Source: a virus. From it: a stretch of 64,000 nucleotides of DNA. Of the stretch, positions 1-64,000 are shown in pieces; positions within the stretch are counted from its first letter, which is position 1; the number at the start of each line of letters is the position of its first letter. The stretch is from IMG/VR virus record IMGVR_UViG_3300037089_000506, one strand, 5' to 3'. A model generated the notes under the pieces. It saw only the letters and a list, made by a program, of their open reading frames with translations. It was not told the origin of the DNA and made no database searches. The translations under genes and the position numbers were made by a program.

Positions 1-22
1 ATATACATATATTGGAGTTATT

Positions 23-1786
23 ATGGCATTACAACGTTTTGTTGAGACTTATATTTTTGATAGTGATACATATAATAAAATAGCAATATCTCATAAAATA
101 ACCGAATCAGAAATCCAGGCTATAAAAGGGCAAAGACTTTCTGAGTCTACTAAAAAGTTATTAGAAGATAATACTATTTTAGCTAATAAAACCGTCTGGA
201 GATTTCCCGTAGCCCGTTATGATAATATAAACCTTAATAATAGAAAATATGAAAAACGATTGTGGGATAGAGTAATAGCAGAACAAAAAGAAGTATACCA
301 AGGTGGGGCTGGACTAGAGGAGCATCCTGAAGGTGATAAAGACGGTAGAATTAGGGAGCAGGTAGTAGTTTGGCTTAATATGGGACTAAATGAGGCTGAA
401 AAAATAGTATGGGCAGAAGGTGTACTTGTAGGGGATGAAGGTAGACATATAGAAGAGATTCTTGAATGTGGTGGCAGAGTTGGTTTTAGTTCTTCCGGTT
501 TTGGCGAACTAGATGAATCAGACCATTCTACAGTACGTTGGGATTCTTATATGCTAGAAAGAGTAGCCGACACTGTATTAAACCCCTCACAAAAGGTATA
601 TGGTAATAGTACAATGAAAATAAAGAAAGAAACAGTTACAGTTCCTTCTGGTGAGCAAACTGCTGCCCCAGAACAAGTTGAATATGATAAAGACGCTATG
701 AATAATAATAAGAATGATTTCCCTCCAGAGTATTTAGGAAAAAAGCAGGAGAGCACGATGCCCGAAGTAAAGATGACAACACGAGAGTTAAGAAAATTCC
801 ATGAGGACGTAGTAGGATGGCTATCACAAGTTCCTCAAGAGGACCTTCAAGAGAAGCTTAATGAGCTTGAGCTTATTAAGTCATATTTTTCTCCTGGTGT
901 ACATCCTGACCTTCTAGCCAAGGTTGATGAGCAAATAGCCGAAACTCGTAAGGCTATTGACGATGCTATTAAAGAGCATACAAAAATAGCTACTACTTTT
1001 GGTACATCTACAGCAGAGAAACTAAAAGAAGGTGTAAAGAATTTAGCTGTAGATGCTAAACTCTATGAGAGGGATGCCCAAGATTGGCGAGAAATAGCTG
1101 AGAAGCTTCAAGAAAAGAATAAGATGCTTATGTCCGTTATTTCTTCTCGTCCTACTGCTGAGACATATAAAGAAATGTTAATTCAGATGAATACCATGAA
1201 AGAAGATTATATTTCAAAAGAAGCTTCTTTCGCTGAATATGCTAACTCTCTAAAAGCTAAAATTGTAGAGCACCAAAAATATGAGGAAATAATTATAGCG
1301 GAACTAGAAAAAATGAATGATGAGAATACTCGTATTAAAGAATATGTTGGTAGACTAAAAGAGTACGGACTAAAAATGAAAGAGAAGGTAGCAGTATATA
1401 AAACTGAACAAAAAAACTATGAAGAGGAAATTAAAATTGCTAATCTAGAAGAATCTACAATTCATTTTAGACCTCAAGGTCATGCGATAGATAATTTTGC
1501 TGGATTCAATGAGTCCGATGATGTTCAAGATTATTATGAAGACCTTGAAATGAGGTATGGAAAAGACGTAATAGATTTCAAGGAAGAGATTCTAGGATGT
1601 AAGACATTGAAAGAAGCAATGATAAAATTTAATAAAATTTTTGCTTCCTTAGGCTCGAATAGGACAAAAAGAGTATCAGAGGCATTGGAACCAGAAGAGA
1701 GAAAGAGAATTATTGAGTCTACTACTGGGGTAAAAATAAGAGACCACTCACGTTTTTCTAGCCGATTACCTTCTACATGGGTATAA
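23..1786 (+). CDS. Prohead protease (T4 gp21-like) fused to a long coiled-coil scaffold-like C-terminus
   Basis: N-terminal motifs NLNNRKYEKRLW, EEHP, GRVGFSSSGFGEL and D-x-V-x-NPS parallel gp21 (NRNKRLYP, GELNHP, GVSSRGLGSL, D-V-GPS). The C-terminal ~330 aa are Glu/Lys-rich heptads. Lies upstream of the capsid gene. Confidence 0.85.
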   Translation: MALQRFVETYIFDSDTYNKIAISHKITESEIQAIKGQRLSESTKKLLEDNTILANKTVWRFPVARYDNINLNNRKYEKRLWDRVIAEQKEVYQGGAGLEEHPEGDKDGRIREQVVVWLNMGLNEAEKIVWAEGVLVGDEGRHIEEILECGGRVGFSSSGFGELDESDHSTVRWDSYMLERVADTVLNPSQKVYGNSTMKIKKETVTVPSGEQTAAPEQVEYDKDAMNNNKNDFPPEYLGKKQESTMPEVKMTTRELRKFHEDVVGWLSQVPQEDLQEKLNELELIKSYFSPGVHPDLLAKVDEQIAETRKAIDDAIKEHTKIATTFGTSTAEKLKEGVKNLAVDAKLYERDAQDWREIAEKLQEKNKMLMSVISSRPTAETYKEMLIQMNTMKEDYISKEASFAEYANSLKAKIVEHQKYEEIIIAELEKMNDENTRIKEYVGRLKEYGLKMKEKVAVYKTEQKNYEEEIKIANLEESTIHFRPQGHAIDNFAGFNESDDVQDYYEDLEMRYGKDVIDFKEEILGCKTLKEAMIKFNKIFASLGSNRTKRVSEALEPEERKRIIESTTGVKIRDHSRFSSRLPSTWV

Positions 1787-1810
1787 AGATTAGGAATAGG
1801 AGAATATATA

Positions 1811-2233
1811 ATGCCTATAAGCGATGCTAGTTTCACTGATGTTAAATCTCCTCTTTCAACCTTAACGAAAATAATGAGGATGATAGAGCGAGGCTCTATA
1901 GAAGCACATTTCACCAATGAGAAGAATGAACCTACATTGAGTAGAGAATATGTTGAAATGGCTTTTCAAGACTTCGCTATACAGCAGCAGAATTCTCAAG
2001 TAATGAATAAATGGATAGCATTGGATACAAAGTTAGATAAGGCTATGCTAGAGTATGTATCAGAAGTAAAATTATTGATAGCTTCGGTTATACAGACAGG
2101 TACAGCGCAATCTTCAATGGAAGCGCCTACTACATTACCTGAAGCCCCTGGAGAGGGTATGGGTATGGAACCCTTGGGTTCAGCTAAACCTACATCTATG
2201 GATAGACAATTACCAGTAACTAGGGAAGAGTAG
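1811..2233 (+). CDS. Hypothetical protein in head gene cluster
   Basis: 140-aa ORF, AGGAG RBS, tightly packed between protease and capsid genes. Confidence 0.65.
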   Translation: MPISDASFTDVKSPLSTLTKIMRMIERGSIEAHFTNEKNEPTLSREYVEMAFQDFAIQQQNSQVMNKWIALDTKLDKAMLEYVSEVKLLIASVIQTGTAQSSMEAPTTLPEAPGEGMGMEPLGSAKPTSMDRQLPVTREE

Positions 2234-3301
2234 ATGGCATTGAATGAGTATGATATTGGCTCTAGGAACGTACACCATCATCCTCTGATGAGGTCAACTG
2301 ATATTGATGTTCCTGGTAATGCTATAGAATTTATTGATAGTGGTAATGTTGGTATGCATGATGATGGGTTTCATTTAGACCCACCAACACAATTTGAGTA
2401 TAGCCAGACTAATAGAAATGATTACGATAATGAGGAGACTATAGTGATTACGAAACAAACGGTGGATATGGTGGTAGAGGCTGGATTAAAAGCTAATCTG
2501 TCTTTTCCTAAAATAAAGGAATTCCTAGAGTGCTTAGGATCATGTAGTCCAGTATCAAATGGTACCTCTAAAGAAGGTAAGAATAGGAAAGCAGTAAAGC
2601 TTGATAAGTCTCAGGACTATGAAGAATATCCTGATGATAAGGGTGTGGATAGATTTAAGGATTCTATTATAGATAGAGGATTAAAATTAGGTTTAGCTTT
2701 TTCGGATATTAAGAATATACTAGAAGTAGCCGATAGTGGTAATCCTTCATTAAATCATTCATATCCCTATGAGAGTCAAGGGCATGTTGATGCTAAAGCT
2801 GCTATTAAAACCCCATGGCCACAAGGACATGCTGGTAGTGGTACTGAACCTAAACCAGGAGCAGAACAGGAATTCAGGTCTCCTACAAAAGGTAAAGATG
2901 GCTATGTGCAAGACGCTAAATACCCTGGAAAAGGACATACACCTCAGATGGAATCTATCATTAGGAAGTCTTTAGATATGGGATTAAGTTTCCCAGAAGT
3001 AAAGAAAGTATTAGAGGATATCCAATCCAAGCATGATGGTAAATATGGTGCTGGAGCTAATGAGGATCGTAATGAGGAGAAAGATACTGACAACTCTCCT
3101 GAGGCTGCTGAAGATGATGTAAAGAGAGGTAAGAATACCCAGATTGGTGAAAAGACTAAAAAAGTAAAGGGGGGATATGAGAACATCGGTAAGAAAAAGA
3201 ATGGTAGTAAGAAACATGGTATTGTAAGCAAGAAGAAAGCCGATGCACAAAGAGGTGCTATGTTTGCTAATAGGAAGCCAGGAGCTTCTTGGGGAAAATA
3301 A
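2234..3301 (+). CDS. Hypothetical head-cluster protein with three copies of a helical motif
   Basis: 355 aa. Repeats AGLKANLSFPKIKEFLE / RGLKLGLAFSDIKNILE / KSLDMGLSFPEVKKVLE; Lys-rich C-terminus. Confidence 0.65.
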   Translation: MALNEYDIGSRNVHHHPLMRSTDIDVPGNAIEFIDSGNVGMHDDGFHLDPPTQFEYSQTNRNDYDNEETIVITKQTVDMVVEAGLKANLSFPKIKEFLECLGSCSPVSNGTSKEGKNRKAVKLDKSQDYEEYPDDKGVDRFKDSIIDRGLKLGLAFSDIKNILEVADSGNPSLNHSYPYESQGHVDAKAAIKTPWPQGHAGSGTEPKPGAEQEFRSPTKGKDGYVQDAKYPGKGHTPQMESIIRKSLDMGLSFPEVKKVLEDIQSKHDGKYGAGANEDRNEEKDTDNSPEAAEDDVKRGKNTQIGEKTKKVKGGYENIGKKKNGSKKHGIVSKKKADAQRGAMFANRKPGASWGK

Positions 3302-3585
3302 TGAAACAGATACTAAAGACAATTAAGCTCATAGAAATGAGTACAGATGGATTTACTTCCATTGAGGACTTACTTTAATACCTAAATAATGATGAAGAAG
3401 CATTACAAAAATTTAAAGCTGACTATTGTGGTAGAAGGGCTGAGGATGAAGACGTAGTTAAAAAGGCTAATCAACTTTTAGCTTATGGTGATGGCCCTGT
3501 TTTAGATAGATATAAAGGAATCCCTGATTGGAGAGATTCAGATTGGGCTAGAAGAGATATGGCAGAGTTTGATCCAGGTAGATAA
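3301..3585 (+). pseudogene. 94-codon ORF interrupted by one in-frame TAA (3376-3378)
   Basis: ATG overlaps the upstream stop (TAATG). Reads MKQILKTIKLIEMSTDGFTSIEDLL*YLNNDEEALQKFKADYCGRRAEDEDVVKKANQLLAYGDGPVLDRYKGIPDWRDSDWARRDMAEFDPGR. Absent from the ORF track. Confidence 0.5.
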
Positions 3586-3771
3586 ACATATTAGGAATTA
3601 CATTACTAAATAATTAGAGTTTAGGGTTTGATTTTAATTGGAGTTAATATGCTCCAGAAATGTATCCCAATATGGATATATCTAAAACTAAAATAGTTTT
3701 ACGTTGATTAAATCTACAATTTATTCCCCTAACTGTTATGTACTCGTGTTTTTATTAAAAGGGAGAATTTT

Positions 3772-5274
3772 ATGGGTATGAGAAGTGCAATGAGAGAATC
3801 AGTACGTAAAACTACTTATGATGAGGCCACTATTGAGGCTTTGAATGAGAAGACTAATCGTGCTGATAGATATGTAGAGAAATGGTCGAGAGTTCCAGAG
3901 ATTGGACCCGGCCTTAAAACAATGAACGAGCGGAAGGCTCGAAACTTAGCTATTCTTTTGGAGAATCAGGCTAGAGCAATGGCACGATTATCTGAGGCTA
4001 CATACAGCTCAGCTTTCGCTGCTACTCCTGAGAACATGATTCGTTTGGTAAGGCTTGCTTATCCAAACTCAATTCGTGATAAACTCTTTACTGAGTTTGC
4101 TATGGAGACAGCTAAGGATTCAATCAAGTATATCAAGCCTATATATACAGCAAATACTAACATCAATCGTGATGATTCATTTGCTGGTGCTGGTTTGAAT
4201 TTTAACCCTAACGTAACATATGAGTCAAAGCAATCAAGGTTCCCAACTGAGATGGCAAACTGCCCATCAATCTCTGGTTCCGTAGGCTCAAACTTCACTC
4301 TTACCTTCCAGGCTAGTGAGTTTACACAAGGCTTCATTCCTGGTTATACAATTCTCTATGATGTGAACGGCAACGTATTAGCATATGAGAATAAGCCTGG
4401 TGGAGCTACAGCTAACTGGGTAATAGCTTCAACTTCTGGTATTACTTCTATAGCTATTGATACTACATCAACGGTATATACTATCGCTGTAGCCTCTGGT
4501 GGTACTGCAATAGCTAACGCTATTGGTAGGTATAACTCAGAGAAGGACTTAACTGGAACCTACTTAGGCGAAGTTGAGTTGACAATGCTTTCCTACCAGT
4601 TCCAAGTTCGTCCTATGACGCTTGGTGTAACATGGACAACACTTTCTGAGCTAGTATTAGACTCCACAGTCGGTGTTAGCACAGAAGAAGTCATCATGGA
4701 TGCTGCTGGACAGGAAATCAAGAAATCACTAGACTTCTTCGCAGTAAAGGTTGCTTATGCATCTGCTACTACGAACGGTTATGCTCCTATCGTTTTCGAT
4801 GCTGAGGCTGGTGCTGGTACACAAGACAGCTATATCCATACTGCACAGACTATTTCCCAAGCAATTGAGAGAGTCGGTGACGTTATGTACAACGCATTAA
4901 ACCGTGGTGGTGTATCTCGTCTTGTTGGTGGTCCTGCTGCTGTTACTTACCTTCGTCTTAATGCTGGATTTACCACAAAGGGTCAACAGCCCCGTATTGG
5001 TGGATATCAGGTTGGCGAGTTGTACGGTATTCCAGTATTCAAGGTACCTAAAGCAATATTACCTGAAAATACACTGATGTGTGTGTGGAAGAACGAGAAT
5101 AACGAGGCTGACGTTTCTGTAGCTTTTGGTACTCTAGTTCCATTCTTCTCAACTGGTGCTCTACAGAGGAAGAACTTCTATAAGGAAGCTGGACTAGCTT
5201 CTTTTGGTGACTACGTAATATTAAATCCTGGATATTTTGGATTAATACAGATTACTAACATAAGAGGGCTCTAA
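3772..5274 (+). CDS. Major capsid protein (T4 gp23-like)
   Basis: 500 aa. LAILLENQ, IRLVRLAYPN and VRPMTLGVTWTTLSELVLDSTVGVSTEEVIMDAAGQEIKKSLD match the gp23 pattern. AAGGGAG RBS; strong terminator follows. Confidence 0.92.
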   Translation: MGMRSAMRESVRKTTYDEATIEALNEKTNRADRYVEKWSRVPEIGPGLKTMNERKARNLAILLENQARAMARLSEATYSSAFAATPENMIRLVRLAYPNSIRDKLFTEFAMETAKDSIKYIKPIYTANTNINRDDSFAGAGLNFNPNVTYESKQSRFPTEMANCPSISGSVGSNFTLTFQASEFTQGFIPGYTILYDVNGNVLAYENKPGGATANWVIASTSGITSIAIDTTSTVYTIAVASGGTAIANAIGRYNSEKDLTGTYLGEVELTMLSYQFQVRPMTLGVTWTTLSELVLDSTVGVSTEEVIMDAAGQEIKKSLDFFAVKVAYASATTNGYAPIVFDAEAGAGTQDSYIHTAQTISQAIERVGDVMYNALNRGGVSRLVGGPAAVTYLRLNAGFTTKGQQPRIGGYQVGELYGIPVFKVPKAILPENTLMCVWKNENNEADVSVAFGTLVPFFSTGALQRKNFYKEAGLASFGDYVILNPGYFGLIQITNIRGL

Positions 5275-5299
5275 TCCTTAATCTGAATTGAACAAATAT

Positions 5300-5330
5300 A
5301 AAAGAGAGAGAGGAAACTCTCTCTCTTTTT
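5300..5330 (+). terminator. Rho-independent terminator after MCP
   Basis: AAAAGAGAGAGAG-GAAA-CTCTCTCTCTTTTT perfect hairpin plus T run. Confidence 0.92.
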
Positions 5331-5351
5331 ATACTTATTCCTCTTCTACAT

Positions 5352-5359
5352 ACTAACTA
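5352..5359 (+). promoter_or_regulatory. Putative late-promoter motif ACTAACTA
   Basis: Recurrent motif, 5 nt before ATG 5365. Confidence 0.6.
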
Positions 5360-5364
5360 TACAT

Positions 5365-6330
5365 ATGGAGAATAAGGATATGGAAAGATGCTGTGATATT
5401 TGTGGTAAACTTCTTAAGAAGGATCAAAGCAAGACTTGTTCCTATGAATGTAGAAACAAGTATATAAGTAAGATAAGGAAAGAGGAGGGTCAAGAACGTA
5501 TTTGTCTGGTATGTGATACTATTTTCACTGTTAAAAAGAAAAGTAGTAAAAAAGAGTGCTGCTCCAGAAGTTGTGCTGTTACTCTAGGGCATCAAAGACA
5601 AGAATCTTTATTTCAATCCAGGATGGAAGAAACAAAAACATGTATAGTTTGTGGTAATACTTTATATAGGAATAGACATGATACAGATAAGAGATGGTCA
5701 GGGCGGCATATTTGTAGCAAAAAGTGTGTTATGGTACATGTTCATAATGATCCATTAAGAATGAATAAAATAAGAAAAACCAACCAAGAAAAGTATGGGG
5801 TTAACTATACTACTCAGGATATTAGCATTCAAAATAAAATTAAAAGCAGTCTTTATAATAAGTATGGAGTTGATAACCCATCAAGAATACCTGAAGTAAG
5901 ACAGAAAATAAGAGAGTATACTATAGAAAGAGTGATAAAAAATAATGGTAATTGTTTTCCTAATTATTCTTCTCGGGCTTGTAGCATATTTGAACAATTA
6001 GATAAAAAATTTGGGTTTATTTCATCTAAAGATTCTTTTTTTGCTGAATCTGGCGGGGGTGAATATAGAATACCCCAATATGGTTATTTTTTAGATTATA
6101 TTAACTTCAAACTCAAAGTAATAATAGAATGGGAGGATAGGACTCATTATGAGAATGATAGTAAACGAACAAAAAAGTCCCAGTTGAGGGAGCAAGAAAT
6201 AAAGTATCAAGCCATGAAAGATTATATTTATCTCTCTATAGATGATAGAAAAAGTGATGAAGAGATAATAAATAAACTATCTAGAATATTTATGAGGATA
6301 ACAAAAAAAGGGCTAAAAAAATCCCTGTAA
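5365..6330 (+). CDS. Putative free-standing homing endonuclease (Cys-rich Zn repeats plus PD-(D/E)xK/Vsr-like C-terminus)
   Basis: Three CxxC...CSxxC repeats, KYGVxN repeats, C-terminal LDYINFKLKVIIEWEDRTHY nuclease-like motif. Sits directly after the MCP terminator. Confidence 0.65.
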   Translation: MENKDMERCCDICGKLLKKDQSKTCSYECRNKYISKIRKEEGQERICLVCDTIFTVKKKSSKKECCSRSCAVTLGHQRQESLFQSRMEETKTCIVCGNTLYRNRHDTDKRWSGRHICSKKCVMVHVHNDPLRMNKIRKTNQEKYGVNYTTQDISIQNKIKSSLYNKYGVDNPSRIPEVRQKIREYTIERVIKNNGNCFPNYSSRACSIFEQLDKKFGFISSKDSFFAESGGGEYRIPQYGYFLDYINFKLKVIIEWEDRTHYENDSKRTKKSQLREQEIKYQAMKDYIYLSIDDRKSDEEIINKLSRIFMRITKKGLKKSL

Positions 6331-6349
6331 TCTTAGTATTGTTTGAACT

Positions 6350-6376
6350 AAACCCTATCTTCGGATAGGGTTTTTT
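6350..6376 (+). terminator. Rho-independent terminator
   Basis: AAACCCTATC-TTCG-GATAGGGTTT then T run. Confidence 0.9.
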
Positions 6377-6383
6377 ATTGCTA

Positions 6384-6417
6384 TTGACAAAACATGAAAA
6401 AACCCTTATACTAATTA
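6384..6417 (+). promoter_or_regulatory. Sigma70 promoter overlapping the ACTAATTA motif
   Basis: TTGACA 6384-6389, 17 nt, TATACT 6407-6412; ACTAATTA 6410-6417. Confidence 0.85.
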
Positions 6418-6433
6418 TAGGGAAGTATCCGAA

Positions 6434-8215
6434 ATGGAACTATCAAAAGAAGAACTCATTATTTGGTTAAATACAGTATTAAGAAATAAAAAAGGAATCA
6501 TTGATTCTAACAAAGTAAGGTCTTTGAAATATAAAGAATATATTGATGGATTAAAATCTTTGATAAAGGGTAACTATACATTTTTACAACGAATATGGCT
6601 TATTGATAGAAACCTTACAGAACCCCTAAAGTGTTCTTGTGGAAAAGAAGTTATATGGGTACAGGGTCATAGGGAATATTCTAAATATTGTAGTGCTGAT
6701 TGCGCAAAAAGGGACCCTGAGGTTATACAGAAAAGAAAAGATACAAACCTTCTAAAATATGGATGCGTTGCTCCTTTACAGAATAAAGAAATACAAAGTA
6801 AAGTTCAAAAAACAAATTTAGAGCGTTATGGGGCTAAAAGTTCTTTTGAACGTAAAGATTTTAGAGAGAAGTCAATAAAAACAATGATGAAGAATTATGG
6901 TGTTGATAATCCACAAAAAAATAAGGATATAAGGGAAAAGACAAATAAAACAAATATGGAGAGATATGGGTCTTCTTCACCCTTACATGGTAATACAGCA
7001 TATAAATCTAAAAAAACAATGATAGAAAAGTATGGAGTAGAGTTTGCTTTTCAGAATAAAGAACTTTTTGAAAAGTTTAAAAATACAATGATACAAGTAT
7101 ATGGAACAGAACATGCATTACAAAATAAAGAGATAATTAATAAAGAGATAGAGAAAAGATTTAAAAAGCTTTATGAAAAAATACTATCTGGTGAAAGAAC
7201 TGATAGTAAAGTAATTCCTCTTTTTACTTATAATAATTACAAAGGAACAGAATACACCTATACTTGGAAATGTGTTGAGTGTGGCAATGAGTTTGAGTAT
7301 CATTTGCAAGATGGTCGTATCCCCAGATGTATAAAATGTTATCCTTTAATGACTTCAGTATCCTCTTCTGAAATAGAGATAAAATCTTATTTGGAACAGT
7401 GGGGAATAAAAAATATTATAAGTTCGGATAGAAGTATAATACCTCCGTTAGAACTTGATATATATTTACCAGATAAGAAACTTGCTATAGAGTTTAATGG
7501 CCTATACTGGCATTCTGAAATAGCAGGAAGAAAAAATAAAAATTATCATCTTAATAAACTTAATTTATGTGCTGATAAAGGTATAGAACTTATACAAATA
7601 TTTGAAGATGAATGGATACAGAAAAAAAATATAGTATTGGCATTATTAAAAAGTAAGCTTGGTATCATTACTAATAAGTATCATGCTCGTAAATTAAAAA
7701 TAAAAATAGTGGATAGTAATATAGAAAGAGTCTTTTTAGACTCATATCACATCCAAGGGTATTACCCATCTTTTATTGTTTTAGGTTTATACAATAAGGA
7801 AGAATTAATATCATTAGCTTCCTTTATAAAAGCAAGATATAGAAGAAATTCCGAATGGGAACTATTACGATATGTAACCAAAGCAGACTGTCAGGTTATT
7901 GGGGGACTCTCAAAACTCCTATCATATTTCAGAAAAAGGTATATAGGTTCAATTGTGTCTTATTGCGATAAAAGATTATTTAATGGTAAGGGGTATGAAG
8001 CTGTAGGGTTTACAAAACTTAAAGATTCTTTACCTAATTATTATTATACTAAAAACTATACTAATCGTAGCTCACGAGTACAGTTTCAAAAACATAAACT
8101 CAAGAAAAAATTAGAATCATTTGACTTCACTCTAACTGAATGGGAAAATATGCAAATAAATGGATATGATAGAATTTGGGATTGTGGGAATATGGTATAT
8201 GAACTTATCCCCTAG
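6434..8215 (+). CDS. Hef-like homing endonuclease-like protein
   Basis: Five-plus (K/R)YGV/C/S repeats, CxxC pairs, ELDIYLPDKKLAIEFNGLYWHS PD-(D/E)xK motif, C-terminal YCDKRLFNGKGYEAVGF...IWDCG domain. Confidence 0.7.
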   Translation: MELSKEELIIWLNTVLRNKKGIIDSNKVRSLKYKEYIDGLKSLIKGNYTFLQRIWLIDRNLTEPLKCSCGKEVIWVQGHREYSKYCSADCAKRDPEVIQKRKDTNLLKYGCVAPLQNKEIQSKVQKTNLERYGAKSSFERKDFREKSIKTMMKNYGVDNPQKNKDIREKTNKTNMERYGSSSPLHGNTAYKSKKTMIEKYGVEFAFQNKELFEKFKNTMIQVYGTEHALQNKEIINKEIEKRFKKLYEKILSGERTDSKVIPLFTYNNYKGTEYTYTWKCVECGNEFEYHLQDGRIPRCIKCYPLMTSVSSSEIEIKSYLEQWGIKNIISSDRSIIPPLELDIYLPDKKLAIEFNGLYWHSEIAGRKNKNYHLNKLNLCADKGIELIQIFEDEWIQKKNIVLALLKSKLGIITNKYHARKLKIKIVDSNIERVFLDSYHIQGYYPSFIVLGLYNKEELISLASFIKARYRRNSEWELLRYVTKADCQVIGGLSKLLSYFRKRYIGSIVSYCDKRLFNGKGYEAVGFTKLKDSLPNYYYTKNYTNRSSRVQFQKHKLKKKLESFDFTLTEWENMQINGYDRIWDCGNMVYELIP

Positions 8216-8242
8216 AATAAGGATGTTTTTATTAAAATAGCA

Positions 8243-8250
8243 ACTAATTA
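8243..8250 (+). promoter_or_regulatory. Putative late-promoter motif ACTAATTA
   Basis: Upstream of RBS GAGGA and ATG 8267. Confidence 0.65.
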
Positions 8251-8266
8251 GAAAAGAGGAATAATA

Positions 8267-9892
8267 ATGGCTTTAATTCAGAATATGGGAAGAAACTTTA
8301 GCATACAGTATGGTACACAAGCTGTATACCAGTTTTCTATTCGATTTACAACACAGTACTCTACATCTGTAATTCCAATAACATCTTATACTTCTACTAC
8401 TCCTACTGATATACCTGTAGCAGGGACAATAATAATAGCAGGAACTACGATAACATTGAATGCTAATGATGTTTTATCTCCACAGGCTGTAGCATTAAAA
8501 ATAAAATCTTTTGGAGTTACCGGATTTAATGTAGGTATTGACTCATTCAATCCTTTTATTGTGAAGCTTCAGTCAACTACCTATGGGCCTATCTCAAAGC
8601 CTACTATTGCTTTAGGAACAGCAACTAATATACTTTTCTATGATATGAGCTTTGTTCAGGGTGTTGCGTGCCCTAACTCAAATTATCCTGTGCAGACTAT
8701 CACCTTCGGAGGTACCACTGCTGGTGGTGGTACTACCATAGTTGTAGATGGCGTAAACGTAACTGTCTCTAACGGCTTTACTCCTATACAAGCTGCTGCT
8801 GCTGTAGCTGCCACTTCCTTTGTATCTTCAGCAACCACTTCTGGTGAGGGCTGGACTGTACTAGCTTCAGGGCCTACGTGTACTTTTACTGGAACGATTC
8901 CAGGACCCGTAGCAGGAATTATAGTATCAATGGGAACCACTACAGGTGTAACATGTAGTAACTTTGTATTACCTGTCCAAACTATTACTTTCGCTGGTAC
9001 TACTGTAGCTGGTGGAACTACTGTCACTGTTGATGGTATTTCTGTAACTGTATCTGGCGGTAATACCCCATTACAGGTAGCCAATGCGGTTGTAGCTACT
9101 TCTCTAACTGGTGGTACTTCTGGTGAGACATGGACACCAACCAATGGTGGTGGTACTCTAACTACGGTAACATTGACAGGAACTACAGCAAAGCTTATAT
9201 CCCCTGTAGTAATTTCAATGGGTTCAATAACTGGTGTTACTTGTAATGCTGATATTCTACCTGTTCAAAATATAGTATTTGTAGGTTCTGTTGTAGCTGT
9301 TGGAACTACAATAACTGTAGATGGTAAAGCTACCACAGTATCTTTAGGTGATAGTCCTGCTACAGTAGCCACAAAAGTAGCAGCCACTTCTTATGCTTCT
9401 GGTACAACTTCAGGCGAGGCATGGACTACATCAAGGACAAACGCTATTGTAACTTTAACAGGAACAGTCCCTGCTACAATTGCTGGTGTAGCAGTTTCAA
9501 TGGGAACGATTACTGGTGTGTCTACCCCTGCTTATGCATATGTTACTACTCCTGGTTCCAATACTGCTACTCAGACCACCCCTGGTTCTAATCAGGCTGT
9601 GGTAGTGAATGCTGGCTCCTTAGTAACAAACTTGGATGATATTTGGATCGGTGGCAGAACTCCTATTACTTTATGGACAGAATCAAGCAATGTAACCTAT
9701 ACAGTATCTACCTCTGATGGTACTCCAATTGAGCAACAGACAGGAGCATTAGTCTATGGTTCCTCACTCTCTTTGACTACAGTAAATGGGCTTACTAACG
9801 CTATTACATTAACAGCACCTTCAAATTATGTTAGAGTATCTGTATCTAATGTTTTATCTAACTCGTATGTAGAGTTGCATTTATCAAGATAA
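8267..9892 (+). CDS. Virion structural protein with tandem beta-rich ~95-aa domains
   Basis: 541 aa, Thr/Gly/Val/Ala-rich, with three repeats starting PVQTITF/PVQNIVF. Confidence 0.7.
   Translation: MALIQNMGRNFSIQYGTQAVYQFSIRFTTQYSTSVIPITSYTSTTPTDIPVAGTIIIAGTTITLNANDVLSPQAVALKIKSFGVTGFNVGIDSFNPFIVKLQSTTYGPISKPTIALGTATNILFYDMSFVQGVACPNSNYPVQTITFGGTTAGGGTTIVVDGVNVTVSNGFTPIQAAAAVAATSFVSSATTSGEGWTVLASGPTCTFTGTIPGPVAGIIVSMGTTTGVTCSNFVLPVQTITFAGTTVAGGTTVTVDGISVTVSGGNTPLQVANAVVATSLTGGTSGETWTPTNGGGTLTTVTLTGTTAKLISPVVISMGSITGVTCNADILPVQNIVFVGSVVAVGTTITVDGKATTVSLGDSPATVATKVAATSYASGTTSGEAWTTSRTNAIVTLTGTVPATIAGVAVSMGTITGVSTPAYAYVTTPGSNTATQTTPGSNQAVVVNAGSLVTNLDDIWIGGRTPITLWTESSNVTYTVSTSDGTPIEQQTGALVYGSSLSLTTVNGLTNAITLTAPSNYVRVSVSNVLSNSYVELHLSR
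8687..9520 (+). repeat. Three diverged ~285-288 bp intragenic repeats
   Basis: Units start at 8687, 8972 and 9260: PVQxIxFxGxxxxxGTTxxVDG...TSGExWT...SMGxxTGV. Confidence 0.85.
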
Positions 9893-9896
9893 TAAA

Positions 9897-9925
9897 AAAG
9901 GGTATCGATTAAATCGATACCCTTT
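9897..9925. terminator. Bidirectional terminator between convergent genes
   Basis: AAAGGGTATCGAT-TAA-ATCGATACCCTTT flanked by A and T runs. Confidence 0.85.
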
Positions 9926-10139
9926 CTTTACCCCACCAACACTCACAACCGTATACCTTCTCACCAGAATCGAGAAGAATAGTAGGGTTAGTTATCTGCA
10001 TTTCTACAAGTAACTCACCCAAGCCTCCAGCACCATTAGGTATCTCATCTTCTATTCTAATTCCATACCCAAAGAATCTTGCTTCTGTATCATTTCCTGA
10101 TAGAATTGCACCTACTCGTTCACCAATTTTTGCTTGCAT
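9909..10139 (-). CDS. Hypothetical protein (76 aa)
   Basis: Packed behind the 10141 ORF; protein-like composition ending GCECWWG. Confidence 0.6.
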   Translation of the reverse strand: MQAKIGERVGAILSGNDTEARFFGYGIRIEDEIPNGAGGLGELLVEMQITNPTILLDSGEKVYGCECWWGKERVSI

Positions 10140-10140
10140 A

Positions 10141-10518
10141 TTATATCCCTTTAGCTGCTTTATACTTCTGAAGATTCATAATGATTTCTTTAAGCATACT
10201 CTTTTCTTGGTATGTAGGCACTACCTCTACACTACGTTCCTTCAAGAGTTGTCGCATAGTTTCCAGAGCCATTACTGCCATAGTAGGGTCGTGCTTAGAG
10301 GAGTCATACTCCATCACTGCTTTTCTAGTAAGTTCCATGTACTCTCTGAGTTTTTTATTTTGTTCTTGAAGCTGGAAATGATCCAATATAATTGGATTTT
10401 TCATTGTTTGAGCCATACGGAGATAATGCCATCCTTTGCAGATAAGCATTATCCATGCGGGTGAAAAAATAACAAACCACACCAAAACGACAGGGATAGC
10501 AGTTCCTAAAGTGATCAT
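10141..10518 (-). CDS. Membrane-anchored hypothetical protein (paralog of next gene)
   Basis: AAGGAG RBS before ATG 10518; N-terminal hydrophobic helix; core shared with 10520-10843. Confidence 0.7.
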   Translation of the reverse strand: MITLGTAIPVVLVWFVIFSPAWIMLICKGWHYLRMAQTMKNPIILDHFQLQEQNKKLREYMELTRKAVMEYDSSKHDPTMAVMALETMRQLLKERSVEVVPTYQEKSMLKEIIMNLQKYKAAKGI

Positions 10519-10519
10519 A

Positions 10520-10843
10520 TTACGCTCCTTTATGGTACCCAAGTTTTATTAAAGTAGCAATAGCAGTATCCCGCTCTTCCTCTGTGGGCTGCATCATGAT
10601 TTGAGCTACATCAATAAGATTTCTTCTCATCGCCTCCAAAGTTAGCATAGCTATTTCAGGGCTATGATTTGACTGGTCATAGAGTAAGAGTGCGGAACGG
10701 GTTGTTTTCATATACGTTTCTAATCTTTTTGTATATTCCTTACCTTGAGGAGGGAACATAGTATCAGTACTGTCCTTCCTATCCCTCAGCTTGGCGAAAA
10801 CAAAGATACCAATAAGTAATACAATAAAGATTAGAACTACCAT
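10520..10843 (-). CDS. Membrane-anchored hypothetical protein (paralog of previous gene)
   Basis: AAGAGG RBS before ATG 10843; TM helix VVLIFIVLLIGIFVFA. Confidence 0.7.
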   Translation of the reverse strand: MVVLIFIVLLIGIFVFAKLRDRKDSTDTMFPPQGKEYTKRLETYMKTTRSALLLYDQSNHSPEIAMLTLEAMRRNLIDVAQIMMQPTEEERDTAIATLIKLGYHKGA

Positions 10844-10861
10844 ATCATTCCTCTTACTATA

Positions 10862-10890
10862 AGTATAATATTCACTATACATAATGTCAA
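10862..10890 (-). promoter_or_regulatory. Sigma70 promoter
   Basis: Minus strand TTGACA (10890-10885), 17 nt, TATACT (10867-10862). Confidence 0.85.
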
Positions 10891-10910
10891 GCAGAAAAAA
10901 GCAAAATTCT

Positions 10911-10918
10911 ACTAATTA
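10911..10918 (+). promoter_or_regulatory. Putative late-promoter motif ACTAATTA
   Basis: Heads the baseplate/tail operon; followed by GAGGAG and ATG 10932. Confidence 0.65.
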
Positions 10919-10931
10919 TAGAGGAGACAAA

Positions 10932-11990
10932 ATGAAACCAACTTTAGTAGATTTAGATAGGGAAACTCTAAAAACTCCAATATCTCCTATTCCAGTAACT
11001 TCTGTTCCCCTCTCTTATCTACCTATTGAACTTTCTACAAATGGAAGACTAGGTGTACCTAAAGTAGTCTATTGTAGAAATTTTAATACTGAAGATATTT
11101 TAACACTTTCTATGCTTGCTGAGAATATTCTACCTGAAAGAGTTATAGCCGTCTTGAATTCCCTTATGTATGGTGATGTTGACGTTGCTAGTTGGCCCGA
11201 AAAAACTATTATTGAACTTTTGGTACAAATATATGCCAACTATTTTACTCCCGTACTTTTTGAAGTCCGATTTCCATGGAATGAAAGTGATATTACATGG
11301 CTAGAAGAAAAGGGAGATATAAAAAAAATAGAGCAACTCCAGAAGGGGCTATGGATACCACGAATAGATTTAGATTTGCGAACCTGTGTTACTATAAATA
11401 GCCTAAATGAAAATGTAAAGGAAACTGTTACAATAACTAAAAAAGATAAAGAAGGGAAGGTTCTACTAAAAGCAAAGTTTATATCTTATCCAAAGTATGG
11501 AGATGTTCTCATTATAAGAAAAGAGGTTCAGAACAAATTTCAAGAATCCGACAAGAAGTATTCAAAGATACAGAGGTTATCAGAGACGTACTCTACTTAT
11601 ATTGATCAAGACAGAGACCTTTCTACTTTGCCTAATCTTGATACAATGGAATATCTAGAGTGGCAAAATGCCGAACTACAAAAGAATATCTATTTGGCTG
11701 ATGCTACGTTAGCTCTTTACTTATTGGAGTTTAATGGTGAGGATGTATCTGGATTACCTTTGAGTGAGAAGGTACAAATTCTAAAACGCCCAGAATTCGA
11801 TGTGAATATATCTGCTAAAATAAATAAGCATTATAATTCTTTGAAATTTGGTATTGATCCTGAAATCCATGTAAAAAATCCCATTACAGGTGAGAACTGT
11901 ACTAGGAGGTATTCTTTTCGACCATATGATATTATTCAAGCCATACAGTCGAGAGAACCTGATGGATATGATTTATCTTATGACGAGTAG
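10932..11990 (+). CDS. Baseplate hub assembly protein (T4 gp26-like)
   Basis: IELSTNG...YCRNFNTEDILTL N-terminus and C-terminal VKNPITGE match the gp26 family pattern. Start reassigned to ATG 10932 on RBS evidence. Confidence 0.7.
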   Translation: MKPTLVDLDRETLKTPISPIPVTSVPLSYLPIELSTNGRLGVPKVVYCRNFNTEDILTLSMLAENILPERVIAVLNSLMYGDVDVASWPEKTIIELLVQIYANYFTPVLFEVRFPWNESDITWLEEKGDIKKIEQLQKGLWIPRIDLDLRTCVTINSLNENVKETVTITKKDKEGKVLLKAKFISYPKYGDVLIIRKEVQNKFQESDKKYSKIQRLSETYSTYIDQDRDLSTLPNLDTMEYLEWQNAELQKNIYLADATLALYLLEFNGEDVSGLPLSEKVQILKRPEFDVNISAKINKHYNSLKFGIDPEIHVKNPITGENCTRRYSFRPYDIIQAIQSREPDGYDLSYDE

Positions 11991-12120
11991 AACGGCTAAT
12001 TCAATAGAGTCACTTATGAAATTACCATTTCATATTTTTATGTTCCAATGGAATCTTCTAAATAATACTCTAAAAGAGGAGTATAACTCCCGACATAGAA
12101 ATACTATGTCTATAGGATAA
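11962..12120 (+). CDS. Small baseplate hub assembly protein (gp51-like)
   Basis: MIYLMTSRTANSIESLMKLPFHIFMFQWNLL resembles the gp51-type pattern; lies between the gp26-like and tape-measure-like genes. Confidence 0.55.
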   Translation: MDMIYLMTSRTANSIESLMKLPFHIFMFQWNLLNNTLKEEYNSRHRNTMSIG

Positions 12121-12124
12121 AATA

Positions 12125-13915
12125 ATGAGTGATATACCGAGTGGTATTACAAAAGTAAAAAACCCCACTGAAGACCTTTTAAAGGAAGTAAATAAATCCA
12201 TACTTCAACTCAATAAAAGAATGGAGACGAATACAGGTATAATGCAAAATATGTTTTTAGCTGTAGGAGGGAAACCAGATGCGGCTAAGAATATGTTTAA
12301 ACTACAAGAAGACTATTTCAAACGACAGGAAACTAAAGATAAACTTGATGAAAAGTTTGGTACAGATTTCCAAGCTATGCTAAAGTATATGAAAGCCATA
12401 GCAGAAAGTCCTATAATAAAAAAGGGTAATGCTGCTTTAGATAGACAACAAAAAAAAGACTTACAAAAAAATGTTGATAGTGGCTTTTTAGGAAAACTAG
12501 GGGAAGAGATATACTCAAAAATATTGGGTGGAAACTTTAAGCCTAAGCAAGAAAGAGCCCATGAAAACGCAGAAAATATAAATCATGCATATAGTATTGG
12601 GCATAGAAACCTTGTGGGATATTATGATAAGGGGTATTTTGGAGAAAATGTAGGTGGGAATGGTGGAGGAGATGAATCCTCTGGTGGTGGTGGTGGGCTC
12701 CCTGGAATTACTCCTCAAAAAGGAAAAGGTCGCTACCAAAAGAAAATGGATAGAATTAATGGTGGTAGAGGTGGTGGTGGAGGTCTCCACCTAGAAGCCT
12801 ATGGGCAGGGCAAGGAAGAAGTTTCTGCTGGTGAAGTAGCACACTTACCTTTTTTAATTTCAGGCCCGCCATTACTATTACATCACGATTTGAAAGAAAT
12901 GCTAGAGATACAAAGGAAAGCACAGGTAGATGCATCTTGGAAATCTGGGGGAGGGGGAGGAGGAATAGAAGGATTATTAGCCGGTGCAGGAATTGCTACT
13001 GCAATAGGCGCTGCCCTCCCAGGAATATTAGCTGTAGCCCTTCCTGCATTAGGTATTATTGCTGGCGTAGCTGGGCTAGCATTACTAATAAGTGCTGCTG
13101 TTTCTGATACAAAAAAAAGACAACACGAAAGAGATGCTACGTTAGCAAGTCTTACTCCTGAGCAAATCGCAGCATTAAAAGCTAAGGGAATAACTACTAC
13201 CCCTGGTTCTGGTATGTCTGAAACGGCTAATGCACAAAAAGCAATAGCTACAGGTAATGCTGCTGATGTAGATATAAGTGGATCAAATGCTAACTCAATT
13301 ATGGGAACAGGTAGTAAGTCTGAAATTAATACTTATCAAGAAATCCTAAAAGCAAAAGAAGCTAAAAGAAAAGAAGATGAAAGAAGAGTAGGTAATCCCG
13401 AGCAAGCAGGTAATTATTGGATGATGGATGCTCAAGGAAATTATTGGTATTCATCTAATGCAAGTATGTCCCCTTCTGCAAAATTTATGTTTGATGATGA
13501 TAGCCAAAAAACTAATTTATGGCAAAAAATTAAAAACAGTGAATCAGGGCGTAAACTTTATAGTAAATTAGGTTTTGAATCCTCATTTTTTGATCAAGTA
13601 TTACAGGATAATGCGATTCATAAATTTCATAGTGGAGGTGAAGTTAATGCTACTTTACAAGATGGAGAGAGCGTAATAGATAGAAGTCATACTAATAAAT
13701 TAAATATGTTTATAGATAGTTTAGCAAATGTTGCTATGAGCACATCAGATAAGAGTACAACATCTATTTTAGAAGAGCAGAATGAACTCCTACGAGAAAT
13801 GTTAAAAGCTACAAATATGGGTAATGATATTTTAAAAAATTCTAAAGCAGCAGGTTCAAGTAAGGCTACAGTTCAAGCAAATAAAATAGCCCCCCCTGAA
13901 CCAGCAAAGGTATAA
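12125..13915 (+). CDS. Tape-measure / baseplate hub (gp29-like) protein
   Basis: Helical Ala/Gly-rich, hydrophobic segment, C-terminal FHSGGEVNATLQDGESVI motif typical of tape-measure tails. Confidence 0.65.
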   Translation: MSDIPSGITKVKNPTEDLLKEVNKSILQLNKRMETNTGIMQNMFLAVGGKPDAAKNMFKLQEDYFKRQETKDKLDEKFGTDFQAMLKYMKAIAESPIIKKGNAALDRQQKKDLQKNVDSGFLGKLGEEIYSKILGGNFKPKQERAHENAENINHAYSIGHRNLVGYYDKGYFGENVGGNGGGDESSGGGGGLPGITPQKGKGRYQKKMDRINGGRGGGGGLHLEAYGQGKEEVSAGEVAHLPFLISGPPLLLHHDLKEMLEIQRKAQVDASWKSGGGGGGIEGLLAGAGIATAIGAALPGILAVALPALGIIAGVAGLALLISAAVSDTKKRQHERDATLASLTPEQIAALKAKGITTTPGSGMSETANAQKAIATGNAADVDISGSNANSIMGTGSKSEINTYQEILKAKEAKRKEDERRVGNPEQAGNYWMMDAQGNYWYSSNASMSPSAKFMFDDDSQKTNLWQKIKNSESGRKLYSKLGFESSFFDQVLQDNAIHKFHSGGEVNATLQDGESVIDRSHTNKLNMFIDSLANVAMSTSDKSTTSILEEQNELLREMLKATNMGNDILKNSKAAGSSKATVQANKIAPPEPAKV

Positions 13916-13917
13916 TT

Positions 13918-14757
13918 ATGAATTTAAGTGGAAGTTATATACATCTATCTAAATCAAGCTCCCCTTCAGGGAAGGCGGTGGAGTGGTATGTCCCTTATGA
14001 GGGAGAAAATGGTATATCTGTAGAGCAACAATATAGAATGCCTATTAAAGAGGCTTACGAAGCATTAGGAGAAATGGTAGAAAACTTAACAGAAACAGTA
14101 AGCACCACAGCAGGAAAAGTTCTCAAGGGTGTTGAATTTTTATCTGATATGTTTGGTATTAAAATATTTACTAAGCTATACTATTCTCAAGCATGGGCAG
14201 GAGAGGAACCTGCTACGTTTTCTATAAAATTAAAATTCTTCAGGGGGATGAATAATGCTTGGGATGCTAAATCAGAAGTATTTGTTCCTATTATGAATAT
14301 AATGTCATGTACTGTGCCTTATGATATAGGTCCTATTTTAACTGCTCCAGGTCCAAATGCTATAGATTGCTTTGCTCTTTTTGCAGGGAGTCTTGTGGGA
14401 ATGGGACTAGCATCAGGAACTGTTGGGAAGAGCTTACAGACTATAGGGCAGGACGCTACAGCTGCTCAGTCTAAAAATCAAAACGGAGTAGCAGTAAAGA
14501 TAGGAACTACTGCTTCTAATATTCTTTTTGGTGGAGGGATGTGGAAAGTAGAGTTTGGGTGGGCATCAGGGGGTAACGGAACTAGATTTAATAGGTATAT
14601 GGGGTATACAAATTTAAATTGTACTCAAGCATCTTATGCATTCTCAAGCACCCTTGAAAGTTCTTCCTACCCTATCTCGGGAGATTTAAATTTAACTTTT
14701 AAAACTCAGGATATACTTACAAGCTCTGATTTTACAAATTTATATAGGAGTAAATAA
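13918..14757 (+). CDS. Baseplate/tail-tube initiator-like protein
   Basis: Directly after the tape-measure-like gene; beta-rich C-terminus (CTQASYAFS...PISGDLNLTFKTQDILT). Confidence 0.5.
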   Translation: MNLSGSYIHLSKSSSPSGKAVEWYVPYEGENGISVEQQYRMPIKEAYEALGEMVENLTETVSTTAGKVLKGVEFLSDMFGIKIFTKLYYSQAWAGEEPATFSIKLKFFRGMNNAWDAKSEVFVPIMNIMSCTVPYDIGPILTAPGPNAIDCFALFAGSLVGMGLASGTVGKSLQTIGQDATAAQSKNQNGVAVKIGTTASNILFGGGMWKVEFGWASGGNGTRFNRYMGYTNLNCTQASYAFSSTLESSSYPISGDLNLTFKTQDILTSSDFTNLYRSK

Positions 14758-15074
14758 TGCAGTCTCGCTATGATTTAATGAATGCAGGGGTTACGAGTGA
14801 TTCTGTAGACTCTCAGAATTATCCTGATACATTATCTGTTAACTTTGGAGATTTTACTTATGCTAATCCTCCCTATATTGTTGTTCCTAATTCACAATTA
14901 CAACAAAAACCTTATATATTTTGTCAAGCATACTATGGTTCTGCGAATAACGATGATATAGTATTTAATGTATGTAATGTTTTTCATGTATCTTTGCTTT
15001 ATGAAGAAACACAAATTAAGTTCCCAGTGTTAAGCGATCTTAATTCTTTCATAGCCTCACAAGGAAAAGTATAA
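14757..15074 (+). CDS. Small baseplate protein (LysM/gp53-like)
   Basis: MQSRY start, 105 aa, position between tube-initiator-like and hub genes. Confidence 0.5.
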   Translation: MQSRYDLMNAGVTSDSVDSQNYPDTLSVNFGDFTYANPPYIVVPNSQLQQKPYIFCQAYYGSANNDDIVFNVCNVFHVSLLYEETQIKFPVLSDLNSFIASQGKV

Positions 15075-16405
15075 TGCCTGATGAATATAGTGGTAGTACA
15101 GGGGCTATACAGTCTCAAATTCCTTGGATAGCACAATTATTATTATCCTCTGGCGACCTCACTACTTTAAGCAATATAGATACTGCTACAAATAAATTGA
15201 TACTACAAGTAAGTGCCTATAACACCTATTTAATGGCAGAATGGGGGTTTACAGCTTCTTCTGACTTGTTAGATATTGTATCTCAAAATAATATTACTAT
15301 TGGTAGTCCTATTAAATTTACCTTTTTCCCTGCCATGTCAAATGACTCCGTTGAACTAACCCTATGTGTATTATCAATACAATCGGGAGCAGGATTATCT
15401 GCTACTACATTAGGTAATCAGTTTAGTCTTACCTTAATCTCTCCTTGGTATTTTCAACAATATTTAGATTCCCATACTTATTATGGTAACATACCTTCCA
15501 TTGTTTCACAGATATTTACAAATGATAATTTATATGGTAGTAGTGCTCTATCAGATTTAAGAATAGGAGGAACGAACATCAGTGCTCTAGGAAATAGAGT
15601 ATCCTCTTCTTCAGCAGACCCCCCTGCTAATCGTTACCGTACTATGATGAAACAAGGAGATTTTATAGATATTCGATTGCGAAAATACTATAGAGGTATT
15701 GGTAATAGTTCTTCTTTTATGTTTACTAATATAGATAATGTCTTTGATATATGCTGTTTTAGCGATATGGCCGGGCTTGATACTTATATAGCTATTGATT
15801 ATTCTGATCCCCAATTTTCAGCATATGCAGACTGGATGGCGGACCCAAATTTAATAAAATTAATGATATTTCCTAATAGTAATATATTAAAAATAAATAA
15901 AGGGAATAAACAAAACCTATGGGATGTTTTATCTCCAGCTTTAGCTTATTTCGGTAGGCAAAAAACATATATAAAATCTTATTATGATACGCCTATGCTA
16001 CCTATATTAGGATATGATAAGGCTAATAGCTTCAGCTATGTAAATAAAAATAAAGGTATGGGTGCTATAACTAAACTATACATTGATGATACTATGCATG
16101 ATTTTGATGATATACAGTCTATGAAGTTCAATGAGTATAATAAAGACCTTCGAGATGCCCATAAATTTACTTTAATTTGTATGCCAAATTTATTTGTTAA
16201 AGCAGGGCGATTGTGTAATCTGAATTTATTAACAAAAGATCAAACTAGCTCTTCCCTGTTTACCCAAAAAGACTATATTATTTCAGAAGTAACTCATGTA
16301 TTTCAAGGTATTGTATGTAGAACAGAGCTTACCCTAGAAACTTCATGTTTAAGTTATACTGACCCTGACACTGTATCCCTACTATTTACTGCTCCTACGG
16401 ACTAG
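15074..16405 (+). CDS. Baseplate hub protein (gp27/late-control-D-like)
   Basis: 443 aa; C-terminal GRLCNL...DYIISEVTHVFQGIVCRTELTL typical of hub proteins; synteny. Confidence 0.6.
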   Translation: MPDEYSGSTGAIQSQIPWIAQLLLSSGDLTTLSNIDTATNKLILQVSAYNTYLMAEWGFTASSDLLDIVSQNNITIGSPIKFTFFPAMSNDSVELTLCVLSIQSGAGLSATTLGNQFSLTLISPWYFQQYLDSHTYYGNIPSIVSQIFTNDNLYGSSALSDLRIGGTNISALGNRVSSSSADPPANRYRTMMKQGDFIDIRLRKYYRGIGNSSSFMFTNIDNVFDICCFSDMAGLDTYIAIDYSDPQFSAYADWMADPNLIKLMIFPNSNILKINKGNKQNLWDVLSPALAYFGRQKTYIKSYYDTPMLPILGYDKANSFSYVNKNKGMGAITKLYIDDTMHDFDDIQSMKFNEYNKDLRDAHKFTLICMPNLFVKAGRLCNLNLLTKDQTSSSLFTQKDYIISEVTHVFQGIVCRTELTLETSCLSYTDPDTVSLLFTAPTD

Positions 16406-16434
16406 TTGACTTTTCCTTTTTTTTGTTGTATTCT
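16406..16434 (+). promoter_or_regulatory. Sigma70 promoter for replication/recombination operon
   Basis: TTGACT 16406-16411, 17 nt, TATTCT 16429-16434. Confidence 0.75.
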
Positions 16435-16451
16435 CCTCTCTAGAGGCTCCA

Positions 16452-17489
16452 ATGCAACTATCAATATCTCAACGTCCTCGGCTTTTGAAAGATGTCTTTG
16501 GTCAGAATAATGTTATTAAAGAACTTCTACATCAGCAATCTACACACCACTGGCCACAGGCTATGTTACTAAAAGGGCCTACAGGCACAGGCAAAACAAC
16601 TATAGCACAAATTATAGCCATGGCTATAAATTGTCAATCCCCGGATATTGAAGGAAATCCTTGTGGTGAATGCCCATCATGTAAGTCTATTAAAAGTGAA
16701 GATTTTCATAGAGATACACATAGGCTTGATGGCTCTCAATCAGGAAAAGACGATGTGATTGATATAACATCAGCCATAAATATATCTCCTATGTATGATA
16801 ATAATACTATTATTATTATTGAGGAATCAGATCAACTATCAGCAAAAGCAAAATCAGCCTTATTAAAAGTGCTAGAGAAGCCTAAAGATAATGTATATTT
16901 TATTCTGCTATCTATGGTTAGTACTGGATTACCTATGGAAATTCAGAGTAGATGCCAAGTCTTTAATCTACAAAGATTTACTGTAATAAATATAATGTAT
17001 GCGTTAAAGTCTATATTAGAAAAAAAGAATCTATGGGAATCTGATACTATTCCTAATTCTTTCAAGGTAGAGGGACTGAAGGCAATTGCGGAATCTTCGG
17101 AAGGCTCTTTACGAGCAGCAGTACAGGCATTAGATAAATGTCTAATAGGGGAATATTGGACGTTAGAGTTAATACAACAGAATGTAGGGATAATAGATGA
17201 ACGACAAACATTTAATCTTATTGAATTATTAGTAAATGGAGACACTAAATTCTTTAATGCTTTTGAAGAGGTTGACTTTATAAGTATTTTTGACTATACT
17301 TATAATATGCTATCTAAAACTACTTATGCTGTTTATCCTAATTCTAGATACAATGATCTATTACAGGTTTTTGATGATATTTCTTCCCAGCCCTTCTTGA
17401 GAAAATCCTATATCATAAGTAAGTTTACTCAATTTATACTAAGTCATCCAATGGAAGAGAAAAAAGTTGTGAGGAGGTTTAATGACTAA
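16452..17489 (+). CDS. dnaX: Clamp loader, DNA polymerase III gamma/tau-like
   Basis: RPRLLKDVFGQ, Walker A GPTGTGKTT, Zn motif CQ...PCGECPSC, IIEESDQLS, SRC motif. Confidence 0.88.
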   Translation: MQLSISQRPRLLKDVFGQNNVIKELLHQQSTHHWPQAMLLKGPTGTGKTTIAQIIAMAINCQSPDIEGNPCGECPSCKSIKSEDFHRDTHRLDGSQSGKDDVIDITSAINISPMYDNNTIIIIEESDQLSAKAKSALLKVLEKPKDNVYFILLSMVSTGLPMEIQSRCQVFNLQRFTVINIMYALKSILEKKNLWESDTIPNSFKVEGLKAIAESSEGSLRAAVQALDKCLIGEYWTLELIQQNVGIIDERQTFNLIELLVNGDTKFFNAFEEVDFISIFDYTYNMLSKTTYAVYPNSRYNDLLQVFDDISSQPFLRKSYIISKFTQFILSHPMEEKKVVRRFND

Positions 17490-18240
17490 TGAAGATATTG
17501 TATCTAATTTAAGTTCATCTGCATATACATTGATAAATGATAGAATGTTACGAGGATTAGGAGGAAATGCCTATGAGGCTATTATTTTATCTAAATTTTT
17601 ATCATTCTATAAATATTTTTATGATTGTAAATTACTCACCTCTGATGGTTATTTTTTTCAAACAATAGACGACTTAGAAAAACTATGTGGTATTAGTGAA
17701 TATTACCAGCGCTCGGCAATAAAAGGGCTAGAAAGTAAACATTTACTTTCAGTACGAATATCAGGGTCTCCCCCTAAACGATATTTTAAAATTCATACTG
17801 AAAATATTCTCATTATAATGGAAACCCCTGTTCCTAAGAAATATATAGTGTCTAGGGAAGAGAAGAAAATTCAGCAAGATAAGTTTTACAAGGAATTGAA
17901 TTCAGCTCTAATATTCTCCTGGAAACTAACTCAAGAACGTGGTGGTAATATCCCAAAGCAATTATTATGGTTTATGTATGTATGGCAGGACTATATGAAA
18001 GCTAAAGGGGGCTTTGAATGGAATACAGCCCTTTATGGGGAATTACGTAATTATTGGAGAGTAAAGTATAATAAAAAATTATTTAATTATACTATATTAC
18101 ATGACTTTATGTATCTTGATCAGCCTAAAACTATATATAATTTTATTACCTATGATAGAAAGACACCAGAACTAGCATTTTTAGATAGACTCATTTATAA
18201 TGAGTTTGATATAGAAGGAGAGAAGTATGAGGAGAAATAA
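17482..18240 (+). CDS. Winged-helix replication initiator/organizer-like protein
   Basis: YFFQTIDDLEKLCGISEYYQRSAIKGLESKHLLSVRISGSPPKRYFKI wHTH pattern. Confidence 0.6.
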   Translation: MTNEDIVSNLSSSAYTLINDRMLRGLGGNAYEAIILSKFLSFYKYFYDCKLLTSDGYFFQTIDDLEKLCGISEYYQRSAIKGLESKHLLSVRISGSPPKRYFKIHTENILIIMETPVPKKYIVSREEKKIQQDKFYKELNSALIFSWKLTQERGGNIPKQLLWFMYVWQDYMKAKGGFEWNTALYGELRNYWRVKYNKKLFNYTILHDFMYLDQPKTIYNFITYDRKTPELAFLDRLIYNEFDIEGEKYEEK

Positions 18241-19334
18241 TGGCTAAACGCAAAGAACAGACTGAAGAAGAAAAGCAGACATCACAAATTCTTAAAACTA
18301 TTACTGATTTACGAGTAACATATGGAAAATCTTTACCTTCTATAGAGGAGGCGGGGACTATTCATAGGGTGATATTAAATTCCCCTAAAGCAAACTATAT
18401 TTTTGGTGGTGGGTATCCTTTGAATAGGTCCATAGAACTATATGGTAGTGAAAGTAGTGGAAAATCCATATTCAGTTCTTATATTGGTGGACAGATACAG
18501 AAAAGAACTGATAAGGAAGGACAAAGAATAGTTTTATATGTAGATTCAGAGCACACCTTTGATAGAAAGTATGCAGAAAATGTAGGGCTAGATACTAATG
18601 ATGATAAATTCATTTTGATTCATCCTCTTAATGGTGAAGAGGCATTCACTATTATGGAAGATTTGACTAAAACAGGAGAAATAGGATTAATCATATTTGA
18701 TTCTACCTCTACAATAGCAACAAAAGCAGCAATGGAGGATGATGCGGGTAAGGCTTCTTTTGGTGGTGCTGCTAAAATGTTTGGAGATGGTATGAAAAAA
18801 CTGAATCCATATATGTTTAGATTTGATACTCCAATGATAATGCTAACTCAAATGAGAGCACGTATTGGTGCTTTTGGGCATCAGTCTAAAGATGCGCCTT
18901 CCGGTTGCGGATATGCACCACGATTCTACGCATCGTGGCGAGCTAGATTATCTAAAGGTGAAGATATACTAAATGGCAAAGAGGTTATAGGTAATAAAAT
19001 AACTATAAAGAATACAAAATCTAAGATAGGATACCCTAAGCGTTCAGCCTCTTTAGACTTGTATTATGCTTCTGGTTTTAATTCCGATTTTGAATATATA
19101 GAATTCATGATTCAGTTAGGGTTAATAGAGAAGAAGGGTGGCTGGTATTATTCTGATGAGTATGGACTCAAAGTTCAAGGGGTGGATAAGATATTGCCTT
19201 TACTCTATGAACAACCAGAAAAGTTTGAGGAAGCTAAAAAACAAGTAAATGGACTTTTCTCTACTTATAATGTGTTGGATGAAGGAGAAACTGCTGAAGA
19301 GGAAGACGATGAGGAAATCCCTGAGGAGGATTAA
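18240..19334 (+). CDS. recA: RecA/UvsX recombinase
   Basis: GGGYP, IELYGSESSGKS, YVDSEHTFD, IIFDS, LTQMR, FYASWR; acidic tail. Confidence 0.93.
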   Translation: MAKRKEQTEEEKQTSQILKTITDLRVTYGKSLPSIEEAGTIHRVILNSPKANYIFGGGYPLNRSIELYGSESSGKSIFSSYIGGQIQKRTDKEGQRIVLYVDSEHTFDRKYAENVGLDTNDDKFILIHPLNGEEAFTIMEDLTKTGEIGLIIFDSTSTIATKAAMEDDAGKASFGGAAKMFGDGMKKLNPYMFRFDTPMIMLTQMRARIGAFGHQSKDAPSGCGYAPRFYASWRARLSKGEDILNGKEVIGNKITIKNTKSKIGYPKRSASLDLYYASGFNSDFEYIEFMIQLGLIEKKGGWYYSDEYGLKVQGVDKILPLLYEQPEKFEEAKKQVNGLFSTYNVLDEGETAEEEDDEEIPEED

Positions 19335-19810
19335 TGGAAGATGATTTAGTTATAAATAAAATAAATCAGCTTATCACTTATGCTCAAGGAAAGGCGTTAG
19401 TAGGAGTATACACTCCCCAGATTCCTCAAATAGCTAAAGATAAAATGATGGCTGAAACTTTATCTCAACCCATCACTATTCTTACCCAAGCAAGCCCAGG
19501 TTCATTTGCTGAGTCTCCTGAATATAATATATATTTAGAAAAAATTATAACAGAAACAATAAAGGAACGAAACATGAAAGCAACAATACAGGTGGGTAGA
19601 GAGCATCTTATAAAATTTTTTGAGGGTATGATGTTATTAGAAGAGGATATAAATTCTCTACGAAAGGAATATGGTAGTATAATAATCAATGCTACAAATA
19701 TTGAGGAAGTAGGTAAAAGCCTACTTACACTAAATGATAAGATAAACGCATTAGATTTTCAGTTGAGTATTACTAAAACTATTTTTGATGCGTATAAGCC
19801 GGGGCTATAA
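19334..19810 (+). CDS. Hypothetical helical protein
   Basis: 158 aa, TAATG coupling to recA. Confidence 0.6.
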   Translation: MEDDLVINKINQLITYAQGKALVGVYTPQIPQIAKDKMMAETLSQPITILTQASPGSFAESPEYNIYLEKIITETIKERNMKATIQVGREHLIKFFEGMMLLEEDINSLRKEYGSIIINATNIEEVGKSLLTLNDKINALDFQLSITKTIFDAYKPGL

Positions 19811-19821
19811 AAGGAGTTAGA

Positions 19822-20091
19822 ATGAGTGTAGAAATTGAGACTATTGGACTTGACATTGATGGGACAAAAATAATACTGGATAAAGATGCAGCTAAGGAGT
19901 TATATTTTAAGCTTAAAGAATTATTTGATAGTAAAAATCCTACTTATATTCCTTATCCTATTTATCCTCAACCTGCATATCCATATATTCCGCTTTATCC
20001 TACTTATTTCAGGAGCCCTTGGTGTACTGCCACAACTAATTTAGCAAATATATCTGTAAGTTCTGGTACTACCTTGACAGTTACAACTTAA
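19822..20091 (+). CDS. Hypothetical protein with Pro/Tyr-rich segment
   Basis: AAGGAG RBS; PYPIYPQPAYPYIPLYP. Confidence 0.6.
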   Translation: MSVEIETIGLDIDGTKIILDKDAAKELYFKLKELFDSKNPTYIPYPIYPQPAYPYIPLYPTYFRSPWCTATTNLANISVSSGTTLTVTT

Positions 20092-20119
20092 TGTAGTATA
20101 TTTCTCTTAGAGGTATACA

Positions 20120-20587
20120 ATGGAATCAGACACTTTTCTCCAATTTGTTCAAGAGCAAATTGCTTCTATGAAAGAAGCAACTCGCCTTGGAACTGATAAA
20201 GAAATTAGTTTTATTGAACTAGAGCACGCACTTAAAGGTTATTCTCAAGTGTATATATCTTTACTTTCTATGTATAATATAGCTCGTATAGACTTACAGA
20301 GAGAGAAAGAAAGGTATAATGCATGGTATTCAGCGAAATATGTTGCTGTTCGAGGCGAGGTAAACAAGCCAGAGCTTACAGCACAGAAGTGGGCATCTAC
20401 CAAAGAAATCGAACATATAGTTATTTCTCTAAATCCTGATGAATACCAAGCACAGCGTAATACATATTTAGAAAAAGAAAGTAAAGTGGATTTTCTATCT
20501 GGGCTGATTGATATGTGGAAATCTCACCAGTTTATACTATCTACTCTTAGCTCTAATATCAGAGCTGAAGCGGGGATGCAGCAATGA
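20120..20587 (+). CDS. Recombination mediator UvsY-like
   Basis: Helical 155 aa; VDFLSGLIDMWKSHQFILSTLSSNIRAEAG resembles the UvsY C-terminus; near recA. Confidence 0.55.
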   Translation: MESDTFLQFVQEQIASMKEATRLGTDKEISFIELEHALKGYSQVYISLLSMYNIARIDLQREKERYNAWYSAKYVAVRGEVNKPELTAQKWASTKEIEHIVISLNPDEYQAQRNTYLEKESKVDFLSGLIDMWKSHQFILSTLSSNIRAEAGMQQ

Positions 20588-20787
20588 CGTTAGGGGAATG
20601 GTATATTCATGATTCAGCAATCATAGGTGTAGGGAATATGGAGGGGAAAACCTCTCATATCGAGGATGGATATTATTTTCAGGTATTAACTCCTGGAGGA
20701 GTAATAAAAAGTCCTATTTATGATTCAAAAGAGGCTGCCGAGGAAGCCTATAGACAGGTATTAAGCGTAATAACAAACAGATATTAA
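20584..20787 (+). CDS. Hypothetical protein
   Basis: 67 aa, ATGA overlap with the upstream gene. Confidence 0.6.
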   Translation: MTLGEWYIHDSAIIGVGNMEGKTSHIEDGYYFQVLTPGGVIKSPIYDSKEAAEEAYRQVLSVITNRY

Positions 20788-20824
20788 AATATGCTAATTC
20801 CACTAATTGTATAGTGGGGTTAGC

Positions 20825-21022
20825 ATGGAAGCAGTTAAAAGCGAAGACTATTTATCAGATTCAAATGAAGATACTAATTTCAACTCTCCTGTAGGTGCCC
20901 CAATGCCCCCAGGAGGAGGCGCTATGAATAGTAGTGCTCCTCATGAACCTAATGTATTACAGGAGTCTATCTACTACAATAATCATGTAATTCCTCGTAA
21001 TGCTACATTCAAGGTAGAATAA
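20825..21022 (+). CDS. Small hypothetical protein heading the spike/fibre operon
   Basis: Preceded by ACTAATTG (20802-20809); TAATG-coupled to the next gene. Confidence 0.55.
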   Translation: MEAVKSEDYLSDSNEDTNFNSPVGAPMPPGGGAMNSSAPHEPNVLQESIYYNNHVIPRNATFKVE

Positions 21023-22095
21023 TGGATTATTTATTAAAACTCGGTGTTGTTGTAGATAGCAGGCATTTACTTGATAAAGCCCAACCTACCTATGGGCCTA
21101 ACTATTTTCAAGTTAAGGTTCTACCTGATATGAATGATATTAATGACAAGGATGTTAATGGTAACTACTTACTTCCTCGTTATCCAAATTTCTTTAAAAA
21201 TAATGATATCTGTTATCAGCCTGGGGACCCGGTATGGTTAGTTTGTGATGATGATTACCATGTTGGGTTTATTTTAGGGCCAGCACAACCACCCGCAGGA
21301 GAGGATATAACCTCATTTATAGCATTAATAAATAATGCAGAACTTAATGCTGATATGGAGCAAAGTGCCATAAATGAAATTTCTATTCAAAAGCTATCAG
21401 ATACTTATATTACATTCAGTAATGTTTCTACTGGAACCGCAGGACAAATATATAATACAAATATAGTCTACCTTTATGGCTCTGACGGTTCTATCTATTG
21501 TACCAACGGTAATTTTACTCTCACTGTATCCTCAGTAGGGGATGTATATATGGGAGGAAAATCCGTTACACAATACATTAATGGTGACCATTCTTTAGAT
21601 GCTAATGGCAGTACTGAAAATTTATCTTCAAAACGAATAGATGCTTCAGGTATGATTACCCTGAATTCGGGTGGAGGAATGTCCTTGGTTACGGGAGCTT
21701 CACCTTTATCTATACATACATCAGGGGATTTTGATTCTATTGTAGGAAAGACATATAATGAAACAGTGGTTGGTAGTTGTCATAGAACAGTTATGTTAGG
21801 CACAGACGCACAACAAGTATTAGCAGGGAGTTATACTATAGCAGTTCAAGCAGGAGTAATAACATTAGCCTGTAGTGGGCCTCTGACTATTGCATCTCCA
21901 ACTTCAATAGCCCTGGAAACCCTTGTATTAGATTTATCCAAATGCGATACCATTATTCTCCCTACAAACCCTTTACAGGGATTTGCTACAGGGGTTCCTC
22001 CCGGAACTTCTCCTATTGGTTTTATGGCATCTCTCACCCCTGGAGTGGGGGCAGGTACTGCTGTAGCAACATTGGAAGAATCTATGGCATTATAA
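21022..22095 (+). CDS. Baseplate central spike protein (gp5/gpV-like)
   Basis: N-terminal OB-fold-like segment (GVVVDS...QVKVLP...YQPGDPVWL...GFILG) followed by beta-helix-like repeats. Confidence 0.65.
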   Translation: MDYLLKLGVVVDSRHLLDKAQPTYGPNYFQVKVLPDMNDINDKDVNGNYLLPRYPNFFKNNDICYQPGDPVWLVCDDDYHVGFILGPAQPPAGEDITSFIALINNAELNADMEQSAINEISIQKLSDTYITFSNVSTGTAGQIYNTNIVYLYGSDGSIYCTNGNFTLTVSSVGDVYMGGKSVTQYINGDHSLDANGSTENLSSKRIDASGMITLNSGGGMSLVTGASPLSIHTSGDFDSIVGKTYNETVVGSCHRTVMLGTDAQQVLAGSYTIAVQAGVITLACSGPLTIASPTSIALETLVLDLSKCDTIILPTNPLQGFATGVPPGTSPIGFMASLTPGVGAGTAVATLEESMAL

Positions 22096-22103
22096 GGTAT
22101 ACT

Positions 22104-23147
22104 ATGGCATTAGATTTAACCGGATCATTATTAGGCACTATTATAGCCAATAATTTATCTAAAAATACTACATCCTCTTCGTCAGCACAACAATACTGGA
22201 CTCTCGTATGTAATAGTCTCCTTAACTATATACAAAGTTATTTTCCTTCTACCTACCCTTCAGATACATTATCGGTTACTAATAATATTTATTGTGGTGG
22301 TAGCTATTATGGTAATGGGAGTGGTTTGACTTCTGTAAATGCTACTACTGCAACTATTACTGCTGATGTTTCTGCTACTACGTATTATCCTTATTTTGGT
22401 GGTGCTACCGCAAATCAATCGTTGAAATCCTCTACTAATTTATCATATGTTCCCTCTACTGGAACTTTATCAGCAACAAACTTTGTTGGTGGTAGCTATT
22501 ATGGTAATGGGAGTGGTTTGACTTCTGTAAATGCTACTACTGCAACTATTACTGCTGATGTTTCTGGTACTACATATTATCCTTATTTTGGCGCTGCTAC
22601 AGCAAATCAGTCGTTGAAATCATCTGCGTATTTGACGTATACTCCATCAACATCATCCCTGTATGTAACAACTCAATACGGGTATCTTGGCATGGGCGGC
22701 GTATATGGTGGCCCTGGGGTTTCCCCGAATATAGCAATTGGTAATACTTTAACAGGTGTGACAAATGGTAATAAGTTTTTACGAGTAAACTACATAGGCG
22801 GATTGGAGGTTATCAACAGTGCGTACAGTGCTGTAATAGCCACACTTGATGATACAGGCAACATCTCAGCTACAGGTTCTTTTTATACTTATCAAGTGAC
22901 TGGAATTACTTCTGTTACTTGGGTAAACTGGTTTGCCCCTACAGCAGGGCAATCTGGATTTATAATTGCTGTGTCGTCTGCTGGTGTAAATAGATATGAT
23001 ATGTACTATTATGTAAACTGCACAGCAACGGTAACAGTAATACAAATAAATGGTGGTGATGGTACTGTTAGAGCATCAGGTAGCTATGTTCAATATGGTG
23101 GGATGGCCAGCAGCACTATGACTTATTCAGCGATAAGAATATCGTAA
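22104..23147 (+). CDS. Tail fibre / receptor-binding-like protein
   Basis: Ser/Thr/Gly/Tyr-rich; duplicated YYGNGSGLT fibre motif. Start reassigned to ATG 22104. Confidence 0.7.
   Translation: MALDLTGSLLGTIIANNLSKNTTSSSSAQQYWTLVCNSLLNYIQSYFPSTYPSDTLSVTNNIYCGGSYYGNGSGLTSVNATTATITADVSATTYYPYFGGATANQSLKSSTNLSYVPSTGTLSATNFVGGSYYGNGSGLTSVNATTATITADVSGTTYYPYFGAATANQSLKSSAYLTYTPSTSSLYVTTQYGYLGMGGVYGGPGVSPNIAIGNTLTGVTNGNKFLRVNYIGGLEVINSAYSAVIATLDDTGNISATGSFYTYQVTGITSVTWVNWFAPTAGQSGFIIAVSSAGVNRYDMYYYVNCTATVTVIQINGGDGTVRASGSYVQYGGMASSTMTYSAIRIS
22296..22625 (+). repeat. Near-identical 138-bp direct repeat, period 192 bp (64 aa)
   Basis: 22296-22433 and 22488-22625: GGTGGTAGCTATTATGGTAATGGGAGTGG...TTGAAATCmTCT. 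Confidence 0.92.
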
Positions 23148-23155
23148 GGAGAATT

Positions 23156-24262
23156 ATGGATTTTATACCCGTTCCTATTACAGAGTTACTAATAACCTCA
23201 AAATGCAATATGAATTGCTCTTATTGCTTTGAAAAAGACAAGCCACAAAAAACTATAAGTAAAGGAATGATTGACGAGTTTCTGTTAAATTTACCCTCTA
23301 CAGGATTAATGGTATTTGGTGGTGAGCCCTTACTTGCTTTAGACGAGTTTGACTACCTCTATACGTCTATTCAGAAACTTGATATAAATGAAGATATAAA
23401 AGTTGATTTACTAAATTCCTTTACTAAAGATGCTCAACTAATAACAAATGGAACCCTAATAATAAAGAATATAAATATCATCAAAAGACTAAACCTAAAG
23501 TTACAGATAAGTATAGATGGACCTGAGGAAATAAATGATTTATGTAGGGTGGACCATAAAGGAAAAGGTACATACAGTACAGTGATAAGAAACATAAAGT
23601 GCTGTATTGCTAATGATATTCCTTGGAGTTGCCATGGTGCTATAGGAAGAAATAATTTTTCTAATCTTTCAAAGTTATTTGATTTTTGGTGGGAAATCTG
23701 TAAATTAGAAGCAAAGGGTGATTTAGATAAAAGTATTGGAATGCTAGGGGAGAATACATTCCAAATAATATTTGAGGAGAATTATACTGATGATGATATA
23801 GACATATTTTTACGAGAACAAGAGGAAATATTTAATAAAATTTTTTTATTGCCAGAACTAAATCAGCAACAAAAGATTACTTTAGCTAATAATTGGTATA
23901 AAAGAAAAGGAGCGGTTTGTACCGCTGGACATTTTATGTATGCATATAATCTAGAGGGAGAATTGTTTCCTTGTCATAGACTAGCAATGATAGCAGATAA
24001 AAGCAACTATAATTTTTTTGAAAGAGGGCCTAAGTTCTTTAATGCCTTTCTTAATATGGGGAAAAATAAGAAGATGTATTCCAGTACGCAGAATATACTC
24101 GATTATAATAATAGTAATAATAAATACTATCAGCAAAATTGGTGTCCTTCTACTAATGTGCAGACATCAGGAACCCCCTATTACCAATCCTGTAAATATA
24201 ATGTACTTATAGCAGAGTATGGTAGGTTTGTAGATGCTTTATTTGAGTATGCCCATATTTAA
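23156..24262 (+). CDS. Radical SAM peptide-maturase-like enzyme with SPASM/twitch Cys
   Basis: CNMNCSYC (CxxxCxxC), FGGEPLL, LITNGTLI, ISIDGP; C-terminal CTAG...GELFPCHRL, WCPSTN, CKY. Confidence 0.9.
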   Translation: MDFIPVPITELLITSKCNMNCSYCFEKDKPQKTISKGMIDEFLLNLPSTGLMVFGGEPLLALDEFDYLYTSIQKLDINEDIKVDLLNSFTKDAQLITNGTLIIKNINIIKRLNLKLQISIDGPEEINDLCRVDHKGKGTYSTVIRNIKCCIANDIPWSCHGAIGRNNFSNLSKLFDFWWEICKLEAKGDLDKSIGMLGENTFQIIFEENYTDDDIDIFLREQEEIFNKIFLLPELNQQQKITLANNWYKRKGAVCTAGHFMYAYNLEGELFPCHRLAMIADKSNYNFFERGPKFFNAFLNMGKNKKMYSSTQNILDYNNSNNKYYQQNWCPSTNVQTSGTPYYQSCKYNVLIAEYGRFVDALFEYAHI

Positions 24263-24274
24263 TAGGAGAAAGTA

Positions 24275-24913
24275 ATGCCAACTATTGCAAATCCAGTAAC
24301 ACAGACTAATATAGTTACTGATTCAGATATTAGTGCTATTATTGTTGCTATAAACTCATTAATCACTTCGAGAAGCGCAGGTTCTGCGGTGGGAGCGCCT
24401 TCTCAGTATACTAAAATATATGGAAGCCTACCCCAAGGAATAATTACACAAGAGAATACATTAAATTCTACTCACACATGGCCTGGATTAATCAATCCTA
24501 ATGGGTATGGAACTTTAGTTCATTCTAATATAGGTACAAATCTTAGTTTAACTGCTGCTAGTGGTAATTTTAATTCTGGTGTAACTCTGCAAGCTTCTAC
24601 AATGAATGCTATTGTAAATGATATTAATAGTTTATATAATCAATGTGCATGTAATGTAGTAACCTCTAATTATTCTACGTGTAGTTCATACTCATGTACA
24701 GCACATGCTTGTGCGTGCAATGTAAAATGCGCAAATGGGTATTCCTGTACATGTTATACTTATGATATCGGGCATGGGGATCAGTGCGTGTGCCATGGGA
24801 CTAATTGTTGTAACTATAATGGGTGTACCCATGTTACTTGTACTTGTGACTATGTGTGTAGTGCTCAAAATACTTGCAGTTGTAATAATCAATGTGTATG
24901 TGAGTATAACTAA
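24275..24913 (+). CDS. Cys-rich putative radical SAM substrate / fibre-associated protein
   Basis: Last 89 aa hold 21 Cys including seven CxC motifs; N-terminus has two A/S-x-x-N/A-x-I-N-S-L-type helices. Confidence 0.8.
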   Translation: MPTIANPVTQTNIVTDSDISAIIVAINSLITSRSAGSAVGAPSQYTKIYGSLPQGIITQENTLNSTHTWPGLINPNGYGTLVHSNIGTNLSLTAASGNFNSGVTLQASTMNAIVNDINSLYNQCACNVVTSNYSTCSSYSCTAHACACNVKCANGYSCTCYTYDIGHGDQCVCHGTNCCNYNGCTHVTCTCDYVCSAQNTCSCNNQCVCEYN

Positions 24914-25719
24914 TGAAAATAGCTATAGTAACACGTACTCATAATAGGCCATTATTATTACCACGATGCTTACGGAGTATAGATAAACAGGCATATACTA
25001 AATATATCCATATTGTAATATCAAGTAGTAATAATTATGATCAAGATTACTCCTTATGCACGATGCCCTATAATCCTAGAAGAACTATATTAAAAAGTAA
25101 AGAAAATAATTTAGGAATGATGTTAAACCAAGCATTAGAAGTAGCCAAGGACCATAAGTGTGATCTATTTTCTATTCTTGACGATGATGATGAATATGTG
25201 TCTGATAGATTAGAAAAGATAGTAAGGGCATATACTACTGCAAATACCCATGGAATTTCTTGCTTACAGATGACTATAAAAGAGAAGATTATAGATACTT
25301 CTATTATTGAAACCTTTAGGTGGAGACAAAAATTAGATACTTTTAGTATAGTTCCTTATAATGATAAAAATTATAGAAATCCAGGACAATTTACTTATGA
25401 TAACTATGCTTTAGATGTATGTAAAGAGTACCCACCAGAGAGCATTAGCCCCGAACACTACTTTTTACGAAAATTTATGGAGAACAATGCTATTGCTATT
25501 TGCCCTGAATATTTGTTTAGATATCATATAAGAGAGAACGATAAGCCTGGAGAGGGAGAATTACCCAACCTAAATACTATCACCTATGATAATAATATAT
25601 CCCATATACACCGTGATATGGAAATAAGTCAATTGATATCCATAGCTCAATCTGAGAAAAATAATGGGCTTATTTCTTATTTTACTAACTTGTTAGAGGA
25701 AACAAAAAATGATATATAG
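24913..25719 (+). CDS. Glycosyltransferase family 2 (GT-A)
   Basis: IAIVTRTHNRPLLLPRCLRSIDKQ and FSILDDDD. Confidence 0.85.
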   Translation: MKIAIVTRTHNRPLLLPRCLRSIDKQAYTKYIHIVISSSNNYDQDYSLCTMPYNPRRTILKSKENNLGMMLNQALEVAKDHKCDLFSILDDDDEYVSDRLEKIVRAYTTANTHGISCLQMTIKEKIIDTSIIETFRWRQKLDTFSIVPYNDKNYRNPGQFTYDNYALDVCKEYPPESISPEHYFLRKFMENNAIAICPEYLFRYHIRENDKPGEGELPNLNTITYDNNISHIHRDMEISQLISIAQSEKNNGLISYFTNLLEETKNDI

Positions 25720-26611
25720 TAACAATAATTTTGCATATAATCGAAAATATTTTATTAAAGATTTATTCAATCCTCGGGAAATATTTTCTCATTTTAGCCA
25801 GATAACCTTTTCCAATTTCTTGTCTTTTTATAAGTTTTTAGAGAAAAGTCTGTTTACAATAAATCAAAAAGAGTATAAGATTCCTGTTAGCAACCGTAAT
25901 GAGTTACAGATGTTATTAAAAATTATTAGAGAAACGGATATTATTAAAAATAAAATAAATATACAGTTTTCCTCTAATTTATTAGAAGATATTGAAGAAC
26001 TTATAACGGATACTACTATATATTTATCTTCAGATAATAGTACATTACAAAATATAAAAGAAAAAGAAAATAATTATATTTATAATAATACTTTGTTTTG
26101 GACAGAATATATAATTACATCAGATAACTATGCTCAAGTATATAAGGATATGATAAAACTTTGTATTAAGCATCCTGTACTCAATTATATTGATCTAAAA
26201 ATAGATTATTCCTCTTTTGAGGATAAGCCTCTTTCTGAATTACACTCTTTATTCTTCTATCTTAGTTTACTTAAAAAATGGACAACAGAGCCACAGGCAG
26301 CTATGGGCAAGAATCAGAAAATGATAACACTCAAAAATTCTTTTGACCCCGTTAGATGCTATGTTAGCGAATCCCTAGATATACTTTTAGATAAGGACAC
26401 CCCCTATTTTTCTATGGGAAAATATCTAGATTTAAATGGAGAGGATGTTCCTTTGGAGGAACTTAATACAATAAGAAAACTAATAGATGTAAAGTTTGAA
26501 ACAGAATATAAAAATTGGTATTTAATTGATTTAGCCCAGAATCAAAAGGTTATGGAAGATATTTATGAAACTCCTTATCTTGCCAAGTTGGTTCAAAGTT
26601 GGCTATTGTAA
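25709..26611 (+). CDS. Hypothetical protein, possibly a degenerate radical-SAM-like barrel
   Basis: 300 aa, overlaps both neighbours; no CxxxCxxC; the barrel resemblance is weak. Confidence 0.45.
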   Translation: MIYSNNNFAYNRKYFIKDLFNPREIFSHFSQITFSNFLSFYKFLEKSLFTINQKEYKIPVSNRNELQMLLKIIRETDIIKNKINIQFSSNLLEDIEELITDTTIYLSSDNSTLQNIKEKENNYIYNNTLFWTEYIITSDNYAQVYKDMIKLCIKHPVLNYIDLKIDYSSFEDKPLSELHSLFFYLSLLKKWTTEPQAAMGKNQKMITLKNSFDPVRCYVSESLDILLDKDTPYFSMGKYLDLNGEDVPLEELNTIRKLIDVKFETEYKNWYLIDLAQNQKVMEDIYETPYLAKLVQSWLL

Positions 26612-27387
26612 TGGTTAATTTTGATATTGATATTACTTATGAGTGTAATTTATCTTGTAAGTATTGTAATAGATTATGCGGTACTAAATTTAATAAAAAT
26701 GATTTTATGTCTGTATCCCAGTTAGAAAAGTATATTGTTGCAGTTTTACCCCATATTTCTTCTGTATCAAGGATAAACATTCTTGGAGGGGAGCCTACAC
26801 TGCACCCTCAAATTTTTGAAGTTTTGGATTTATTAGTAAAAATACTAAGACCTAAACTATCTTTCCCTATGAATATTGTTTCAAATGGAGTAGGAGAAAG
26901 GGTAAATTCCATACTAGAAGAAATAAGAAAAAGATATAACACCTATGACAATTCACGATCTATAACAATGATTAATCCTTATAGTGTAGCAAAATCTAAT
27001 AAAGATTTTTGTATTGTTAGATCAAAATTTTATAATCAAAAAGTTGTAGAATCCAGGCATCACCCGAACTTACGGGGATTAATAGATTATAAAGATGATA
27101 TAAATATTGATTACTGTTGGGTACAAGATAATTGTGGATATAATATTTCCCCTTATGGGATTTATATATGTTCTATGGCTATAGCCATCTCTAGAATATT
27201 CAAATTAGGAGAAGGGCTGGATCATTTTCCTACTCCTGAAGAACTACTGAACCAAAAGAAAAAAATGTGTAAATATTGCCATATAAAATGTATACCCTTA
27301 CCCCCCTCCCCAGCTATATCCAAAAGTTTTGAAATAGCCATAGAAGAATGGGATAAAGACCCTTATTTTTTAAAGGTTTTAGAATAA
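26599..27387 (+). CDS. Second radical SAM protein
   Basis: CNLSCKYC, INILGGEPTLHP, IVSNG; C-terminal CWVQDNCG...ICS...CKYC. Confidence 0.88.
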   Translation: MAIVMVNFDIDITYECNLSCKYCNRLCGTKFNKNDFMSVSQLEKYIVAVLPHISSVSRINILGGEPTLHPQIFEVLDLLVKILRPKLSFPMNIVSNGVGERVNSILEEIRKRYNTYDNSRSITMINPYSVAKSNKDFCIVRSKFYNQKVVESRHHPNLRGLIDYKDDINIDYCWVQDNCGYNISPYGIYICSMAIAISRIFKLGEGLDHFPTPEELLNQKKKMCKYCHIKCIPLPPSPAISKSFEIAIEEWDKDPYFLKVLE

Positions 27388-27388
27388 T

Positions 27389-27396
27389 ACTAATTA
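27389..27396 (+). promoter_or_regulatory. Putative late-promoter motif ACTAATTA
   Basis: Upstream of AAGGAG and ATG 27410. Confidence 0.65.
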
Positions 27397-27409
27397 TAAA
27401 GGAGAATAT

Positions 27410-27673
27410 ATGGACTTAGAAACCTTAGCTGCTCAAGTAGCGGACTTACAAAGCAAGATAAACCAACTAATGGTAGTTATACCTCAAATTGAAACCCTAT
27501 ATAAGCAAACTACTGCTTATCAGACACACCAAAATCATATTAACAGTGTATGGCAAGAGAGGTCATTATTAACACAGCTAAGAATGGAAGGAATGTCTCA
27601 TTCGAAAGCATTGTCTTATATTAAAAGAATAAATACTGGTGAAAAACCTTGGGAAAATGAAGGGGAATCCTAA
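27410..27673 (+). CDS. Small coiled-coil hypothetical protein
   Basis: 87 aa, AAGGAG RBS. Confidence 0.7.
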   Translation: MDLETLAAQVADLQSKINQLMVVIPQIETLYKQTTAYQTHQNHINSVWQERSLLTQLRMEGMSHSKALSYIKRINTGEKPWENEGES

Positions 27674-27678
27674 TATTT

Positions 27679-28353
27679 ATGATTCCAAAAATCATACACT
27701 ATCTTTGGTTCGGCGACGTTGCTAAAAAACCCATAGATAGGATAAGTTCTTGGAAGAAGATTCTTTCAGATTTTGAGTTTAAAGAGTGGGGTGAATCAAA
27801 TTTAGATATAGACAAATATGAAGCATCTAGAAGGATGTATGATGCTAAACGATACGGTCCTGCATCAGATTCATTAAGAATAGATATATTAGCTGAAGAA
27901 GGTGGAATTTGGTTAGATACTGATATAATAATTCATAGAGATTTGTCTGATTTTTTACCTTATTCATTTTTTATTGGGCATAATGGATTTAATTTTAGTG
28001 TAGGGCTTATAGGGGCGGAACCCCACCATCCTTATATATTAAAGGTAAGGGAATGGTATGAAAATAATTGGAGCAGATGTATGTTTACTGTAGAGGAATT
28101 CAAGAAAAAATCTTTTGATACCTTTTTTCTTGCTAATTACTCCTCCATTTTAGAAAGAGTTTTCAAACAAAGATACAAATGTGTTCTTGATGGAAAGTCT
28201 AAAACATTAGATACTAAAGATGGTTTAATTAGAGTAGAAAATTCTACTGTATTTACTTTTAAAAAGGATAGCAATCCTAATTGCTATGCAGAACATCTTT
28301 ATGAAGGGACATGGCTTTCAAATAATAGGCTTTATCAAAAGACTCGGAAATAG
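27679..28353 (+). CDS. Glycosyltransferase, OCH1/GT32-like (DxD)
   Basis: MIPKIIHYLWFG, SDSLRIDILAEEGGIWLDTD. Confidence 0.9.
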   Translation: MIPKIIHYLWFGDVAKKPIDRISSWKKILSDFEFKEWGESNLDIDKYEASRRMYDAKRYGPASDSLRIDILAEEGGIWLDTDIIIHRDLSDFLPYSFFIGHNGFNFSVGLIGAEPHHPYILKVREWYENNWSRCMFTVEEFKKKSFDTFFLANYSSILERVFKQRYKCVLDGKSKTLDTKDGLIRVENSTVFTFKKDSNPNCYAEHLYEGTWLSNNRLYQKTRK

Positions 28354-28355
28354 AA

Positions 28356-29495
28356 ATGATTAAAATAGCGTATGTGCCACAACATTCTAATTACATCCCC
28401 ATTTTAAGAGGGGGGCAAAGATATGACTTTGGGTATTCTTACCCTTTACAACAGTTAAGCAATGAAGGGCATTTCGAATTAAAAGTTTTTCTTGAAAATA
28501 AAACTTTAGTAAATTTTTCCATGAAAGTAACATTTCCTCTTTTCATAGGGTATCAACAAGATATACCAAACTATACTCACTCAATCCTTGCTATTGATGA
28601 GGTAAGTAAAATGATATCCAAGGATAAAATAGAAAACCCCTTAAAACCTTTTTTAGAACTATACTCAAATAATGACTTATGTAAAAAATTAGATGAATAC
28701 AAGCCAGATATAGTAATATCCTCTTATGCCTTAGATAAAATGGAATATAATTGTAAGAAAATATGGATATGTCATGAGTATTGGCCTGAAACTTTGAGGG
28801 AGTACCTAGAGAATAAAATATCTACAGATATAATTAATACTACTATAGAGATGATAAACAAGGATATGGTAGAAATATTATCTTATTTCGATTACTCTAT
28901 TACTGCTTCTTTAAGGAGTTTTTCTTTTATAGAAAACACAATAAAATCAAAGCGTATTAATATTTATATACCAGAAGGAAATTCTAAGATAGAGTGGGGT
29001 AAAGAGAAATATATAGTACTAAGTGCTTCCGCTGGGTGGTTTAGGTCAAAGGAGCACTTAAGAGAAGTATACCCGCTTATTGAGATGTTAGATAATAGAG
29101 AGAGTAAAAATATTAAATTATACTTACACTGTGGACATGACTTGGGGCTCCCTAAGTGCGATGTAATAAGAAACACCTATAGTCTGTATGATACTTTCAG
29201 CCCTGAATCTGTAGGGTGTGGTATAGCACCAAAAGAGTATAAATCTGCTGACCCCTCCAAAGTGTATATGTACTTATCCTGTGGTATCCCCTCTTTTGTT
29301 CATGAAAACAATTTAGAAAATTTTAAGGATGAAATAGGAGTATCTGCTTATTCTGCTGAAAAAGCTATAGAGAGTATTGAAAACAATATAAGAGAAAAAG
29401 AAAGTAATGCCATTCTCAGTTCCTTTAGATCAAACCATAATTTAGAAACACTAAAGAACCAATGGTTATGTTTTATAAAAGAGATTTTAGGATAG
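28356..29495 (+). CDS. Putative GT-B fold glycosyltransferase
   Basis: YKPDIVIS, PSKVYMYLSCGIPSF and C-terminal HNLETLKNQW typical of GT4-like enzymes. Confidence 0.6.
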   Translation: MIKIAYVPQHSNYIPILRGGQRYDFGYSYPLQQLSNEGHFELKVFLENKTLVNFSMKVTFPLFIGYQQDIPNYTHSILAIDEVSKMISKDKIENPLKPFLELYSNNDLCKKLDEYKPDIVISSYALDKMEYNCKKIWICHEYWPETLREYLENKISTDIINTTIEMINKDMVEILSYFDYSITASLRSFSFIENTIKSKRINIYIPEGNSKIEWGKEKYIVLSASAGWFRSKEHLREVYPLIEMLDNRESKNIKLYLHCGHDLGLPKCDVIRNTYSLYDTFSPESVGCGIAPKEYKSADPSKVYMYLSCGIPSFVHENNLENFKDEIGVSAYSAEKAIESIENNIREKESNAILSSFRSNHNLETLKNQWLCFIKEILG

Positions 29496-29498
29496 AGT

Positions 29499-29660
29499 AT
29501 GGATGATTTTAAAATAGAAAAGTCTAATGATCAAATACTATCCCAAATAGATATATTTTTGTCGTCTATAAATCTTGTAGCACAAAAAGAAATAGAAGGG
29601 ATAGTAAAAGATGCGGAGAACCTAAAGAATGCCCTCAAACAGCACTATAAGCAACAATAA
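29499..29660 (+). CDS. Small hypothetical protein (53 aa, not in track)
   Basis: MDDFKIEKSNDQILSQIDIFLSSINLVAQKEIEGIVKDAENLKNALKQHYKQQ fills the gap in the operon. Confidence 0.45.
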   Translation: MDDFKIEKSNDQILSQIDIFLSSINLVAQKEIEGIVKDAENLKNALKQHYKQQ

Positions 29661-31851
29661 AGCAGAATGGACCACTAATGCTAACTTTGGTCAAATAATA
29701 CCTCAATCCATAAATAATGCTCTTTCTCAATTTAAGACATTTATTACTGAACTCAATAATGCTATTCAAATAGTAAAAGAAATATTGACTGAAGTAGGAC
29801 AATTTTTAGTCTCTCCTTATGATCTTTTGGCTGTGTTTATTAAAAATTATGCTTCCGCTATTATAACGGTATTTGAAGATGCATTGTCTATAGGGGGCAG
29901 CTATATTGTTATTCACCCTTGGAATGTACTAGGAAGCGATGGAAACCCAAAAAACACTATAGATATGCTAGAGCCCCTTGTTGATAAGAATAACTTTACT
30001 GTTTTTAAATCAATAAGTACAACAGTATTACCTGTTGGAGGGAAAAACTCAGGTAAATCTATCCCAGGGCCAACTGCTACTAAAACCACTACAGGGAAAA
30101 AAAGTTCATTCTTTCAAGCGATTCCTTCCCTCACCCCCCAGCAAGCATTTAATGAATTTTTTGCTTCTTTTAGTAATACTAATGATAAACATAAGCCCAC
30201 ATGGTCAGTGAACACTCAAGCCACTGGGTTTGGGTTTCTTATTACCACTGCCAGCCCTTCAGCTTTTATGTCATTGCTTACTCTTTTAGGCCAGTTCTTT
30301 AATTTTAATGAACTTACAGAGGCTAAAAATAATCTATTCAAAACCTTTGCTAACTTTGGTAATGATACCGCCTCTCAAGGACAGAGCGCTTCTCTTATTG
30401 ACTCTAAGGATTTAAGCAAATTCTCAACAGATTGGGCGGGTATAGCTGAAACTAATAATACTCTTCAAACCGGCAATACATCAGAAAAGCTATCTGCTCT
30501 AGATAGTCTCATTGAGAATTCGAATATAAAAGGATATCATTGGGTAGGATTAAACGTAAATAATTTTAGTGTATTACAAGACCTTATCACAATGCTCCAA
30601 AAACTTATTAAACGTGTACAAGATGAGATGGCAACCCAAGAAAATGCCATACAAGAGATGGTAAATGCACTTATAAAGAAAATAACCTCCTTACAGACAG
30701 TACTCCTACAAATATATAATGTCACTACCTCAATTGTAGCAGCATTGGAATATACAGGAATATATACCTTTGTTATTCCTAAGGGTTATGGTGGAGTACA
30801 ATATATACAGCAAGCGCTACAATCTAGTTTAGCTACTTCACCTATAGCAGCCACCCTTAATCTTACTCAACTGAGCGCATTACTATTCTTTGGGGCATCT
30901 ACAGGAGTGAATATAGACTCGTGGAACTCTCTTTTTGCTGCTGCCTGGGCAGCAACCTCTGCTGAATACAACTCTCTTTTATCAGAGTTTAATTTGAATT
31001 TCAATTATAATATAGCGCCTGCTTTTGATACAACAGTCTTTTCCTTTGGTCAAAGTATTAATCTTAGTGTAACTTCTCCGAATGCCACTAGTATACATCC
31101 ATTTTATTATACCTATCAGCTCACCGATAGCTCAGGAAAAATTATATCACAGCAAACAGAGACAAATATTCTTGCAGGAGATGTAGCAATAGTCAATAGT
31201 AGCAAATTTAATATTATTCTATCTCCTCCTGATCTACTTGTACCTCCTTTTGGGACGCTCTTATATAACATCACTATTACTATTTTTGATGGTTTACTCT
31301 CTTCTTTTAATTATAGTAAAACATTTCATGTATCAGATAGTATAAGTAATGTAAATCCTATTATTACTAATACAAATCCAGGAACATTTACTGCCAATAC
31401 AGATGCTAAAGTTACAGTTTATTCCGGAAACACTAAAGTAGAGGAATCTAACTATACTGCTGGGTCCGTAGGATCATTTGGTTCCTCCCTCTATAAAGAC
31501 CAGCAAGGAGTTACTCTAAGCATTACTGATAGTAATGGAACAAATATAACACTTCCTCTATCTGTCTTTGCAGGATACACACAATATGATTATGTAACAT
31601 TCAATGACTTCACTTCTATAAAATTCCTAAGGGTTGACTCCCTCCCTATTATGATATGTTTGGAATTTGGTGGAATACTACAATGGGGTATTCAAGGTAA
31701 ACTCCTGTTGACATTTAATCTTCCTACTTGTATTAAAGTAGCAGAATCAGGGATATATGAGTATTACTACCTAGATAATAATGGTAAGCAGTGGGGTCCC
31801 TACTATATTTCAATTACTACCTCCCCTCTCAGCTCTCTTCATATTTGCTAA
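29629..31851 (+). CDS. Large structural protein (baseplate/tail-associated)
   Basis: 740 aa; helical N-half, beta-rich Ser/Thr/Asn C-half; in the late operon. Confidence 0.55.
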   Translation: MPSNSTISNNKAEWTTNANFGQIIPQSINNALSQFKTFITELNNAIQIVKEILTEVGQFLVSPYDLLAVFIKNYASAIITVFEDALSIGGSYIVIHPWNVLGSDGNPKNTIDMLEPLVDKNNFTVFKSISTTVLPVGGKNSGKSIPGPTATKTTTGKKSSFFQAIPSLTPQQAFNEFFASFSNTNDKHKPTWSVNTQATGFGFLITTASPSAFMSLLTLLGQFFNFNELTEAKNNLFKTFANFGNDTASQGQSASLIDSKDLSKFSTDWAGIAETNNTLQTGNTSEKLSALDSLIENSNIKGYHWVGLNVNNFSVLQDLITMLQKLIKRVQDEMATQENAIQEMVNALIKKITSLQTVLLQIYNVTTSIVAALEYTGIYTFVIPKGYGGVQYIQQALQSSLATSPIAATLNLTQLSALLFFGASTGVNIDSWNSLFAAAWAATSAEYNSLLSEFNLNFNYNIAPAFDTTVFSFGQSINLSVTSPNATSIHPFYYTYQLTDSSGKIISQQTETNILAGDVAIVNSSKFNIILSPPDLLVPPFGTLLYNITITIFDGLLSSFNYSKTFHVSDSISNVNPIITNTNPGTFTANTDAKVTVYSGNTKVEESNYTAGSVGSFGSSLYKDQQGVTLSITDSNGTNITLPLSVFAGYTQYDYVTFNDFTSIKFLRVDSLPIMICLEFGGILQWGIQGKLLLTFNLPTCIKVAESGIYEYYYLDNNGKQWGPYYISITTSPLSSLHIC

Positions 31852-31858
31852 CTAATTA
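31851..31858 (+). promoter_or_regulatory. Putative late-promoter motif ACTAATTA
   Basis: Upstream of AAGGA and ATG 31876. Confidence 0.65.
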
Positions 31859-31875
31859 GATAAGGAATGTAAAAA

Positions 31876-32841
31876 ATGGGAGAATTTTTATTATCTTGGA
31901 TATCTAAAACACCTTTAGATCAAATTCTTACCATAGGAATATTATTAGGATCTTTAGCTATAGTAGCAGTCATTATTGTCAAATTAGTAGAGGCTCTTAA
32001 AAAGAATCATTCTATTCCCACAGCAACATTAACAGCAGAGGGACTAAAATTAGGTGTATCTTCAGAAGAAGAAGCAACAGTAGCATTACAAAAAGAGGTT
32101 TTATCCCCTATGGAACATAAACTAATCAATTTTTTTGAAGCTAGAAATAGGGAACAAGAAGTTGAGATTGCAGAGTTACGAACAGAATTATGTCAAATTA
32201 AAAATGAATTACAAGATATGAGAATTCAACTTGGAATAAGAATTAAAGTAGAAGAAGATAGGAAGAAAAATTTAATACCCTTTAATCAACATACAATGTT
32301 TACTAATCTAAAGTCTAGTATAGAACGAAGCATAGACTTCCCTGATATTGATAATGATGAATATAAACGAAAAATATATATTAGTAAAATCTTTATTCAA
32401 GAGTGTAGGTCACCTATTTTATATTCTGTTTTTAAGGACTTTATTACTGCTCTCGAAGCTATCAAGAATGAGGAAGAAAAAATAAATTTTTTATTCTCAA
32501 TACCAGATAAGCTCTATGAAGCTATAGATGAGTATTGTGAAGAAGCATATAAAAAGGAACTCATATTCAATAATATATGTATTATAGGCATACCTCGTTG
32601 TTTTGTTGAAAAATACCGACAGTTTACTCAGCCTCATGTTGATTTGTTAGCAAACAAAATTAAAAGTGTATTGTATTCCTCTTTCTATCGTACATGGCAA
32701 CTAAAACTAATTATGATATTAGATGTTATGGACACAGTGTTCTCTTTAGTTACCCATGAGCTTGTAAAAGCAATAAATACATTAGATGGAGAAGTAGATA
32801 AGCAAATAGAAGAAAAAATTGCTAAGGCTAAATGTCAATAA
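31876..32841 (+). CDS. Single-TM protein, holin candidate
   Basis: N-terminal TM (ILTIGILLGSLAIVAVIIV) plus soluble domain; late motif; next to a putative peptidase. Confidence 0.45.
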   Translation: MGEFLLSWISKTPLDQILTIGILLGSLAIVAVIIVKLVEALKKNHSIPTATLTAEGLKLGVSSEEEATVALQKEVLSPMEHKLINFFEARNREQEVEIAELRTELCQIKNELQDMRIQLGIRIKVEEDRKKNLIPFNQHTMFTNLKSSIERSIDFPDIDNDEYKRKIYISKIFIQECRSPILYSVFKDFITALEAIKNEEEKINFLFSIPDKLYEAIDEYCEEAYKKELIFNNICIIGIPRCFVEKYRQFTQPHVDLLANKIKSVLYSSFYRTWQLKLIMILDVMDTVFSLVTHELVKAINTLDGEVDKQIEEKIAKAKCQ

Positions 32842-32850
32842 GGAGATAAA

Positions 32851-33282
32851 ATGCCAGTATACCAAAATTTACCAGGAGTAGTAGAAACTTGTCATGAGGT
32901 AGGATGTTATTTTTCATGCTTATTTCATTATAGAGACTTAATTGGATTACCTACCTCTATAGATTTATTAAATTCAACTTGGTATGATGCTTTTAATAAG
33001 AATATTTTAGATTCAGGATATAATATTGTAGACCCTAATGGACTATGCCAATTAATGGAAATTCCTTTACAATATATTGATGGGCACTTTCCACCTTCAA
33101 TACCTTTAGATTCCACTGTCTATAGAATACTTTGTCTTTTTAGACCAAGTAATGGTTTTCACCATTTTGTTCAAGGTAATGATAAAAACTCTATTTTTTA
33201 TGATCCTATTACACCGTATAGCCTTACTGCAAAAGCTCCTGAAACAATAGTAGATTCATTAAGGTTATATAAAATTATTTAA
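32851..33282 (+). CDS. Papain-like Cys-His-Asp protein resembling Borrelia DUF261
   Basis: GCYFSCLFHY, HHFV, IFYDP and C-terminal SLRLYK follow the DUF261 pattern as recalled (GCYFLCLHYY...HF...LYDS...KRIFK). Confidence 0.6.
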   Translation: MPVYQNLPGVVETCHEVGCYFSCLFHYRDLIGLPTSIDLLNSTWYDAFNKNILDSGYNIVDPNGLCQLMEIPLQYIDGHFPPSIPLDSTVYRILCLFRPSNGFHHFVQGNDKNSIFYDPITPYSLTAKAPETIVDSLRLYKII

Positions 33283-33288
33283 TACAAA

Positions 33289-33453
33289 TTAATAATCATC
33301 TCTATAGTTCTGTCTTTCCTCTCTTACTCTCTTTACTTTAGGCTTGACATTTTCTATATCCGCTTTTATAGAAGATATTTCATAAGAATATTTTTGAGTG
33401 TCCTCCTCAAATTTTGCTAATGTAGCTCTAATCATTCTTTTACAATTCTTCAT
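33289..33453 (-). CDS. Small hypothetical protein (54 aa, not in track)
   Basis: TAATG-coupled to 33453-33734; MKNCKRMIRATLAKFEEDTQKYSYEISSIKADIENVKPKVKRVREERQNYRDDY. Confidence 0.5.
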   Translation of the reverse strand: MKNCKRMIRATLAKFEEDTQKYSYEISSIKADIENVKPKVKRVREERQNYRDDY

Positions 33454-33734
33454 TACTTGCATTTAATATCCTCCTTTTGGATATATTCCATTAATATTTC
33501 TGTCACTAGTTGATTAAAAGTAATATCTTTCTCATGTGCCATTAAAGCTAATCCATTAAAGATACTATCACTTAATTCTATCTCTACTGTAACTTTAGTA
33601 TCATATGGCATTAATACTGCTACATCTTTATTATTATCATTGATAGTATACACAGTACCTGTGGATACATCCTCAAACACTAAATCAAAGACATCCCCAT
33701 TTTCTAGTTCTTTGACTGAGACTCGTTTATTCAT
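33453..33734 (-). CDS. Hypothetical protein with ribbon-helix-helix-like C-terminus
   Basis: EIELSDSIFNGLALMAHEKDITFNQLVTEIL; own promoter. Confidence 0.6.
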   Translation of the reverse strand: MNKRVSVKELENGDVFDLVFEDVSTGTVYTINDNNKDVAVLMPYDTKVTVEIELSDSIFNGLALMAHEKDITFNQLVTEILMEYIQKEDIKCK

Positions 33735-33752
33735 CTGGTTACCTCTGGATAA

Positions 33753-33781
33753 AATATAGCATACTATGAAGAAAAAGTCAA
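33753..33781 (-). promoter_or_regulatory. Sigma70 promoter with extended -10
   Basis: Minus strand TTGACT (33781-33776), 17 nt ending TGC, TATATT (33758-33753). Confidence 0.8.
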
Positions 33782-33810
33782 GTGCTTATATTGTTGCTCT
33801 TCTATTAATT

Positions 33811-36696
33811 TTAATATCCAGGTACTCCCATTTTTCTTAGACTATCAATAGAATCTTGTCGAAGCTCTTGCCCAGTTTTTCCTCCAAAAGGTACTTTTTT
33901 ACCATGAGGAGTATTGGGATTGGTTACAAGCCCTTCTACATTCTCTGGCGCTGGGGGCATGAAGGCTGAGGATTCTGTATCCTCGTCTACTTGTGCCTCA
34001 TCAAAAGAAAGCTCCGATACTTCCCCCGTACCTAAACTTAAATCCTTCTTATGCAATTTTGCATTTTTGATTTCTTCTATTACAGCTTGGGCTATAGAGT
34101 AGAATTCTTTTAGTTGGGTACTATAATTATCATAATAGAAGAATTCACTCTTATAATAAGCTTCATTATTAAAATCAGGTGTTTCAGCTATAATAATCTT
34201 ATTATAAGCAATAAGTGTACCTGAGTTACTATATCTAATGCTAAAATGTTCATCTATAGGAAAACCCTCCATAGAAAATAGTTTTGATCTTTTAACCTTA
34301 TGATAAAAGGGTATAGAGTTTATTTCGTCAAATAATTCTTGAGTTCTATCAAATAGCTTACCAAATTTTTGTGTTATCTCCTCTGCTGAACTGAAACTAG
34401 TATAATTTATTTCTATACCCTTTTTAGGAAATTGAAGTTCTTTAGTAAATATTCCTTCTTCATAAGATTGATTTTCATCTAAAGATTCCTTTATCCTTTG
34501 AGACTCTAATTGTGGGCTTAAGGATAAATATGCTTGTTTTTGATCTAAAGACTGCTGCTTTGAATCTTTTTTCTGTTTTAATGCTATCTTTATCTCCATA
34601 CAGATATCTTTTATTATATCTATATACTTCTCATTAACAAAGAATTCAGTAGATGTACAAATATTTCTTATATTATTTCCATTTATCATGGCTTTCATAT
34701 CAAGTATAGGTTTAGCAAGGGCCTTCTTAATCATAAAATGTTCTTTATATGTACCACATTTATACATGAGAACGGAATATCCATTAGAAGCTTTGAATTT
34801 ATCAGAGCCAAGTTGCTTTACTTGGAATAATAGATTTAAAATTGGTGTCCAATATGCATTTACTTTTTCTTCATATTCTCGTTCACTAATATCATCAGGG
34901 CCTTCAATATCTTTAGTGAAAGAACTATCTATAGGAGGAGTAAAGTTTTGAGCTTCTTCTATAGATTCTTTTATTTTACCACCAGCAGCATTGGTCAATA
35001 CTATATAGAGTTTAGGTTTACCAGGAACATTAGTATGCTCTAATGGTTTTCCTGTCATCTCTAATGCTAAATCCTGATCTATCTTTATACCAGTTATTTT
35101 AGCAAGTTCTTTGGCTAATAGTGTATTAAATATAAGCCTCATTGGATTTTCTGTTTCTATAACTATAATTTGGAAGTGTTGCTTACCCCATAATTTAATA
35201 TAAGATTTAAAAGCTAATGCTGCTATTTTAGCTATCCGAGTTTCATTAAAAATAGGAGCACTATCAGGAGATAATTTCATATAATTCGTATTAGCATTCA
35301 ATAGATTTACAGAGATTTTCAATACATGTCTAATGTCATGGAACAACAAGAATTTCCAAGCCTGAGGGAAACGAGCATCAGTCTCTTTCATCACTTGGAA
35401 TCGCATCTCATAGGTATATCTCTGGTCTACTATCATAGCTCTAGCCACGAGCTGTGTTGAGTTCAGTTCAAATTCATAAGGATCACGAATTTGATAAAAA
35501 TCGTATGAGCCATAATCATAATTATTATTAGTAGTAATATGAGAATGGTTATAGATTGAATCCTCATTTAGATTATCCTCTTCACTACCATTTACTGGAA
35601 ATTTATCACCACACTCCTTACATTCACATTTACCATAAGGTTCAGTCATTATATTATTTCCAGTAGCACCACATTTAGGACATATAATTCTCCCTTCTGT
35701 ATAAACATTACTGTGTTTCCAATCTTTGGGGTTCATAGGAGGGTTAATCCCCTTTATATCCATTCCATGACACTCAAAGGTAGAACCATTATCAAATCTT
35801 ACATCATAAAGAATATGTCCCATATCGTTGTAAGAAGATAATACAGTTCCAGGAAGCTGTTTATTCATAATATACTTTTCCATAACCCCAGAATCAAAGG
35901 GAAGCCTTATTAATACTACTCTATCTCCTTTTTTATAGGGTTCTTCATTTTCTTTTAAAAATATATCATTTATAGGTATATCTCTCATTATACCATCTTG
36001 TGGCATATCAGTAATAGCGTCTATCTTATCTGGGAATTCATCCTTCTTTATCTCTTTATCTAATATTTTCTGTGCTGTCTCTACATCAATAAATAAACGA
36101 TTGACAAGACTGAATAGGATATTAGCATCAGTAGCCTTTTTCTTTTTCAAGTCCTTTATTATGGCTTGAGCCTGTTCTAGTTTTGTCATACCAGTATATT
36201 CTTGGTCTTCCCCTTTAGTTGAAGACTTTGCTCTATCCAAATCCTCTCTAAAAGGCTTATTCCTGCTTCTGTAGGACTGTTTCATTGGATTCCCCATCTT
36301 AGCACCATAGTTAGGATAGGATGGAGCCTGGGTGGGCTGTGGAGCCTGTACAGACTGTGGGGGTGTAGATGCTCCCATAGTTTGAGTTGGTGTTATAGGT
36401 TGAGTAGGGACATTATCTAAAGTAGATTGTGGTAATGGGTTACCTTGAGCTTGAATTCCGTTAGCCGATACTTGAGATAGCCCTTTAGCTGACGGATTCT
36501 GTCCACTTAAGCCTAAACTCTGTTGCACTTGTTGAACGAGGTTATCATAATCCTCTGCCGACTGAGGTTTTAAGTTAGAAATAGCATTATCCCAGGTGGC
36601 CTGAACAGTTTGTTCTGGATTAGATTTTACCTGATTAGTAAGCGTATCTACCATTCCTGGTTGTTGCGCATCTTCGTTTACATTACGTTTAGCCAT
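33811..36696 (-). CDS. Large multi-domain putative internal head protein
   Basis: 961 aa; Gln/Pro-rich N-terminus, SH3/KOW-like segment, Zn ribbon CPKC...CKEC, repeated (I/L/V/F)xE(S/D) linkers; ACTAATTT motif upstream. Confidence 0.6.
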   Translation of the reverse strand: MAKRNVNEDAQQPGMVDTLTNQVKSNPEQTVQATWDNAISNLKPQSAEDYDNLVQQVQQSLGLSGQNPSAKGLSQVSANGIQAQGNPLPQSTLDNVPTQPITPTQTMGASTPPQSVQAPQPTQAPSYPNYGAKMGNPMKQSYRSRNKPFREDLDRAKSSTKGEDQEYTGMTKLEQAQAIIKDLKKKKATDANILFSLVNRLFIDVETAQKILDKEIKKDEFPDKIDAITDMPQDGIMRDIPINDIFLKENEEPYKKGDRVVLIRLPFDSGVMEKYIMNKQLPGTVLSSYNDMGHILYDVRFDNGSTFECHGMDIKGINPPMNPKDWKHSNVYTEGRIICPKCGATGNNIMTEPYGKCECKECGDKFPVNGSEEDNLNEDSIYNHSHITTNNNYDYGSYDFYQIRDPYEFELNSTQLVARAMIVDQRYTYEMRFQVMKETDARFPQAWKFLLFHDIRHVLKISVNLLNANTNYMKLSPDSAPIFNETRIAKIAALAFKSYIKLWGKQHFQIIVIETENPMRLIFNTLLAKELAKITGIKIDQDLALEMTGKPLEHTNVPGKPKLYIVLTNAAGGKIKESIEEAQNFTPPIDSSFTKDIEGPDDISEREYEEKVNAYWTPILNLLFQVKQLGSDKFKASNGYSVLMYKCGTYKEHFMIKKALAKPILDMKAMINGNNIRNICTSTEFFVNEKYIDIIKDICMEIKIALKQKKDSKQQSLDQKQAYLSLSPQLESQRIKESLDENQSYEEGIFTKELQFPKKGIEINYTSFSSAEEITQKFGKLFDRTQELFDEINSIPFYHKVKRSKLFSMEGFPIDEHFSIRYSNSGTLIAYNKIIIAETPDFNNEAYYKSEFFYYDNYSTQLKEFYSIAQAVIEEIKNAKLHKKDLSLGTGEVSELSFDEAQVDEDTESSAFMPPAPENVEGLVTNPNTPHGKKVPFGGKTGQELRQDSIDSLRKMGVPGY

Positions 36697-36745
36697 TCTA
36701 ACGTCCTTATATATTAAATTAGTCCTTTCTCTTCAGGCTCTCTTC

Positions 36746-37288
36746 CTACCAGTTAAGCAAGGACCTTCGTTGAGCCAATTGTAGTAAATAATTATATAAA
36801 GCAGTATTTACAGGAGTATCATAATATACTATATTCAACTTTTGCCATATAATAGTTCTTGCCCCAAAAGTCCCTAAAATATCTGAAACTTTCAATGGTA
36901 GCACCCATGGCTGGGCTCCTATGGGGTTTTCAAAAAATTTTAATAATATTGAGCCTTGTGGTATTATTGTTCCTAAATTGGTTCCAATAGGTGAATAGCA
37001 TACAAATGGTTCTTTATCTTCTTTACTATCTTTACCAGCATTAGCAGAGATATAAGTGCCATCAGATTGAATGAAGCGCCTCATAGGTACATCTTGAAAT
37101 GAGGGAAATATAATATTAACCACACCTATTTCTTCTACATTCAATGCTGTAGTATCTTGAACTTCATTCAAGGTTTCATCTATAATGATAACATCAGTGG
37201 CAAAACCACTCAATATGATTGAGTTATCCACCAATGTTTGCGCTATTCTGTTTTCTGTTGCAGAGAGTCTTGATTGCCAGCTAGACAT
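36746..37288 (-). CDS. Hypothetical virion protein (head-completion/neck candidate)
   Basis: 180 aa; ACTAATTA 3 nt upstream of ATG. Confidence 0.55.
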   Translation of the reverse strand: MSSWQSRLSATENRIAQTLVDNSIILSGFATDVIIIDETLNEVQDTTALNVEEIGVVNIIFPSFQDVPMRRFIQSDGTYISANAGKDSKEDKEPFVCYSPIGTNLGTIIPQGSILLKFFENPIGAQPWVLPLKVSDILGTFGARTIIWQKLNIVYYDTPVNTALYNYLLQLAQRRSLLNW

Positions 37289-37890
37289 ACATAATTAGTC
37301 GGTAGAGTTAACCACCAGTCATTTACTGGACAGACGATATTTACATATTCTTGGGTGCTCTTTTTAAGTGTATTATTTATAACCCTTCTAGTACCGCCAT
37401 TATAGGCTGCTACAGCATTTTTCCAATTACCAAATTGAGTATATAAGTCTCGTAAATAACAAATACCAAGGTGGACATTATCCCATGAATTGTGTATAGG
37501 ATTATATGATTTTTCTGATCTCCATGGCTCTTTATAATTATGGGAAAAACGTTCAATATTATCTGAATTTATTTGCATAAGCCCATAATCAATAGAGAGT
37601 ATTCTATGATGCTTATCATAATTAGGGGAAGGAGAATTTGAATGCCATTGACTTTCTTGTTCTATAAGTTTATGTACGAGCACGACAGGAACATTATATT
37701 TCTCACACTCTTTTGATATATAGGATAAAAGTTCTTTATTAAACCATGGTGGAGGTATTGGATATTTTATTATTATTTTTTTTGCTGGAAGCTCTACAGT
37801 ATAAAGTCTATTAGGTATATAGTACGTGAAGGGGATTGCAGGTGCGAGGGTACAAAGAATAAACAACCCCAGGACAATCTGTTTTATCAC
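37243..37890 (-). CDS. Soluble lytic transglycosylase (SLT domain) with N-terminal signal/anchor
   Basis: LIEQESQW, DYGLMQIN, NVHLGICYL, AVAAYNGG; GTG start with GGGAG RBS. Confidence 0.9.
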   Translation of the reverse strand: MIKQIVLGLFILCTLAPAIPFTYYIPNRLYTVELPAKKIIIKYPIPPPWFNKELLSYISKECEKYNVPVVLVHKLIEQESQWHSNSPSPNYDKHHRILSIDYGLMQINSDNIERFSHNYKEPWRSEKSYNPIHNSWDNVHLGICYLRDLYTQFGNWKNAVAAYNGGTRRVINNTLKKSTQEYVNIVCPVNDWWLTLPTNYVCLAGNQDSLQQKTE

Positions 37891-37920
37891 GATTAAACTC
37901 CCATACTAATGATAGTATTG

Positions 37921-37949
37921 AATATACCATTATAAATTAGTCCTGTCAA
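37921..37949 (-). promoter_or_regulatory. Sigma70 promoter overlapping an ACTAATTT motif
   Basis: Minus strand TTGACA (37949-37944), 17 nt, TATATT (37926-37921). Confidence 0.75.
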
Positions 37950-38341
37950 TCAGATTCTTCTACCTTTAGTTTTGTATGAGTTGTAATCCAACTTCTATAT
38001 ATTTCTCTCAAAAACTCTAAATCCTCCGTTTTTTGCATATGCTCTATAAAGTTATTAAAATCTTCTTTATTATTCATTTGTTCTTCAATAGCAGACTCTA
38101 AAGCGAAATCCTCCATATCGGGGTGACCAGTAATTATTTTAGTTGATTCTAATACAGAATTATATACATTTTCAGCATCAAACCCAGCATGAAGTAAAAA
38201 AGCTAAAAAACTTTTTACAGCTTTTTCAAGCTTAGCTTCATTATCTACTATTCCTGTAGTATCTACAAGAGAATGAGTCTCTGTAGCATCCTCATTTACT
38301 TTGAGTGAATGTTTAAAATCAAAATATTCATTTACATTCAT
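37946..38341 (-). CDS. Hypothetical acidic protein
   Basis: 131 aa; VNEDA and LESA motifs like the other putative head proteins. Confidence 0.6.
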   Translation of the reverse strand: MNVNEYFDFKHSLKVNEDATETHSLVDTTGIVDNEAKLEKAVKSFLAFLLHAGFDAENVYNSVLESTKIITGHPDMEDFALESAIEEQMNNKEDFNNFIEHMQKTEDLEFLREIYRSWITTHTKLKVEESD

Positions 38342-38493
38342 TTAGGTTCCTTTTTCTTTTTTAACTCTTCATGGAGTGAAAAGTTTATAGTATTTACATT
38401 AGCAACAAATACCTCAGCAGATACTTCACCTAAGATGTAATTTCGACTAATGTTTAGTATCTGACTAGCCAATTCTTTTATTTTATCCTCCAT
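38338..38493 (-). CDS. Small hypothetical protein (51 aa, not in track)
   Basis: AAGGAG RBS, ATGA overlap with the 38341 start; MEDKIKELASQILNISRNYILGEVSAEVFVANVNTINFSLHEELKKKKEPK. Confidence 0.6.
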   Translation of the reverse strand: MEDKIKELASQILNISRNYILGEVSAEVFVANVNTINFSLHEELKKKKEPK

Positions 38494-38513
38494 GAGATAT
38501 ACTCCTTTCTCAA

Positions 38514-38702
38514 TTAGTCCTTTTCCCTAATATCTTTAGTAAAGCATCCAACATGAAACCATTTTTTTGTACCATCTAAAAAAGAGATAGAAAAAGGAAA
38601 ATCATTAGTATTTGTAGATAAAGAGTCGCATATTCTTCCGCATATAACACATTTTTTTAGATGCCCCTTATGAAAAGCATCATCATTCATTATTTGCTTC
38701 AT
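38514..38702 (-). CDS. Small Zn-finger protein
   Basis: CVIC...HVGC. Confidence 0.55.
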   Translation of the reverse strand: MKQIMNDDAFHKGHLKKCVICGRICDSLSTNTNDFPFSISFLDGTKKWFHVGCFTKDIREKD

Positions 38703-40083
38703 CGAGTATATCCCCTCCCCCTATTAATTCATTAAGTCTAAAAGTAGGACCATTAAAATTATACCTACCTGTAGCACCAACTCTGCCCATATTTTGCTTT
38801 ATTATCTGTACTTCTAAAACATCGGGAAGAATAGCAGCATCAGCATCACCAGCCAGGAGTTGATCAGCATAATATTTAGCTCTGAAAACTGCTAATACCG
38901 TTCTAGAACGTTCAGCTAAAGCAGAAGAATTTTTAATATTATTTCTAGTAGGACGTAATTTCTTCAGGTCTTGAACAGTTAAAACTTTAGCCGAATCTGC
39001 TTCTCTATTCATCTGGGTTATGGCAATAATACATACATTCTCCTTTTTGGCAATAGCATTCGTTTTATTTATTGCTTTCTCCATGATGGTAGGTAAAGAT
39101 GAATTTTTATTTCCTGCCATATCCATAAACTCTCTCACTTGCGTTATCAAATCTACAAATACAATAAGATATTGTACTTTATAAGTAAGTTTAAATTCTC
39201 GTATATGATGCCTTATTTGATCTAATGTAATATCTGGTTCATCAATGAATTTAAATGCCTTATCCTTTAGTTTTTCTTTTTCTTTCTGTACTATCTCAAT
39301 CAATGAATCCATTGTGGGTCCAGTTGAATACCATTGATCAATGGGTATATTACTTCTCATTGCCATCCACCTATCCATAGTACTAATTTCATCCATTTCA
39401 GGAGAAAAGTAAAGACATGGAACATTAGAATCCACTAGGTTAGACATTTCATATAATCCATATATTGATTTACCTGTCCCAGTAGCACCAGCAATTAATA
39501 TAATCTGTCCAGGAGCTGCTTTTTTAGTTAGATTTTGATCCAAGAAATTTTCACAGAAAGGAAAGTGTAAACCTTTTTTTCTTTCCCGTAGTTCATCAGT
39601 ATAATTATCAAGGAGCATTTCAAAATCTTTACTTACAACTTGTTTATAAGCAGTGGCTAAGGTTTCTTGAATTGAGTACTCTAATGAAGATACTTTCAAT
39701 GTATCTAAAGGATCATGTGAAGTTGTAAGTTCTTGTATCTTTTCTATGGTTTTATTTATCTTATGCTTTGCTATTGAATCCTTCAAGGAATCAAGAGCAC
39801 CGGCAAGGTTGGATATATCTACCTGTAAAGAAAAAAGATTTTTATTAGTAGCAATATCAACATTATTTTCTAGTCTATTGGCTTCTCTAAATAATGAGGT
39901 TTCATTCACTTCCTCTCCTGTTTCTCTTAAATTTTGTAAAGCAGTATAATATGCTTTGAATTTAGGATTATGGAAAGAATCAGAAGTGATATCCTTTATA
40001 CTAACATCGGGGTTTTCAATTAATATTTTCAATACTTGCATTTGTGCCATTAGCACAAAATTTTCGTTAGTTCGTTCTTCCAT
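38683..40083 (-). CDS. dnaB: Replicative DnaB-like helicase
   Basis: IILIAGATGTGKS, YFSPEM, FVDLI, ITQMNR, DVLEVQIIKQNMG. Confidence 0.9.
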   Translation of the reverse strand: MEERTNENFVLMAQMQVLKILIENPDVSIKDITSDSFHNPKFKAYYTALQNLRETGEEVNETSLFREANRLENNVDIATNKNLFSLQVDISNLAGALDSLKDSIAKHKINKTIEKIQELTTSHDPLDTLKVSSLEYSIQETLATAYKQVVSKDFEMLLDNYTDELRERKKGLHFPFCENFLDQNLTKKAAPGQIILIAGATGTGKSIYGLYEMSNLVDSNVPCLYFSPEMDEISTMDRWMAMRSNIPIDQWYSTGPTMDSLIEIVQKEKEKLKDKAFKFIDEPDITLDQIRHHIREFKLTYKVQYLIVFVDLITQVREFMDMAGNKNSSLPTIMEKAINKTNAIAKKENVCIIAITQMNREADSAKVLTVQDLKKLRPTRNNIKNSSALAERSRTVLAVFRAKYYADQLLAGDADAAILPDVLEVQIIKQNMGRVGATGRYNFNGPTFRLNELIGGGDILDEANNE

Positions 40084-40874
40084 TATTTATCCTTAAAGAT
40101 ATTATGTATCTCTACATCATCTATAACATCTTCAAACTTTAATGTTGTCTTTTTTTTAGACGTATGGTTCACTACAAAGGATTGTAAAGAATCTGAATAC
40201 CCATTTTTTTTAATCTCCTCTGGTTTCACCCTAGATACGAATAGCACGCCTTTTCCCTTATTGTCAATCCTCTCTCGTAGGAAAGCCTCGATATAAGGGG
40301 ACTGAGTGCCACTATCATAAACGGGAGAAGCATTCTTATCAAAGGCATCATCTATTATCAAAAGAGTAGCCTGGGCTCTTTTCATATATTCAGAAATCTT
40401 TTCTGCCTCTTCATCTCTAGGAAAGGGCTTACATACCATCGAAGAGAACTCTTTCATTGGAGTATAAAGAGCACTATATCCCTTACGAAAAAAGTGTAGC
40501 CCTACTGCTTGTGCTACTGTAGTTTTTTGAGTCTGGTCAATGCCATATATATACATACATATATTATGGAGTAAAATGTCTGTATCATACTCCTGTAGAA
40601 AGTTTAGAATTTTAATTATTTCTTTATAACTTTTAGTGCCTATATAAGAACTCACTAAATTATATTTAAGAGAGTTCTCATCTATCCATATATTATTCTT
40701 ATTAGCTTGAATAAGTAATTTACTTTGTTTTATCCATTCCTTATGACAATCACATTCTTGCACTGCTACATATGCTCCATTATCTACATAGTAAAATCCT
40801 GGTTGTTCCATAGGACCAGACTTTGATTTACACTTATTGCATTGTACATATCGTATCAGAGGAAGTTCATTCAT
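40083..40874 (-). CDS. DnaC/IstB-like helicase loader (degenerate Walker A)
   Basis: N-terminal CxxC...ECDC; YIYGIDQTQKTT; LLIIDD; directly upstream of dnaB. Confidence 0.7.
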   Translation of the reverse strand: MNELPLIRYVQCNKCKSKSGPMEQPGFYYVDNGAYVAVQECDCHKEWIKQSKLLIQANKNNIWIDENSLKYNLVSSYIGTKSYKEIIKILNFLQEYDTDILLHNICMYIYGIDQTQKTTVAQAVGLHFFRKGYSALYTPMKEFSSMVCKPFPRDEEAEKISEYMKRAQATLLIIDDAFDKNASPVYDSGTQSPYIEAFLRERIDNKGKGVLFVSRVKPEEIKKNGYSDSLQSFVVNHTSKKKTTLKFEDVIDDVEIHNIFKDK

Positions 40875-40890
40875 ATATAGCCTCTTTTCA

Positions 40891-40919
40891 ACTATACTAT
40901 ATTAGAGGAGGATTGTCAA
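40891..40919 (-). promoter_or_regulatory. Sigma70 promoter for loader/helicase genes
   Basis: Minus strand TTGACA (40919-40914), 17 nt, TATAGT (40896-40891). Confidence 0.82.
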
Positions 40920-41127
40920 CTACCACAGTCCAGTCAGTGGCAAGAATGTCTTGAGAATTTAGAAGGGCTTTATAATCTTCTATATGTATATCTATCTTAT
41001 CTTCTACTAAATGGATATAAATACTATTATTTTTGAGGTAATAAAAAACGTCTTGATGAGACTCCCTTTGAATTGATTTTCCTAATTTCAATACTTTTAA
41101 AGCACATGAGAAGTCCATACACTTCAT
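40897..41127 (-). CDS. DUF2829 / Tad2-like small protein
   Basis: MDFSCALKVLKLGKSIQR...SQDILATDWTVV matches the MxFxxALxxLKxGKxVxR...SQxDxLAxDW pattern. Confidence 0.65.
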   Translation of the reverse strand: MKCMDFSCALKVLKLGKSIQRESHQDVFYYLKNNSIYIHLVEDKIDIHIEDYKALLNSQDILATDWTVVVDNPPLI

Positions 41128-41342
41128 ATACGCCCCTCATCTATATATTCATAAATGGAACCATAGAAGTCAAGTTCCTCTGAAGCATCCACCATATTCT
41201 TTTTTTCCACGTATTCCTTTTCTTTTTCAATTGCTTTCCTTGCTAGTATTTTAGCTTCAATCATATTCATAGCTTCAAACTGTATTACGTTATTACACCA
41301 TGCTTCATTCTCACTATTGATTATCAATACATATTTCCTCAT
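41124..41342 (-). CDS. Hypothetical protein
   Basis: 72 aa, overlaps both neighbours in operon fashion. Confidence 0.6.
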   Translation of the reverse strand: MRKYVLIINSENEAWCNNVIQFEAMNMIEAKILARKAIEKEKEYVEKKNMVDASEELDFYGSIYEYIDEGRI

Positions 41343-43140
41343 AATCTACCTCCATATTGTATATCAATTGCACTTGCTTCAAGTCAAGATACTTCTCATT
41401 CAAGAAATTCCTGTTAATAAAATCTTTATCTTGTAGATTTTTATATCTAACTACATCTAAAGACTTTCCTATAACTAAATCATAAGTATAGCAGTTTTGT
41501 TGTTGTCCTATTCTATAAATTCTATATCCAGATTGGCTTTTAGTAGTGAAATTGAAATCAGTATCAAAGTAAATCTGCACGTTAGCCTTCACTATAGATA
41601 CGGATGTATTCAATACCTGTTCGCCAGCAATGAGAATAGTATACCCCTCATTCTCAAACTTGTCAATTATCTGCTTCTTATACTCGTCACGAGTAGTCTT
41701 GCGAGGAAGCTTAGATTCCCCATTCAATACTAATACCTGAAATTGCTTTTTCAATATAGTCTCTAAAGCAGACGCTACTAAAGGATGCGAAGTCCATATT
41801 ATTATTTTACTTTTTTTATGTTTTTCTATTAAATCTAGTAATGCTTCCATTTTACTATGGTTCTCAAATTTGAATGAGTCAATCAGCTTAATTACTTCAG
41901 GGGAAAATTCTGAACGTAATAGTAATTGTGGCATATCTATTGCCAACATTGCTACTTGAAAGGAGCTAATCACCGAACGTGCATCTAAAGCCCCCGCTGT
42001 ATCCTTTATTTTCTGTAGTGTTTCCATTACTACAGCTTGATATAAGTTTTTATGCTCATCGCTGAATTCAACATAATAAGGTCTAATATAATTTTCAGGT
42101 AATAATAATACATCAGAAGCAAACCTGCGAGTACAATGATTTTTTACAAGTATCTGTAATTCTTCTGCTTTATCCTTCCTAATATCCTTAACGTTATATT
42201 TAGAATATTTATCTCCAACTACAAAATATTCCTGAGCCCAATTTGTAAAGGACTTATTCTTTACTAATGCAGTGTCCATAAGCTTTAGCTGAGAATAATA
42301 CTTCCACTCTCTTTCGGCTGGAGTTCCAGTAGCACAATAAACATAATAGAAATAAGGAGCTATTAAATCTACCACTTTGGATTGGCGAGCTTGAGGATTA
42401 GAACACTGATGAGACTCATCTAATATAAGCATTCCTCTATCCTCATTCAACCATTGCTCTATCGGTATAGGACACTTTTTATATATTTTACTTTTATTAC
42501 CTTGATATTCATCAGATACCAAAAGGAAAGAACGATAACTCATTATTATTACATTGGAGTCATTATCAAAGGGTTTACGATTCTTTACTCCCCCTATCTC
42601 TATCTGCTCTTGGGTGAAATGACTAAACTTCTGTAAATCAATATAAAGATTATAGGTGCCTGAATTTGAGGTTAATATAACTATCTTTTTTAATCCTTTT
42701 AATTTAGAATATAAATCTGCTGCTGTGAATAGTTCATAGGATTTGCCTGTTCCCATCTCATTGAATAGTAGATGTCTATTAGTAGACATCAATTTTTGTA
42801 TATCCTCATACTGATAGTTCTCATAAGGCTCTTTACCTTTAATTGGGGGTAGTTTAATATCCTCTAAAGAAAAGGGTATTCTATATTTTTGTATTTGAGT
42901 TCCAACCTTAGTTGGTAATAAAGATAATTCATTTTCTGTATTAATATCAATATCTAAACGTGCAATCTCAGTCAAGCCCTCATAGATATCTTCATATCTA
43001 TTTACTGGAATGATATAATAATGCCCTTTTTTATTATAGGTGCAACCCTCTTTGTGGAAGAAGGCAACGAGTTTAGCGAAGTCATCACCTTTTATTGTTG
43101 CGTGTATAGTATTATTTACTACATTTAATTTTACTGGCAT
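41314..43140 (-). CDS. SNF2-family helicase/ATPase
   Basis: LFNEMGTGKS, ILDESH, ATGTP, SKMEALLDLI, KIIIW, RIYRIGQ. Confidence 0.9.
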   Translation of the reverse strand: MPVKLNVVNNTIHATIKGDDFAKLVAFFHKEGCTYNKKGHYYIIPVNRYEDIYEGLTEIARLDIDINTENELSLLPTKVGTQIQKYRIPFSLEDIKLPPIKGKEPYENYQYEDIQKLMSTNRHLLFNEMGTGKSYELFTAADLYSKLKGLKKIVILTSNSGTYNLYIDLQKFSHFTQEQIEIGGVKNRKPFDNDSNVIIMSYRSFLLVSDEYQGNKSKIYKKCPIPIEQWLNEDRGMLILDESHQCSNPQARQSKVVDLIAPYFYYVYCATGTPAEREWKYYSQLKLMDTALVKNKSFTNWAQEYFVVGDKYSKYNVKDIRKDKAEELQILVKNHCTRRFASDVLLLPENYIRPYYVEFSDEHKNLYQAVVMETLQKIKDTAGALDARSVISSFQVAMLAIDMPQLLLRSEFSPEVIKLIDSFKFENHSKMEALLDLIEKHKKSKIIIWTSHPLVASALETILKKQFQVLVLNGESKLPRKTTRDEYKKQIIDKFENEGYTILIAGEQVLNTSVSIVKANVQIYFDTDFNFTTKSQSGYRIYRIGQQQNCYTYDLVIGKSLDVVRYKNLQDKDFINRNFLNEKYLDLKQVQLIYNMEVDYEEICIDNQ

Positions 43141-43170
43141 TAATTCCTCAATATATTATTCCATACATTT

Positions 43171-43995
43171 TTATTTAGTATCAGAATACTCCTCCAAAAA
43201 CTTTTCAAAGTCTACTCCTTTTTTATAGTAATGATCCTTATTTTCTAAATCTACTATTTGTATATCAATTAAAAATTTAACCCCCTGCTGCCACTTTTCC
43301 TCTATCTCAAATACTTCTTTTAATTTAGGTATTACTTCTAGTATTCTATCTTTATCCACATATGCATCCAGAGAATCATGTACAAAACCAATAGTTTCAA
43401 CAGAGGCTTTACACTCATTATCTCCAGAATTCCATTTTAATGCTGCTATTGCTACTACTGCTGATTCATCAGTTTGTATAGTGCTATTAGCACAAATATT
43501 TACAAGCCCTGAGGCTTCTTTCAAATTTTCATCTCGCCTATACCTACCTGTATCTGGATTCGTTGCCAAAGATAATAAAGGTACTCTACGAATTCCTCCA
43601 TGGAAAGAACGAATATAGCCGACTGTCTTCCCCAACTCCTCATTTCTCTTTATTCGTTTCATTAAACCTTTATATGTATCAAAAAAATTATCTCTAATGA
43701 ATTTGGCTACAGCATAATATGACCAAAGCTTACTATCAATATTTGAATATTTTTCCTGCATCTCCTTGACTATATCTTCTAGGTGTCTCTCTTTTACAAA
43801 CTCCTGTACTCGCTCATAGGACCATGATGTTTCCAGGGTAGAAGAGCTAAACTTCTTGAAAGACATACCAAATATCATACCAAAATTAATACCTTTGCTA
43901 TCTTGTCTAAAGGTAGAAAATGGCTTTATCTTCTTTAGCCGCAAGAATTCTTCTTCTGTAATAGTTCTATTTGTTGTTACTCGTTTTATCTTCAC
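43171..43995 (-). CDS. Family A DNA polymerase, C-terminal fragment only (motifs B and C)
   Basis: RQDSKGINFGMIFG (motif B), GYIRSFHGGIRR, NSTIQ, VHDS (motif C); motif A absent. Start moved to GTG 43995 because the track's first codons overlap a sigma70 promoter. Confidence 0.85.
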   Translation of the reverse strand: MKIKRVTTNRTITEEEFLRLKKIKPFSTFRQDSKGINFGMIFGMSFKKFSSSTLETSWSYERVQEFVKERHLEDIVKEMQEKYSNIDSKLWSYYAVAKFIRDNFFDTYKGLMKRIKRNEELGKTVGYIRSFHGGIRRVPLLSLATNPDTGRYRRDENLKEASGLVNICANSTIQTDESAVVAIAALKWNSGDNECKASVETIGFVHDSLDAYVDKDRILEVIPKLKEVFEIEEKWQQGVKFLIDIQIVDLENKDHYYKKGVDFEKFLEEYSDTK

Positions 43996-44001
43996 ATGTA
44001 G

Positions 44002-44030
44002 AGTATATCCTTCTTCGTGATAAAAGTCAA
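44002..44030 (-). promoter_or_regulatory. Sigma70 promoter for the polymerase fragment/SNF2 operon
   Basis: Minus strand TTGACT (44030-44025), 17 nt, TATACT (44007-44002); GTG 6 nt downstream. Confidence 0.85.
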
Positions 44031-44156
44031 TACCCACATATAATTTTCACTATATATAATTCTATAAATACTACGCTATTGATTCTTCGAAATCCAGGCT
44101 AACATTACTAATATAATACAATAAATATAATAAGAATAATATTAGGGGTACCCCTG

Positions 44157-44185
44157 TTGACATTTTTAAATTTAGAGAGTATACT
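44157..44185 (+). promoter_or_regulatory. Sigma70 promoter (divergent)
   Basis: TTGACA 44157-44162, 17 nt, TATACT 44180-44185. Confidence 0.88.
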
Positions 44186-44203
44186 ATAATGAAGAGGTAA
44201 ATT

Positions 44204-45571
44204 TTGCTCAAAACTTTACAATATATTGCATTCTTCGGGTTAGCAATAGTTTCTACTGGATTAGGAATAATTTTATACACTGGATTATCTCATGATTTAT
44301 TATCTTTTCTCATAATGCTTATTGTAGCAGGAGTTATTGAAGCTGTCAAGATACTATGCTTAACTTGGTATAACACATCATTCTGGCAAGCTGATCAATT
44401 AAAAGCTAGATATATTGATGAATTTATCAAGGGTATGTTCAAGTCACAAAACTTAAAAAAAATAAAGGATGGTAAACTCCTTAAAACTGTTGAATCTTAT
44501 TTAAGGCATAGACGACAAGGTAAAACTCGATTTATTATTTATCTTTTTGCTGCTTTCCTATCTATATCTGCCTCGTATGGTTACATAGCACAATCAGTAT
44601 ATTTAACTACCCAAGCCAAAATATCAGTAGTGACTACTGATTCCCAAAATATTTACACTGAGAAATTGAAGGCTATAGATGATAGAATACTCCAAGATAA
44701 AAAACTGAATATTGACTATGCTAAAAATCAAGGACTATTGGACTCACAAAATGATACAGATTTTCAAAAGAAATATGATGCTTATCAAAAAAGAATAGAC
44801 AAGAACAATGATGATATACAAAAGCAATTAGACTTGAAACAAACAAATAATGAGACTTTACAGAACCTGAGATTAGGGGACATAAAAATTAATAGCACCA
44901 AAGGTCGCACAATGTATCAGTTGATGGGAGACTCTTTAGGTATGTCTGATAGAACTGTTATGTTTATATTACTCTATTTGCTCGCCATTATGATTGAGGT
45001 AGGTCTGTTCATTACCTCTCCACATTTTAACACTATGGATAAAGAAGATGAAGAAGAAAAATCTATTACAACTAAGCTTGAACAGGGCATACAAGAAAAA
45101 GAATACAGGAAGTTAAAGCCAGGGGAAATAAAAGAGGCTTTTGATAAGGAGAAGGAGGGGGCTGTATATATAAAACCTGAATTTGAGGGTATGCAAGAAG
45201 AAGTAAACGAGTTTATTAAATTGAATCCACCTGAACCTAAGAAAGAATTTCATGAAGTTTCAGAGGGATTTCCTGTAGGTGTAATAGAGCCTCCCCCTGA
45301 AGTAGTACCTCCTTTAATTCGTAAGGTTATTGATAGGGATAAGTTGATTGATGCTTTTATTGATAATCTCTTCGACGAGAAGGGTAAAATGTTAAATCGA
45401 GAAGATGTAGCGGCAAAGGTAGAATTACCTTTATTCCATGCTGTTAAGATTACAGATTTTCTTACTCATAGTACTATGGTACAGTTCCGACCTCCTACTA
45501 GTTTCTATAAAATAGCATCTATAAAGGAGATGAAGAAAGCAATGGGACAATTATATCAAGGAGAAAAATAA
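44204..45571 (+). CDS. Multi-TM membrane protein with coiled coil
   Basis: TTG start with GAGGT RBS; two N-terminal TMs, a third TM, a coiled coil, a fourth TM and an HTH-like tail. Confidence 0.75.
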   Translation: MLKTLQYIAFFGLAIVSTGLGIILYTGLSHDLLSFLIMLIVAGVIEAVKILCLTWYNTSFWQADQLKARYIDEFIKGMFKSQNLKKIKDGKLLKTVESYLRHRRQGKTRFIIYLFAAFLSISASYGYIAQSVYLTTQAKISVVTTDSQNIYTEKLKAIDDRILQDKKLNIDYAKNQGLLDSQNDTDFQKKYDAYQKRIDKNNDDIQKQLDLKQTNNETLQNLRLGDIKINSTKGRTMYQLMGDSLGMSDRTVMFILLYLLAIMIEVGLFITSPHFNTMDKEDEEEKSITTKLEQGIQEKEYRKLKPGEIKEAFDKEKEGAVYIKPEFEGMQEEVNEFIKLNPPEPKKEFHEVSEGFPVGVIEPPPEVVPPLIRKVIDRDKLIDAFIDNLFDEKGKMLNREDVAAKVELPLFHAVKITDFLTHSTMVQFRPPTSFYKIASIKEMKKAMGQLYQGEK

Positions 45572-45933
45572 TGAGCAATAATAACCTAAAAATAAATGAA
45601 TATGAAACCTCACTTATGAATGAGATTTCAGCCATATCAACCTATAAACTATTAACAGTTAGGAATGTATTGGAATCAGCATTTTTACGTCAGATTGAAT
45701 CTTTACTTGCAGGAGAAGATATTCATATTCCTTTTATTGGTACCCTACATATAGACTATGAAGGTGATGATTATGTGTCGGGAGCTAAAGTAGCCAAGTT
45801 CACACCCCTCTTGACACCATCTAATTTATTCATTAGACTTGTAGGTGATGCTCATGATGGTAAGGGAGATATAATTTGGCAGATATCGGAAAAGAAGATA
45901 AGAGCAGCAGCGCAAAAAAAACTAGAGGAATAA
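45571..45933 (+). CDS. HU/IHF-like DNA-binding protein
   Basis: VRNVLESAFLRQIESLLAGEDIHIPFIGTLHI resembles the HU helix-GxxVxLxGFGxF arrangement. Confidence 0.55.
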   Translation: MSNNNLKINEYETSLMNEISAISTYKLLTVRNVLESAFLRQIESLLAGEDIHIPFIGTLHIDYEGDDYVSGAKVAKFTPLLTPSNLFIRLVGDAHDGKGDIIWQISEKKIRAAAQKKLEE

Positions 45934-45940
45934 AAGGAAA

Positions 45941-46456
45941 ATGAGTAGTTATTTTCGTGAATTTACTAAAGAAGAGAGAATTAAATATAATGCTGCTTTA
46001 ATGAAGATGGCAATAAAAAAGGAGAAGAAAGTGTTAGAGTATACAGGGTTTGATTTGAAAGCACAGCGATATATTCGGATGGGAGGGCAATCCTTAATCT
46101 TTGTAAAGGCAATGCCTAATAACAATATATTAGGAGCAGTAAATAAAGTTCAGCTACCTTCAGGTGAATATATGTATAATTTAGAACCAGGAGCGTATAA
46201 AGTAGAGTTCACCGATGCTCTTCCTTTCAAGTGGCAGGAGCCTGTATTTCATTATCTTCAGCAATATCGGCTAATTGATGCTGGTATGCATCTGACATTA
46301 AATTTCAATCCTTTCTGTGGTATTCTAAACGTGGAGTATAAAGCATTGATTGAAGATGGTACTACGTTAGCTACATTAATGTGGGGGGCAATTCCTCATG
46401 AGTATGGTGATTTATTGGAGCATACAGCAGCCGTAAATAGGATTGTATATCCTTAG
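45941..46456 (+). CDS. Degenerate dUTPase/dCTP-deaminase-fold protein
   Basis: GFDLK and YNLEPGAYKVEF match the fold; catalytic RSS and DxGYxG motifs not seen. Confidence 0.45.
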   Translation: MSSYFREFTKEERIKYNAALMKMAIKKEKKVLEYTGFDLKAQRYIRMGGQSLIFVKAMPNNNILGAVNKVQLPSGEYMYNLEPGAYKVEFTDALPFKWQEPVFHYLQQYRLIDAGMHLTLNFNPFCGILNVEYKALIEDGTTLATLMWGAIPHEYGDLLEHTAAVNRIVYP

Positions 46457-46464
46457 GAGTAAAT

Positions 46465-46929
46465 ATGAAAGCGAATGATTTACCTACTACACCTACAAAC
46501 ATACAGAAACTCTCTAAAACATCATTGGAGAAGTATATCAAAGAACATGAGTCTTCGCTAGGAAAAGAGAGAGAATTAATAAATAAGGCGGAAGAAGTAT
46601 TGGAAAGAGTATTTTTAGATAAGAAGAGAAAAGCTAATATAGGCAAGTGCTATAAGTATAGTAATAGTTATAGCTCTGATGATACTTGGGATCAATATGA
46701 TATAATAAAAGATTATATTGTTAGTGAAGGGGGTTGGGGTTATGGTCAATATAGAGTTCTCACTTTCTATGAGAATGAGAACGAGAGTTCTATAGAATTA
46801 CATTTAAAGGATATAGGGATGTTTATGGAAATGGAAGATTATAAGTATCGTCCTATTACAGAAGAAGAGGCTCAGGTAGCATTAAATAGGGTTATGGAAA
46901 AATTGATTGGAACACCTTATGGAGGTTGA
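46465..46929 (+). CDS. Hypothetical protein
   Basis: 154 aa, AGGAG RBS. Confidence 0.7.
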   Translation: MKANDLPTTPTNIQKLSKTSLEKYIKEHESSLGKERELINKAEEVLERVFLDKKRKANIGKCYKYSNSYSSDDTWDQYDIIKDYIVSEGGWGYGQYRVLTFYENENESSIELHLKDIGMFMEMEDYKYRPITEEEAQVALNRVMEKLIGTPYGG

Positions 46930-46932
46930 ATT

Positions 46933-47316
46933 ATGGATTATAAAGAAGTAATGGCAGTATTACCTCAAGATTATAATACTTATTATGAAAAAATAATAAA
47001 TGATATTTTTTGTTATGCCTTTTCCGAGTATGAAATAGAGAACTTAGGGGAGGTACTGAAGAAAAAAAGAGATGCAGGATTAAAAAAATATGGTGAATTG
47101 TCTTTTCAATCTTCCTTTGTTAATTCCATGAACTCCCCTACGTTAGAACATGCTAAAGAAGAATTGCTCGATTCTATGAATTATATTGCCCATGAAATAT
47201 TTAAGAGTATGCTTTTGTATCCTCATGAAACTAGAAGTTTACAACAGATACTACATCATTTAGCTATTATTTATGAAAATATAGAAGGAGTAGAAGAGGA
47301 GAAAAATCATGCGTGA
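46933..47316 (+). CDS. MazG-like nucleotide pyrophosphohydrolase candidate
   Basis: KRDAGLKKYG and LEHAKEELLDSMNY. Confidence 0.5.
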   Translation: MDYKEVMAVLPQDYNTYYEKIINDIFCYAFSEYEIENLGEVLKKKRDAGLKKYGELSFQSSFVNSMNSPTLEHAKEELLDSMNYIAHEIFKSMLLYPHETRSLQQILHHLAIIYENIEGVEEEKNHA

Positions 47317-47713
47317 AATAAAGTTTAGAGCATGGCATGATATAGACAAGAAATGGTTACATGGATATGAAATGCATAACGAGGGATGCTCTATATATGG
47401 AGAAATAATAATTACAGGTAATTGGTTAAATGAAATGCATGGCCTGCTTGATATAAATAATATAATTGTCGAGCAGTACACCGGACTCAAGGATAAAAAA
47501 GGGCAGGATATTTATGAGGGGGATATATTAGGATTCCTAAACAATGAGGGATATACTGTAAAAAGCTCAATAGTATGGGATTATGGTGTTTTTTGGTTTG
47601 GAAATGATTGGATTCTTGGAGTTGATGTTCAACAACTACCAATAGAAGTCGTTGGCAACATCCACGAAAATCCGGAATTATTGGAGGCAGAAGATGTGGG
47701 AAATAAAGTTTAG
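47309..47713 (+). CDS. YopX-family protein
   Basis: MREIKFRAW, EQYTGLKDKKGQDIYEGDIL, EVVGNIHENPELL. Confidence 0.9.
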   Translation: MREIKFRAWHDIDKKWLHGYEMHNEGCSIYGEIIITGNWLNEMHGLLDINNIIVEQYTGLKDKKGQDIYEGDILGFLNNEGYTVKSSIVWDYGVFWFGNDWILGVDVQQLPIEVVGNIHENPELLEAEDVGNKV

Positions 47714-48134
47714 AGCTAAAGTATTAGGCAGAGATTATCAATGGGTATATGGACAATATTTTATTACTCCTTTGACTGATGAGAATTCTGGAGAAAAAAT
47801 AGAATCAGGAATGTATTTTTTATCTGGAATTGATGTTAAGCCTCATCATTGTATTGTGCAGAATGATGTTGCTTTCACTATTGATATAAATACATTAGGA
47901 CAGTTTATAGGGCTGTATGATAAGAATAAAAAAGAAATTTATGAAGGGGATATTCTTAAATCTTTACGGAAATATACATATATGTATGATACTGGATATA
48001 AAGGGCATATACGATATAGACAACATTATGCTGATTATGAATATGGTGAACTTGGTGGACAGATTACGCAAGCTAAAGCAAAATTTTGTGAGATTATTGG
48101 CAACATCCACGATAACCCTGAATTACTATCTTGA
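47694..48134 (+). CDS. YopX-family protein (second copy)
   Basis: MWEIKFRAK, TLGQFIGLYDKNKKEIYEGDIL, EIIGNIHDNPELL. Confidence 0.9.
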   Translation: MWEIKFRAKVLGRDYQWVYGQYFITPLTDENSGEKIESGMYFLSGIDVKPHHCIVQNDVAFTIDINTLGQFIGLYDKNKKEIYEGDILKSLRKYTYMYDTGYKGHIRYRQHYADYEYGELGGQITQAKAKFCEIIGNIHDNPELLS

Positions 48135-48159
48135 CTTTAATTTGAATTAATAGTATAGT
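48131..48159 (+). promoter_or_regulatory. Sigma70 promoter
   Basis: TTGACT 48131-48136, 17 nt, TATAGT 48154-48159. Confidence 0.85.
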
Positions 48160-48176
48160 TCAATAAGGAGGATACT

Positions 48177-48743
48177 ATGGGTACCAGAGGAGCATATGGG
48201 TTTTACAAAGATGGGGTTTCAAAAATAACTTACAATCATTTTGATTCTGATCTAGAATATTTAGGCAAAGATATAATAAAATATATAAAGAATAGGTCTA
48301 TACAAGATATAAATAATGATTTTGCTGTTATTACTATGGTTAATAGTAATGATAAGCCCACTACAGAGCAATTTCTAAAGTGTGCTGAATACTATAATAA
48401 AAATGTAAATTCAAAATCTCCTGAAGATTGGTATTGTGTATTACGTGATATTCAGGGTGATTTGTTAGCCCATTCTAAAGTTGGGCTTATGATTGATAAT
48501 CAAGAGTTTATGAAAGATTCATTATTCTGTGAATATGCATATATTATCAATTTGGATACAAATGTATTGGAAATATATGAAGGTTTTCAGAAAAAAAGAA
48601 GTGATACTCGTTATCAGCCTGATAAACCAGAGGGACAGGGATATTGGGGTTGTAAGTTGATAAAGGAAATCTCCTTAGTAGATACCGATGCCGGTATTGA
48701 CAAGAAGTTTAATGCGCTCATAAAGGAAATGGAGGGTAAATGA
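48177..48743 (+). CDS. Conserved phage hypothetical protein
   Basis: AAGGAGG RBS; MGTRGAYGF...YNHFDS...CEYAYIINLD pattern. Confidence 0.75.
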   Translation: MGTRGAYGFYKDGVSKITYNHFDSDLEYLGKDIIKYIKNRSIQDINNDFAVITMVNSNDKPTTEQFLKCAEYYNKNVNSKSPEDWYCVLRDIQGDLLAHSKVGLMIDNQEFMKDSLFCEYAYIINLDTNVLEIYEGFQKKRSDTRYQPDKPEGQGYWGCKLIKEISLVDTDAGIDKKFNALIKEMEGK

Positions 48744-49342
48744 AGATAGGGATAACAGGAGCGCAATCTGTAGGTAAAACTACACTTATACAGGAATTAA
48801 TAAAAGCTCCTTATTTCAAGGATTATCATGTATTTGATTCTCCTACTCGATACTTGAAACAAAAATATGATATAGGATTTGATACTGCTAATACTGATAT
48901 ACAATTGACTACATTAGCATTACAACTCTATCATGTTAATCAGTATAAGAATGCTTTTTTTGATAGAACAGTGATAGATAATCTTTCCTATTATTTTTAT
49001 CATCAAAAACGACATAATAGTAATATGTCTCGTGGTGCTATTAACTTTATGTTTGATATGTCTCATGAATTTATGAAATATATTGATATTGTTTTTGTTA
49101 TCAATTCTGAATTCCCTATTGAGACAGATGGGGTAAGAATTGTAGATGAAAAACAACGACAAGAAATAACAGAAATATTAACAAGACTCCTACCTGATTT
49201 TGCTCATGATAAGTTTGAATACATATCTGGACCTATTGACAAACGAGTAGAGCAAGTATTATCTTATTGTAAGAAGCTGGAGGCTATAGATGAAGAAGAT
49301 TATACTCATGTTGCTTCTCTGTCTAAATACAGTTCTTATTAG
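48740..49342 (+). CDS. P-loop NTPase (AAA_28/NadR-kinase-like)
   Basis: MKIGITGAQSVGKTTL, FFDRTVIDN, ETDGVR. Confidence 0.85.
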   Translation: MKIGITGAQSVGKTTLIQELIKAPYFKDYHVFDSPTRYLKQKYDIGFDTANTDIQLTTLALQLYHVNQYKNAFFDRTVIDNLSYYFYHQKRHNSNMSRGAINFMFDMSHEFMKYIDIVFVINSEFPIETDGVRIVDEKQRQEITEILTRLLPDFAHDKFEYISGPIDKRVEQVLSYCKKLEAIDEEDYTHVASLSKYSSY

Positions 49343-49646
49343 TGCTCAGAAGGATGTATTTAATCCAGTTAGCACTGATATAGTTCAGGGACTATATAGA
49401 GTAATGCCCCCATCTCATTCACCATATTCTTTTGTTCTATTTGCTAAATCTACTGTGGCTATGATGAATGATATATATTTGACTATTATAGAATATCCTT
49501 TTATATTGACACAGAAAGGAAATGCAACTAAATTTCTATATATAGAAAATATAGAATATATATATCAGGAAAAGGGAGATAGAATAATACTTATTCCTTA
49601 TGAGACTGATGGATTACAAATGATATATTTGGAGAAAGTAAAATGA
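49290..49646 (+). CDS. Secreted/exported hypothetical protein
   Basis: MKKIILMLLLCLNTVLISA signal peptide. Confidence 0.6.
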   Translation: MKKIILMLLLCLNTVLISAQKDVFNPVSTDIVQGLYRVMPPSHSPYSFVLFAKSTVAMMNDIYLTIIEYPFILTQKGNATKFLYIENIEYIYQEKGDRIILIPYETDGLQMIYLEKVK

Positions 49647-49852
49647 AATTTAGGTTAATAAATCATCTTATTGCTACTCTAGGTGGGTACTTCTGGCTAC
49701 CATGTCCTACATGTGGGCAGATGATGGGTGGGCATGAGTGGTATAAATCTGGTTATGCTTCTATTCCTAGTGATATCCATCGGTCTAGGGGTATATGTTT
49801 AGATTGTGCTAAAGAGCAAAAATTAGGAAAATTTGGTGAAACGAAATTGTAA
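49643..49852 (+). CDS. Small Zn-binding hypothetical protein
   Basis: CPTC and CLDC. Confidence 0.6.
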   Translation: MKFRLINHLIATLGGYFWLPCPTCGQMMGGHEWYKSGYASIPSDIHRSRGICLDCAKEQKLGKFGETKL

Positions 49853-49968
49853 TTGTGATATCATAATGAAATGTGATGTATGCTATTGGCGTAATAAATA
49901 TCAAAAGTATGAAAAGTATACTATTGAGGATATTGATAGAGCCTTAGAAACCTTATTAGAAAGGAGCG

Positions 49969-50409
49969 ATGCCCATGAACAGCGAACTGGATGCTAAACT
50001 ATGTGCTGATTTTCCAGAAATATTTATTCAACGTAATATGGACATGCAGGAAACCTGTATGTGCTGGGGATTCGAATGTCAAGGTGGCTGGTATCAAATT
50101 ATTCATGATTTATGTGAAGTAATAAAAAATCATATACAGAATGTAAATAGTAATATTGATTATGTCAACAAAAAAGAAAATAAAGAAATACCTCATGTTG
50201 AGTGTCAGGCTACCCAAGTAAAAGAGAAATTTGGTACATTAAGATTTTATACGAATTATGATGATGATTATATTTCTGGTGCTATTAGTATGGCAGAGAA
50301 TGCTTCTACTCATACTTGTGAGGTATGTGGAAAACAAGGTAAATCTAGAGTAAATCATGGTTGGTATTATGTATCCTGTGATGAGCATATACATAAGGAG
50401 GAATCATGA
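49969..50409 (+). CDS. Conserved T4-like-phage hypothetical protein
   Basis: CWGFEC-GGW, QVKEKFGTLRFY, CEVCG; AAGGAG RBS. Confidence 0.75.
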   Translation: MPMNSELDAKLCADFPEIFIQRNMDMQETCMCWGFECQGGWYQIIHDLCEVIKNHIQNVNSNIDYVNKKENKEIPHVECQATQVKEKFGTLRFYTNYDDDYISGAISMAENASTHTCEVCGKQGKSRVNHGWYYVSCDEHIHKEES

Positions 50410-50726
50410 CGAAGACTGAAGCTAAAGAAATAGCATTAGAGATGTGGAGATACTTAAAAGATAACCCAGAACTAGAAGATAAAACTCAAGTTCCTAAAGA
50501 AATGCTTGATAAATTAGATACTATGTATTATTGTGCTTTATGCGAAGTGTTCCCTAAATGTAAAGTTCATTATCCTTTAGTAGGGAATGAAATTAATTGC
50601 CCATTGTATAATTGTATTGATGGTCCTTATATAGAGTGGGTATGTTGTCATACAATAGAAGGTAGAAAAAAGTATGCTACAGAAGTAGTGAAACTTATAG
50701 AAGCATGGGAGGTTACAAATGAATAA
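50406..50726 (+). CDS. Cys-rich hypothetical protein
   Basis: AAGGAGG RBS, ATGA overlap. Confidence 0.65.
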   Translation: MTKTEAKEIALEMWRYLKDNPELEDKTQVPKEMLDKLDTMYYCALCEVFPKCKVHYPLVGNEINCPLYNCIDGPYIEWVCCHTIEGRKKYATEVVKLIEAWEVTNE

Positions 50727-51078
50727 AGAACAGGCTAAAGAGTTATGGCCTATCATTAAGGCATATGCTGAGGGTAAAGAGGTACAAGTAAAGAATAAAG
50801 ATGGAGGGAGTTATATGTATATAGATTCACCTTCTTTTAATCCTGAGTATAACTATAGAATAAAGCCAAAGGATGAATATGTTCCTTTTACTTATGAAGA
50901 TACTCTGGTGGGGGAGATTATACTATCAAAACCAGAGCATAAGCTTCTTATTGCTTCTCAAGACCATAATGGGGTTTATGTTATTTGGGACGGAGGAATA
51001 AGTTGCCTGACATATAAGACGTTGTTGGATTGCCATACTTTTATTGATGGCACTAATTGTGGTAAGAAGGTAGAGTAA
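50719..51078 (+). CDS. Hypothetical protein
   Basis: GGAGG RBS; AYAEGKEVQ...EYNYRIKP. Confidence 0.7.
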   Translation: MNKEQAKELWPIIKAYAEGKEVQVKNKDGGSYMYIDSPSFNPEYNYRIKPKDEYVPFTYEDTLVGEIILSKPEHKLLIASQDHNGVYVIWDGGISCLTYKTLLDCHTFIDGTNCGKKVE

Positions 51079-51618
51079 ATGGTAGTAGTATCCCAGCATC
51101 AGCAAACACGTAAATGGGGATTTAGAATAGTTAATCTTACTGATAGTGAAAATAAGTTTGACACTGTTCAGCGCATTCTATTGGAGGACTTTAGGTTTGC
51201 CTCCCCCCAAGAAGTATTTGAAAATGTAAATATACTAAAACGTTTATTTGAATCTGGTAAAGTGAAAGCAGGTAAAGATGAAAGTGGTATCTATGGATAT
51301 ACTGTGTATAATGATGAAGGGAGAGTAATATTAGGTGAAGGTGGTTGGCAGTCTCCTGATCAGGTTGAAGCTCATATCAATAATATTAAATCTTATATTC
51401 AAGGTGATGTTAAAATGGCCCCTATCCCTGTTAGTAAAACAATGTCAATAACCAAGGGAGAACAGGCCCCTTCTGTTAGATCTATTTATACCGACCCTAA
51501 TACTGATGAAACTAAAGAATATGGTGGTAATACTGCTAATATAGACTTAGAAGCAATAAGGCGACAAGAGAAACTGGATTTAGCTGCTGAGGCTGGTGAT
51601 GAAGGAAAGTGGGAGTAA
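51079..51618 (+). CDS. Tandem DUF1508/YegP-like protein
   Basis: Two similar units; the second, KDESGIYGYTVYNDEGRVILGEGGWQSPDQVEAHINNIK, fits the DUF1508 pattern. Confidence 0.5.
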   Translation: MVVVSQHQQTRKWGFRIVNLTDSENKFDTVQRILLEDFRFASPQEVFENVNILKRLFESGKVKAGKDESGIYGYTVYNDEGRVILGEGGWQSPDQVEAHINNIKSYIQGDVKMAPIPVSKTMSITKGEQAPSVRSIYTDPNTDETKEYGGNTANIDLEAIRRQEKLDLAAEAGDEGKWE

Positions 51619-51621
51619 ATT

Positions 51622-51999
51622 ATGAGTAAAAAAAACACAACTAGAACCACTGTAGGTGGTGATATGATTCAATGCCCCTATTGTCATGCTTATTCTTATC
51701 CTCGATTGTATAAGAACCCAAAGACGGATGAAGAGAAGGAGGCTATTGTATGTGGCTCCTGTTTAGCTAATTTACGACCCTATATCAATGCTATGATGAA
51801 ATATGAGGAGGCAATGAAGAAGGAACAGGAGAAGAAACCTACAGAAGAGAATGCACTTATTATGGACAATGGTGATGGTACTGTTGATGCTTATGTGGAT
51901 TCAGAAAAAGTAGCAGAGAGGGTATTGACAGAAATGCAAGAAGAGAGTATGGTTAAGAATGCCCCCGTAGTGGAGCTAAGCTCAAGTGAAGGAAACTAA
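51622..51999 (+). CDS. Zn-ribbon hypothetical protein
   Basis: CPYC...CGSC. Confidence 0.65.
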   Translation: MSKKNTTRTTVGGDMIQCPYCHAYSYPRLYKNPKTDEEKEAIVCGSCLANLRPYINAMMKYEEAMKKEQEKKPTEENALIMDNGDGTVDAYVDSEKVAERVLTEMQEESMVKNAPVVELSSSEGN

Positions 52000-52276
52000 A
52001 ATGGTTGAAACTAAGTTGTTACTAGAGGATGAGGAACTGGATTTACTGGAGGATATTCTTGATGGATTTTATCTTTCATGCCCCCAGGAGTATTCTCTCA
52101 CAGAGAAGATGAATCTTCAAGCCAAGCTTGAGAAAAAAGAGGTGAAGTTGACTAATGAAGAAATCTTCACAGTATGGAAAGCACTCTCTAATGCTTCTCA
52201 AGTAGAAATTCAGGAAGATAAGTTTGAGAGTTTGAGGGGTAAGTTCGAACAGCTCAATATGATGCTGTCATACTAG
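51986..52276 (+). CDS. Hypothetical acidic protein
   Basis: 96 aa, overlaps the upstream gene. Confidence 0.65.
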   Translation: MKETKMVETKLLLEDEELDLLEDILDGFYLSCPQEYSLTEKMNLQAKLEKKEVKLTNEEIFTVWKALSNASQVEIQEDKFESLRGKFEQLNMMLSY

Positions 52277-52356
52277 CACTAATTATTATATCTGTATTTG
52301 CTCCCTGTTGAATCAGCTTCATTGCCTTCGACAGGGTTATTTTTTAGGGGGGTAAT

Positions 52357-52518
52357 ATGAGAGCTGAGTGTCCATATTGTCATAAGATTGTAGAGCAGAC
52401 AATAACAAAACTGGTAAGTCGTTGTACTGAATGTAATAAGGAGTATTATAGCCCAGAACAGACTAAAGCTATAACAGCATGGAGAGAATATGGAAAACAA
52501 TTAGCAAAAAATGCTTGA
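52357..52518 (+). CDS. Small Zn-ribbon protein (53 aa, not in track)
   Basis: MRAECPYCHKIVEQTITKLVSRCTECNKEYY...; G-rich RBS. Confidence 0.6.
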   Translation: MRAECPYCHKIVEQTITKLVSRCTECNKEYYSPEQTKAITAWREYGKQLAKNA

Positions 52519-52643
52519 CAGTTTAATCAAACTGTAGTAGGTTAAGAGTATGAAAACCTGGAAATTACCTGCGGAGTGTAATAAGAATTTGCTGTGTTAT
52601 AAAGCAGAGCTTTGTGAGCTTTGTAATAAAGCAAAAAAGGCAT

Positions 52644-52946
52644 ATGAATCTAAGAAGGAGAAAAGAAATAAATCTGTATAGGATTTCACAGACTGTACAA
52701 AGCGGGTTTGATACTTATTCTGATGCAATAGTAGCAGCAGATTCCTCTGAAGATGCTGCTTTGATTCACCCTAATTCTCATTATAGATTTTTTAGAGGAT
52801 GGCCTATAGCAAATACTTCTGAGTGGGGGGAAGCGCCTGAACGTGGGTGGGTGGATAATCCTGATCAAGTTAAAGTAGAATTTATTGGTGTGGCTTTACC
52901 TACTATAGAAAAGGGAGTCATTTGTGCTTCCTTTCATGCTGGATGA
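52644..52946 (+). CDS. Conserved phage hypothetical protein
   Basis: NLYRISQ...GFDTYSDAIVAADSSEDAALIHP...KGVICASFHAG; exact start uncertain. Confidence 0.65.
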   Translation: MNLRRRKEINLYRISQTVQSGFDTYSDAIVAADSSEDAALIHPNSHYRFFRGWPIANTSEWGEAPERGWVDNPDQVKVEFIGVALPTIEKGVICASFHAG

Positions 52947-52962
52947 AAATATTTTTTAGGTG

Positions 52963-52991
52963 TTGACAAACTGAAAAAGAAGTAGTATAGT
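52963..52991 (+). promoter_or_regulatory. Sigma70 promoter for the large ncRNA
   Basis: TTGACA 52963-52968, 17 nt, TATAGT 52986-52991. Confidence 0.88.
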
Positions 52992-52997
52992 GTGAGT

Positions 52998-53677
52998 ATG
53001 AGGTTGAGAGCATAAGCCTAACTTCATAAAGTCTTTGACATACTAGGGATGGGGAATAAGGATGCAGGAAAAGTCCAGATACGTAGTGTTTGGAACCTAG
53101 CTGTAAGGTATGCACCAGTCTTCGACAATGATACAGCCATCCTTTTTATAGTGGGATTGCAGCCACCCCCAGTGATACTATCCGATACAGTAGGGTAGTG
53201 GAGGGGAAATAGCACGTTGAGCCTACGAGTAACGTAAAAGAAAGGCATTGAATGTGATTAGTCCTAACGAGGTTACGTAGATTCTATAGCAGAGAAGTGG
53301 GAAACCCATGGAGTTATAGAGGAGTTCCAGTTAGGACGGTCAGTGTGAATTAAAGTTCACACTCCGCTAAACCCAGAGGGGTGTCTGTCGGGCAATACAG
53401 TTAAAACCTCGTGGTGGGTAGCTTTCGGGCTGGTAAATCATAAGCCCACCAAATTAGGTGTAATGAATACCTGTAAATCTTATGACTGGTGATTCAAGTC
53501 ATAAGGGAAAATTCATATGTTCTTCTGAGGCATCATACTCCATAGATACTTCCAGTCCTATCGTGTATGTAGATGCCAACATGAAGTAATCCCTTAGGGT
53601 GGAGCTTAGGCTTTAGGTCAAAAGGGGGAATAGCCATGCTTGTCAGGTGAATACCCAAACCCTAGTATTTCTATTTT
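52998..53677 (+). ncRNA. GOLLD-like large structured RNA
   Basis: ~680 nt without a sense ORF. Closing stem TACTAGGG (53041-53048) / CCCTAGTA (53660-53667). Motif series GATGGGGAATA, CCTAGCT, TGCACC, TAGGGTAGTGGAGGG, AAAGAAAGGCATTGAA, ACGAGGTT, AAAACCTCGTGGTG, TGGTAAAT, GGGTGGAGC, ATAGCCATG matches my recollection of GOLLD; next to tRNAs. Confidence 0.75.
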
Positions 53678-53753
53678 AGAGGGATAGCTTAAGGTTAGAG
53701 CAGGAAATCTATTAAGGTTTCTGTGTTGAAGGTATCGAATCCTTCTCCCTCTG
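53678..53753 (+). tRNA. Atypical tRNA-like gene (probably Asn-derived; 10-nt anticodon loop, 8-nt T loop)
   Basis: Acceptor AGAGGGA/TCCCTCT, D stem GCTT/GAGC, stem GGAAA/TTTCT around TCTATTAAGG, T arm GAAGG-TATCGAAT-CCTTC, discriminator G. Confidence 0.55.
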
Positions 53754-53785
53754 TACTTTCTGAACCATCAACACACTAATTGTAT

Positions 53786-54505
53786 ATGAAACAGAAATAC
53801 TACCTTTATCAAATAAAATGTCTAATAAATGGGAAAATTTATGTGGGGGTGCATAGAACCTATAATCTTGATGATGACTATATGGGTTCAGGTACAAAAC
53901 TTTTAGGAGACATGACAGTTTTAGGAAAAAAGAATTTTGAGAGAACCATTCTAAAGTTCTTTGATTCTGAGGAAGAGATGTATAAAGAAGAAGCCCTTAT
54001 TGTAAATAAGGTGTTCATACAGAAAGAAGAAACCTATAATATTGTACCGGGAGGAAGAGGCGGTTCAACTCAGCTTACAGAATTGTCGAGAACAGACCAA
54101 GCCCGAAGTAAGAAAAGGGAAACATTAAGAAGAAGAAAGCATCAGCAAGGTACTAAAAATAGTAGGTATGGAACAATGTGGATTACTAATGGAATAGAAA
54201 ACAAATCAGTTAGTAGAATTAATGATATTCCTGAAGGCTGGAAAAAGGGAAGAGCTATATCCTATAATAGAGAATACAGAAGAGGGGAAGCAGCAGTAAA
54301 TTATGGAACAATGTGGGTTAACAATGGTAAGGAATCTAAACAAATAGAAAGTAATAAACCCATACCTGAAGGGTGGAAAAGAGGATTACTAATATCTTTA
54401 GAAAAACTTAATTCACAAAAAATGTGGATTACAAATGGTATTGAAAGTAAATTTGTATATAAAGAATCTCTAATACCTAATAATTGGAGGAGGGGAAGAA
54501 AATAA
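53786..54505 (+). CDS. GIY-YIG homing endonuclease (SegB-like location in tRNA cluster)
   Basis: YYLYQIKCLINGKIYVGVH, YMGSG, EE motif; three MW(I/V)(T/N)NG...IPxxW(K/R)xG repeats; ACTAATTG 3 nt before ATG. Confidence 0.88.
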   Translation: MKQKYYLYQIKCLINGKIYVGVHRTYNLDDDYMGSGTKLLGDMTVLGKKNFERTILKFFDSEEEMYKEEALIVNKVFIQKEETYNIVPGGRGGSTQLTELSRTDQARSKKRETLRRRKHQQGTKNSRYGTMWITNGIENKSVSRINDIPEGWKKGRAISYNREYRRGEAAVNYGTMWVNNGKESKQIESNKPIPEGWKRGLLISLEKLNSQKMWITNGIESKFVYKESLIPNNWRRGRK

Positions 54506-54508
54506 CGT

Positions 54509-54580
54509 TGCAGGATAAACCAATGGTTGGTTGCTACCCTCATAAGGTCGATGGTGTGGGTTCGAGTCCCACTCCTGCTA
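54509..54580 (+). tRNA. tRNA-Met/Ile2 (CAT)
   Basis: TGCAGGA/TCCTGCT, D AACC/GGTT, loop CTCATAA, T arm GTGGG-TTCGAGT-CCCAC. Confidence 0.8.
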
Positions 54581-55135
54581 ATAGGTTGATAGTAAAGCCT
54601 TAAAAACTATCATGTGGCTATAACAATTAAGTGAACTTAACAAAAGTCAAGGAGGATAAGACGATGCCGCCGGGTAAGTAAGAACCCTACTCCAACTATC
54701 ATTATAGTGGGTAGGTTATTGTTAAAACTTGTTTGAGTGTGTTGATGTTTAGATAGATAGGGTAATGTCAATAGGAAGAGTATACACTTCAAGCACCATT
54801 ACCTTTTATAATTATGGAGGGTACCAAAATGACTTATTACCTCCTGTAATGGGAGGATGTAAAAGTATGAACGTTCAGGCCAGGAGATTGATGCGAAAGC
54901 CACCCTGGCCTTTTATTTTATGATGGTTCGTTTTATGTTTTATTCGCCCTATGTGCTAAAACCTGAAGGAATACCTTCAGTACCTACCTATCGAGGTTCA
55001 TAGCAGCCCTAAATTAGGGTAACGGGATAGGATAGGGTACATGCCATCAGGAGGGAGGGTCTCCCATCAATTCTTATAAAGTTGTGATTCTTCGCTCATA
55101 CCGAAGTGATGGTAGTTTTATTATAAGGAGTGAAT

Positions 55136-55603
55136 ATGGGTATTATACCAGAAGGTCAATCAGAACCAATGTCGGAAGACATGGCAAAATCTCTTTTAGG
55201 AATTACGATGCTAGAAATGCAGGATAAGAATTTCAAAACTGCTACAGAGATTCTATCAGACATGACAGAACGAGCAGAGAATTCTGAGGATATGCAAGCT
55301 TTATTTCCTTTTCAGGTGATACAAAATAGAATTGAAATTTTTGGTTATGATATGAAATTTACTATTCCTGCTTTTCTCTCTTTTGGGGTATTTCCTGATA
55401 GAGTAGGAGCAGTGGTAGTTATGCTTATTGATATTCTAGAAACCCTTGGTGAAGGGAATATAACCTTAAATGATATAGCAGAGAAGTTATATCCCTATGG
55501 CTTCTATAATGAAGCAGGGTTAGAAAAGAGAATAGATGAAATTAAAATTGACAAAAAACTTCCTGCTGAAGAGATGAAATCCAAGTATAATAACTTGTAT
55601 TGA
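55136..55603 (+). CDS. Hypothetical protein
   Basis: AAGGAG RBS. Confidence 0.7.
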   Translation: MGIIPEGQSEPMSEDMAKSLLGITMLEMQDKNFKTATEILSDMTERAENSEDMQALFPFQVIQNRIEIFGYDMKFTIPAFLSFGVFPDRVGAVVVMLIDILETLGEGNITLNDIAEKLYPYGFYNEAGLEKRIDEIKIDKKLPAEEMKSKYNNLY

Positions 55604-55709
55604 TGGGTAAATAAAAAGCAAAGAAAAAAGTTAGGATATCTATAGTAATTCTTGACATTCTTTAGATTATATTGTATCTTATTCAAATCTTAATTCTAAG
55701 GAGCCTAAA

Positions 55710-56069
55710 ATGGCGCTTGTGTATAGGGTTGAAAATAAAGCACATATTGGGCCATATCGGAATGAGTATTACCCTAGTATTATGAAATATGTTTCTAAGC
55801 GTCATACTGACAATAACCATCCTTGTCCAATAGAAGATGAAGATATAAATCGACGAATGGATGAAGAAGAGAGATGTGGATTCAAAGATTTGAATCAATT
55901 TCGTTCTTGGTTCAATTTGAGGGATAGAAAACTTCTTCATACTATGGGGTTTATTCTTACTATTTATGAGGCTAAAGATATTGTTTATGGTAGATATCAA
56001 ATTTTATTTAATAAAAATACTGCATATAAGATAATGGAATATTCACTTTTAACCAGAAAAAGAACTTGA
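55710..56069 (+). CDS. Conserved phage hypothetical protein
   Basis: AAGGAG RBS; VYRVEN...GPY...HPCP...CGFKDLNQFRSWF; promoter TTGACA 55652 / TATCTT 55675. Confidence 0.75.
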   Translation: MALVYRVENKAHIGPYRNEYYPSIMKYVSKRHTDNNHPCPIEDEDINRRMDEEERCGFKDLNQFRSWFNLRDRKLLHTMGFILTIYEAKDIVYGRYQILFNKNTAYKIMEYSLLTRKRT

Positions 56070-56102
56070 CTATTTGACAGGAACATGTTATGTTCCTATT
56101 AT
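56066..56102 (+). promoter_or_regulatory. Two staggered sigma70 promoters overlapped by an inverted repeat
   Basis: TTGACT 56066 / TATGTT 56089 and TTGACA 56074 / TATTAT 56097 (17 nt each); AGGAACA-N5-TGTTCCT across the spacers. Confidence 0.7.
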
Positions 56103-56123
56103 CACTTGTTGAAGGAGACATGA

Positions 56124-56324
56124 ATGGCGAATGAGGTTAAGAATCGCTCGTGCCGAGTGAAGGGAGTAGGAAAGAATTCCGGCAGGTCCATCTCGGCGGA
56201 AAATCCTTCGGGGCTTCGTAGGAAGTCTGGTGGGCTAGAGCTTGCTCCTAAGTCTTTGCGGAGATTAGGCAGAAAGTTCATGACGGACTGTAATCAGGAG
56301 GAATTGGCAAAGATTGGATTGTAA
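56124..56324 (+). CDS. Small basic protein (66 aa)
   Basis: GAAGGAG RBS, downstream of the tandem promoters; Arg/Lys/Gly/Ser-rich. Confidence 0.65.
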   Translation: MANEVKNRSCRVKGVGKNSGRSISAENPSGLRRKSGGLELAPKSLRRLGRKFMTDCNQEELAKIGL

Positions 56325-56506
56325 ATCTATTAGGCAGTGGGCTTGGAAGTGGCCAGCTTTAATAAGTGGGACAGTAGGCTCTGGTTAGCATCCTGTAACG
56401 GGAAAGGGACCAGATGACTGGATATGGGCGCAACCAGCATCGAGTCGGGGAACGACAACGACTGGGCGCAACTTCCCTTTGGTGTAGTAACATACCTAAT
56501 AGATTT
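56323..56506 (+). ncRNA. 23S rRNA GTPase-associated-centre (H42-H44) mimic with ~110-nt insertion
   Basis: 12-bp closing stem AAATCTATTAGG/CCTAATAGATTT; GGCTTGGAAGTGGCCAGCTTTAA parallels GGCUUAGAAGCAGCCAUCAUUUAA; GGTGTAGTAACATA parallels AGCGUAAUAGCUCA. Confidence 0.7.
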
Positions 56507-56590
56507 TTATTTTTGAGGTCTTCGTAGCTAGTTCTGGACAAGCTAGTGAGGTTCCCTCAGTCCAACAAAGAACCACATAATGTCCTTCAG

Positions 56591-56704
56591 GCCATCGTGG
56601 TGGAAATGGAAATACACTGGGGACTTAACGAGGGTTTTCCTCTAGAGAATCTTGGTTAATCCCCCGCCTTTAATGGATTGAGGGTTCGACTCCCTCTGAT
56701 GGCA
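56591..56704 (+). tRNA. tRNA-Leu(TAA) with 29-nt insert after position 36
   Basis: GCCATCG/TGATGGC, GGGGA-CT-TAA-[56629-56657]-AA-TCCCC, long variable arm, GAGGG-TTCGACT-CCCTC. Confidence 0.85.
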
Positions 56705-56758
56705 GACAAATAAGACTGAGAGGAAATTATAAGAGATGTTTGGAACTAAAATCAATTT

Positions 56759-56831
56759 GGCTTCCTAGCCCAAAGGCAGAGGCAATAGTTTCAAAAACTA
56801 TAAAGTTTGAGTTCGAGTCTCAGGGAAGCTA
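56759..56831 (+). tRNA. tRNA-Leu(CAA), short variable arm
   Basis: GGCTTCC/GGAAGCT, ATAGT-TTCAAAA-ACTAT, TTGAG-TTCGAGT-CTCAG. Confidence 0.85.
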
Positions 56832-57209
56832 ATAGTGGCAAGAGCAATACCTGAAGCTCGTTATAAACCACAATATTATATATAAACAGAGGGTTAGAGG
56901 TAGCGAGAGTAGCTTGGTAGCTGCCTTGAAAAAGTATAAAATAGAGCTTGTTCATCAAAATTCTTAGTCTGCTATAAACAGGAGAGCAGTTGAAAAGTAG
57001 ACGATGATGGATACATCAAAGCCATCTGAGGGTTAGAGTGTTAGCCCAAAAGCCTAGCAATAGGATACAATAGTATAACCTCCATCGTGATACGTGGGAC
57101 TGCCTAGATGCTCGCTAGGAGGAAGGAACTATAAAATCGGGGAGTATCACGTAACTACCTTGAATGACAGCAACAGAGGTAGAAGGTGTACGAGAACCAC
57201 CTTATTTTT

Positions 57210-57280
57210 GGTTCCTTAGAATAGAGGAAGTTCGTAAGATTCTCAATCTTAAAGCAGCAGTTCAATTCTGCTAGGAACTA
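57210..57280 (+). tRNA. tRNA-Glu(CTC)
   Basis: GGTTCCT/AGGAACT, TAAGA-TTCTCAA-TCTTA, AGCAG-TTCAATT-CTGCT. Confidence 0.8.
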
Positions 57281-57285
57281 TTCAA

Positions 57286-57358
57286 GGTCCCGTAGGCGAG
57301 CGGCTAAGCCATCAGCCTTTCACGCTGAGGATCGTCGGTTCAAATCCGTCCGGGACTA
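57286..57358 (+). tRNA. tRNA-Glu(TTC)
   Basis: GGTCCCG/CGGGACT, TCAGC-CTTTCAC-GCTGA, GTCGG-TTCAAAT-CCGTC. Confidence 0.92.
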
Positions 57359-57488
57359 GTAAATCCTATCCTATGGTGTAGCTACTCAGGATAGGTTGAG
57401 ATAAACCTAACAGACGGTGCATGGGAGTATCAATATTAAGGGTTGTCATAATTAGAAATGAAGTGAGCACCTACTGAAGATGACCCTA

Positions 57489-57517
57489 TTGACTTTTTAG
57501 GAAAAGAGCAGTATAGT
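57489..57517 (+). promoter_or_regulatory. Sigma70 promoter
   Basis: TTGACT 57489-57494, 17 nt, TATAGT 57512-57517. Confidence 0.85.
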
Positions 57518-57523
57518 ATTAGT

Positions 57524-57771
57524 AAGAAGGGACCGGGAGTAGCAGAAAAGTAGTCGATGGTGTCCTGTAAAAAAGATGAGGTGCAAGGGCAAAACCTGCC
57601 ATGGGTAGCGCTAGACTAATCAGGATAGCTTCCTGATGAATGCCCAATAGTTCTTATAAACCAGGAATTAGACGAAAAAGTATGCTAGATGAGGGCAGAG
57701 ACAAACAAGTAATGGTGGTTTGTTTCATAGTGGTGAAAAACCTTAGCGGGTTTTAATCCCCTTCTTTTTTT
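57524..57771 (+). ncRNA. Unassigned ~245-nt structured RNA
   Basis: Begins 6 nt after the -10 box; ends pair AAGAAGGG (57524-57531) / CCCTTCTT (57759-57766), then a T run; internal hairpins; no ORF. Confidence 0.6.
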
Positions 57772-57844
57772 AGGGACGTAGTTTAGTGGAGAACTACAAA
57801 GGCTAAACCCGGAGTAGGTGTTGGAACAAAACCAACCGTTCCTG
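57772..57844 (+). tRNA. Degenerate tRNA-like element
   Basis: Acceptor AGGGACG/CGTTCCT and D arm GTTT-AGTGGA-GAAC intact; T loop replaced by AACAAAA; anticodon arm irregular. Confidence 0.5.
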
Positions 57845-57891
57845 TAAGGAATCCATGTTATCAAAGCATGGAGGATAGTAGGAGTAGAGAA

Positions 57892-58644
57892 ATGGGGAAT
57901 ATGTTACATCAGTTATTGGCCGTGGAGCAAGATTTAGTACAGCAGTCAAGGAACATTTTGGATGTGGAGTGCAAAAACACCTTCACTAAAAAGCAGGATT
58001 TGTTCGATGGTGTACTGAAGAATTACATTTCTTTCGATGCTGCTGGGGAACAAATTCCTCCAGAGAGTAAAGAAATTGTAACCACAGTAGCAGAGAAGAT
58101 AGAGTATGCTCAGGGTGCGGTTATCAAGGCCATTGATGCCAGTATCAGCAAGGAAGAGACGAATGCTTCTGGTACTGCTAAAGCCCCTCTCATGCTTGAT
58201 GATGGTACTGACTTTGGTACCCTTTCTGCTACTTCTCTGATTGCGTTAGAGAAGTATCTTGTCAGGATTAGAGAAGTCTACAAGGACATTCCAACGGTAG
58301 ACCCTGCTCGTTCATGGACTAAGGATTCTACACAGGCTAGAGCTATCTATGTGGCTCCTGTAGATACTAAGTTCCGTTCTATCAAAAAGCTTGAGGTTAT
58401 CACCAAAGTAGCTGCAACGGATAAGTTCCCTGCACAGACTGAGATGGTACAGAACGAGGTCCAGGTAGGTAAGTACGAAACTACCTATACGTCAGGTAGG
58501 CTACAGCCTATAGAGAAGTCAAACCTTTTGTCAAAGATTGACACTCTGATTCAAGCTGTAAAACAGGCTCGTCAAGCTGCTAATCAGGCACAGGTAATAA
58601 ACGTCAAGTTAGGTGATAAAATATTCGCCTATATCAACAGTTAA
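57892..58644 (+). CDS. Conserved coiled-coil/beta-hairpin protein (LHQLLAVE family) followed by a structured RNA
   Basis: AGGAG RBS before ATG 57892; LHQLLAVE, PPESKEIVTTV, LIALEKYL, IPTVDPA, VGKYETTYTSG; higher GC than its flanks. Confidence 0.8.
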   Translation: MGNMLHQLLAVEQDLVQQSRNILDVECKNTFTKKQDLFDGVLKNYISFDAAGEQIPPESKEIVTTVAEKIEYAQGAVIKAIDASISKEETNASGTAKAPLMLDDGTDFGTLSATSLIALEKYLVRIREVYKDIPTVDPARSWTKDSTQARAIYVAPVDTKFRSIKKLEVITKVAATDKFPAQTEMVQNEVQVGKYETTYTSGRLQPIEKSNLLSKIDTLIQAVKQARQAANQAQVINVKLGDKIFAYINS

Positions 58645-58866
58645 ATAAATTGGAGTTACTTCCACCATGGCAGTATTTGTGCTAATCCATGAGGATATTT
58701 CGCAATAGCATAAGTATTGCTCTGGGGGGTAACTCCTTAAGAGCTAGTAGTAGTATCAGTAAATGGGCATACCCGTTAGGGCCGCCCAAGTAGAGTCTAC
58801 GTAATTCCATCAGTTTATTGCTTGGCAGTTTTCTTAAAGTCTATATCGTGACAGAGGCATTGGCGA

Positions 58867-58991
58867 CAATGATATAATTTAACGTAGGCATTGGTTCGAA
58901 TCCAATCTTTCCCACTGTAAGCTTTATTAAAGAGCTTATTGTGGGAGAGGAGAGTCGGTGGCAGACTCGGCGTTTTTAGTAAAAATCATTG
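58867..58991 (+). ncRNA. Circularly permuted tRNA fold (YrlA/Y-RNA-like)
   Basis: AACGT, AGGC, T arm ATTGG-TTCGAAT-CCAAT, acceptor-like CTTTCCC/GGGAGAG closed by a hairpin, D arm GAGTC-GGTGGCA-GACTC, then GCGTT pairing back to AACGT; outer CAATGAT/ATCATTG. Confidence 0.7.
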
Positions 58992-59051
58992 GGTGACTTC
59001 GGCCCGAAAGGATACTAGCAGCACTTACAATAGTCTTGAAAACTATTAATC

Positions 59052-59088
59052 GGGCCGGGGGAAGGTAAGACCCCCGGTCCTTCTTTTT
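59052..59088 (+). terminator. Rho-independent terminator
   Basis: GGGCCGGGGG / CCCCCGGTCC stem followed by TTCTTTTT. Confidence 0.85.
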
Positions 59089-59114
59089 ATTAGACTAATT
59101 ATATGAGGTGTAAT

Positions 59115-59636
59115 ATGGACTATTTTACATTAAATAACGTGAAAGTATTTATGACATCAGCTCCGAATAATCTAGATATGGCAGAAATGCTAGGAATGGA
59201 AATGGAAGAAAATGAGATTAAATTAGCAATAGTATTATTAGGGGAAGAAGAATTAAAAAGATTATATGGAGATACTGTTTCTTTATTCAAAGTTTATTCT
59301 TCCTATGGAACCAAAGTATTATCCTATCCCATACCAGACTTTGAGGTTCCTGCTGATATAAGTAAATTTAATCAAGCTGTAGAAACAGTATGTGGTTATA
59401 TAAAAAATAATAATGTGCTAGTACATTGCTGGGGTGGGCATGGTAGAACAGGAATTATGACAGTAGGAATTTGTGTGAGAACGGGGATGTCAGTAGAGAA
59501 TGCGTATGAAATGATATCTAAAAAAAGAAAAATATTAGAAACAAATGAACAATTTGAATTTTTATATGACTATGAAGAGTTTTGTATTAAATTAAGGAGT
59601 GAATATGATATTAGAGGAACAGCTACAAGTACTTAA
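59115..59636 (+). CDS. Dual-specificity/PTP-family phosphatase (CX5R)
   Basis: YPIPDFEVP, VLVHCWGGHGRTG, ETNEQ; ACTAATTA at 59094-59101. Confidence 0.9.
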   Translation: MDYFTLNNVKVFMTSAPNNLDMAEMLGMEMEENEIKLAIVLLGEEELKRLYGDTVSLFKVYSSYGTKVLSYPIPDFEVPADISKFNQAVETVCGYIKNNNVLVHCWGGHGRTGIMTVGICVRTGMSVENAYEMISKKRKILETNEQFEFLYDYEEFCIKLRSEYDIRGTATST

Positions 59637-60246
59637 TAATTATATTGTCCAATTTATTCAGTATATGAAGGACAATAATAGATTTATTGTCTATGACTTG
59701 GAAACCAATGGATTTGTAGCTAACCCAATGCCTTCAGTATTATCAATATCAGCAGAATTATGTAAATTAAACTCCAATAAGACTATATCGGTTATTGATA
59801 CTTATAATAGATTCTATTATTGTAAAGAGGAATATAACCCTAAAGCTACAAAAGTAAATGGACTCATTGATGATGAAATAAATAAAAGACGGATTGAAAT
59901 TTGTGGTAGTTTTGATGATTACACTGATTATTTTTTAGATGACATTGCTTCTTTTAAAACCTTTTGTGGTAATACCTCTGTATTCCTTGGATTTAATAAT
60001 ACTGGATTTGATAATATATTTCTTGAGGACTATATGATATTTCCTCACTCTCTGGATATAATGGTAGTTCAGGCTGCTCTAGAAAATGGTAAGTATAGGA
60101 AGCTGAAAGAAGTAGCCCCTGACTATGATGTTATTACTGATGAAGCAGAATTACATCAATCTTCTTATGATGTATACTTGACTAAAAGTATTTTTAGTAG
60201 TATGCTTAGTATGTCAACAGTGAGGATGATTGAACTAAAGGAGTAG
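59599..60246 (+). CDS. DEDDh 3'-5' exonuclease (DnaQ-like)
   Basis: VYDLETNG, GFNNTGFD, HQSSYDV. Confidence 0.88.
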   Translation: MNMILEEQLQVLNNYIVQFIQYMKDNNRFIVYDLETNGFVANPMPSVLSISAELCKLNSNKTISVIDTYNRFYYCKEEYNPKATKVNGLIDDEINKRRIEICGSFDDYTDYFLDDIASFKTFCGNTSVFLGFNNTGFDNIFLEDYMIFPHSLDIMVVQAALENGKYRKLKEVAPDYDVITDEAELHQSSYDVYLTKSIFSSMLSMSTVRMIELKE

Positions 60247-60248
60247 AA

Positions 60249-60437
60249 ATGGAAAAGCCTAAAGTAGTATTGACTGGTGCTGATGGCAATGTATTCAATC
60301 TACTGAGCATCTGTACTAAAGCCCTGAAAGAGGCAGGGCAGAGGGATAAGGCTAAGGAGCTGGGGGAGAAGTTGTGGGAGGCGAGTTCGTATGAACACGC
60401 TCTATGTTTAATGGCAGAATTTTGTGAGGTAGAATAA
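60249..60437 (+). CDS. Small hypothetical protein
   Basis: AAGGAG RBS; LTGADGNVFNLL. Confidence 0.7.
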   Translation: MEKPKVVLTGADGNVFNLLSICTKALKEAGQRDKAKELGEKLWEASSYEHALCLMAEFCEVE

Positions 60438-60710
60438 ATGGATGCGAATGATCTGATGGAAAAGTTCACTGTTAAGTATCAAGTTATTGTTTTAATTATA
60501 CTGGGCATTCTAGGTTCTATTGCTCTAGGCACGTTTGCTCTTTCAATGGAAGGGCTGTTTCAGATTGTATTTGCAATAGGAGCAGGATTAGTATGCTGGT
60601 ATATATCAAGGTCAGAGTTTGAGATTTATTCTCGTCCTGTTCTGACTTCATATTATTCATTGGGTGTACTACTAATGATGCTATCTTTTGCAGCAGTATT
60701 TCTTCAATGA
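60438..60710 (+). CDS. Small membrane protein (three TM)
   Basis: Three hydrophobic helices; GAGGT RBS. Confidence 0.7.
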   Translation: MDANDLMEKFTVKYQVIVLIILGILGSIALGTFALSMEGLFQIVFAIGAGLVCWYISRSEFEIYSRPVLTSYYSLGVLLMMLSFAAVFLQ

Positions 60711-60720
60711 AATTATTCAA

Positions 60721-60796
60721 GCGAGTGTATCTCCTCACTCTGATAAGGTGTTGAAAGGGTAGTAGGTGCAGGGAGGTTCGAGTCCTCCAACTCGCA
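60721..60796 (+). tRNA. tRNA-Ile(GAT)-like RNA lacking a canonical D arm
   Basis: GCGAGT/ACTCGC acceptor, CACT-CTGATAA-GGTG anticodon arm, GGAGG-TTCGAGT-CCTCC T arm; D arm absent, 21-nt segment after the anticodon arm. Confidence 0.6.
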
Positions 60797-60816
60797 CATT
60801 GGGAATTAGATAATAT

Positions 60817-60888
60817 GCGGTATTAGCTCAGGGGTAGAGTCCTAGTTTTCCAAACTCGGGGTCGTCGGTTCGAATCCGATATGCCGCT
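60817..60888 (+). tRNA. tRNA-Gly(TCC)
   Basis: GCGGTAT/ATGCCGC, loop TTTCCAA, GTCGG-TTCGAAT-CCGAT. Confidence 0.9.
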
Positions 60889-60899
60889 TTATAAAGGAG

Positions 60900-61250
60900 A
60901 TGAATATGAATATGTTTGAATTTTTTGAAATGAAGGTTAACTATGAGGAGCGCAAAGTAGATAACACTATTATTCCAAGTGTTGATGCTGTTATTGATAC
61001 ATGCGCCGTTAATGATTCTACTCAGCCTTATGAAACTGCTATTAAATGCAGTCATTACAATAATGGGGAATGGGTAGTAGTGGAGCAGTATGATAGTAAA
61101 GAAGAGGCTCAAAAGGGGCATGAGAGATGGGTACAAGTATTCAAGTCGTCACTCCCTACAAAGCTTATAGATGTTTCTGAGTGTCACATAGCTTCAGAGC
61201 TTACTGCTTTAGAGGGGAAAAGAGAGTATCTTTTAAATACATCAAATTAA
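60900..61250 (+). CDS. Hypothetical protein
   Basis: AAGGAG RBS; YETAI...VVVEQYDSKEEAQKGHERWV. Confidence 0.75.
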   Translation: MNMNMFEFFEMKVNYEERKVDNTIIPSVDAVIDTCAVNDSTQPYETAIKCSHYNNGEWVVVEQYDSKEEAQKGHERWVQVFKSSLPTKLIDVSECHIASELTALEGKREYLLNTSN

Positions 61251-61257
61251 TTTTAAT

Positions 61258-61330
61258 CTACGGTTAGCTCAGTTGGTAGAGCCCTTGGCCGAAGACCAAG
61301 TTGTCCTCCGTTCGACTCGGAGACCGTGGA
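61258..61330 (+). tRNA. tRNA-Phe(GAA)
   Basis: CTACGGT/ACCGTGG, CTTGG-CCGAAGA-CCAAG, CTCCG-TTCGACT-CGGAG. Confidence 0.88.
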
Positions 61331-61332
61331 CT

Positions 61333-61405
61333 GTGACTGAGGCAGATTTGGTGTTGCGCCACCCTGTGAAGGTAGAGATAGAGGGTTCGACTCCCTCCAG
61401 CCACC
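61333..61405 (+). tRNA. tRNA-His(GTG)
   Basis: GTGACTG/CAGCCAC, loop CTGTGAA, GAGGG-TTCGACT-CCCTC, discriminator C. Confidence 0.85.
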
Positions 61406-61418
61406 CTATAAAAAATAA

Positions 61419-61500
61419 GGGTCCGTGGTGGAACTGGCATACACGTTGGTCTTAGGAACCAATGCCGAAAGGATTGAGGGTTCAACTCCCTTTGGACCCA
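61419..61500 (+). tRNA. tRNA-Leu(TAG)
   Basis: GGGTCCG/TGGACCC, TTGGT-CTTAGGA-ACCAA, long variable arm. Confidence 0.92.
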
Positions 61501-61504
61501 TCGT

Positions 61505-61578
61505 GCCTTTGTAGCTCATATGGACAGAGCACTTCTCCACGAAAGAGGATGTAACAGGTTCGAACCCTGCCAAAGGTA
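61505..61578 (+). tRNA. tRNA-Arg(ACG)
   Basis: GCCTTTG/CAAAGGT, CTTCT-CCACGAA-AGAGG, T loop TTCGAAC. Confidence 0.88.
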
Positions 61579-61580
61579 AT

Positions 61581-61682
61581 GGTTCTGTAGCTCAAATGGA
61601 CAGAGCAACTGCCCTCTTTTTTACTTTAGCAGTAGAGTAATAAAGAAGCAGTAGGTAGCCCGTTCGAACCGGGCCAGGATCA
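61581..61682 (+). tRNA. tRNA-Arg(TCT) with 28-nt insert after position 36
   Basis: GGTTCTG/CAGGATC, ACTGC-CC-TCT-[61618-61645]-AA-GCAGT, GCCCG-TTCGAAC-CGGGC. Confidence 0.85.
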
Positions 61683-61684
61683 AA

Positions 61685-61784
61685 GGGACTAAGGCCGATT
61701 GGTTTAGGCACCGGCCTTTTTGAATACTTTTTAATAGAGTATTGAAAAAGCCGGTTGTGGTAGGTTCGATTCCTATTAGTCCCA
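61685..61784 (+). tRNA. tRNA-Lys(TTT) with 27-nt insert after position 36
   Basis: GGGACTA/TAGTCCC, CCGGC-CT-TTT-[61721-61747]-AA-GCCGG, GTAGG-TTCGATT-CCTAT. Identity assumes the same insertion site as the other two. Confidence 0.8.
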
Positions 61785-61806
61785 TAACTAATTATATGAG
61801 GATAGT

Positions 61807-62184
61807 ATGGCAGCAAAAAAAAAGAAAGTAATTGAAGTATGGGAAATTATTGTTATTAGTGTAGGCTTAGCTATAGGCTTATATGTGTTTGCTATAAAGC
61901 CCTATGTTGTTCCTTGGGTACAAGAAAAATTAAATATAGGCTTAGTGGCAGCAGTTCCTGCTAAAACAGAAATGATGTTACAATCATTAAAGTCAAGAGA
62001 ATCAGCACCAGTATCAGCAGAGCGACAAGCCATTGAGGCTCTTAGGCTGAAGCACCTGAAGGTAAAGAATTTATTAGATGATGCTAATCAGATTTTTGGT
62101 ATTGTTGCTTCATTGGTAGGTATTATTATAGGATTAAAAACCTTACTAAGAAATGTAAAGGCTAAGAAGGTAGCAGTAAAGTAA
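61807..62184 (+). CDS. Membrane protein (two TM)
   Basis: ACTAATTA 61787-61794, GAGGA RBS, two hydrophobic helices. Confidence 0.7.
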   Translation: MAAKKKKVIEVWEIIVISVGLAIGLYVFAIKPYVVPWVQEKLNIGLVAAVPAKTEMMLQSLKSRESAPVSAERQAIEALRLKHLKVKNLLDDANQIFGIVASLVGIIIGLKTLLRNVKAKKVAVK

Positions 62185-62189
62185 CACAA

Positions 62190-62260
62190 GGGGCTATAGC
62201 TCAGTTGTAGAGCGGTAGATCTGCATTCTACAGGTCGAGATGTCAAAGTCTCTAGCTCCA
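62190..62260 (+). tRNA. tRNA-Ala(TGC) with atypical T loop
   Basis: GGGGCTA/TAGCTCC (G3:U70), GTAGA-TCTGCAT-TCTAC, GAGAT-GTCAAA-GTCTC. Confidence 0.75.
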
Positions 62261-62707
62261 TTATTTTTTAGGGTAAGTTATGTCAAGCCAATTTTGAAAA
62301 TATATTTTTTGTTCTGGTGTCAATTCATCTAGTGGAGGCAATGCATTCGCCTTTATTTCTTCCATGAATTGAGTATTCTCTTTAAGCTGGACTAATGTTT
62401 CTCCATAATATTTCTTAGCATCTTCTCTAACATTCAAATTTGTTTTCTTGAAATCCCCTGCATGTCCTATTTCAATATGGTGATTCTCCTCAGGCTTACC
62501 CGATTCTGTTTCACATAAAGTGATAAGATTGTTTTCATCGAGTTCAAGTTCTGGTCTGCCAAAATTTATAATAAGTTCGAAAGACGCAACGTGATGAACA
62601 TTAACTGCTTCAGTCTTACCACAAGCTTCACAGGCTGGATGCTTAGAGAGATAATCATGCATTACTTTATGCCATTCTGGGGAGCGTTTTTGATTGTGTA
62701 GTTCCAT
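62261..62707 (-). CDS. HNH endonuclease
   Basis: CEAC, NVHHV, NLITLCE, NHHIEIGH; ACTAATTA 3 nt upstream. Confidence 0.85.
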   Translation of the reverse strand: MELHNQKRSPEWHKVMHDYLSKHPACEACGKTEAVNVHHVASFELIINFGRPELELDENNLITLCETESGKPEENHHIEIGHAGDFKKTNLNVREDAKKYYGETLVQLKENTQFMEEIKANALPPLDELTPEQKIYFQNWLDITYPKK

Positions 62708-62732
62708 AAATAATTAGTTTCACTAACTACAT

Positions 62733-63653
62733 ATGGTTAGGCTTATAGAAGAGGAAGAATACACATTATTACTTGAAGGCTCAAGAATGAGTTGTATGGA
62801 GTTTGTAGAAAACTCACATCTGTATGAAAAAGTTTTTGATATAGATGATAAAGATATAGAAATATTATCTTTACCTTTTATTCGGTTTACAAAACTCTTA
62901 GATTCTATTGCTATAAGCAATAATAAAAGTAAACTATTAGATATCATGCAAGTGCCTTATAGGTATCAGCATATAACTAAGTCAGAAGAATTACTCTCTC
63001 CTATTTGTACTAAGACTCATAGAAAGCATCCTATTTCAATATATTTTATACCATATTGTAATTGGTTTTATGATGGTGCTTTGGATTATATTAGTGTTGG
63101 CTATCCTATGGTGATGTATGACTTAATGAAGAAATGGTATTATTCTAATGAAATTTTTACTGATTTTAATGATGTATATACTTCAATAGTACCTAATAGA
63201 CATATTGGTTCTATGAATAGAATTGACCAAGATATAATTTATGCTAAAGATAAAAAACTTTTTACTTTAGAGGAATATCAAACGGGAGTATATCATGAAA
63301 TATCTCATTGGATATATGAAACATTATATACTACTAATAGTAATTATATAAAAAATAGGCATGATTCTTCGTATCAAAGGGCTGCTAAGTATTACAAAGT
63401 TCCTAATATAATATTTTCTACTGTGGAACTTAATGCATATATCCATGGATTACTTCAAAGAAAGAAAATGATGGGGGAGGATGAGTGGAATAATCTAACA
63501 ATAGATGATTTATTTGAAATAGACCCTGGATTAGATGTAGTAATGTCCTATGCTCAAAAGGATGCTATACATAAGCAAGCATTTAATAATTTTAAGCAAC
63601 AAATAGTATCAAGATTAAATAGAGAACATATGCTTGGCACTAATATGAAATAA
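62733..63653 (+). CDS. HExxH metalloprotease-like protein, possible virion-packaged effector
   Basis: YHEISHW plus downstream ELNAY; ACTAACTA 3 nt upstream. Confidence 0.6.
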   Translation: MVRLIEEEEYTLLLEGSRMSCMEFVENSHLYEKVFDIDDKDIEILSLPFIRFTKLLDSIAISNNKSKLLDIMQVPYRYQHITKSEELLSPICTKTHRKHPISIYFIPYCNWFYDGALDYISVGYPMVMYDLMKKWYYSNEIFTDFNDVYTSIVPNRHIGSMNRIDQDIIYAKDKKLFTLEEYQTGVYHEISHWIYETLYTTNSNYIKNRHDSSYQRAAKYYKVPNIIFSTVELNAYIHGLLQRKKMMGEDEWNNLTIDDLFEIDPGLDVVMSYAQKDAIHKQAFNNFKQQIVSRLNREHMLGTNMK

Positions 63654-63663
63654 GGAGATTTAT

Positions 63664-63921
63664 ATGGATATAGATGTAAACAAAATAGCAGCTAAATTGG
63701 ATTTACTTAGACTCAGACTAAACCAACAGAGGGACTTGACAGAGGAATTGACTAAGCTGTATATTGAAATCAATGTAATGTTAGGCACTCCCATTGATGT
63801 GCCTGTAGACCAGAGAACAAAAGCAAAAGCAGCATGGGGGGCTGATCCTAATTATGTAAAGCCACCTGTAACCCCAGAGAGTCAAATTATGAAAGATCAT
63901 ATGCTTCAGAGAGATTGGTAA
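63664..63921 (+). CDS. Hypothetical protein
   Basis: AAGGAG RBS, 85 aa. Confidence 0.7.
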   Translation: MDIDVNKIAAKLDLLRLRLNQQRDLTEELTKLYIEINVMLGTPIDVPVDQRTKAKAAWGADPNYVKPPVTPESQIMKDHMLQRDW

Positions 63922-63926
63922 TATAT

Positions 63927-64000
63927 CGGGATGTAGCTCAGATAGTAGAGCGGGTGGTTTGGGGCCATCAGTTGACTAGAGAATTCTGATTTGGGAATAC
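63927..64000 (+). tRNA. tRNA-Pro(TGG), truncated by the window end
   Basis: CGGGATG-TA-GCTC...GAGC, GGTGG-TTTGGGG-CCATC; T arm not reached within the window. Confidence 0.6.

Follow-up and report, generated by a model that had tools for sequence, protein, structure and literature searches.

A radical SAM cassette with a strain-variable Cys-rich protein in an uncultured large phage: a possible enzymatically braced host-contact module

Introduction

What does a phage make with radical SAM enzymes, a Cys-rich protein and glycosyltransferases that are encoded side by side behind a putative fibre gene? An earlier note on this DNA suggested that the Cys-rich protein is part of the fibre tip and is both crosslinked and glycosylated. 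Here we examine this cassette in the window, the 64-kb stretch of DNA that was analysed (of a ~197-kb genome), together with its relatives.

Organization of the cassette

The eight genes of the cassette sit where the earlier note placed them, and the overlap or abutment of neighbouring genes that it described is borne out by the ORF calls (Table 1). Good ribosome-binding sites precede both the rSAM1 gene and the Cys-rich gene. The ACTAATTA motif does stand before the gene of the small protein, but it is not enriched, with 11 copies in the window against 8.6 expected; in five of these 11 cases an ORF begins no more than about 25 nt downstream. The gene before rSAM1 has the fibre-like matches expected from its description as a fibre gene, but it really starts at 22104 (MALDL...), which gives a protein of 347 aa rather than the 401-aa ORF. 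This protein scores 28.3 bits against PF06598 (cut-off 27) and E=3e-5 against the tail fibre family phrog_30299, and its fibre identity is marginal. An internal 165-nt repeat (22295-22459 and 22487-22651, 90% identity) is present in its gene. The 357-aa protein further upstream, which by eye looks like a putative baseplate spike, matched nothing in Pfam, PHROG and PDB, and the downstream 740-aa protein has neither a family match (Pfam, PHROG) nor a homolog in the related loci. Replication genes and lysis genes border the cassette in this phage.

Table 1. Positions of the cassette genes, their parts and the neighbouring genes in the window.
Feature	Position	Strand	Basis
357-aa protein (context, upstream of fibre)	21022..22095	+	no family match
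Fibre-like protein, 347 aa	22104..23147	+	marginal PF06598, phrog_30299
rSAM1	23156..24262	+	PF04055 E=7e-13; motif CNMNCSYC
Cys-rich protein, 212 aa	24275..24913	+	ORF calls
Cys-rich protein N-domain, residues 1-123	24275..24643	+	family conservation
Cys-rich tail, residues 124-212, putative crosslink substrate	24644..24913	+	21 Cys, seven CxC
Hypervariable patch, codons 161-186	24755..24832	+	strain comparison
GT2 glycosyltransferase	24913..25719	+	PF00535 E=8.7e-11
unk300, 300 aa	25709..26611	+	orthologs in relatives; no family match
rSAM2, 258 aa from ATG	26611..27387 (alternative start 26599)	+	PF04055 E=3.3e-10; motif CNLSCKYC
ACTAATTA motif	27389..27396	+	13 nt before ATG of 87-aa gene
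s87, 87-aa helical protein	27410..27673	+	conserved in relatives
GT-A glycosyltransferase with DXD motif	27679..28353	+	PF04488 (OCH1/GT32-type DXD family) E=3.2e-8
GT-B-fold glycosyltransferase, 379 aa	28356..29495	+	ESM Atlas model match
740-aa protein (context, downstream)	29629..31851	+	no family match

The Cys-rich protein family

Counting agrees with the 21 Cys residues and seven CxC motifs reported for the last 89 aa of the 212-aa protein. We found that its family is real but rare, with 11 representatives among 1.8 billion proteins, and that the members consist of a conserved N-domain of ~123 aa followed by a tail that varies and is built of C-x-C-[N/D/E/Q]-x-x hexads. Asp18, Ile19, Ile22, Ile26, Asn27, Glu29, Arg33, Asn64, His67, Gly102, Asp116, Leu120, and Gln123 in the N-domain are invariant or nearly so. 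The AF2 model of the N-domain contains three helices and a hairpin (pLDDT 60-77); it is not fibre-like, and a fold search returned no match and no known virion fold. A search for fused long fibre forms of the protein found none, which is weak evidence. The tail, with a pLDDT of about 30, is predicted to be disordered prior to modification. The residue following CxC is N/D/E/Q in 76 of the 87 cases in the family against a background of 35%, and the C-terminus is conserved as CxCNxxCxCE[YF]x, while tail length varies five-fold among the homologs (41-191 aa).

The radical SAM enzyme rSAM1

rSAM1 had been described as a SPASM-type enzyme. Its radical SAM core stands (PF04055, CNMNCSYC), but the SPASM domain is incomplete: the CX2CX5CX3C half is missing, so that there is room for one auxiliary cluster only. 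Among five orthologs, the conserved Cys residues are only Cys17, Cys21, and Cys24 (CxxxCxxC) together with Cys150, Cys255, Cys273, and Cys330. rSAM1 scores far under all curated family cut-offs; its best NCBIfam match is the ranthipeptide maturase PapB (1.7e-29, 103 bits versus a cut-off of 340), and the best solved match of the ortholog profile is the thioether synthase CteB (5wgg, 1e-22, residues 101-387), with anSME at 7e-15. By sequence, rSAM1 belongs with the peptide/protein-modifying SPASM/Twitch clade and is classified as a half-SPASM (Twitch-like) radical SAM of the peptide-maturase clade, with one predicted auxiliary cluster and without a RiPP recognition element (RRE).

Related loci and partner genes

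In about 12 independent loci, the Cys-rich gene comes after an rSAM1 ortholog with unk300 close by. The rSAM1 orthologs, at 31-50% identity, accompany every member of the Cys-rich family; they immediately precede the Cys-rich gene in the window, L006, L010, L011, L012/13, L014, L017, L018, L019, and L044, and are separated from it by one gene in L045. unk300 is found wherever the flanks are visible (26-44% identity in L006, L011, L012, L014, L017, L018, L019, and L045), and the minimal core consists of rSAM1, the Cys-rich protein, and unk300. Because the same gene set is found again across many unrelated contigs, the cluster is beyond chance. Where the flanks of relatives can be annotated, the pair sits among baseplate or fibre genes: L012 has Tail_P2_I and tail-spike PHROGs (1e-42) upstream of it, L019 has the baseplate wedge phrog_6 (1e-44) downstream, and L006 has Baseplate_J. 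unk300 itself, previously left without a family, matched nothing in our family search either; its Atlas structure faintly suggests a TIM barrel or pseudo-rSAM (TM 0.53), for which profile comparison gave no confirmation.

The tailoring genes vary by lineage and encode glycosyltransferases or sulfotransferases. The type-B loci L006, L018, and L019 keep the core trio without any glycosyltransferase and carry extra small CxxCxxCC proteins. All three glycosyltransferases named previously are recovered in the window: GT2 (PF00535), an OCH1-like enzyme (PF04488), and a GT-B-like enzyme (ESM Atlas model). GT2, which has no ortholog in any related locus and is unique to this lineage, occupies the slot that a third radical SAM with a full SPASM domain (rSAM3) takes in relatives. 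The PF04488 enzyme has two to five paralogs each in L011, L012, and L014 (36-46% identity), and its only solved matches, to GT-A enzymes that glucosylate proteins, are local and centre on the DXD motif. The 379-aa protein gave no HMM match and no PDB sequence match; its model resembles Glyco_trans_1_4 clusters (TM 0.74-0.77, feature score 0.96), and an ortholog with 36% identity occurs in L011. s87, without a match in the family search, has orthologs in L011, L012, L014, and L017, some of them duplicated.

In rSAM2, only the N-terminal ~100 aa resemble viperin, MoaA or CteB; residues 12, 16, 19, 23, 169, 175, 187, 220, and 223 are conserved Cys, and the C-terminus bears a Cys-rich motif. Its orthologs in relatives stand among GT32 and carbamoyltransferase genes, and in L012 and L014 rSAM2 and GT32 paralogs lie beside carbamoyltransferase and sugar-nucleotide genes (DegT, FdtA). 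Since rSAM2 travels with glycosyltransferase genes in relatives, a role in sugar chemistry is more likely for it than one on the peptide.

Variation between strains

When near-identical strains are compared over 20.6 kb, only three differences lie outside the fibre gene and a 76-bp patch in the Cys tail. The patch holds 8 of the 13 nt differences from L001 over 12.4 kb, and 7-8 of the 31-32 from L042/L043 over 20.6 kb; every one of its differences is nonsynonymous and none touches a Cys. At its center is the longest Cys-free loop, C160-C171, and the multi-allelic sites are 162 (T/I/S), 165 (I/T/D), 170 (Q/R/Y), and 172 (V/M/Q/E). Of the seven positions that are putative acceptors, 161 (N/Y) and 174 (N/H) vary themselves, so these two cannot be obligatory acceptors. 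The fibre-like protein differs from that of L042/L043 by ~16 aa substitutions and a 7 aa indel, and the gene of the 357-aa protein by 2 nt between strains. The genes of the Cys-rich protein, through this patch, and of the fibre are the two strain-variable genes of this phage.

A possible braced host-contact protein and its alternatives

The Cys-rich protein was proposed earlier as the substrate of rSAM1. The case is circumstantial, but we consider it likely, because the pair is conserved in every related locus found and the C-x-C-[N/D/E/Q] hexads resemble known thioether substrates. A host-contact or virion role fits the protein, because its relatives lie in baseplate/fibre modules and variation here is in the Cys tail and the fibre. 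We give a probability of roughly 0.45 to the reading that the cassette yields a post-translationally braced host-contact protein. The folded N-domain would be a docking domain for the enzyme and perhaps for the virion, while rSAM1, probably with unk300, would act on the tail in the reducing cytoplasm, where it may join Cys to neighbouring side chains of the same molecule through thioether (ranthionine-type) crosslinks. The disordered tail would thereby become a compact knot insensitive to redox conditions and proteases, from which the longest Cys-free loop (residues 161-176) would remain exposed. Strong diversifying selection acts on this loop, as it does on the fibre beside it, and its most likely partner is therefore a host structure that varies, either a receptor or a component of a defence. 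GT2, the GT32-like and GT-B enzymes, and rSAM2, a probable sugar-modifying radical SAM, may attach a lineage-specific glycan to the Cys-rich protein or the fibre, and sulfotransferases take the place of such tailoring genes in other lineages. Several points count against this reading: rSAM1 scores far under the curated cut-offs and lacks two features of characterised ranthisynthases, the second auxiliary cluster and the RRE; two putative acceptor positions vary; the N-domain resembles neither a fibre nor a known virion fold, and fused long fibre forms did not turn up (weak evidence); the cassette lies between replication and lysis genes; and the neighbouring "fibre" and "spike" proteins are marginally or not identified.

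A conserved leader followed by a hypervariable core is also a hallmark of diffusible RiPPs. The N-domain could be a long leader and the Cys tail a core that is crosslinked, glycosylated or sulfated and freed at lysis as a bacteriocin, signal or metal binder outside the virion. As a precedent, prophage SP-beta encodes the glycocin sublancin; the variable length of the core, tailoring genes that change with lineage as in biosynthetic gene clusters, and the lack of a virion-like fold in the N-domain agree with this. We nevertheless think it unlikely: the about 12 loci contain no protease, exporter or immunity gene, the junction shows neither a double-glycine nor any other conserved cleavage motif in the family alignment, tails of relatives reach 190-250 aa with 56-74 Cys, the annotatable flanks place the pair inside baseplate/fibre modules, and the variation parallels that of the fibre gene. 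Rather improbable is an uncrosslinked protein whose Cys ligate metal, either metallothionein-like or supplying the radical SAM enzymes with electrons or a scaffold. Although the spacing of Cys as CxC and CxxxC and a composition rich in N/S/T/G recall metallothioneins, radical SAM enzymes require reductants, small CxxCxxCC proteins are added in type-B loci, and the function of CrpA is likewise proposed to involve metals (PMC13692751), the range of tail lengths ill suits a defined cofactor site, ferredoxin-type motifs are missing, the N/D/E/Q preference after CxC is not a metal-site feature, and a hypervariable loop under diversifying selection is unexpected in a redox carrier.

Less probable again is that the enzymes belong to a pathway that modifies glycans or nucleic acids, with the Cys-rich protein as an unrelated neighbour. 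Such a pathway can apply to rSAM2, with its viperin- or MoaA-like N-terminus and its sugar-nucleotide neighbours in L012 and L014, and to the glycosyltransferases, but not to rSAM1, which groups with peptide/protein modifiers and whose trio persists in the loci lacking glycosyltransferases. Whatever the maturation, the patch might be written by a diversity-generating retroelement (DGR) with the Cys tail as its variable region: the differences all lie at codon positions 1 or 2 bar two accompanying third-position changes, several sites have three or four alleles, and all variable codons are derivable from AAY or AAG template codons. This we regard as very unlikely, since the window contains no template repeat, the window ORFs checked show no reverse-transcriptase motif or Pfam match, many A-containing patch codons (three AAY included) are invariant, some variants differ at single sites rather than by wholesale re-randomisation, and the patch lies away from the extreme 3' end.

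Comparison with known systems

The 28.8-kDa Cys-rich protein CrpA of Methanococcus voltae receives ranthionine crosslinks from the SPASM radical SAM CrpC (PMC13692751, 2026). As in the cassette, the radical SAM gene (CrpC = TIGR04463) adjoins a protein-sized substrate rather than a peptide. Both CrpA and the 212-aa protein combine a conserved N-terminal recognition part with C-terminal repeated Cys motifs, bear a carboxamide or carboxylate at C+3 (CxxQ/D and CxC[N/D/E/Q], respectively), and have tails of low AlphaFold confidence. However, rSAM1 scores 49.6 bits against TIGR04463 (cut-off 525) and lacks the RRE and the second auxiliary cluster of CrpC, the repeat unit is a 6-residue hexad instead of 17 or 34 residues, and the cassette belongs to a phage tail module setting, with a hypervariable loop and glycosyl/sulfo tailoring. 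PapB (freyrasin) and CteB (thermocellin/SCIFF) share with rSAM1 the radical SAM core and the CX12-17...PCH(R/Q) beta-hairpin. PapA also has six-residue CX3D repeats, in line with the peptide designs quoted in PMC12373016. In contrast to PapB and CteB, rSAM1 has no CX2CX5CX3C, its scores lie far under their cut-offs, its alignment begins at CteB residue 101, i.e., without the N-terminal RRE, and its putative substrate has a folded N-domain instead of a leader peptide. SkfB (Twitch, 6efn) sets the precedent of a thioether synthase that works with one auxiliary cluster, but it possesses an RRE and introduces one sactionine link into a small peptide, and the rSAM1 profile matches it weakly (4.7e-5) in the radical SAM core only.

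Phage adhesins such as T2-type gp38 carry a conserved attachment domain and hypervariable loops, and BPP-1 Mtd is a DGR-diversified tail protein. The 212-aa protein follows a common logic with these, with a fibre-adjacent gene, a conserved N-terminal part, short hypervariable segments on what would be a rigid scaffold, and strain variation there and in the fibre, but has no sequence or fold similarity to them; its scaffold would be enzymatic crosslinks instead of polyglycine sandwiches or a C-type lectin fold, and the window, unlike the case of DGR-diversified tail proteins, yielded no DGR parts. Virus-encoded virion glycosylation is known for the chlorovirus major capsid protein and for mycobacteriophage capsid and tail. 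There, as in the cassette, viral glycosyltransferases adjoin structural genes, and the fibre-like protein has a marginal chlorovirus glycoprotein repeat match, but neither a radical SAM maturase nor a Cys-rich substrate is part of those systems. We found no cassette of this kind described in the literature. Besides this large uncultured phage, a dozen or more of its distant relatives carry it, and its variable genes in this phage, those of the fibre and the Cys-rich protein, point to an undescribed, enzymatically braced host-contact module.

An analogous case that speaks for this reading comes from the jumbo-phage contigs L002-L004, where two fibre genes enclose a pair of SPASM radical SAMs and a pair of small (CQx)n Cys-rich proteins.

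The Cassette and Its Neighborhood

The window, with a GC content of ~33%, derives from an uncultured phage and also codes for a major head protein, a clamp loader, a UvsX-like recombinase, and a helicase; a megablast search of the GenBank phage set found no close relative. All eight cassette genes lie where the earlier note had placed them, co-directional and abutting, and its Cys and CxC counts for the end of the Cys-rich protein are correct (see the table). Regarding the three glycosyltransferases that it proposed, GT2 and the PF04488 enzyme pass the Pfam cut-offs, whereas the 379-aa GT-B-like protein is recognized only from a predicted model. This Atlas model (pTM 0.74) superimposes on Glyco_trans_1_4 clusters with TM 0.74–0.77 over 330+ residues, consistent with a two-Rossmann GT-B fold of the GT1/GT4-like kind.

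The cassette of the window phage is flanked by replication and lysis genes. The gene adjoining it upstream is only marginally recognizable as a fibre gene, and it contains a direct repeat. A 357-aa upstream protein considered as a baseplate spike found no support in Pfam, PHROGs, or the PDB. The ACTAATTA motif precedes s87, an 87-aa protein, yet in total it is no more frequent in the window than shuffling predicts; 5 of the 11 copies lie at most ~25 nt upstream of an ORF start, and the motif could be a late-promoter or leader element. A 143-aa protein encoded after a putative holin-like gene shows a sub-threshold DUF261 match.

Features of the window and of related loci
Feature	Position	Strand	Basis or remark
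Fibre-like gene, 347 aa	22104 (true start)-23147	+	PF06598, 28.3 bits vs cut-off 27; phrog_30299, E = 3e-5 over 80 residues; identity marginal
Direct repeat in fibre-like gene, 165 nt	22295-22459 and 22487-22651		90% identical
rSAM1, first radical SAM	23156-24262	+	PF04055, E = 7e-13
Cys-rich protein, 212 aa	24275-24913	+	21 Cys and seven CxC motifs within last 89 aa
Hypervariable patch, 76 bp	24755-24830		codons 161-186
GT2	24913-25719	+	PF00535, 42.5 bits vs gathering cut-off 23.3
unk300, 300 aa	25709-26611	+	
rSAM2, second radical SAM	26611-27387	+	PF04055
s87, 87 aa	27410-27673	+	
OCH1/GT32-type glycosyltransferase	27679-28353	+	PF04488, 34.6 bits vs gathering cut-off 23
GT-B-like protein, 379 aa	28356-29495	+	no HMM or sequence match; ESM Atlas model only
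ACTAATTA copies close to an ORF start	6410, 8243, 27389, 31851, 61787	+	
143-aa protein	32851-33282		DUF261, E = 6e-4, 20.4 bits vs cut-off 26.1
Type B tailoring regions	L006:8731-9734, L018:11903-12319, L019:11996-14824, L007:1557-2105		sulfotransferases / CxxCxxCC proteins
rSAM1 ortholog of L006	L006:6967-8067		C-terminus ...KQCNCE
Cassette of 260-kb jumbo phage	L004:4954-13456		between two fibre genes

A Conserved Core in Tail Modules of Related Phages

We retrieved the contigs encoding Cys-rich family members and rSAM1 orthologs and compared their ORFs. Wherever a contig includes the upstream flank, the gene immediately before the Cys-rich gene is an rSAM1 ortholog (31–50% identity), with the exception of L045, in which one gene separates the two; in total, an rSAM1-type gene adjoins the Cys-rich gene in about 12 loci. 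The 300-aa partner unk300 is found at every locus with enough visible flank. Two layouts occur. Type A (the window phage, L011, L012/13, L014, L017, and L010) has the order rSAM1, Cys-rich protein, unk300, and s87, with distal genes that include one to five GT32 paralogs, a carbamoyltransferase, rSAM2, and a GT-B or RGP gene. In the Type A relatives, the slot between the Cys-rich gene and unk300 holds a third radical SAM (rSAM3), whose SPASM motif is complete; in the window phage, GT2 occupies this slot. Type B (L006, L007, L018, L019, L044, and L045) has the order unk300, rSAM1, and Cys-rich protein. Where the downstream ORFs of Type B were scanned, one or two sulfotransferases (PF00685, PF13469, and PF17784) stand in place of glycosyltransferases in L006, L007, and L019, and small CxxCxxCC-motif proteins, borderline for PF03692 (22.7 vs 23 bits), were found in L018 and L019. 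Comparing the two layouts, we take unk300, rSAM1, and the Cys-rich protein as the minimal core, around which the tailoring genes are interchangeable.

Where the flanks could be annotated, this core lies beside tail genes; the earlier note had suggested such a look at synteny in related phages. Tail_P2_I and tail-spike or virion-structural PHROGs (1e-42 to 1e-47) lie upstream of the cassette in L012, the baseplate wedge phrog_6 (1e-44) lies downstream of it in L019, and Baseplate_J is found in the surroundings in L006. Judged by these profile matches, the surroundings of the cassette in the relatives are tail modules.

The Cys-Rich Protein Family

Searched exhaustively with HMMER, 1.84 billion representative proteins yielded 11 family members, none of which carries a name or a Pfam domain; no match to the Cys-rich protein was found in IMG/VR. 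The family alignment shows a conserved N-domain (residues 1–123; D18, I19, I22, I26, N27, E29, R33, N64, H67, G102, D116, L120, and Q123) followed by a Cys-rich tail, which among the eleven members ranges from 41 to 191 aa in length and from 12 to 56 in Cys count, the latter reaching 74 in family loci found later. The C-terminal end is conserved as CSCNxxCxCE[YF]x. Since Cys-to-Cys spacings of 2 and 4 dominate the tail, and N, D, E, or Q follows CxC in 76 of 87 cases in the family tails (35% background), the repeat unit is the hexad C-x-C-[N/D/E/Q]-x-x.

Given the family alignment as input, AlphaFold2 predicted the N-domain as three helices and a hairpin at moderate confidence (pLDDT 60–77) and left the tail unpredicted (pLDDT about 30); the single-sequence model was uninformative (pLDDT 31). 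The predicted N-domain fold has no match above background in Foldseek searches of the PDB and BFVD or in a wide VIA-align search. It shows no similarity to the fibre and is not fibre-like, and we found no fused long forms of the family, which is weak evidence.

A Reduced SPASM-Type Enzyme and Its Probable Partner

The earlier note had taken rSAM1 for a SPASM-type enzyme; a full SPASM domain binds two auxiliary clusters through the motif CX9-15GX4C ... CX2CX5CX3C ... C. We found only the first half of this motif (C255-x17-C273, with PCHR), and CX2CX5CX3C is absent. Among five orthologs, C17, C21, and C24 of the CxxxCxxC radical SAM motif are invariant, and beyond this motif only C150, C255, C273, and C330 are conserved. 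A profile of these orthologs matches CteB (5wgg), a thioether synthase, at 1e-22 along CteB residues 101–387; the aligned part takes in the radical SAM core plus the first hairpin of SPASM (C255...PC273HR). Next come anSME (7e-15) and SkfB (5e-5). A comparison with the curated TIGRFAM/NCBIfam maturase models, which the earlier note had proposed as a check, did not place the enzyme: all 53 NCBIfam matches fall below their own cut-offs, the best being the ranthipeptide maturase PapB (NF047865, E = 1.7e-29, 103 bits vs 340), with other RiPP maturases next. From these sequence comparisons, we place rSAM1 in the SPASM/Twitch peptide-modifying clade, outside every curated family; its four extra conserved Cys are enough for one auxiliary cluster.

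An N-terminal RRE is also absent from rSAM1, in which the radical SAM motif begins at residue 17 and the CteB alignment at CteB residue 101; a folded N-domain of the substrate, or unk300, may make up for this. The Atlas model of unk300 is poor, and its similarity to a viral radical SAM cluster (TM 0.53) hints at a TIM-barrel or pseudo-radical-SAM fold. Neither hhalign of unk300 against the profiles of rSAM1 and rSAM3 nor a profile search of the PDB supported a pseudo-radical-SAM.

A Hypervariable Loop on a Fixed Cys Framework

Public assemblies contain the 212-aa protein in six sequence variants. We compared the window with three near-identical strains, L001, L042, and L043. Over 12.4 kb, L001 shows 13 nt differences, 8 of which fall in the 76-bp patch; the probability of such clustering in any 76-nt window of 12.4 kb by chance is ~1e-10 by our binomial estimate. 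Over 20.6 kb, L042 and L043 show 31–32 mismatches and 21 nt of indels, with 7–8 differences in the patch. All but three of their differences outside the patch sit in the fibre gene, which accumulates about 16 aa substitutions and 7 aa of indels (a 1-aa insertion and the 6-aa insertion TGNLGI), and about 20 other genes are identical. L001 combines the window-type fibre C-terminus with the other patch allele; therefore, the fibre and the patch vary independently.

The patch changes are all nonsynonymous and leave the Cys untouched. The center of the patch is the longest Cys-free loop, from C160 to C171, and three or four alleles each occur at positions 162 (T/I/S), 165 (I/T/D), 170 (Q/R/Y), and 172 (V/M/Q/E). 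Two putative acceptor positions, 161 and 174, are themselves variable (N/Y and N/H, respectively). Strain L015, which is more divergent, has another 12 changes in the patch, all within codons altering the amino acid. This is how a surface for host interaction, set on an invariant Cys framework, is expected to vary.

Proposed Function and Alternatives

We propose that rSAM1, probably together with unk300, would link the hexad tail via putative Cys-to-side-chain thioethers; being irreversible, these would provide covalent bracing of a virion or host-contact protein that disulfides cannot attain in the cytoplasm. Specificity would come from the exposed hypervariable loop, and glycosylation in Type A or sulfation in Type B may decorate the Cys-rich protein or the fibre. 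Weighing against these ideas, two putative acceptor positions vary, the N-domain does not resemble a fibre, fused fibre forms were not found, and the window cassette sits between replication and lysis genes with just a marginal fibre beside it. Carried furthest, the proposal would have large phages build a new receptor-binding module, consisting of a small virion-attached protein whose hexad tail is knotted by thioethers in place of disulfides, with glycan or sulfate decoration and one exposed hypervariable loop that sets host specificity; we consider this reading rather unlikely, with a probability of roughly 0.28. For the crosslinking, the closest precedent is the Crp system: its SPASM radical SAM forms ranthionine links within a 28.8-kDa Cys-rich protein that has CxxQ/D repeats, and recognition involves the N-terminal region of that substrate (PMC13692751). 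The present system likewise has an adjacent protein-sized Cys-rich protein with a conserved N-terminus and repeated C-terminal CxC[N/D/E/Q]; in contrast, rSAM1 is not a member of the Crp-type family TIGR04463 (49.6 bits vs cut-off 525).

A diffusible RiPP, built of a conserved leader and a hypervariable core, also fits, although a protease, an exporter, and a cleavage motif are all absent and the Cys-rich tails are very long. Regarding the origin of the variation, the codon-position bias of the patch changes and the multi-allelic sites would suit a diversity-generating retroelement (DGR). However, many adenines and three AAY codons in the patch never vary, and some variants differ at a single site. 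Blastn-short, relaxed blastn, and a repeat finder detected no template repeat within the 64-kb window, to which the rest of the genome would add ~130 kb; the window holds no YxDD-type ORF of RT character, and none of the 30 window ORFs scanned has an RT Pfam match. A degenerate-pattern scan of JGI metagenome contigs gave 21 chance matches, none from the window phage. With neither a template repeat nor an RT-like ORF found in the window, we keep the DGR only as a very improbable rival.

The pairing of a radical SAM maturase with a Cys-rich protein substrate is already known, and no description of a system like this one came up in full-text searches that combined radical SAM, SPASM, or ranthipeptide with phage tail or fibre. 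The new elements are the phage tail-module setting, the reduced enzyme, the putative hexad substrate, the conserved unknown partner, and the naturally hypervariable loop. If the receptor-binding module is correct, RiPP chemistry would be a structural tool of virions, and radical-SAM RiPP-like crosslinking would extend beyond secreted peptides and one archaeal protein to the host-recognition hardware of phages. Covalent bracing without disulfides would then also be explained for a virion part that is assembled in the reducing cytoplasm. For enzymologists, the cassette offers a candidate compact RRE-less maturase with a putative single auxiliary cluster, a protein-sized putative substrate of regular hexad repeats, and a conserved partner protein; phage biologists gain a candidate receptor-binding scaffold with a natural allelic series at defined loop positions. 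Comparison can draw on about a dozen divergent homologous cassettes.

Tailoring Enzymes

The short rSAM2 resembles other radical SAMs (viperin, MoaA, and CteB) only over its first ~100 residues, and its conserved C-terminal Cys are C169, C175, C187, C220, and C223. In the relatives, rSAM2 is embedded among GT32 paralogs and a carbamoyltransferase, joined in L014 by the sugar-nucleotide genes DegT and FdtA; we therefore infer that rSAM2 acts in glycan chemistry rather than on a peptide. The solved structures matched by the PF04488 enzyme are protein-glucosylating GT-A enzymes, aligned only locally around the DXD motif, which gives a weak hint of a protein acceptor. No GT2 ortholog was found in the related loci; the gene adjoins the Cys-rich gene in the window phage only, so that a glycocin-type (SunA/SunS-like) pairing of GT2 with a Cys-containing precursor is not kept in them. 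GT2 also has no sequence match among the solved glycosyltransferases, including the SunS-type entries.

Further Loci

The 260-kb jumbo phage L004 from IMG/VR, which has terminal repeats, carries a similar cassette, as do L002 and L003. It opens with a 688-aa fibre; next come a full-SPASM radical SAM of 370 aa, a pair of small proteins (97 and 118 aa), another SPASM radical SAM (324 aa), and finally a fibre of 579 aa. In both small proteins, an I..A...L helix comes before a Cys-rich (CQx)n tail. Because hhalign shows no homology between them and the window Cys-rich family (E = 0.005, probability 8%), we treat this cassette as an analogous system.

In L014, a 732,019-bp contig (JGI 3300082197), the Type A cassette lies beside 2356-aa and 1234-aa proteins and is accompanied by the sugar-nucleotide genes DegT and FdtA, a methyltransferase, and a B12-binding radical SAM; the contig could be a very large phage or, alternatively, cellular DNA carrying a prophage. 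L044 and L045 are family loci on short contigs binned into Saprospiraceae and Bathyarchaeota MAGs, respectively, and are probably phage-derived; the Bacteroidota bin hints weakly at the host. The Cys-rich protein of the Saprospiraceae locus has 368 aa with 74 Cys. In L006, the rSAM1 ortholog gene overlaps the start of the putative substrate gene, and the C-terminus of the enzyme is similar to the conserved CxCE[YF] end of the Cys-rich proteins.

Follow-up and report, generated by a model that had tools for sequence, protein, structure and literature searches.

The window analyzed here, a 64,000-nucleotide stretch of the IMG/VR virus record IMGVR_UViG_3300037089_000506, contains three tRNA genes, each interrupted in the anticodon loop by a short hairpin. 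How could such genes give rise to tRNAs that decode? A first-pass annotation had proposed that the hairpins are introns removed by protein enzymes. The coordinates, lengths and position 36/37 that it assigned to the three inserts are correct (Table 1). The genes belong to a phage tRNA cluster, which also contains other degenerate tRNA-like pieces. Overlapping contigs, at least 99.7% identical in their overlaps, provided ~146 kb of a phage genome of at least 196.6 kb.

Table 1. Positions of the interrupted tRNA genes, their inserts and the ligase genes of the phage
Feature	Position	Strand	Remark
tRNA cluster with interrupted genes, part in the window	53677..62260	+	extends past the window
tRNA-Leu(UAA), interrupted	56591..56704	+	sole UAA copy in ~146 kb sampled
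Leu insert, 29 nt, at 36/37	56629..56657	+	hairpin
Leu insert, distal-box U·G/U-A	56637-56638 paired with 56647-56646
tRNA-Arg(UCU), interrupted	61581..61682	+	A20 and C35 present; atypical C33
Arg insert, 28 nt, at 36/37	61618..61645	+	hairpin
tRNA-Lys(UUU), interrupted	61685..61784	+	sole Lys tRNA in ~146 kb sampled
Lys insert, 27 nt, at 36/37	61721..61747	+	hairpin
Asn(GUU) insert, at 35/36	L001:14937-14964		just past the window
Rnl5/DRB0094-like ligase, candidate	L226:10932-12206		~26 kb downstream
RtcB	L258:3294-4433		past the window, same phage

In the folded precursors, U34 pairs with A37, as first described. The insert forms a hairpin of 10-11 pairs, and the two bases at its 3' end are paired with the final two bases of the 5' exon. 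In this sequence-level fold, the insert pairing lengthens the anticodon arm to a ~20-bp helix in which the anticodon is buried. Insert positions are numbered from the 5' cut (+1, +2 and so on). The stem has 11 pairs with a G·G at +2 in Leu, 11 pairs with a U·U at +3 in Arg, and 10 pairs with a G·G at +2 in Lys; these single mismatches lie at pairs 5, 6 and 5, in agreement with the first-pass annotation, which had placed them at pair 5 or 6. Of the loop length of 5-6 nt given there, 5 nt is right for Leu and Lys, but the Arg insert folds with a loop of 4 nt. If excised exactly, all three hairpins end in a 3' overhang of 2 nt, as claimed. Compared to dinucleotide shuffles, the Leu, Arg and Lys hairpins have z-scores of -2.3, -3.7 and -4.1, respectively.

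The three interrupted genes are found as identical copies in 4-5 other assemblies, and the inserts are therefore not an assembly artefact. Removal of the inserts produces tRNAs of 85, 74 and 73 nt, which ARAGORN calls as Leu(taa), Arg(tct) and Lys(ttt). The interrupted form of tRNA-Arg(UCU) is detected neither by Rfam at the gathering score nor by ARAGORN with default settings. The tRNA bodies retain identity elements, and the interrupted genes are the sole copies found in the ~146 kb. AAA, AGA and UUA, which had been called frequent, are the top codons for their amino acids in this phage, and so is AAY. The inserts are too short for group I or II introns, again as first stated: they measure 27-29 nt, the catalytic core of such introns exceeds 140 nt, and none matches an Rfam intron.

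We assembled a set of 34 inserts from more than 10 tRNA types. Ten of the inserts were found without a motif and are referred to as motif-unbiased. All 34 are single hairpins of 25-36 nt. In the motif-unbiased inserts, 90% of the first ten bases are paired in the register that leaves a 2-nt overhang, compared to 35-61% in other registers; for all 34 the values are 93% and at most 59%. The inserts had been described as unrelated. Instead, they have a position-fixed core in common, composed of C:G at +7, W:W at +8, U·G at +9 and U:A at +10. In the motif-unbiased inserts, the U·G at +9 is present in 10/10 and U-A at +10 in 9/10, and the C:G/W:W/U·G core is observed in 8/10 where pair shuffles predict 0.05. 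The Leu insert departs from the core at +7, where it has U:A. The U-A/U·G distal box is present in all four inserts of this phage. In the proximal box, A-U or U-A pairs occupy +3 in 31/34 inserts and +1 in 28/34, compared to 40/102 at +4 to +6. Neither +1 nor +3 was forced by any search pattern. G·G is frequent at +2 and the pairs at +4 are mixed, and a mismatch interrupts the proximal box in three of the four inserts of this phage.

The first-pass annotation had named random variation of the register among homologues as the mark of neutral decay. The register is kept in all 34 inserts, and insert orthologues in cultured Aeromonas phages carry compensatory changes around the fixed core. Compared to PX29 and Aeh1, where the interrupted gene is annotated as tRNA-Lys and tRNA-Glu, respectively, phiAS5 lacks the insert exactly and has the uninterrupted form. 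In-register inserts are present in five other phage records (G005, G006, G007, G009 and G011), and none was found in G001 or G002. G001 is the closest relative (67% capsid identity) and contains two longer, different inserts. Interrupted tRNA-like genes are also found in bacterial contigs. No viral relatives were found through DUF7873.

The same phage contains a fourth insert, in tRNA-Asn(GUU). It is located at 35/36, so position 36/37 is not the rule it was thought to be. The proposed restriction to U34 tRNAs is likewise contradicted, by GUU, GGU, CAU and CCA anticodons. Like those of Leu and Arg, the helix of the Asn insert has 11 pair positions between cut and loop, one of them a mismatch; the helix below the cut is largely unpaired in the Asn precursor. 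Throughout the set, the register tracks whichever cut would give back an anticodon suited to the tRNA body, including the cases in which this cut is at 35/36 (Asn twice, Thr once). Two Asn-bodied genes, L142 and L147, need excision at 34/35, which is incompatible with the geometry.

The geometry resembles that of a known RNase III substrate. The minimal T7 substrate µR1.1 has an 11-bp minimal helix, a tetraloop and a 2-nt overhang, giving a 28-nt product, and its UG pair is a 'stringent requirement' (Pertzev and Nicholson, 2006, PMC1540722). Its proximal box has AU/UA at positions 2 and 4, AU at 3 and GC at 1 (PMC1540722). The inserts share the ~11-bp helix, the overhang and the ~28-nt size, and carry a UA/UG distal box beside the loop. 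The distal box and a putative proximal box, A-U-rich at +1 and +3, are spaced from the cuts as cleavage of µR1.1 requires, in agreement with the RNase III compatibility first proposed. The upper five pairs of the Asn insert of phage G005 are identical to those of R1.1. R1.1 serves in mRNA processing, and its cut ends are not re-joined. In contrast, the inserts lie in the anticodon loop, where the two predicted cuts fall on the tRNA exon boundaries. When T7 was scanned with the insert motif, the R1.1 hairpin (GCAA loop) and the pre-gene 1 hairpin ranked top by energy. We take T7 positions 3138 and 5887 to be mapped RNase III cuts. The scan returned 5 matches compared to 3.0 in shuffles, so that only its ranking is informative, and in its strict form it recovered Arg as the sole insert of the window. 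The older and weak Krinke-Wulff consensus cannot tell the registers apart, since a +2 shift fits about equally (10.2 compared to 10.4 of 16). Judged from sequence, the inserts are very probably cut by host RNase III, and we consider it fairly probable that they are mini-introns constructed as RNase III sites.

The first-pass annotation had invoked an RNase III-like nuclease encoded by the phage. No RNase III signature or Pfam match was found in the ~146 kb sampled, and the same type of search found none in ten other phage records. Host RNase III is more likely than a phage-encoded enzyme. A ligase with matching chemistry had also been expected, and here the phage provides a candidate, an Rnl5/DRB0094-like protein. 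RtcB is also encoded within the ~146 kb, and no Rnl1 was seen there. The Rnl5-like protein has an intact adenylyltransferase motif I (KxHG) and a weak match to the N-terminal OB module PF21189. Its match to TIGR02306 (E 6e-9, 35 bits) is below the cut-off of 151. It shares 35% identity (E 2e-73) with the ligase from the insert-bearing phage G005 and shows 28-30% full-length identity to annotated phage RNA ligases. All five other insert-bearing phage records contain PF09414. The domain is also found in G001 and G002, which have no such inserts detected, and its co-occurrence with the inserts is thus not specific. Rnl1 is present and RtcB absent in the three of these records that are complete genomes. 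A 591-aa metallophosphoesterase considered as a Pnkp ligase was rejected as such.

We propose that host RNase III would make one cut behind position 36 and one ahead of 37, or behind 35 and ahead of 36 in Asn and Thr. The insert would come off as a hairpin of 27-29 nt with a 2-nt 3' overhang, and the exons would have 3'-OH and 5'-P ends. An ATP-dependent RNA ligase might then rejoin the exons without end-healing to give a 7-nt loop. The best candidate would be the Rnl5/DRB0094-like protein, which is predicted to act on such 3'-OH/5'-P ends. Splicing in this sense, excision followed by re-joining by an ATP-dependent ligase, is probable; the reading as a whole, with host RNase III as the nuclease, holds with fair probability.

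Alternatively, RNase III could cut the precursors and the halves stay unjoined. The tRNA would then be nicked or degraded, or the RNA would act as a decoy or regulator. This is how RNase III treats 23S rRNA intervening sequences, which it cuts without rejoining. No ligase would be necessary, the ligase co-occurrence is not specific, and Rnl5 ligases seal duplex nicks rather than open anticodon loops (PMC1807946, PMC5397189). However, re-joining at the predicted cuts would give an exact 7-nt loop and a body-fitting anticodon, with the cuts shifted to 35/36 when needed. The identity elements kept by these sole copies and the exact uninterrupted form in phiAS5 also argue for re-joining, and we consider the cut-only outcome unlikely.

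A dedicated metal-independent nuclease, phage-encoded or of the HEPN type, would instead leave 2',3'-cyclic-P and 5'-OH ends for RtcB to join. RtcB is encoded by this phage and by G009, the phage proteome is largely unannotated, and in bacterial contigs a similar interrupted tRNA-like gene lies immediately behind HEPN-like genes. But the conserved features are RNase III boxes and a 2-nt 3' overhang, no HEPN gene adjoins the phage tRNAs, and the three complete genomes mentioned above have inserts and no RtcB. This route is improbable.

That the genes are pseudogenes carrying unprocessed small inverted duplications or hairpin insertions might be suggested by the C33 in Arg, the degenerate pieces in the cluster and the polymorphic presence of the insert in sister phages (phiAS5). 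A fixed register with an invariant non-Watson-Crick pair in 34 inserts argues against this. A U·G pair is not expected from inverted duplication, and no target-site duplications are found at the inserts. The compensatory changes in orthologues already largely refute this reading on sequence grounds, and it is very improbable. Introns of the archaeal/eukaryal type, removed by EndA/TSEN, are of similar size and occur in giant-virus contigs, but they can practically be dismissed: the inserts form a continuous helix with a 1x1 mismatch and no bulge-helix-bulge, lie at 36/37 or 35/36 rather than 37/38, and are carried by Aeromonas phages, and the giant-virus matches look like ordinary eukaryotic introns without the insert register.

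To our knowledge, the tRNA introns described in bacteria and phages are self-splicing or unexplained. Group I introns of bacterial tRNAs also interrupt the anticodon loop, but they self-splice and are hundreds of bases long. Bacterial 23S and 16S rRNA intervening sequences are mostly much longer and leave the rRNA fragmented. They resemble the inserts as stem-loops removed by host RNase III (here predicted) and patchy among relatives; unlike rRNA, a tRNA broken in its anticodon loop must be ligated to decode. Archaeal and eukaryal tRNA introns (EndA/TSEN with RtcB or Trl1) are likewise short anticodon-loop inserts that pair with the anticodon. Their ends are cyclic-P/5'-OH, whereas those predicted here are 5'-P/3'-OH, and the present inserts occur in bacteriophages and bacterial contigs. 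Lak megaphages have tRNA introns described as 'enigmatic' (Devoto et al., 2019, PMC6784885), which are also phage anticodon-loop inserts with neither an Rfam family nor a known mechanism. The Lak inserts listed in its Table S6 are ~79-114 nt and tRNA-like, and thus differ from the 25-36-nt single hairpins. T4 Pnkp-Rnl1, which counters PrrC, and the Rnl5 ligase DraRnl (PMC1807946, PMC5397189) similarly rely on ATP-dependent sealing of 3'-OH/5'-P ends. They mend damage or duplex nicks, whereas the break predicted here is programmed and would need no end-healing. In the literature covered, from which subscription journals are mostly missing, we found no description of a cut-and-rejoin tRNA route in bacteria or phages, or of deliberate re-joining of RNase III products.

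If the exons are ligated as proposed, the tRNAs for AAA, AGA, UUA and AAY could mature only with a ligase that uninfected cells lack. The inserts may persist because they provide ligase-gated timing, disrupt target sites of homing endonucleases or integrases in tRNA genes, or mask the tRNAs transiently from nucleases; they may also simply be tolerated. Masking from PrrC- or PARIS-type nucleases, as first suggested, lacks support because the loop of the mature tRNA would be ordinary and cleavable. The inserts account for tRNAs missed or miscalled in annotation, as in PX29 and Aeh1. It is reasonably likely that they reveal a tRNA splicing pathway, in phages and some bacterial islands, that depends on proteins and is new to Bacteria; in it, the housekeeping nuclease RNase III would act as the splicing endonuclease and an ATP-dependent ligase would gate the tRNA supply. 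If so, the pathway would add a third enzymatic route to tRNA splicing and would provide a physiological substrate for the orphan phage RNA ligases (Rnl2/Rnl5).

The window is a piece of a large tailed phage, AT-rich (34.6% GC) and with a long tRNA cluster. Three tRNA genes in it are interrupted by short hairpins in the anticodon loop, at the places noted in the first-pass annotation. When the inserts are cut out exactly, ARAGORN calls Leu(taa), Arg(tct) and Lys(ttt). The anticodon and insert fold into the hairpin described there, with z-scores of -2.3 to -4.1. Standard tools overlook or misassign these genes, and identical copies are present in 4-5 further assemblies. The same phage carries an interrupted tRNA-Asn gene outside the window. 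Its GUU anticodon is regained only by excision at 35/36, and the excised hairpin again has a 2-nt 3' overhang. Placement at 36/37 holds for Leu, Arg and Lys and fails for Asn. Within the ~146 kb walked of at least 196.6 kb, genes for Lys, Arg, Leu(UAA) and Asn(GUU) were found only in interrupted form. The commonest codons of this phage for Lys, Arg, Leu and Asn are AAA, AGA, UUA and AAU.

Features and their coordinates. L-numbers are other sequences examined, several of which (L001 among them) extend this phage; G001 is its closest relative.
Feature	Location	Remark
tRNA-Leu insert	window 56629-56657	
tRNA-Arg insert	window 61618-61645	
tRNA-Lys insert	window 61721-61747	
tRNA-Asn insert, 28 nt	L001:14937-14964	same phage
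Interrupted tRNA-Arg, PX29	L141 / GU396103.1 101115-101315	annotated tRNA-Lys
Interrupted tRNA-Arg, Aeh1	AY266303.2 114904-115008	annotated tRNA-Glu
Asn-bodied tRNAs, 32-nt hairpin inserts	L142:77-145 (-), L147:432-500 (-)	outside the pattern
Two tRNA genes, longer (~45-nt) inserts	G001 75155-75271, 81773-81888 (L052, L053)	different type
HEPN-like ORF and interrupted tRNA-like gene	L156:772-1647, L159, L160, L161, L165, L173, L176, L185, L214, L216	Clostridia-type contigs
HEPN-like ORF and interrupted tRNA-like gene	L211, L186, L157	L211 from Verrucomicrobia MAG
GIY-YIG or HNH-type genes	window 53677-54581; L001:11195-11782, 14950-15856	directly before tRNA-Met, tRNA-Pro, tRNA-Gln
Optional GIY-YIG/NUMOD3 insertion	L256 vs L257, ~15194-15780	differs between strains
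RNA-repair/translation genes	L258:3294-4433, L259:13088-13741, L001:19817-20870, window 59103-60246	RtcB, R2K ATP-grasp, PTH2, NADAR, dual-specificity phosphatase, DEDD exonuclease
tRNA-like RNA	window 60721-60797	near-identical copy in G001 (L052, near 18020-18095)
tRNA, CUA (amber) anticodon	L070:10444-10515	
Metallophosphoesterase, apparent intein	L070:13549-15324	Cys start, Asn-Cys end, endonuclease-like middle
ORF-poor, GC-richer long stretches	window 53040-53660, 54590-55120, 56100-56590, 56840-57200, 57360-57860, 58640-59100	

The inserts had been described as unrelated. All four of this phage share U-A at +8, U·G at +9 and U-A at +10 (pair numbers in the insert stem, from the 5' cut), and three share C-G at +7. 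These common pairs indicate that the four form one family. Pattern scans and whole-cluster scans yielded 34 inserts of 26-36 nt (27-29 nt in 25), in tRNA bodies of the types Arg, Lys, Leu, Asn, Ile, Thr, Pro, Ala, Val, Trp, CAU, GCU and UCA. Since 24 of them came from a pattern forcing part of the core, statistics were restricted to the other ten. In these ten, which are incompletely independent (four are from this phage), stem-base pairing is 90% in the 2-nt-overhang register versus 35-61% in others, U·G is at +9 in all, and the three-pair core is found in eight versus 0.05 expected.

Covariation, the proposed check on homologous phage tRNAs, is seen in cultured Aeromonas phages. Arg inserts of 26-28 nt in PX29, AsFcp_2, Aeh1, Ah1, avDM12, AsFcp_4 and phiWae14 form an orthologous series, with compensatory changes around a constant C-G/W-W/U·G/U-A core. 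In phiAS5 the Arg insert is absent, exactly at 36/37, which shows that it is dispensable. The inserts of the Asn-bodied genes in L142 and L147 could be removed exactly only by 34/35 cuts with a 5' overhang, and the RNase III register would give GAU or GAC anticodons. These genes may be another class. The G001 tRNA cluster also contains short repeated elements whose ends are of the GACAC...GTGTC type.

The minimal E. coli RNase III substrate µR1.1 is 34 nt long, with an 11-bp helix from cut to tetraloop and a 28-nt product (Pertzev and Nicholson, PMC1540722). Its distal box is UA/UG, in which the UG pair is stringently needed (inversion costs 50-fold), and its proximal box has AU/UA at positions 2 and 4 (PMC1540722). 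In our own numbering, the distal box maps to +10/+9 and proximal positions 2 and 4 to +3/+1. The inserts match the distal box and these two proximal positions, also where no pattern forced the pairs. AU/UA is found at +3 in 31/34 and at +1 in 28/34, versus 40/102 at +4 to +6; of the other proximal-box pairs, +2 is often G·G and +4 is mixed. Together with the pairing at the 2-nt overhang, these matches support the proposed RNase III-compatible register. When T7 was scanned with the insert motif, the top two hairpins by energy would be cut after 3138 and after 5887; the hit count was not enriched. We take both to be mapped RNase III sites, and the hairpin at 5887 has the GCAA loop of R1.1. The AGWG and CWxU boxes of an older, weak consensus (PMC4357697) are also matched, leaving the register unfixed. 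Once one arm of a substrate has been cleaved, the second arm is cleaved about as fast (PMC1540722), which makes sequential double cutting plausible for inserts with a weak lower helix, as in Asn. It is very probable that RNase III cuts at the exon boundaries. A search of the phage genome for RNase III had been suggested. No such gene was found in the sampled ~146 kb of this phage, nor among ten other phage records, and the cutter is therefore likely to be the RNase III of the host.

A search for a ligase in the sampled part of this phage, as suggested at first reading, revealed RtcB and a ligase-like protein of 424 aa, whose gene lies on contiguous, overlapping DNA ~26 kb downstream of tRNA-Lys. 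This Rnl5-like candidate gives a weak PF21189 match, has motif I intact and matches TIGR02306 below the cut-off (E 6e-9). Its identity is 28-30% over full length to annotated phage RNA ligases and 35% to a ligase inside the tRNA cluster of G005, an insert-bearing phage. Rnl5 ligases seal nicks with 3'-OH/5'-P ends in duplexes (PMC1807946, PMC5397189). These ends are those left by RNase III; because sealing occurs in duplexes, the fit is chemical, not geometric. PF09414 is present in 5/5 other phage records with in-register inserts, and the three complete insert-bearing records contain Rnl1 and lack RtcB. Since PF09414 also occurs in two relatives where no such inserts were found, and RtcB is also encoded by this phage, we can only infer that the halves are joined and which enzyme would join them. 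Overall, the halves are probably re-ligated to functional tRNA. Assignment of the 424-aa protein as the enzyme that re-joins them is tentative.

Several explanations may account for the persistence of the inserts. They may break DNA target sites, and several GIY-YIG/HNH genes adjoin tRNA genes in this cluster. Alternatively, a self-removing, low-cost insert may be tolerated, or the inserts may provide ligase-gated timing. The idea of masking from anticodon nucleases, originally put forward as their purpose, has a weak point in the ordinary loop that mature tRNA would have; the restriction to U34 does not hold, as G34 and C34 anticodons also occur in the family. Some of the GIY-YIG/HNH genes are preceded by a degenerate tRNA copy, of which the 'Asn att' call at 53677 is one, an arrangement suggesting that they home into tRNA genes.

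Other features are found in this phage. The tRNA-like RNA has a GAU anticodon arm and a long variable region, without a normal D-arm. A tRNA with an amber anticodon is present, yet TAG is the stop in 13/46 genes. The six ORF-poor window stretches have no Rfam match and likely hold more non-coding RNAs, among them a Ser-like arm near 58990-59085.

Interrupted tRNA-like genes also accompany HEPN-like ORFs. In eight pairs checked, the stop of the HEPN-like ORF lies ~0-12 nt ahead of a tRNA-like gene that has the same hairpin insert; the anticodon is UCA, CCA or UGG. The ORFs encode 250-280 aa with an invariant R-N-x-x-x-H (PF18735 E 2e-4 for L157), and a PADLOC search with them gave no match. Several of the tRNA-like bodies appear 6/6, not 7/5. 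The pair may represent a defence or toxin-antitoxin module, so far undescribed, that combines a nuclease with a tRNA.

On their defining tests, the inserts are not BHB/37-38 introns, group I/II introns or the longer Lak introns of megaphage tRNAs. They resemble an RNase III site, like T7 R1.1 or rRNA IVS, that is positioned as a protein-spliced tRNA intron would be. No description of such inserts was found in a literature search. The interrupted-tRNA feature is real and selected. PX29 and Aeh1, both interrupted, and intron-less phiAS5 are all cultured and constitute a ready experimental system. Splicing, if shown, would be categorically new.
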